14,875 nucleotides of DNA from an uncultured bacterium (GTDB taxonomy: Bacteria; CSSED10-310; CAZUFC01). A model generated the notes under the pieces. That model worked only from the letters and a program-made list of their open reading frames with translations. It was not told where the DNA came from and did not search any database. This document shows positions 1 to 14,875 of the stretch, piece after piece. The stretch spans positions 1 through 14,875 of the forward strand of contig CAZUFC010000174.1 of NCBI GenBank assembly GCA_964619725.1, in the 5' to 3' direction. Within the stretch, counting starts at the first letter, position 1; every line of letters starts with the position of its first letter. A program made the translations under genes and the position numbers.

Positions 1-25
1 TGAACCGTCAATCTTTTATTTTTTT

Positions 26-177
26 AACCACGAATCTCACGAATCACACGAATCAAGAGAAAGGACACGACACAAATTAATTGTTTCGCGGTCAATCACT
101 GCTTGGAAAACATTCATTAGCTGAATTCCTCGGTCATGTCCGCATTCTTATTCGTGAGATTCGGGCGATTCGTGGTT
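26..177. repeat. Inverted-repeat (REP/MITE-like) element with arms built from 9-bp CACGAATCW units
   Basis: Left arm 26-53 AACCACGAATCTCACGAATCACACGAAT. Right arm 150-177 reads AACCACGAATCGCCCGAATCTCACGAAT on the reverse strand. The spacer is 96 bp. It lies just beyond the GNAT stop codon. Confidence 0.8.
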
Positions 178-182
178 GCAGT

Positions 183-647
183 TCAGACTTCCGGATGCAT
201 TCTTTTGGTAAAGTAAAAGATATCCCGGTGAATCCCGTAACCAAGTTTTCCGAATGCTTTCATTGATTCTTCGTTGTCCGCTTCAACGAGGGCGGCGAAT
301 ATTTCTATGCCCTGGTCCTGCAATCTCTGTTCCAGTTCCTTGATCATTTTCGTCGCCAGTCCCCGCCTGCGATATTCGGGGTCGACCGCCACCCTGTTGA
401 TCCATCCTTTCCTGCTGTCGTGCGAACCGAATGCCGACCCAACCAGCTTGTTGTCGATTTCCGCAACCAGGTAAATCGCTACAGCGCTCCCCGTCTGACC
501 GAATATCTGCTCCCGTCGATCTCTGCCTTTGGGCTTGTAAGGTAAATCAGCTCTGTTCCATAAATCGACCAGAGCATCATAATCAGCATCCCGGTATTTC
601 CTTATGACGATTTTTTCTCCTGCACTCATAATCCACATCCGGTTCAC
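183..647 (-). CDS. GNAT family N-acetyltransferase (YpeA-like)
   Basis: 154-aa ORF with GNAT core LVGSAFGSHDSRKGWINRVAVDPEYRRRGLA (acetyl-CoA motif A, RxxGxA) and C-terminal N...F.KLGY. The GTG start at 647 overlaps the upstream stop (GTGA); an alternative ATG start is at 629. Confidence 0.9.
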   Translation of the reverse strand: MNRMWIMSAGEKIVIRKYRDADYDALVDLWNRADLPYKPKGRDRREQIFGQTGSAVAIYLVAEIDNKLVGSAFGSHDSRKGWINRVAVDPEYRRRGLATKMIKELEQRLQDQGIEIFAALVEADNEESMKAFGKLGYGIHRDIFYFTKRMHPEV

Positions 648-1291
648 TCGAATCTTATGCCGTGTTCCCTTAACCCGGCAAGCAAATCTTCCGTCTCCTG
701 CTCCTCCGCATCGAATCTTATCGCTTTCATTCCGAATTCACTTGCTGCTTTGACGTTTGCACTCTTGTCGTCAATAAAAAGACACTCTTCCGGCCTTATA
801 TCGGGTATCGCCGATTTTATCCTTTTGAAAGCCCTTGCAAAAGCCTCCCTATCCGGTTTTTTCGCTCTAACGGCATAAGAACCTATCGCCAGAGACTTTT
901 CAAACGCTTCATACATGTCGAAACGTTCCATTATTTCCTGAAACCATTCCGCAGCATGATTGGACAATATCGCCGTTCCGTACCCCGCTTCTTTCAATCT
1001 TGCCGCTGTTCGTCGAACTTCCGGATATATCTGCATTTTGCACCTTACCAGCTCCCTCAATTCCCGCACAGTCTCCTCCAATTCACCGGCATCTTTCACT
1101 TCTGCCCAGAACTCATCCTCCGTAAACTCAGGACTCACCTCTATATTGCTCCAGGCTTCATCTGCAGAATGTATTATTTTTTCTCTCTGCGCCTCAGGAT
1201 ACCTCTCTTCAGCCAAGGCCCGCAAACTCGGCCCCAAAATCGAATGCGCCAACACCCCGGCTACGTCGAAAATTACCATCCGTATACTCAC
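644..1291 (-). CDS. HAD-superfamily hydrolase, subfamily IA (YihX-like phosphatase)
   Basis: Motif I IFDVAGVL, motif II ILSN, motif III K in AKKP, motif IV LFIDD followed by NVKAASEFG; helical cap between motifs I and II. Confidence 0.9.
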   Translation of the reverse strand: MSIRMVIFDVAGVLAHSILGPSLRALAEERYPEAQREKIIHSADEAWSNIEVSPEFTEDEFWAEVKDAGELEETVRELRELVRCKMQIYPEVRRTAARLKEAGYGTAILSNHAAEWFQEIMERFDMYEAFEKSLAIGSYAVRAKKPDREAFARAFKRIKSAIPDIRPEECLFIDDKSANVKAASEFGMKAIRFDAEEQETEDLLAGLREHGIRFE

Positions 1292-1449
1292 TATTGTGCC
1301 CTTCCTCTTCCAATGAATCCGAAACCGATCAAGACATCTTTACCTCAAATGCGCCTCATCCTTTCTTCTCCATCTGAAAAAATAAGTCGACAGCTCGTGC
1401 AAAGCAATTGCTTTTCAATGACGATCTGATGAGAATTCGATTTATTCTA

Positions 1450-1899
1450 TCAAAAAAAACTCGCCAGGATGACCGTATCTAGCCAGAATCTCTTGATGTT
1501 GCGCATAATCTTAACAAAGACTTTGAAATCCATGGGCTTGCAGATATAACAGTTTGCATGAAGCTCATAAGCCCGGTGGATGTCCTTGTCTGAATTCGAA
1601 GTCGATAACACGATAACCGGGATTTTTTTTAATTCCGGCATGCTCTTTATCTCAGCAAGCAGTTCCCGGCCGTCTTTCCGCGGGAGATTTAAATCCAGGA
1701 GGATCAGGTCAGGGCGGGGACTTTCCGCGTATTTACCCTTCTGCAGCAGAAAATCCAACGCTGCTTCACCATCTTCTGCAACATGCCAATTACACTTGTA
1801 ATCATTGTCGCCCCAGGCCTCCTTCGTCAATTCAGCATCTGCCGGGTCATCTTCGACCATCAATATCTCAGCCTGACGTTTCATCTTTTCTGCTGACAA
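1450..1899 (-). CDS. Single-domain response regulator, Rcp1-like
   Basis: ILMVEDD acidic pocket, phosphoacceptor in PDLILLDLNLPRKDG, LSTS, CKP and a C-terminal FWL typical of Rcp1-type receivers. GGAGG RBS upstream of the TTG start. Confidence 0.95.
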   Translation of the reverse strand: MSAEKMKRQAEILMVEDDPADAELTKEAWGDNDYKCNWHVAEDGEAALDFLLQKGKYAESPRPDLILLDLNLPRKDGRELLAEIKSMPELKKIPVIVLSTSNSDKDIHRAYELHANCYICKPMDFKVFVKIMRNIKRFWLDTVILASFF

Positions 1900-1918
1900 A
1901 AATACTACCTCCTCATCC

Positions 1919-3703
1919 TTATACCGGTAAACTGAAATAAAATTCCGATCCCTTGCCGGGTTCAGATTTTAACCAAATTCTGCCCTCATGTCCATATATA
2001 ATCTTTCGGCAAAGCGCCAGGCCTATCCCCGATCCGTCATTACTTCCGCCTCGCTTTAACTGTTTAAAAATCCGGAATATATAATCGAAGTATTTCGCAT
2101 CAATGCCTTTGCCGTTATCCTTAATTGTAAATACCTGCTCTTTGCCTATCTTTTCGCAGGAAATATGAATGTGCGGCGGTTCATCATTTTTGAATTTAAC
2201 CGCATTTTCTATCAGTTCTCTGAAAACATGCCTGATTTGCGACGGTATCGCTTTAATATAGGGCAGAGGATCATAAGTGACAACGGCTTGATTGCTCTCT
2301 AAATGCAACTTCAATTCCCGTTCGACGTCCTTGATCAAATCCTCACAATTAGTCGTTACGAAATTAGTTTTTCGCGTTTGAATTTTTGAATAATCGCGCA
2401 ATCCGCACATCAATTGACTTATCCTTTTACTGGCTTCCCTCATGTAATTCATGTAAGTCTTCATCGCCGCATCATCCGGAGCGACCAACCTCTCGTTCGC
2501 CAATTGCACGAAATTCGATATGCGACGAATCGGTTCCCGAAGTTCATGCGAGGCCAGATCAATGAATTGCACTAATTCACAATTCAACTGGTTTAACTCT
2601 TCCGCTTTTTGAATCAAATCCGCTTCATACTTTTTTCGCTCCGTTATGTCGATTACCTGGGCAATATGGCCGGAACTGAAAAGACTTTTCTTTACTTCCA
2701 CGGTTTTCTCCGAACCATCTTTTCGATTCAGCCTGTATTCCGTAGTACCCTGATTTTTCCCTTTTAACGTTTTTTTGATCTTCGACAACGCCTTGTCCAT
2801 GTAATGTTCATTATTTGAAAAAACCTGCCTGGCAACCTCCATCAGCGTCGAATATCCGTCAGTGTCGAACCCCAGCAAATCCTTGCAGGCTTTGTTTATG
2901 CTGACGATCTTACCCTGCTCGTCTGTGACTACTGTAGGTATCGGATTCTCGATAAGCGCTGCATTCAATAAATCCTGATATTCCTTCCGCCTGCTTATGT
3001 CGCGTATGATGCCTTCTATGCCTGCTATACGGCCGTTCTCATCACGGTAATAATGTGAATTCGTGCTGACCCATACCCCACTGCCGTCCTTATGCCTCAA
3101 CCTGGCTTCAAAATCCTCTATTACTCCTCCGCCCTCCTCAATTCCTTGAAGAAAGCGCTGCCTTTCTTCAGGAATATAATAAAAATCGGAGACTTTTTTT
3201 CCTTTCATTTCATCAGGCTTAAAACCCAATAATTTTTCCACCGATGAGGATATATTGGTTAAAACGCCTTCTCTATCAGCCCGGTAAAAGGTGTCCTGCA
3301 TATCGTTCAGCCTGTTTTCCAGATCAGCTTTCCTGGCCCTCAATGATTTCATCTCTTCGGACAAATCCGTTATCTCCGTCAATAAAAGTCCCAGGCCCGC
3401 ATCCGCAGAAAACACCTTGACATGATACCGGCTCTTCATTTCGCCGATATTTACCGACGCCTGGACGGTCGCCGTTCTGCCCTTATTCAATGACTTACGG
3501 ATGCCGCTGTTCCCGATTTTCTCGAAAAGTTCCGGCCATTCCTCAGAAAGCGACCTTCTCGCCGATTGCTCGCCTATTCCTAACGCTCGTTGCGCCGAAG
3601 CATTATACCTGATTATGTTCAGCTCATCATCAAGTAAAATCAGCGGCGTTTGCGCTTTATCCAAACAATTAAAAACCTGTTTGTTCCAGTTGGAAACCTT
3701 CAT
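1919..3703 (-). CDS. Cytoplasmic multi-PAS sensor histidine kinase
   Basis: About three PAS/PAC repeats ending EITD, DISRRK and DITERK. H-box ASHELREP, N-box LIENAVKF, G1 DNGKGI, G2 GSGIGLALC. No transmembrane segment is evident. Confidence 0.95.
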   Translation of the reverse strand: MKVSNWNKQVFNCLDKAQTPLILLDDELNIIRYNASAQRALGIGEQSARRSLSEEWPELFEKIGNSGIRKSLNKGRTATVQASVNIGEMKSRYHVKVFSADAGLGLLLTEITDLSEEMKSLRARKADLENRLNDMQDTFYRADREGVLTNISSSVEKLLGFKPDEMKGKKVSDFYYIPEERQRFLQGIEEGGGVIEDFEARLRHKDGSGVWVSTNSHYYRDENGRIAGIEGIIRDISRRKEYQDLLNAALIENPIPTVVTDEQGKIVSINKACKDLLGFDTDGYSTLMEVARQVFSNNEHYMDKALSKIKKTLKGKNQGTTEYRLNRKDGSEKTVEVKKSLFSSGHIAQVIDITERKKYEADLIQKAEELNQLNCELVQFIDLASHELREPIRRISNFVQLANERLVAPDDAAMKTYMNYMREASKRISQLMCGLRDYSKIQTRKTNFVTTNCEDLIKDVERELKLHLESNQAVVTYDPLPYIKAIPSQIRHVFRELIENAVKFKNDEPPHIHISCEKIGKEQVFTIKDNGKGIDAKYFDYIFRIFKQLKRGGSNDGSGIGLALCRKIIYGHEGRIWLKSEPGKGSEFYFSLPV

Positions 3704-3823
3704 TTATTACTGCTGCTTGAAAATTTATGAACAAAAATTCTTTGAATTTAATAATTGTGATATTAATAATTTCTTGAGTAACGTCTGAATAATCTGAAGA
3801 ACACCGGCGAATTCTCCTTTTTT

Positions 3824-3851
3824 ATTTTACAAGAAAATTTAAAAATTGCAA
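3824..3851 (-). promoter_or_regulatory. Putative sigma70-type promoter for the kinase-regulator operon
   Basis: Minus strand TTGCAA-N16-TAAAAT in an AT-rich tract about 120 bp upstream of the kinase start. Confidence 0.35.
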
Positions 3852-4094
3852 GTATTACAAGGAATCATGTTTATCCTGCACCGCTGGGTGTATGCGGGAC
3901 CGAGGATTCATCGCTGTTGACGTCCGGCGCCTGCCCGCCAATTGACATGCCGGTAAAAAGGACTTTGCTGACAGGCGCTGAATAAGCTCAGCCGGTATAT
4001 ATTCGTTACAACGATCGACAACGATCGGACCTGGGGCATATTCAGGGATGAGGATATAGCCTATCGTTCCATGCCGAATAAAAGACAACAAAAG

Positions 4095-4124
4095 TTGAAG
4101 AAGGGCCCGGCGACGACTTATACT
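4095..4124 (+). promoter_or_regulatory. Putative sigma70-type promoter for purD-purN
   Basis: TTGAAG (4095-4100)-N18-TATACT (4119-4124), which would give a leader of about 120 nt before purD. Confidence 0.4.
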
Positions 4125-4251
4125 GGAAGGAGGAAATCTGGACTGACGGAATCTTAGGGGCAAGCCGTAACCGGCTTGATCGAAAAAATAATTGACGCGG
4201 GCTGTCGGCGAAAAATCATGCGGGAAGAAATATGCGGGAGGTAAGTAAAAG

Positions 4252-5484
4252 ATGAAAGTTTTGATTCTGGGACAGGGAGCCAGGGAGCATGCGCTTCAAT
4301 GGGCTGTAAACAGGACTTCTGAAGCAGATCGATGTTTTTGTCTTCCGGGAAACGGAGGTACATCTGATAATGTAGATGGGGTTTCCATCAATGATTTCAA
4401 GGGAATTCTTCGATTCGTGAGGGAAAACAGGATCGATCTGACGGCGGTCGGACCGGAAGCGCCGCTGATAGACGGAATAGCGGATGAATTCCGGCGGGAA
4501 GGGCACAGCATATTCGGTCCCGGGCGGCGCGGCGCCATGCTGGAAGGAAGCAAAAGCTTTGCGAAACACTTTATGATGCGTCATGGCATCCCGACGGCCG
4601 GTTTTGAGGTATTCAACGATTTTTCTAAAGCGGCATCTTATTATGAAAGGCATGAGAATTTGGTGATAAAAGAGGATCAGCCGGCAGCGGGAAAAGGAGT
4701 TCATTTGCCCGATCAAAAAGAGGCGGGCATTACGCTTCTGCAGAGGTTGATCGACCGGGAAAACAAGACTGTTCTGCTTGAAGAGGAATTAAAGGGGTCC
4801 GAGTGCTCTGTGATATCTTTTACTGACGGCGGCACGATACGGCCGTTGACGGTTTCCAGGGATCACAAGCGAGCCTATGATGAAGATAAAGGACCTAATA
4901 CGGGCGGAATGGGAGCTTATGCCCCTGTGCCGGACATTAATCCCGAATTATTTGCGCGCATCGAAAGAGACATCATACAGCCATTCATCAGGGGGCTTAT
5001 CAGGGATCAAATTGACTACAAGGGGTTCATTTATTTCGGACTAATGCTGACGAAAGAGGGCCCCAGGGTACTCGAGTTCAACTGCCGCATGGGCGATCCC
5101 GAAGCACAGGTCATTCTGCCCTTGTTTAATGGCAATCTCGTTGAAACGATGGATGCCTGCATAAGGGGAGAATTAAACCGCATCAATTTCAGCGCTGAAA
5201 ACAAATCCTGTCTTTGCGTCGTACTGGCTTCCGGCGGATACCCCGGGAATTACATGAAAGGATGTGAAATATCCGGCACGGACCAGGTGAAAGATGCGCT
5301 TGTGTTCCATGCAGGAACCCGCCGGCAGGACGGCTGCCTGGTTACTTCCGGCGGACGCGTCTTGAGCGTGACGGGCAAGGCTGAAAACATAATTTCTGCA
5401 GCCCGGAAAGCTTATAATGAAATCAGTAAAATCCATTTCCATAATTCATTTTACAGAACCGACATCGGCAAAATGAAAGAATAG
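4252..5484 (+). CDS. purD: Phosphoribosylamine--glycine ligase (GAR synthetase)
   Basis: MKVLILGQGAREHAL, VGPEAPL, LEGSKSFAK, AAGKGV, DHKRAYDEDKGPNTGGMGAY, EFNCRMGDPE, VFHAGT, TSGGRVL, YRTDIG. GGAGGT RBS at 4237-4242. Confidence 0.98.
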   Translation: MKVLILGQGAREHALQWAVNRTSEADRCFCLPGNGGTSDNVDGVSINDFKGILRFVRENRIDLTAVGPEAPLIDGIADEFRREGHSIFGPGRRGAMLEGSKSFAKHFMMRHGIPTAGFEVFNDFSKAASYYERHENLVIKEDQPAAGKGVHLPDQKEAGITLLQRLIDRENKTVLLEEELKGSECSVISFTDGGTIRPLTVSRDHKRAYDEDKGPNTGGMGAYAPVPDINPELFARIERDIIQPFIRGLIRDQIDYKGFIYFGLMLTKEGPRVLEFNCRMGDPEAQVILPLFNGNLVETMDACIRGELNRINFSAENKSCLCVVLASGGYPGNYMKGCEISGTDQVKDALVFHAGTRRQDGCLVTSGGRVLSVTGKAENIISAARKAYNEISKIHFHNSFYRTDIGKMKE

Positions 5485-5533
5485 TAATTCTCTACCGGTC
5501 GCCCCGCCGTGAGCGCCGAAGGGATATGCAAAA

Positions 5534-6181
5534 ATGAAAACTGAAGCGGATAAAAAAAACAAAAATAAACTTAAAATCGTCATTTTTGCCTCCGGAAGCG
5601 GAACCAATCTGGAAGCCATTCTCACTGAATGGAAAACAGGGATACTCAAAAACAAAATCGAAGTCGCCGCGGTAATCAGCGACAATCCGGACGCTTACGC
5701 TCTCAAGCGTGCGGAAAATTTCGGAGTCCGCAGGACTGTCGTGGACAGAAAAAGATTCAGGTCTGTTCCTGGAAAGGAAAGACGTCGCGCTCATGAAAAA
5801 GAAATAGAGAGGCATCTGGACAGATTGCAGCCTGATCTGGTCGTTCTGGCGGGTTACATGAGAATACTAACCCCCGAATTCGTACGCAAATACTGGAAAA
5901 GAATCGTGAACATTCATCCGGCTGATACTGCGGCATACCAGGGACCGGACGGTTACGGATGGGCGGCGGAAAGAAAAAAAGAGATAACCCATACCAAAAT
6001 TACGGTTCATTTCGTCGACGAAGGCGTCGATACAGGACCGGTCATCAGACAGGAGGAAGTCCCGGTTTATCCTGACGATACGGTTGATTCCTTGAAGATG
6101 AGAGGACTGAAGGTCGAACACGAATTATATCCGGAAGTTCTGAGAGATATAGCCGATGGGAGGATAAGTACAGGGCGTTGA
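5534..6181 (+). CDS. purN: Phosphoribosylglycinamide formyltransferase
   Basis: ASGSGTNLEA phosphate loop, VVLAGYMRIL, catalytic N/H in VNIHP and D in TVHFVDEGVDTGP, EH near the C-terminus; directly follows purD. Confidence 0.96.
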   Translation: MKTEADKKNKNKLKIVIFASGSGTNLEAILTEWKTGILKNKIEVAAVISDNPDAYALKRAENFGVRRTVVDRKRFRSVPGKERRRAHEKEIERHLDRLQPDLVVLAGYMRILTPEFVRKYWKRIVNIHPADTAAYQGPDGYGWAAERKKEITHTKITVHFVDEGVDTGPVIRQEEVPVYPDDTVDSLKMRGLKVEHELYPEVLRDIADGRISTGR

Positions 6182-6374
6182 TCAGAACCGCAATGCAATC
6201 GGCCGTCAAAAAACATTTCTGCACCGGTTATTGTAACTTTGGGACTGATCAAACCGGGCTTACACTTTTTCATAAAATAATTGACTGAATGAAATTCCCA
6301 TAAGAAAATGCTCCTGACCCAAAATTATCTCCTCGAAGAACTAACCGCTGTTTTTTCATCAAGGGCCGCTTTTC

Positions 6375-6464
6375 TCGGTATCGGGATCGAGTTCGCAAGC
6401 GGGATCGAAATCGGTATCGGTATAGAAATCGGGGTCGGAGTTGGGGTCGCAATCGAAATCGACA
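6375..6464. repeat. Degenerate 6-bp tandem repeat (TCG-anchored, 15 units)
   Basis: tcggta tcggga tcgagt tcgcaa gcggga tcgaaa tcggta tcggta tagaaa tcgggg tcggag ttgggg tcgcaa tcgaaa tcgaca. Confidence 0.85.
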
Positions 6465-6582
6465 CTAAATGAATAGATATTCTGTAGAATTGTAATCCCA
6501 AAAGACGCATTTTTGATCAATGCCGACTCTTTATTCTGCCTAGTTTGTTTTTTAAGAGCAATCCCACAATATAATTCAGCGT

Positions 6583-6611
6583 TTGCAAATTTTCGTCTCT
6601 TTTTGTATAAA
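6583..6611 (+). promoter_or_regulatory. Putative sigma70-type promoter for the surface protein gene
   Basis: TTGCAA-N17-TATAAA followed by GGGAGG (6618-6623) and ATG at 6633. Confidence 0.45.
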
Positions 6612-6632
6612 AAGACTGGGAGGGCTGACGAA

Positions 6633-8822
6633 ATGTTTCATTTTGAATTAAAGAATCATTCTGTCTTTACGTTTACGTTCAAGTTCGCCGTTATTTTTTT
6701 AATGTCTGTAGTGTTTGCGGGTCATGTTCAGGCACAAAGGAGCGGGATCATCATCAATGAATTCATGTATGATGCTCCTGGGGGCGATCCTGGAAACGAA
6801 TGGATAGAAATAGTCAACACGGCCGGCGAAGCGATTGATATGACGGGATATGATTTACGTTGCGGCGAGGCTGGTTTTTATACATTTCCTGTTTTCACGC
6901 TTCAACCTGGAACGCGGGTAACGGTTCATATAGATTTGGAGGGGACAGACAGCGAGACGGATTTGTACACGGGATTCACTTCCCAGAATATGAGCAATTC
7001 TCATGATTCAGCGGTTCTTTTCAATTCAACCTCTCATACGACAGGGACGATCGTCGATTTCATTCAGTACGGCGAAGGGGGGCAATCGTGGGAGGGAACG
7101 GCGGTATCCGCGGGGATATGGACAGAAGGCGCGTATGTCGAAATAATTCCTTCCGGGAATACGCTGGGTTTATGTCCGGACGGATCGGACAATAATTCGG
7201 TGGAGGATTGGTATGAATTCGACGTTCCGACGATGGGCGGCCCAAACGATTGTCCGCAGGCGACACCGACAGCAGTTCCCAGTCCCACATCCGGTCCTGA
7301 GCCGACAGTAACGCCGGAAATTTCCGGAACGCCTGAACCAACGCCGACGCCGACTCAAACGTCGACATCCACCGGTACGCCGACGATGAGTTTCACTCCA
7401 TCGCCCCCCACGCTGACGGCTCCACCGACCCTCAGTCCAACGGCAACCGAAACCTTCGTAACGACGCCGACTCCATCCGCAACCGCAGACGTATCGCCGA
7501 CAAGTCCGCCCACTTCTCCTCCCACTCCGCCGACACAAACGCCAACGGGAAGCATTACTGCTACGCACACTCCCATCACGCCGTCGCCCACTTCGACATC
7601 AAATACGCCCTCTCCGACCCTCACGCCTGAAAACCCCACGGCCGTTCCGACCCCTACCGCGCTGAATTACGGTCCGGACATATGGGCGGCCGGATACGTC
7701 GGTTCCTATCTGGACGAATCAGCGGGCGGTTCTCTGTCCATAATGGCGGTAATCGCAGACCCGGACGGCGATCCCGTGAAAGGCGTTTCACTGTACTATG
7801 AAGGACAACCGGCCGGCGTTACGGAAGAATTCGATACTCAGGAAAGCCTGATCATATGGGAATACGGACCTCTTGATCTTCCCGCAGGTATACCCTACGG
7901 CGAATTTCTCCTGGAACTGGCCGCCTGGGATGAAAAAGGTGAAACAGGAACCCTCTGGCCTTATCTTAATTCCGGGAGTCCGGACATCTCTCCGCACTCA
8001 GCCCCCTGGTACGCCGGCGAATTCTCCTCAGGGAACCCGGAAAGCGATCCCATCATTCTTATGGCCGGTTACCGGGAGACCAGAATTGAAAACGGCGGCG
8101 GCCAGATGACGCTTATAGCCCTGGTTTCCGATCCCCAGGGCTTAAACGATGTAACGCTGGTCGAACTCTACGCCGGCGGCGCTCCCACAGGAATATTGCT
8201 TTACGATGACGGCGAAAGCGGCGACTTCGATGCCGGCGACGGCGTGTTCGGTTATGTCCTGGAATTGGAAGAAGGCGCCCTCGATGAAGGAATATACCTC
8301 CTGGAATTGGCAGTCCGGGACGCAGCAGGCCACCAAAGCGACCTCTGGCCCTACGTAACCATCCATAAAAGCGCTCCGCCCACACCCGCCTACAATACTC
8401 CCACTCCAACGCCCACTCAGCCCGATCAACCCCAAACCCCAACTCCCGTCAATACTTTCGTTCCTCCTACTCCCATTAACGAATGCATCCAGGCGGAACC
8501 GCGCTCGTTCGATTTCGGACTCGTCTGGATCAATGAATCAGGCCCCTCAGAAACCGTCTGCGTCATACAGAACAACTGCAACTACAACGTTCAACTTTCC
8601 GTCAACAACTCAAACCCCGACAACTTCCTCCTGGAACAACCCGCGGAATGCCTGGATCAATGCACCCTGCAACAAAATTCCGAACCTATGCCCATAATCA
8701 TGAAATTCACCCCTAAATCCTGCAACCTGATCACCGGCGCCCTAGAATTGACCTTCTCAGCTCCCAATCAACCCCTCCACGAAATAACAATAAGCCTTTC
8801 CGGCACGGGCCGATGCCTGTAA
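6633..8822 (+). CDS. Secreted modular surface protein: signal peptide, lamin-tail domain, Pro/Thr linker, two homologous beta domains (second with choice-of-anchor X-like loop), Pro/Thr linker, Ig-like C-terminal domain
   Basis: Start placed at ATG 6633 (RBS, promoter, hydrophobic signal ending VQA) rather than TTG 6513. IIINEFMYD...NEWIEIVN...IDMTGYDL is the lamin-tail signature. LYDDGESGDFDAGDGVF acidic loop. C-terminal PRSFDFG...IQN...FTP...GALELT...ISLSGTG resembles ASH/choice-of-anchor D Ig folds. Confidence 0.85.
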   Translation: MFHFELKNHSVFTFTFKFAVIFLMSVVFAGHVQAQRSGIIINEFMYDAPGGDPGNEWIEIVNTAGEAIDMTGYDLRCGEAGFYTFPVFTLQPGTRVTVHIDLEGTDSETDLYTGFTSQNMSNSHDSAVLFNSTSHTTGTIVDFIQYGEGGQSWEGTAVSAGIWTEGAYVEIIPSGNTLGLCPDGSDNNSVEDWYEFDVPTMGGPNDCPQATPTAVPSPTSGPEPTVTPEISGTPEPTPTPTQTSTSTGTPTMSFTPSPPTLTAPPTLSPTATETFVTTPTPSATADVSPTSPPTSPPTPPTQTPTGSITATHTPITPSPTSTSNTPSPTLTPENPTAVPTPTALNYGPDIWAAGYVGSYLDESAGGSLSIMAVIADPDGDPVKGVSLYYEGQPAGVTEEFDTQESLIIWEYGPLDLPAGIPYGEFLLELAAWDEKGETGTLWPYLNSGSPDISPHSAPWYAGEFSSGNPESDPIILMAGYRETRIENGGGQMTLIALVSDPQGLNDVTLVELYAGGAPTGILLYDDGESGDFDAGDGVFGYVLELEEGALDEGIYLLELAVRDAAGHQSDLWPYVTIHKSAPPTPAYNTPTPTPTQPDQPQTPTPVNTFVPPTPINECIQAEPRSFDFGLVWINESGPSETVCVIQNNCNYNVQLSVNNSNPDNFLLEQPAECLDQCTLQQNSEPMPIIMKFTPKSCNLITGALELTFSAPNQPLHEITISLSGTGRCL

Positions 8823-8942
8823 TGGGATGGATGGCTAATGCTGGACAGGGACAGCAGACCCGTTTTCGTTCACTCGCCTGGAAGGCAAAGTGTATACTCC
8901 GCAAAGGTTTGCGAGAGGCTCTGACCCCATCGCAGACGCTTA

Positions 8943-11210
8943 TCAGGCGTGGCAGAGGAAGAAGTTGCTTATGCCTTTAATGGATTTGAACCCTCCTGCA
9001 ATTTCATTCAAATCCAGGTCGCTGGATACTTCCATTTCCACTATGCCTTTTAACGTGTAGGCTCCGGTTCTTTCGTAGTTGGATTTTAAGATGCGGATTC
9101 CTTTTCTGCTTAAGTTATTATGAATATCGATCAAAGGCATGCCCTTGTCACGGGCTTTATATTTCATTATTACTTTTCTGTACTTGATGTTGTCTTTCCA
9201 TTCAGCGTTCACGATATTCCGAAAATTCATAATCCGGTAAGGTTTTATGTTGGAGCATTCCACGCGGTGAACGGATAATCCTCTGTCCCGAAGGGACAAC
9301 CCGACAATTTCGTCTCCGAATTTGGGCATGCAGCAGCCCGGGATTTGAATCGGCATGGGAAAGGGTATGTTTTTCAGTTTGAACTCATCCGAGGGCGGAA
9401 AGGTTTTCTGGACCTGGTTTTCCAGCATTTCAGCGAAGAATTCCATGGTCAGTTTATCTTCCTGATCCAAAATTTCATATCTTTCCCAGAATGCATCGGA
9501 AAAGATCGATTCCATGCTGGAGAAAGCTTTTTTGAAGTCTTCAAATTCCTGACAATTCATCAGGGGAATAAGCCTGGGGATAACATAAGCGTAATAAATC
9601 CTTCCGTAATGGTAATCTTTGAAGAACGCCTTCAGATCGTCATAGCCGCAGGATTTGGCTAACCTGAGCCATCGGGGATGATTGAAATCGCATCTTACCT
9701 TGAATTTTTTCAGGAACTTACGTAGATTTCCCTTCCCCATCTCATGCGCTATACCATCCTGACGTCTCAATTCCCGTTTAATGGCCACCTTGGAGCGCTC
9801 CGTCCGGATAAAGTTCAGCCAGTTGACCTGGGGCGAAAGGTTTTCATCAGAAATAATTTCAACCGTCATACCGCTTTTTAATTGTCGGCTCAGTTTATTT
9901 CTTACGCCGTCTATAAGTCCGTTTTCCGCCGTGTTTCCCAGTTCCGTATGAATGTGATACGCCAGGTCCAGAACCGTGCTTCCTTCCGGCAGTTTAATAT
10001 GATCGCCCCTGGGCGTATAAACGTCGATTTCCTGGAACTGGACTTTCTTTGTGAGATCGAACAACTCGTCGCTTGATATATCATCAAAGGATTCGACGAT
10101 TTCCTTAAGCCAGGTGAGGTCTCTTCCGCGTCCGTCGTTTAATGCGGCGATAAGACCCAATTCATCTTCCATCGCCATTTTTAACGTGCGGATCAATATT
10201 TGAACTTTTCTACCTTCGTGAATCACCACCGTATGAAAGGACCTGTAATTATTGATTTTAGGATTATGGATGAAGTCGCGCATCCTCAAGGGCAGATGAT
10301 CGAACAAATTATGGATCACTCCCAGCGCCACGTAGCAATCATCGATTGTCTTAACGCATATTTCCAGATTGAAACTCTCAATTTTGTCGACTTCATCAAA
10401 CCTCCGGTTCTCACGCTTCAATATCTTATAAGTCTCAAATATAGGTTTTGAGAAAAACCTTACTCTCGACCATATGCTGTGCCGTTTCAGCTCATCTTCG
10501 ATTTTGCCCCGCATAGCCTCAAAATTCGACCAGTTCGTCCTGAGGCTCCTGGCCATTATACCCTGCAATTTCCGGAATTTGTTCGGATGTACATACTGAA
10601 AGGCCCAGTCTTCCATTTTACGGGCTATGACGAACAAACCCAGACGATCGGCCAGCGGAATGTAAAAAGAAGACGTTTCCCAGGCTATCCGGCGCTGCTT
10701 TTCCTCCCGAAAAACCGACAGCGATTGAATATTGTGATAACGGTCAAATATCTTGATCGGCAATATCTTTATGTCGCCCTTCATTGCATAGGACAAAATC
10801 TTTTTGATGGTTGCCGATTTTTCCTGCTTGAAAGTTTTCTTCGCTTCTTTTCCCAGTTTCGTCAACCCGTTAATAATTTCCCGGACATCCACGTTGAATT
10901 CCTTTTCAATAGTATCCAGGCTTATTCCAGCATCTTCAACCGTGTCATGAAGCAGTGCGCAAGCGATAGAAACAGCATCCATTTGATATGAAGCGCACGT
11001 TTTGGCCACTTCTATGGGGTGATGAATATAGGGCTTCCCATCCCGACGGAATTCTCCGCCATGAGCATCTAAAGCGAAATAAAAGGCTTTCGATATGAAA
11101 TGTTCATTATTGGCGTTGCGGTCGTGAAAAATGGAATGTAATTCCTCAATTTCTCTCAACCTTAATTCCAGTTCATCATTTATCAAGGTTTTTTCGGTAT
11201 TCAATTCCAT
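8943..11210 (-). CDS. Long RelA/SpoT homologue (HD hydrolase, degenerate synthetase, TGS, Zn-finger, ACT-like)
   Basis: AHGGEFRRDGKPYIHHP, LLHDTVED, IKIFDRYHN, PLADRLG. TGS VYTPRGDHIKLPEGSTVLDLAYHIHTELG. Zn-finger CCMPKFGDEIVG...VHRVECSN. GGGAGGG RBS at 11221-11227 (minus). Confidence 0.95.
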   Translation of the reverse strand: MELNTEKTLINDELELRLREIEELHSIFHDRNANNEHFISKAFYFALDAHGGEFRRDGKPYIHHPIEVAKTCASYQMDAVSIACALLHDTVEDAGISLDTIEKEFNVDVREIINGLTKLGKEAKKTFKQEKSATIKKILSYAMKGDIKILPIKIFDRYHNIQSLSVFREEKQRRIAWETSSFYIPLADRLGLFVIARKMEDWAFQYVHPNKFRKLQGIMARSLRTNWSNFEAMRGKIEDELKRHSIWSRVRFFSKPIFETYKILKRENRRFDEVDKIESFNLEICVKTIDDCYVALGVIHNLFDHLPLRMRDFIHNPKINNYRSFHTVVIHEGRKVQILIRTLKMAMEDELGLIAALNDGRGRDLTWLKEIVESFDDISSDELFDLTKKVQFQEIDVYTPRGDHIKLPEGSTVLDLAYHIHTELGNTAENGLIDGVRNKLSRQLKSGMTVEIISDENLSPQVNWLNFIRTERSKVAIKRELRRQDGIAHEMGKGNLRKFLKKFKVRCDFNHPRWLRLAKSCGYDDLKAFFKDYHYGRIYYAYVIPRLIPLMNCQEFEDFKKAFSSMESIFSDAFWERYEILDQEDKLTMEFFAEMLENQVQKTFPPSDEFKLKNIPFPMPIQIPGCCMPKFGDEIVGLSLRDRGLSVHRVECSNIKPYRIMNFRNIVNAEWKDNIKYRKVIMKYKARDKGMPLIDIHNNLSRKGIRILKSNYERTGAYTLKGIVEMEVSSDLDLNEIAGGFKSIKGISNFFLCHA

Positions 11211-11442
11211 CGTTCCACATCCCTCCCAAATAAAATTATAATTCCTGCGGGCATGCTATGCAAGCCCCCGAAAAATTTCATCATCCGGTTCCGACATCTG
11301 GTGTTCTATCCTTTCGATCGAGTCTCGGTAATGCTGCTTGAAAATCCGTTCGAGATTCTTTAGAATCCTTACTGAGCTTTATTTCTGAACTTTCTGAACC
11401 TGTGAATAGTTCCACTGGGCGAAGCCGGACAGGGAGGAGAAC

Positions 11443-12147
11443 GTGGAAGAAATCGGAATAGGAATTGTATGGTATCTCATTTTTGTTTTTGCAGCGGTTT
11501 TTCATGAAGCGGCTCATTCCTGGGTTTCTCTGAAACTGGGAGACCCCACGGCGTACAAGGGCGGACAGGTCAGCCTGGACCCGCTGCCTCACATAAAAAG
11601 GTCCCCCTTCGGCATGGTCGTGATTCCCCTGATATGCGTTTTCACGATAGGATGGCCCATCGGATTCGCAAGTGCGCCCTACGACCCGCTGTGGGCTTCC
11701 AGACATCCCAGGAAGGCTGCCAAAATGGCCATAGCAGGACCCCTGTCTAATCTGTCGCTGATCATTCTCGCGGTCGTCCTCATCAGACTCGGTTTAACCG
11801 GCGGCTTTTTTGAAGCGCCCGATTCGATCAAATTCAGTCAAATAGTCGATTCCGGCGCAGGCAATCTGGGAGTCACCCTTTCGCTTCTTTTAAGCATGTT
11901 TTTCTCCATGAATCTGATCCTCTTTGTTCTTAATATCATCCCGCTGCCTCCTCTGGACGGGTTCAACGCCCTTCCCCTGTTTCTGAAGGATGAAACAGCG
12001 GTGCGTCTGAAGAATCTTATGACGAATTCGCTCTGGCAATTGCTGGGTTTACTTTTGGTATGGCATATATTCCCGGAAATTTTCAGTCCAATATGGCTGT
12101 TTGCCGTTAACCTTATTTTCCTGGGAATGCCGGTTCAATACGGCTGA
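11443..12147 (+). CDS. Site-2 protease family (peptidase M50) intramembrane Zn metalloprotease
   Basis: HEAAH in a hydrophobic segment, LGDPTA...SLDPLPHI, AIAGPLSN, NIIPLPPLDG. GGAGGAG RBS before the GTG start. Confidence 0.95.
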   Translation: MEEIGIGIVWYLIFVFAAVFHEAAHSWVSLKLGDPTAYKGGQVSLDPLPHIKRSPFGMVVIPLICVFTIGWPIGFASAPYDPLWASRHPRKAAKMAIAGPLSNLSLIILAVVLIRLGLTGGFFEAPDSIKFSQIVDSGAGNLGVTLSLLLSMFFSMNLILFVLNIIPLPPLDGFNALPLFLKDETAVRLKNLMTNSLWQLLGLLLVWHIFPEIFSPIWLFAVNLIFLGMPVQYG

Positions 12148-12206
12148 CCTTCTCTTCGACGGGTATGCCTTATTCCTGGAATGCGCGTGAGTTTCTCCCT
12201 TCAGCC

Positions 12207-14069
12207 TCAGCCGGAAGATTCGTCAATTTCGAGATAATCTATGGTCAGAGAGCTTTGGGCGTTATAGACAATCTGCAAGGAAAAAAGCCCTTTTTTCTGC
12301 GTCCCGAAAGTTACTTCAACAAGTTGAAAATCATGCTGATATTCTCTGTTCAAAGTGATTTCTCGGTTTATAAAGATAATTTTTCTGGAAGGATCACGAA
12401 CGATTCTAAGTTCCAGGTCGGGTCCGGAGCTTATCTTGTCTTCTGCCGCAACTCTTATTTTGAGGAGATAATCCCCTTTTTCCAGATGAAAATAGGGAGT
12501 TTTCGACAGAACACCCTCATTATGAATACGTGTATCGGTCTTTCTGACGATGCCGTAGGAAGAGCGTTCATCCCTCTGATAAACTCCCGTATTATAGTAA
12601 GTTCGAGCGGCGTAGAATCTGTGGGGAAATGCCGGCGGCCTGTATTGCAGGCCGGCGAGAATCTGCATATCGCTCCACCGCCAAAGTCGCTCCGGGAAAG
12701 CATCGATAGGGGGATAGGAATTCCATTCCTGTGAAGCTGTGGAATAGACGCCTATTGCCTGAACCGCTATGGAAGCGATCATGAGGGCGCCCGGGAGTAT
12801 GACCTTCAAGTTTATTTTTCTGTATTTTCGAAGAACAGGAACGGTTAAAAGGGTCAGGAAGCCCAGAATATCGCAATTCAGCCGCGGACCGTAGGAATGT
12901 CCTCCCCACCAGTGTGAAAACTTCGATATAACGGCAAGATGCAATATGACGGCAACACTGCACATGATGAAAAAACAGCTCCTTTTTCTGAAAGCCTCAA
13001 TCATTCCGGCGACCGAGAAAAAAAACATGGGCGTGAAGACGAAGAGTCCTCTGTTAGGACTAAAAAGATTGCCCAACAGGGCTTTAGACCAGGAACCCGA
13101 CCAGCGGTCCATATCGACGTTAAGCCTGTATCCGCCTAGGATGTGGTCAAAGTAATAAAGATTGAAACTGACGAAAAATGCTGCAGGCGCAACGGCCCCT
13201 GCCAGAAAAAGCAAAACGGCTTTCCCGCGTCGCGTTCTGAATAGCATGCAAATAAATATAACGGCAGCTCCGATAAGCGCAGTAGGCCGACACGCAAAGG
13301 CGGCTCCGGCAAATAATCCGCTGAAAAATATCGATCTGAGCTTAAGGTTGAGATCATCCGTTGATCTTAACAGAAAAAGAAGGGATGCATTAAGGCATAA
13401 AAGAACAGGTCCGTGCTGCCAGGGAGCCTGACTGCAGGAACTCCACGCGGAAGTTCCAAAGGCATAGAACATAGTAAGACTCAAAGTCCATTTCCAGGAT
13501 AGAAAACGCCGCAGTATCAGGAAAAGCAGCACGGCCGACAATGCCGTTATGACTGAAGCCGTCGCCTTTCCCTGCCTGAGGAAATATTCCGGCTGCAGTC
13601 CTGCGCCGAACAGCCTGGCCGTCAGATGAACCGGTATTCCGAACAGCGCCGGAGCCGCCGGAAATACTGACAAAAAACGCCCCCTGATCTGATAGGCCCC
13701 ACCAAATTTCATATGTCCCCGGAATTCGGACAAATCTGCGGTTCCGTCACGTAAAAGCGTCGCCGGCAGATATCGGGCGCCGAATGTATCAGGAGGTTCC
13801 GGCATCCATGCGCTGCTGAGATAAACCGACACAATCGCCGGCATCAAAAGAAACATAATGTCCCCAAAGCCCCATCTCCCCCGGGGTTTCAGCCATAAAC
13901 GCAAGATGCTTAACGTTCCCAGCACCGTCAAAGGGATAATGTAACGGTGAAGACTGAAACTGATGAATACTGCATGAACTTCCAGCCCCTTAGCCAAATA
14001 TGCTGAAAAGATCAGCAATCCCATCGCCGCTATCAAAACGTCAAGAAGTATTCTGAACTGTCGCTTCAT
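12207..14069 (-). CDS. Polytopic membrane protein, probable GT-C fold glycosyltransferase with C-terminal soluble beta domain
   Basis: About 12-13 hydrophobic segments, Asp in the first large loop (PPDT), motifs YAFGTSAWS..SQAPWQH, CRPT, LFSPNRGLF, WWGGHSYGPR. Hydrophilic C-terminus with PYFHLEKGDYLLKIRV. The family assignment is by resemblance. Confidence 0.7.
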   Translation of the reverse strand: MKRQFRILLDVLIAAMGLLIFSAYLAKGLEVHAVFISFSLHRYIIPLTVLGTLSILRLWLKPRGRWGFGDIMFLLMPAIVSVYLSSAWMPEPPDTFGARYLPATLLRDGTADLSEFRGHMKFGGAYQIRGRFLSVFPAAPALFGIPVHLTARLFGAGLQPEYFLRQGKATASVITALSAVLLFLILRRFLSWKWTLSLTMFYAFGTSAWSSCSQAPWQHGPVLLCLNASLLFLLRSTDDLNLKLRSIFFSGLFAGAAFACRPTALIGAAVIFICMLFRTRRGKAVLLFLAGAVAPAAFFVSFNLYYFDHILGGYRLNVDMDRWSGSWSKALLGNLFSPNRGLFVFTPMFFFSVAGMIEAFRKRSCFFIMCSVAVILHLAVISKFSHWWGGHSYGPRLNCDILGFLTLLTVPVLRKYRKINLKVILPGALMIASIAVQAIGVYSTASQEWNSYPPIDAFPERLWRWSDMQILAGLQYRPPAFPHRFYAARTYYNTGVYQRDERSSYGIVRKTDTRIHNEGVLSKTPYFHLEKGDYLLKIRVAAEDKISSGPDLELRIVRDPSRKIIFINREITLNREYQHDFQLVEVTFGTQKKGLFSLQIVYNAQSSLTIDYLEIDESSG

Positions 14070-14143
14070 CTCTCTCGCTCTTTCCCGAAAAGGAGCACAT
14101 TATACATGCCCGACCCTCTCTTTCCAATCAGTTGAATTCACTC

Positions 14144-14192
14144 CTTAAATTCGGACAGGAAAAAATGCATTTTTCTCCTGTCCGAATTTAAG
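14144..14192. repeat. Near-perfect 49-bp palindrome
   Basis: CTTAAATTCGGACAGGA AAAAATGCATTTTT C TCCTGTCCGAATTTAAG: 17-bp perfect arms around a self-complementary 14-mer, with one unpaired C at 14175. Confidence 0.9.
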
Positions 14193-14208
14193 TTTCATCA
14201 TAAAAGGA

Positions 14209-14237
14209 TTGAAAATTCCCTTTTTTACTGATATTAA
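14209..14237 (+). promoter_or_regulatory. Putative sigma70-type promoter for coaD
   Basis: TTGAAA-N17-TATTAA with TG at 14229-14230 (extended -10); AAGGAG RBS at 14274-14279. Confidence 0.35.
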
Positions 14238-14286
14238 AGCTCCGGTTTTTTCGTCACCTTGAATCAGTCATCAAAGGAGCGGCACA

Positions 14287-14769
14287 TTGGTCAAGGCAAT
14301 CTATCCCGGCAGCTTCGATCCCATAACTAACGGACATCTGGACATCATCAAAAGGGCTGTCCGCATTTTCCGGAATCTGGTCGTCGCAGTCGTCAACAAT
14401 CCGAATAAAAAAGCCCTTTTTACGGTCGAACAACGCGTTGAAATGATTGAAGCGGTTCTCCAGAATATGCCGACTGTGGAAGCTGATTCATTTCACGGCC
14501 TGCTTGTGGATTATGCCTCCAAACAAAAGGCGGACGTGATTCTCAGAGGCCTCAGGGCCGTTTCCGATTTTGAATATGAATTTCAAATGGCTATGGTCAA
14601 CCGTATGCTTCATCCCGACCTGGAAATTATGTACCTCATGCCGGATAAAGAATATTTCTTCTTGAGTTCGCGGCTGGTCAAAGAAGTGGCTGCACTGGGC
14701 GGCGATATTACGGAAATGGTTCCTGATGTCGTCAGAAAAAAACTGCTCGAACGATTCAATAAAAAATAG
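14287..14769 (+). CDS. coaD: Phosphopantetheine adenylyltransferase
   Basis: AIYPGSFDPITNGHLDII, RGLRAVSDFEYEFQMA, LSSRLVKEVA..GGDI. TTG start with AAGGAG RBS. Confidence 0.98.
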   Translation: MVKAIYPGSFDPITNGHLDIIKRAVRIFRNLVVAVVNNPNKKALFTVEQRVEMIEAVLQNMPTVEADSFHGLLVDYASKQKADVILRGLRAVSDFEYEFQMAMVNRMLHPDLEIMYLMPDKEYFFLSSRLVKEVAALGGDITEMVPDVVRKKLLERFNKK

Positions 14770-14875
14770 TATGTTTGCCGGATAACTAGTTTTTGTCCAT
14801 AAACGGCGAATTTCCCCCAATACTGCGTCAGGCTGCGGATTTACTCAATCAACGTATAACAAATACCCCTACCTC

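What the first reader, a model, noticed from the sequence alone, without database searches (positions are those of the whole stretch)
10130..10470. Long RelA/SpoT homologue with a probably dead synthetase and intact hydrolase (hydrolase-only RSH)
Seen: by-eye alignment to the canonical Rel synthetase shows GRxKxxYSIxxK as FFSKPIFETYKI (Arg to Phe, Ser to Glu, last Lys to Ile). DLxAxR appears as DKIESFNLE (Arg to Glu, catalytic Asp out of register or lost). ExQIRT appears as QILIRT (catalytic Glu to Gln, Gln to Leu). GxAAHWxYK appears as GLIAALND. The YxSxH motif (YRSFH) survives. Hydrolase motifs (R..G.PY..HP, H88-D89, ED, KxxDRxHN), the TGS His and the CCHC Zn-finger are retained. Known: these synthetase residues bind ATP and Mg2+, and monofunctional SpoT hydrolases with a pseudo-synthetase are described in Moraxellaceae such as Acinetobacter. 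Inference: this is an independently evolved hydrolase-only long RSH that may still sense ribosomes/tRNA or use the dead domain as a guanine-nucleotide sensor, implying a separate synthetase elsewhere in the genome.
Basis: partly seen in the sequence, partly recalled or inferred. Interest (0 to 1): 0.75.

Follow-up and report, generated by a model that had tools for sequence, protein, structure and literature searches.

The report
Hydrolase-only stringent-response enzyme, separate lineage
This gene encodes a full-length RelA/SpoT-type protein that has lost the residues for making the bacterial starvation signal (p)ppGpp but keeps those for destroying it, so it likely acts as the off-switch beside two sister genes in the same genome that show the opposite pattern, a division of labour so far tested only in Acinetobacter.

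Summary
Observation confirmed. Window 8943-11210 (-) encodes a complete 755-aa long RSH. All 7 scored hydrolase residues are intact; only 4 of 14 synthetase residues survive, and the catalytic Glu/Gln and the ATP-side Arg/Lys are gone. This is conserved, not strain decay: 37 of 37 relatives in its clade lack the Glu and Gln. The genome also holds two synthetase-intact, hydrolase-broken long RSHs. In its 14-genome phylum (probably CSSED10-310), 11 carry this pair. The only genome whose ancestral secF-linked Rel is still bifunctional has no hydrolase-only copy. The protein is probably not a SpoT (AU p 0.02-0.03 in two of three tree sets). Unlike Acinetobacter SpoT, it keeps the guanine-side motif and the TGS His. 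It is not a one-off. The same pair fills a second phylum (39 of 40 genomes have the weak copy) and occurs in Chloroflexota. The published RshC/RshD/RshD2 alignments, labelled bifunctional, also show dead synthetases; RshD membership could not be tested. The scan already noted such pairs on other DNA. No activity was measured. Verdict: new variant of a known kind.

The parts
8943..11210 (-). Gene for the 755-aa long RSH (P0001): HD, pseudo-SYNTH, Core, TGS, helical, Zn finger, ACT/RRM. Stands alone: divergent from a peptidase M50 gene, convergent with a lamin-tail-domain protein gene.
   Evidence: AlphaFold model mean pLDDT 85.2; fold matches cover the N-terminal half and the ACT domain
11221..11227 (-). 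GGGAGGG ribosome-binding-like site 10 nt upstream of the ATG
   Evidence: read from the sequence
10635..11087 (-). HD (p)ppGpp hydrolase domain, aa 42-192, all scored catalytic and metal residues present
   Evidence: Pfam HD_4 108 bits; 7 of 7 sites; R55, Y61, H64, K153 also kept
10341..10481 (-). ATP/Mg side of the pseudo-synthetase (aa 244-290): F253, E259, I263, K276, E283 replace Arg, Ser, Lys, Asp, Arg; 2-aa insertion
   Evidence: mean identity in the clade 0.26, against 0.44 in 25 bifunctional controls
10233..10277 (-). Guanine-side motif of the pseudo-synthetase (D312-H326, with K318, N320, Y322, H326), retained
   Evidence: Tyr and His in 37 of 37 clade proteins; lost in A. baumannii SpoT
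10188..10202 (-). Site of the catalytic ExQxR motif, here Q337-I-L339-I-R341
   Evidence: Glu and Gln absent in 37 of 37 clade proteins
10032..10136 (-). Shortened Core/linker with the WxYK stretch deleted (59 residues against 69-70 in bifunctional Rel and 63 in A. baumannii SpoT)
9846..10031 (-). TGS domain with H421 (codon 9948-9950), equivalent to E. coli RelA H432
9402..9845 (-). Helical domain with a clade-specific insert of about 30 aa before the Zn finger (linker about 89 residues against 59), predicted helical
9195..9353 (-). Zn-finger domain, C626 C627 H648 C652
   Evidence: invariant in 14 of 14
8946..9185 (-). ACT/RRM domain, aa 676-755
   Evidence: structural matches to ACT folds, Z 12-13, rmsd 1.5-2.2 over about 80 residues

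Best explanation
The protein is likely a hydrolase-only long RSH: its intact HD site would remove the 3'-pyrophosphate from (p)ppGpp, while its synthetase domain has lost its catalytic residues and likely serves as a regulatory scaffold. Shown from sequence: the hydrolase site is intact and the synthetase site is broken; this holds across 37 relatives; the genome's other two long RSHs (C9:2290-4467, 725 aa; C23:66327-67733, 468 aa) have the opposite pattern; a small hydrolase (C47) is also present. Inferred: synthesis comes from those partners, mainly the full-length C9 protein, on starved ribosomes, and this protein sets the decay rate, as SpoT does beside RelA. Inferred from the shortened Core and the A. 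baumannii precedent: the C-terminal domains pack around the Core and hold the HD site active. Inferred history: the hydrolase-only gene comes from an old lineage outside SpoT, and its presence let the native secF-linked Rel lose hydrolysis in most of the phylum. About 0.9 for a dead synthetase, 0.85 for an active hydrolase, 0.75 for an origin outside SpoT.
For: Motif scores 7/7 HD and 4/14 SYNTH, against 305 of 393 aligned rows with 7/7 and 14/14. Clade: 14 proteins plus 23 more; HD 7/7 in 36 of 37; catalytic Glu and Gln in 0 of 37. Genome: 3 synthetase-domain hits and 4 HD hits; partners score 3/7 and 1/7 on HD and 14/14 on SYNTH. Phylum: 12 of 14 genomes have a hydrolase-type copy, 13 of 14 a hydrolase-broken synthetase, 11 of 14 both. 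The queA-tgt-yajC-secD-secF-linked Rel is hydrolase-broken in 9 of the 10 genomes where that locus was seen, and intact only in G004, where no hydrolase-only long RSH was found. Hydrolase-type genes of two same-genus pairs are under purifying selection, dN/dS 0.03 and 0.13. The model's N-terminal half fits S. aureus Rel at Z 36.3, rmsd 1.7 over 322 residues. A. baumannii SpoT, with a comparable loss of synthetase residues, is hydrolase-active and synthetase-inactive (PMC9974481, passages and section 10). Grouping with SpoT is rejected at p 0.021 and 0.031.
Against: No activity was measured. An Asp lies next to the catalytic position in 9 of 14 rows. The genome has a separate small hydrolase, so this protein is not needed on logic alone, and G005 (94% complete) has a hydrolase-broken Rel with only a small hydrolase. 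In the 63-row set, grouping with SpoT was not rejected (p 0.065; with A. baumannii SpoT alone 0.114), though those searches had not converged. Grouping with all proteobacterial Rel/SpoT was not rejected (p 0.106). The model does not reproduce the compact A. baumannii conformation (rmsd about 24 to 7qpr; pTM 0.58), so the domain packing rests on analogy. The G004 case is one genome (93% complete). The dN/dS values come from sister groups, not from this gene. The genome bin has 6.5% contamination, though the four contigs look typical of it (tetranucleotide rank 11-154 of 211).
Confidence: 0.8

Rival explanations
1. A hydrolase that is still a sensor: the dead synthetase domain binds GDP/GTP (or ppGpp) through the kept guanine-side motif, and/or the TGS His reads uncharged tRNA, and these inputs switch hydrolysis on or off. 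This adds to the best explanation rather than replacing it.
For: The guanine-side Tyr and His are kept in 37 of 37 clade proteins and in 27 of 28 hydrolase-type rows scored. That half is far better conserved than the ATP half (0.49 against 0.26; dN/dS 0.026 and 0.041 against 0.10 and 0.21 in sister pairs). The TGS His is kept in 14 of 14, in 22 of 22 further clade rows that have a TGS, and in 11 of 11 rows of the second phylum. A. baumannii SpoT lost both features and binds no GDP (PMC9974481).
Against: That half is also the better conserved one in bifunctional Rels (0.62 against 0.44), so part of the signal may be structural. The Arg, Gln and His that flank the site are lost. E. coli SpoT keeps the TGS His yet is described as not controlled by starved ribosomes. 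One hydrolase-type row (G182) lost both features.
Confidence: 0.35
2. A divergent but still weakly bifunctional Rel that uses D275 and an alternative acidic residue for catalysis.
For: D275 and a neighbouring acidic residue are common in the clade; K255, Y322, H326 and R341 are kept; the fold is intact.
Against: The catalytic Glu and Gln are absent in 37 of 37, and the first Arg is present in only 1 of 37. The ATP-side positions vary freely among members. The genome has two intact synthetases.
Confidence: 0.05
3. A transferred proteobacterial SpoT that decayed further, i.e. the same family as Acinetobacter SpoT[Hs].
For: In two trees the hydrolase-type cluster is sister to alphaproteobacterial Rel plus SpoT (aLRT 97.4 and 95.5). 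7qpr is the top Foldseek hit by E-value. Not rejected.
Against: A. baumannii SpoT stays inside SpoT (aLRT 99.3) and is not drawn to this clade. Rejected. The SpoT equivalog score is 307 bits against a cut-off of 947. No rpoZ neighbour in the window, unlike E. coli and A. baumannii spoT.
Confidence: 0.1
4. A decaying pseudogene or an assembly artefact.
For: Long branch (1.05-1.14 changes per site); no relative above 38% identity.
Against: Intact 755-aa frame with a ribosome-binding site; the loss is confined to one active site; 37 relatives share it; a second sample's contigs agree.
Confidence: 0.02

Closest known systems
SpoT[Hs] of Moraxellaceae (A. baumannii SpoT, PDB 7QPR; Tamman et al., PMC9974481)
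   Same: Full long-RSH domain set, intact HD site, broken synthetase, short Core (59 against 63 residues), co-occurrence with a hydrolase-dead synthetase.
   Different: Not in the SpoT clade (not rejected). Keeps the guanine-side K/N/Y/H and the TGS His, both lost in A. baumannii. Has a helical insert of about 30 aa. No rpoZ neighbour.
RshD and RshD2 (second-copy long RSHs of deltaproteobacteria; Atkinson 2011, PMC3153485; Jimmy 2020, PMC7229694)
   Same: By eye in the Jimmy supplementary alignment, the rows seen have intact HD motifs and lack the four synthetase motifs. RshD rows keep the same guanine-side motif, Lys-Gly after the conserved Lys, and an Arg at the Trp position of KWELED. RshD2 rows share an aromatic residue before the HD Asp-Arg. 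Always listed beside a Rel.
   Different: Labelled [HS] there; I found no statement that the synthetase is dead and no functional paper. RshD has KLADR where this clade has KIFDR, and RshD2 has lost most of the guanine-side motif. No named RshD came up in the searches. Relationship not tested by tree.
RshC (Bacilli)
   Same: Intact HD and dead synthetase in the four rows seen.
   Different: Truncated within the helical domain (PMC3153485) and lacks the guanine-side motif; this protein is full length and keeps it.
Bifunctional Rel[HS] (B. subtilis 6YXA, S. aureus 7OIW, RelSeq 1VJ7)
   Same: Fold and domain order; about 30% identity; N-terminal half rmsd 1.7-2.6.
   Different: 10 of 14 scored synthetase residues lost; Core 10 residues shorter.
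E. coli RelA[hS] and SpoT[HS] pair
   Same: Synthesis and hydrolysis split over paralogues; G004 shows the same hS + HS state.
   Different: Here the hydrolase partner is fully synthetase-dead, and it is the ancestral secF-linked Rel that lost hydrolysis.

Membership tests
Long RSH superfamily | HD, SYNTH, TGS, helical, Zn-finger and ACT domains in one chain | tested here: met
   TIGR00691 465 bits against cut-off 499, the shortfall fitting the decayed SYNTH
Long RSH hydrolase | R, Y, H, HD, ED, K, D, R, N of the HD site (R45, Y51, H54, H78, E82, D83, K140, R144, N147 named in PMC9974481) | tested here: met
Long RSH hydrolase | Mn2+-dependent (p)ppGpp hydrolysis | not testable with these tools
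   needs an enzyme assay
Bifunctional Rel[HS] | Catalytic Asp, Glu and Gln and the ATP-binding Arg/Lys residues | tested here: not met
   4 of 14 sites; Asp register ambiguous
SpoT / SpoT[Hs] | Falls in the beta/gammaproteobacterial SpoT clade | tested here: not met
   Outside SpoT in every free tree; AU p 0.021 and 0.031, but 0.065 in the unconverged set
SpoT / SpoT[Hs] | Loss of the guanine-stacking Tyr and of the TGS His (A. baumannii) | tested here: not met
   Y322 and H421 kept
SpoT / SpoT[Hs] | Compact tau conformation | tested here: inconclusive
   pTM 0.58; rmsd 15-25 to 7qpr
SpoT / SpoT[Hs] | Co-occurs with a synthetase-only long RSH | tested here: met
RshD / RshD2 | Second, divergent long RSH beside a Rel | tested here: met
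RshD / RshD2 | Groups with, or scores best on the profile of, the published RshD or RshD2 sequences | not tested
   No Desulfobacterota genome could be reached; only a by-eye motif comparison
RshD / RshD2 | Host is a deltaproteobacterium | tested here: inconclusive
   The host's L2 has named hits to CSSED10-310 and to deltaproteobacteria at similar identity; one clade cluster holds a Myxococcota-labelled fragment
RshC | Truncation in the helical domain; Bacillus hosts | tested here: not met
   Full-length protein with Zn finger and ACT

The most novel reading that the evidence does not exclude
An old, unnamed lineage of hydrolase-only long RSHs, separate from SpoT and probably including RshD/RshD2, is spread over several phyla. 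Wherever it settled, the resident Rel lost its hydrolase, so the RelA/SpoT split evolved repeatedly. Unlike Acinetobacter SpoT, these hydrolases still read guanine nucleotide through the dead synthetase site and tRNA through TGS, which would be a ribosome- or GTP-gated (p)ppGpp off-switch.
Probability: 0.3. Interest if true: 0.75.

Novelty: new variant of a known kind. Interest (0 to 1): 0.55.

Why it matters
The papers read present complete separation of (p)ppGpp synthesis and hydrolysis into two long RSHs as a Moraxellaceae feature. Here it is the usual state of two uncultured phyla, occurs in Chloroflexota, and is latent in families already catalogued as bifunctional. One phylum holds the intermediate states side by side: HS + hS (G004), hS + Hs (11 genomes), hS + small hydrolase (G005). 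That makes the order of subfunctionalisation testable. The kept guanine-side motif and TGS His give a direct test of whether a pseudo-synthetase can act as a nucleotide sensor, which the Acinetobacter enzyme could not show. It also warns that domain-presence annotation (these proteins are named 'bifunctional' or 'GTP pyrophosphokinase' in the databases) miscalls their function.

Tried and rejected
The three Chloroflexota hydrolase-type genes were probably picked by the KxFDR pattern, a selection bias. No RshD sequence could be fetched: the phyla of five dsrA-positive genomes were searched plus that of G144, none recognisably Desulfobacterota, and no Desulfobacterota record was among the plasmid rows listed (40 of 182 and 60 of 97). 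Careful bootstrap trees and one built-in AU test did not finish; longer searches timed out; supports quoted are SH-aLRT from short searches unless stated. Origin by duplication of the phylum's own secF-linked Rel gave mixed results: p 0.28, 0.003, 1e-7 (unconverged). One clade for all non-Acinetobacter hydrolase-type groups is the best tree, but long-branch attraction is possible: the Chloroflexota copies share a 4-aa insertion with Chloroflexota Rel, and that grouping is not rejected (p 0.29). Promoter and terminator scans were at chance level. No RNA holder listed. The atlas search returned only generic RelA/SpoT clusters. No gene neighbour is shared between the window and the phylum's other hydrolase-type loci. 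No complex prediction was run. The appendix and Dataset S1 of PMC7229694 were too large to read and may comment on RshC/RshD.
Full report
1. The gene. The finding lies in ORF 8943-11210 on the minus strand, 755 aa, with a GGGAGGG site 10 nt before the ATG. It stands alone, divergent from a peptidase M50 gene and convergent with a lamin-tail-domain protein gene. Pfam finds HD_4 (108 bits), TGS (58) and a weak RelA_SpoT match (57). NCBIfam TIGR00691 covers residues 42-747 at 465 bits, below its cut-off of 499; the SpoT and RelA equivalogs score 307 and 237 against cut-offs of 947 and 728. An AlphaFold model from a 14-row alignment has mean pLDDT 85.2 and pTM 0.58. Its N-terminal half fits S. aureus Rel at Z 36.3, rmsd 1.7 over 322 residues, and residues 676-755 match ACT folds. 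The domains are therefore complete, but their relative packing is not resolved (rmsd about 24 to full-length SpoT 7qpr).

2. The observation. I scored 7 hydrolase and 14 synthetase positions. Their RelSeq-style labels are recalled; the T. thermophilus equivalents R249, D272, R277, Y329 and Q347 are named in PMC9974481. The protein scores 7/7 and 4/14, while 305 of 393 aligned rows score 7/7 and 14/14. Replacements are F253, E259, I263, K276, E283, Q337, L339 and A356, with the WxYK stretch deleted; K255, Y322, H326 and R341 stay. Pairwise alignments to 6yxa, 7oiw and 5iqr give the same register. The catalytic Asp is the one uncertain site, because D275 lies next to it across a 2-residue insertion (Asp in 9 of 14 clade rows). 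Contigs from a second sample of the same study cover 10111-10943 with no differing letter.

3. Conserved, not decayed. A word-based search found five close relatives at 32-38% identity. A profile search of 1.84 billion representatives added eight; these 14 form one clade (FastTree 0.996; aLRT 99 for 10 of them without synthetase columns). A region search with P0006 added 23 more, with a clear gap (158 bits or more against 82 or less for the next hits). Of these 37, 36 have 7/7 hydrolase sites; none has the catalytic Glu or Gln; all keep the guanine-side Tyr and His. The clade has a short Core (median 59 residues against 69 in 332 bifunctional rows) and an insert of about 30 aa before the Zn finger. 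Its hosts are mostly unnamed; one cluster holds a fragment labelled Myxococcota, so the clade is probably not confined to this phylum.

4. Partners in the genome. The genome (9.17 Mb, 90.9% complete, 6.5% contamination) has three synthetase-domain hits and four HD hits. C9:2290-4467 is a 725-aa long RSH with 14/14 synthetase and 3/7 hydrolase sites. C23:66327-67733 is a 468-aa RSH with 14/14 and 1/7 that ends shortly after TGS, with no remnant of the missing domains downstream. C47 encodes a 213-aa small hydrolase. No other long RSH with an intact hydrolase was found. All four contigs have ordinary composition for this bin. The C9 protein shares a 4-aa insertion with Chloroflexota Rel and E. 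coli RelA and groups with them (ultrafast bootstrap 99), so it was probably acquired by transfer.

5. The phylum. Three of the first four L2 hits that carry a taxon name are candidate division CSSED10-310. Identities are about 70% for many taxa, so the name is likely, not proven. Of the 14 genomes held, 12 have a hydrolase-intact, synthetase-dead long RSH, 13 have a hydrolase-broken synthetase, and 11 have both. G001's synthetase is the mildest case (5/7) and its hydrolase-type copy the most divergent; G011 is 60% complete; G013's copies are partial. The Rel at the queA-tgt-yajC-secD-secF locus, followed by pilMNOPQ in most, is hydrolase-broken in 9 of the 10 genomes where the locus was seen. 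It is intact only in G004, which has no hydrolase-only long RSH. G005 has only a small hydrolase. Two same-genus pairs of hydrolase-type genes give dN/dS 0.03 and 0.13, highest in the ATP half of the dead domain (0.10, 0.21) and low in the guanine half (0.026, 0.041). These genomes are kin, so the counts are not independent events.

6. Beyond the phylum. In the unnamed phylum of G118, 39 of 40 genomes have a weak synthetase-domain hit in a long frame. All 11 weak copies fetched are hydrolase-intact and synthetase-dead, and all 11 strong copies have broken or eroded hydrolase motifs. Three of three Chloroflexota genomes with a hydrolase-type copy have an eroded-hydrolase partner. The pattern is still uncommon. 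In a 191-genome sample, 22 of 182 genomes outside the phylum had two or more hits. Of the 19 examined, G118 and G182 show the pair, G180 probably does (its weak copy is cut by a contig end) and G144 shows it in part; three were left unresolved. Two control phyla showed no weak long copy (12 of 12 and 25 of 25 genomes). The Pfam model can miss very dead domains, so these are lower bounds.

7. Origin. With synthetase columns removed, the clade lies outside SpoT in every free tree, and A. baumannii SpoT stays inside SpoT at aLRT 99.3. Forcing the clade with SpoT is rejected in the 36-row set (p 0.021) and in the 26-row set whose free tree converged over four seeds (p 0.031; with A. baumannii alone 0.022). 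It is not rejected in the 63-row set (0.065 and 0.114), where a constrained tree beat the free tree by 44 log units, showing poor convergence. All non-Acinetobacter hydrolase-type groups form one cluster in the best trees (aLRT 83-95). This may be partly long-branch attraction, since the Chloroflexota copies carry the Chloroflexota Rel insertion. Whether there was one origin or several is open.

8. How it likely works. The HD site would hydrolyse (p)ppGpp with Mn2+ while the partners make it. By analogy with A. baumannii SpoT, where the C-terminal domains and Core activate hydrolysis (PMC9974481), the shortened Core would favour a compact active state. Two features differ from that enzyme. It lost the guanine-stacking Tyr and binds no GDP, and it lost the TGS His and ignores ribosomes (both losses seen in my alignment). 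This clade keeps both. That leaves room for sensing of guanine nucleotide or tRNA, at about 0.35, because structural constraint could also explain the conservation.

9. What is known. PMC3153485 (abstract and passages) and PMC9974481 (passages and section 10) place complete subfunctionalisation in Moraxellaceae. PMC7229694 (passages; supplement table and alignment rows) lists 13 long-RSH subfamilies and labels RshD and RshD2 as [HS]. The RshC, RshD and RshD2 rows I saw lack the synthetase motifs and keep the hydrolase motifs; RshD keeps the same guanine-side motif as this clade. PMC10434055 (passages) added nothing. Six full-text searches listed no paper describing a hydrolase-only long RSH outside Moraxellaceae or the function of RshC/RshD. 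The library lacks most subscription journals, and the appendix and Dataset S1 of PMC7229694 could not be read. Earlier notes of this scan report similar pairs in Chloroflexota, DPANN archaea, CPR bacteria and RshC; none is a look-alike of this sequence.

10. Verdict. It works like SpoT[Hs] but is not a SpoT. It is a conserved hydrolase-only long RSH of a separate lineage, possibly RshD-related. New variant of a known kind; interest 0.55.

Noticed in passing
L001 (G000:C9:2290-4467), L023, L145-L147, L063: E. coli RelA, Chloroflexota Rel and two synthetase-only proteins of this phylum share a 4-aa insertion after TGS (10 of 335 bifunctional rows have it) and group at bootstrap 99 without the HD columns. 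RelA may be closer to Chloroflexota Rel than to SpoT.
   Followed up: partly
L242-L262, L237 (phylum of G118): A second, unnamed phylum in which 39 of 40 genomes carry a weak synthetase-domain long RSH; family f78 has short (about 460-540 aa) forms.
   Followed up: partly
PMC7229694 supplement sd05: RshC, RshD and RshD2 rows are synthetase-dead by motif; RshD and RshD2 are labelled [HS]. The Syntrophobacter fumaroxidans Rel row has Asp at the hydrolase Asn position.
   Followed up: partly
L002 (G000:C23:66327-67733): The native secF-linked Rel is hydrolase-dead and truncated to 468 aa, without Zn finger or ACT, and is followed by about 820 bp without a long ORF.
   Followed up: partly
L047:3985-7434 (G012); L151, L152: RSH-derived proteins of 1115-1203 aa with degenerate synthetase motifs (hydrolase motifs also lost in L047 and L152) and extra domains.
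   Followed up: no
L050:3511-5028 (G001): Adjacent ORFs for an HD-only protein (211 aa) and a synthetase-domain protein (293 aa): a split RSH.
   Followed up: no
L233, L238 (G144 and its phylum): A hydrolase-dead synthetase beside a hydrolase-intact copy whose synthetase is only partly eroded: a possible intermediate stage; 5 of 6 genomes have two hits.
   Followed up: partly
L042:1739-11490 and seven similar loci: The hydrolase-type gene of families f4, f6 and f7 sits in a conserved run: Na-translocating pyrophosphatase, GT4 glycosyltransferase, RSH, inositol monophosphatase, membrane glycosyltransferase.
   Followed up: partly
window 6513-8822 and 12207-14069: A 769-aa lamin-tail-domain protein with Thr-Pro linkers and a choice-of-anchor X motif, and a 620-aa membrane glycosyltransferase-like protein with no Pfam hit.
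   Followed up: no
G000:C9:6317-10474: A 1385-aa protein that looks like an Rhs/YD-repeat protein (by eye), about 2 kb from the synthetase-only RSH.
   Followed up: no
alignment set: Phe before the hydrolase Asp-Arg (KxFDR) is in most hydrolase-only groups but in only 6 of 335 bifunctional rows: a possible marker or convergent change.
   Followed up: partly
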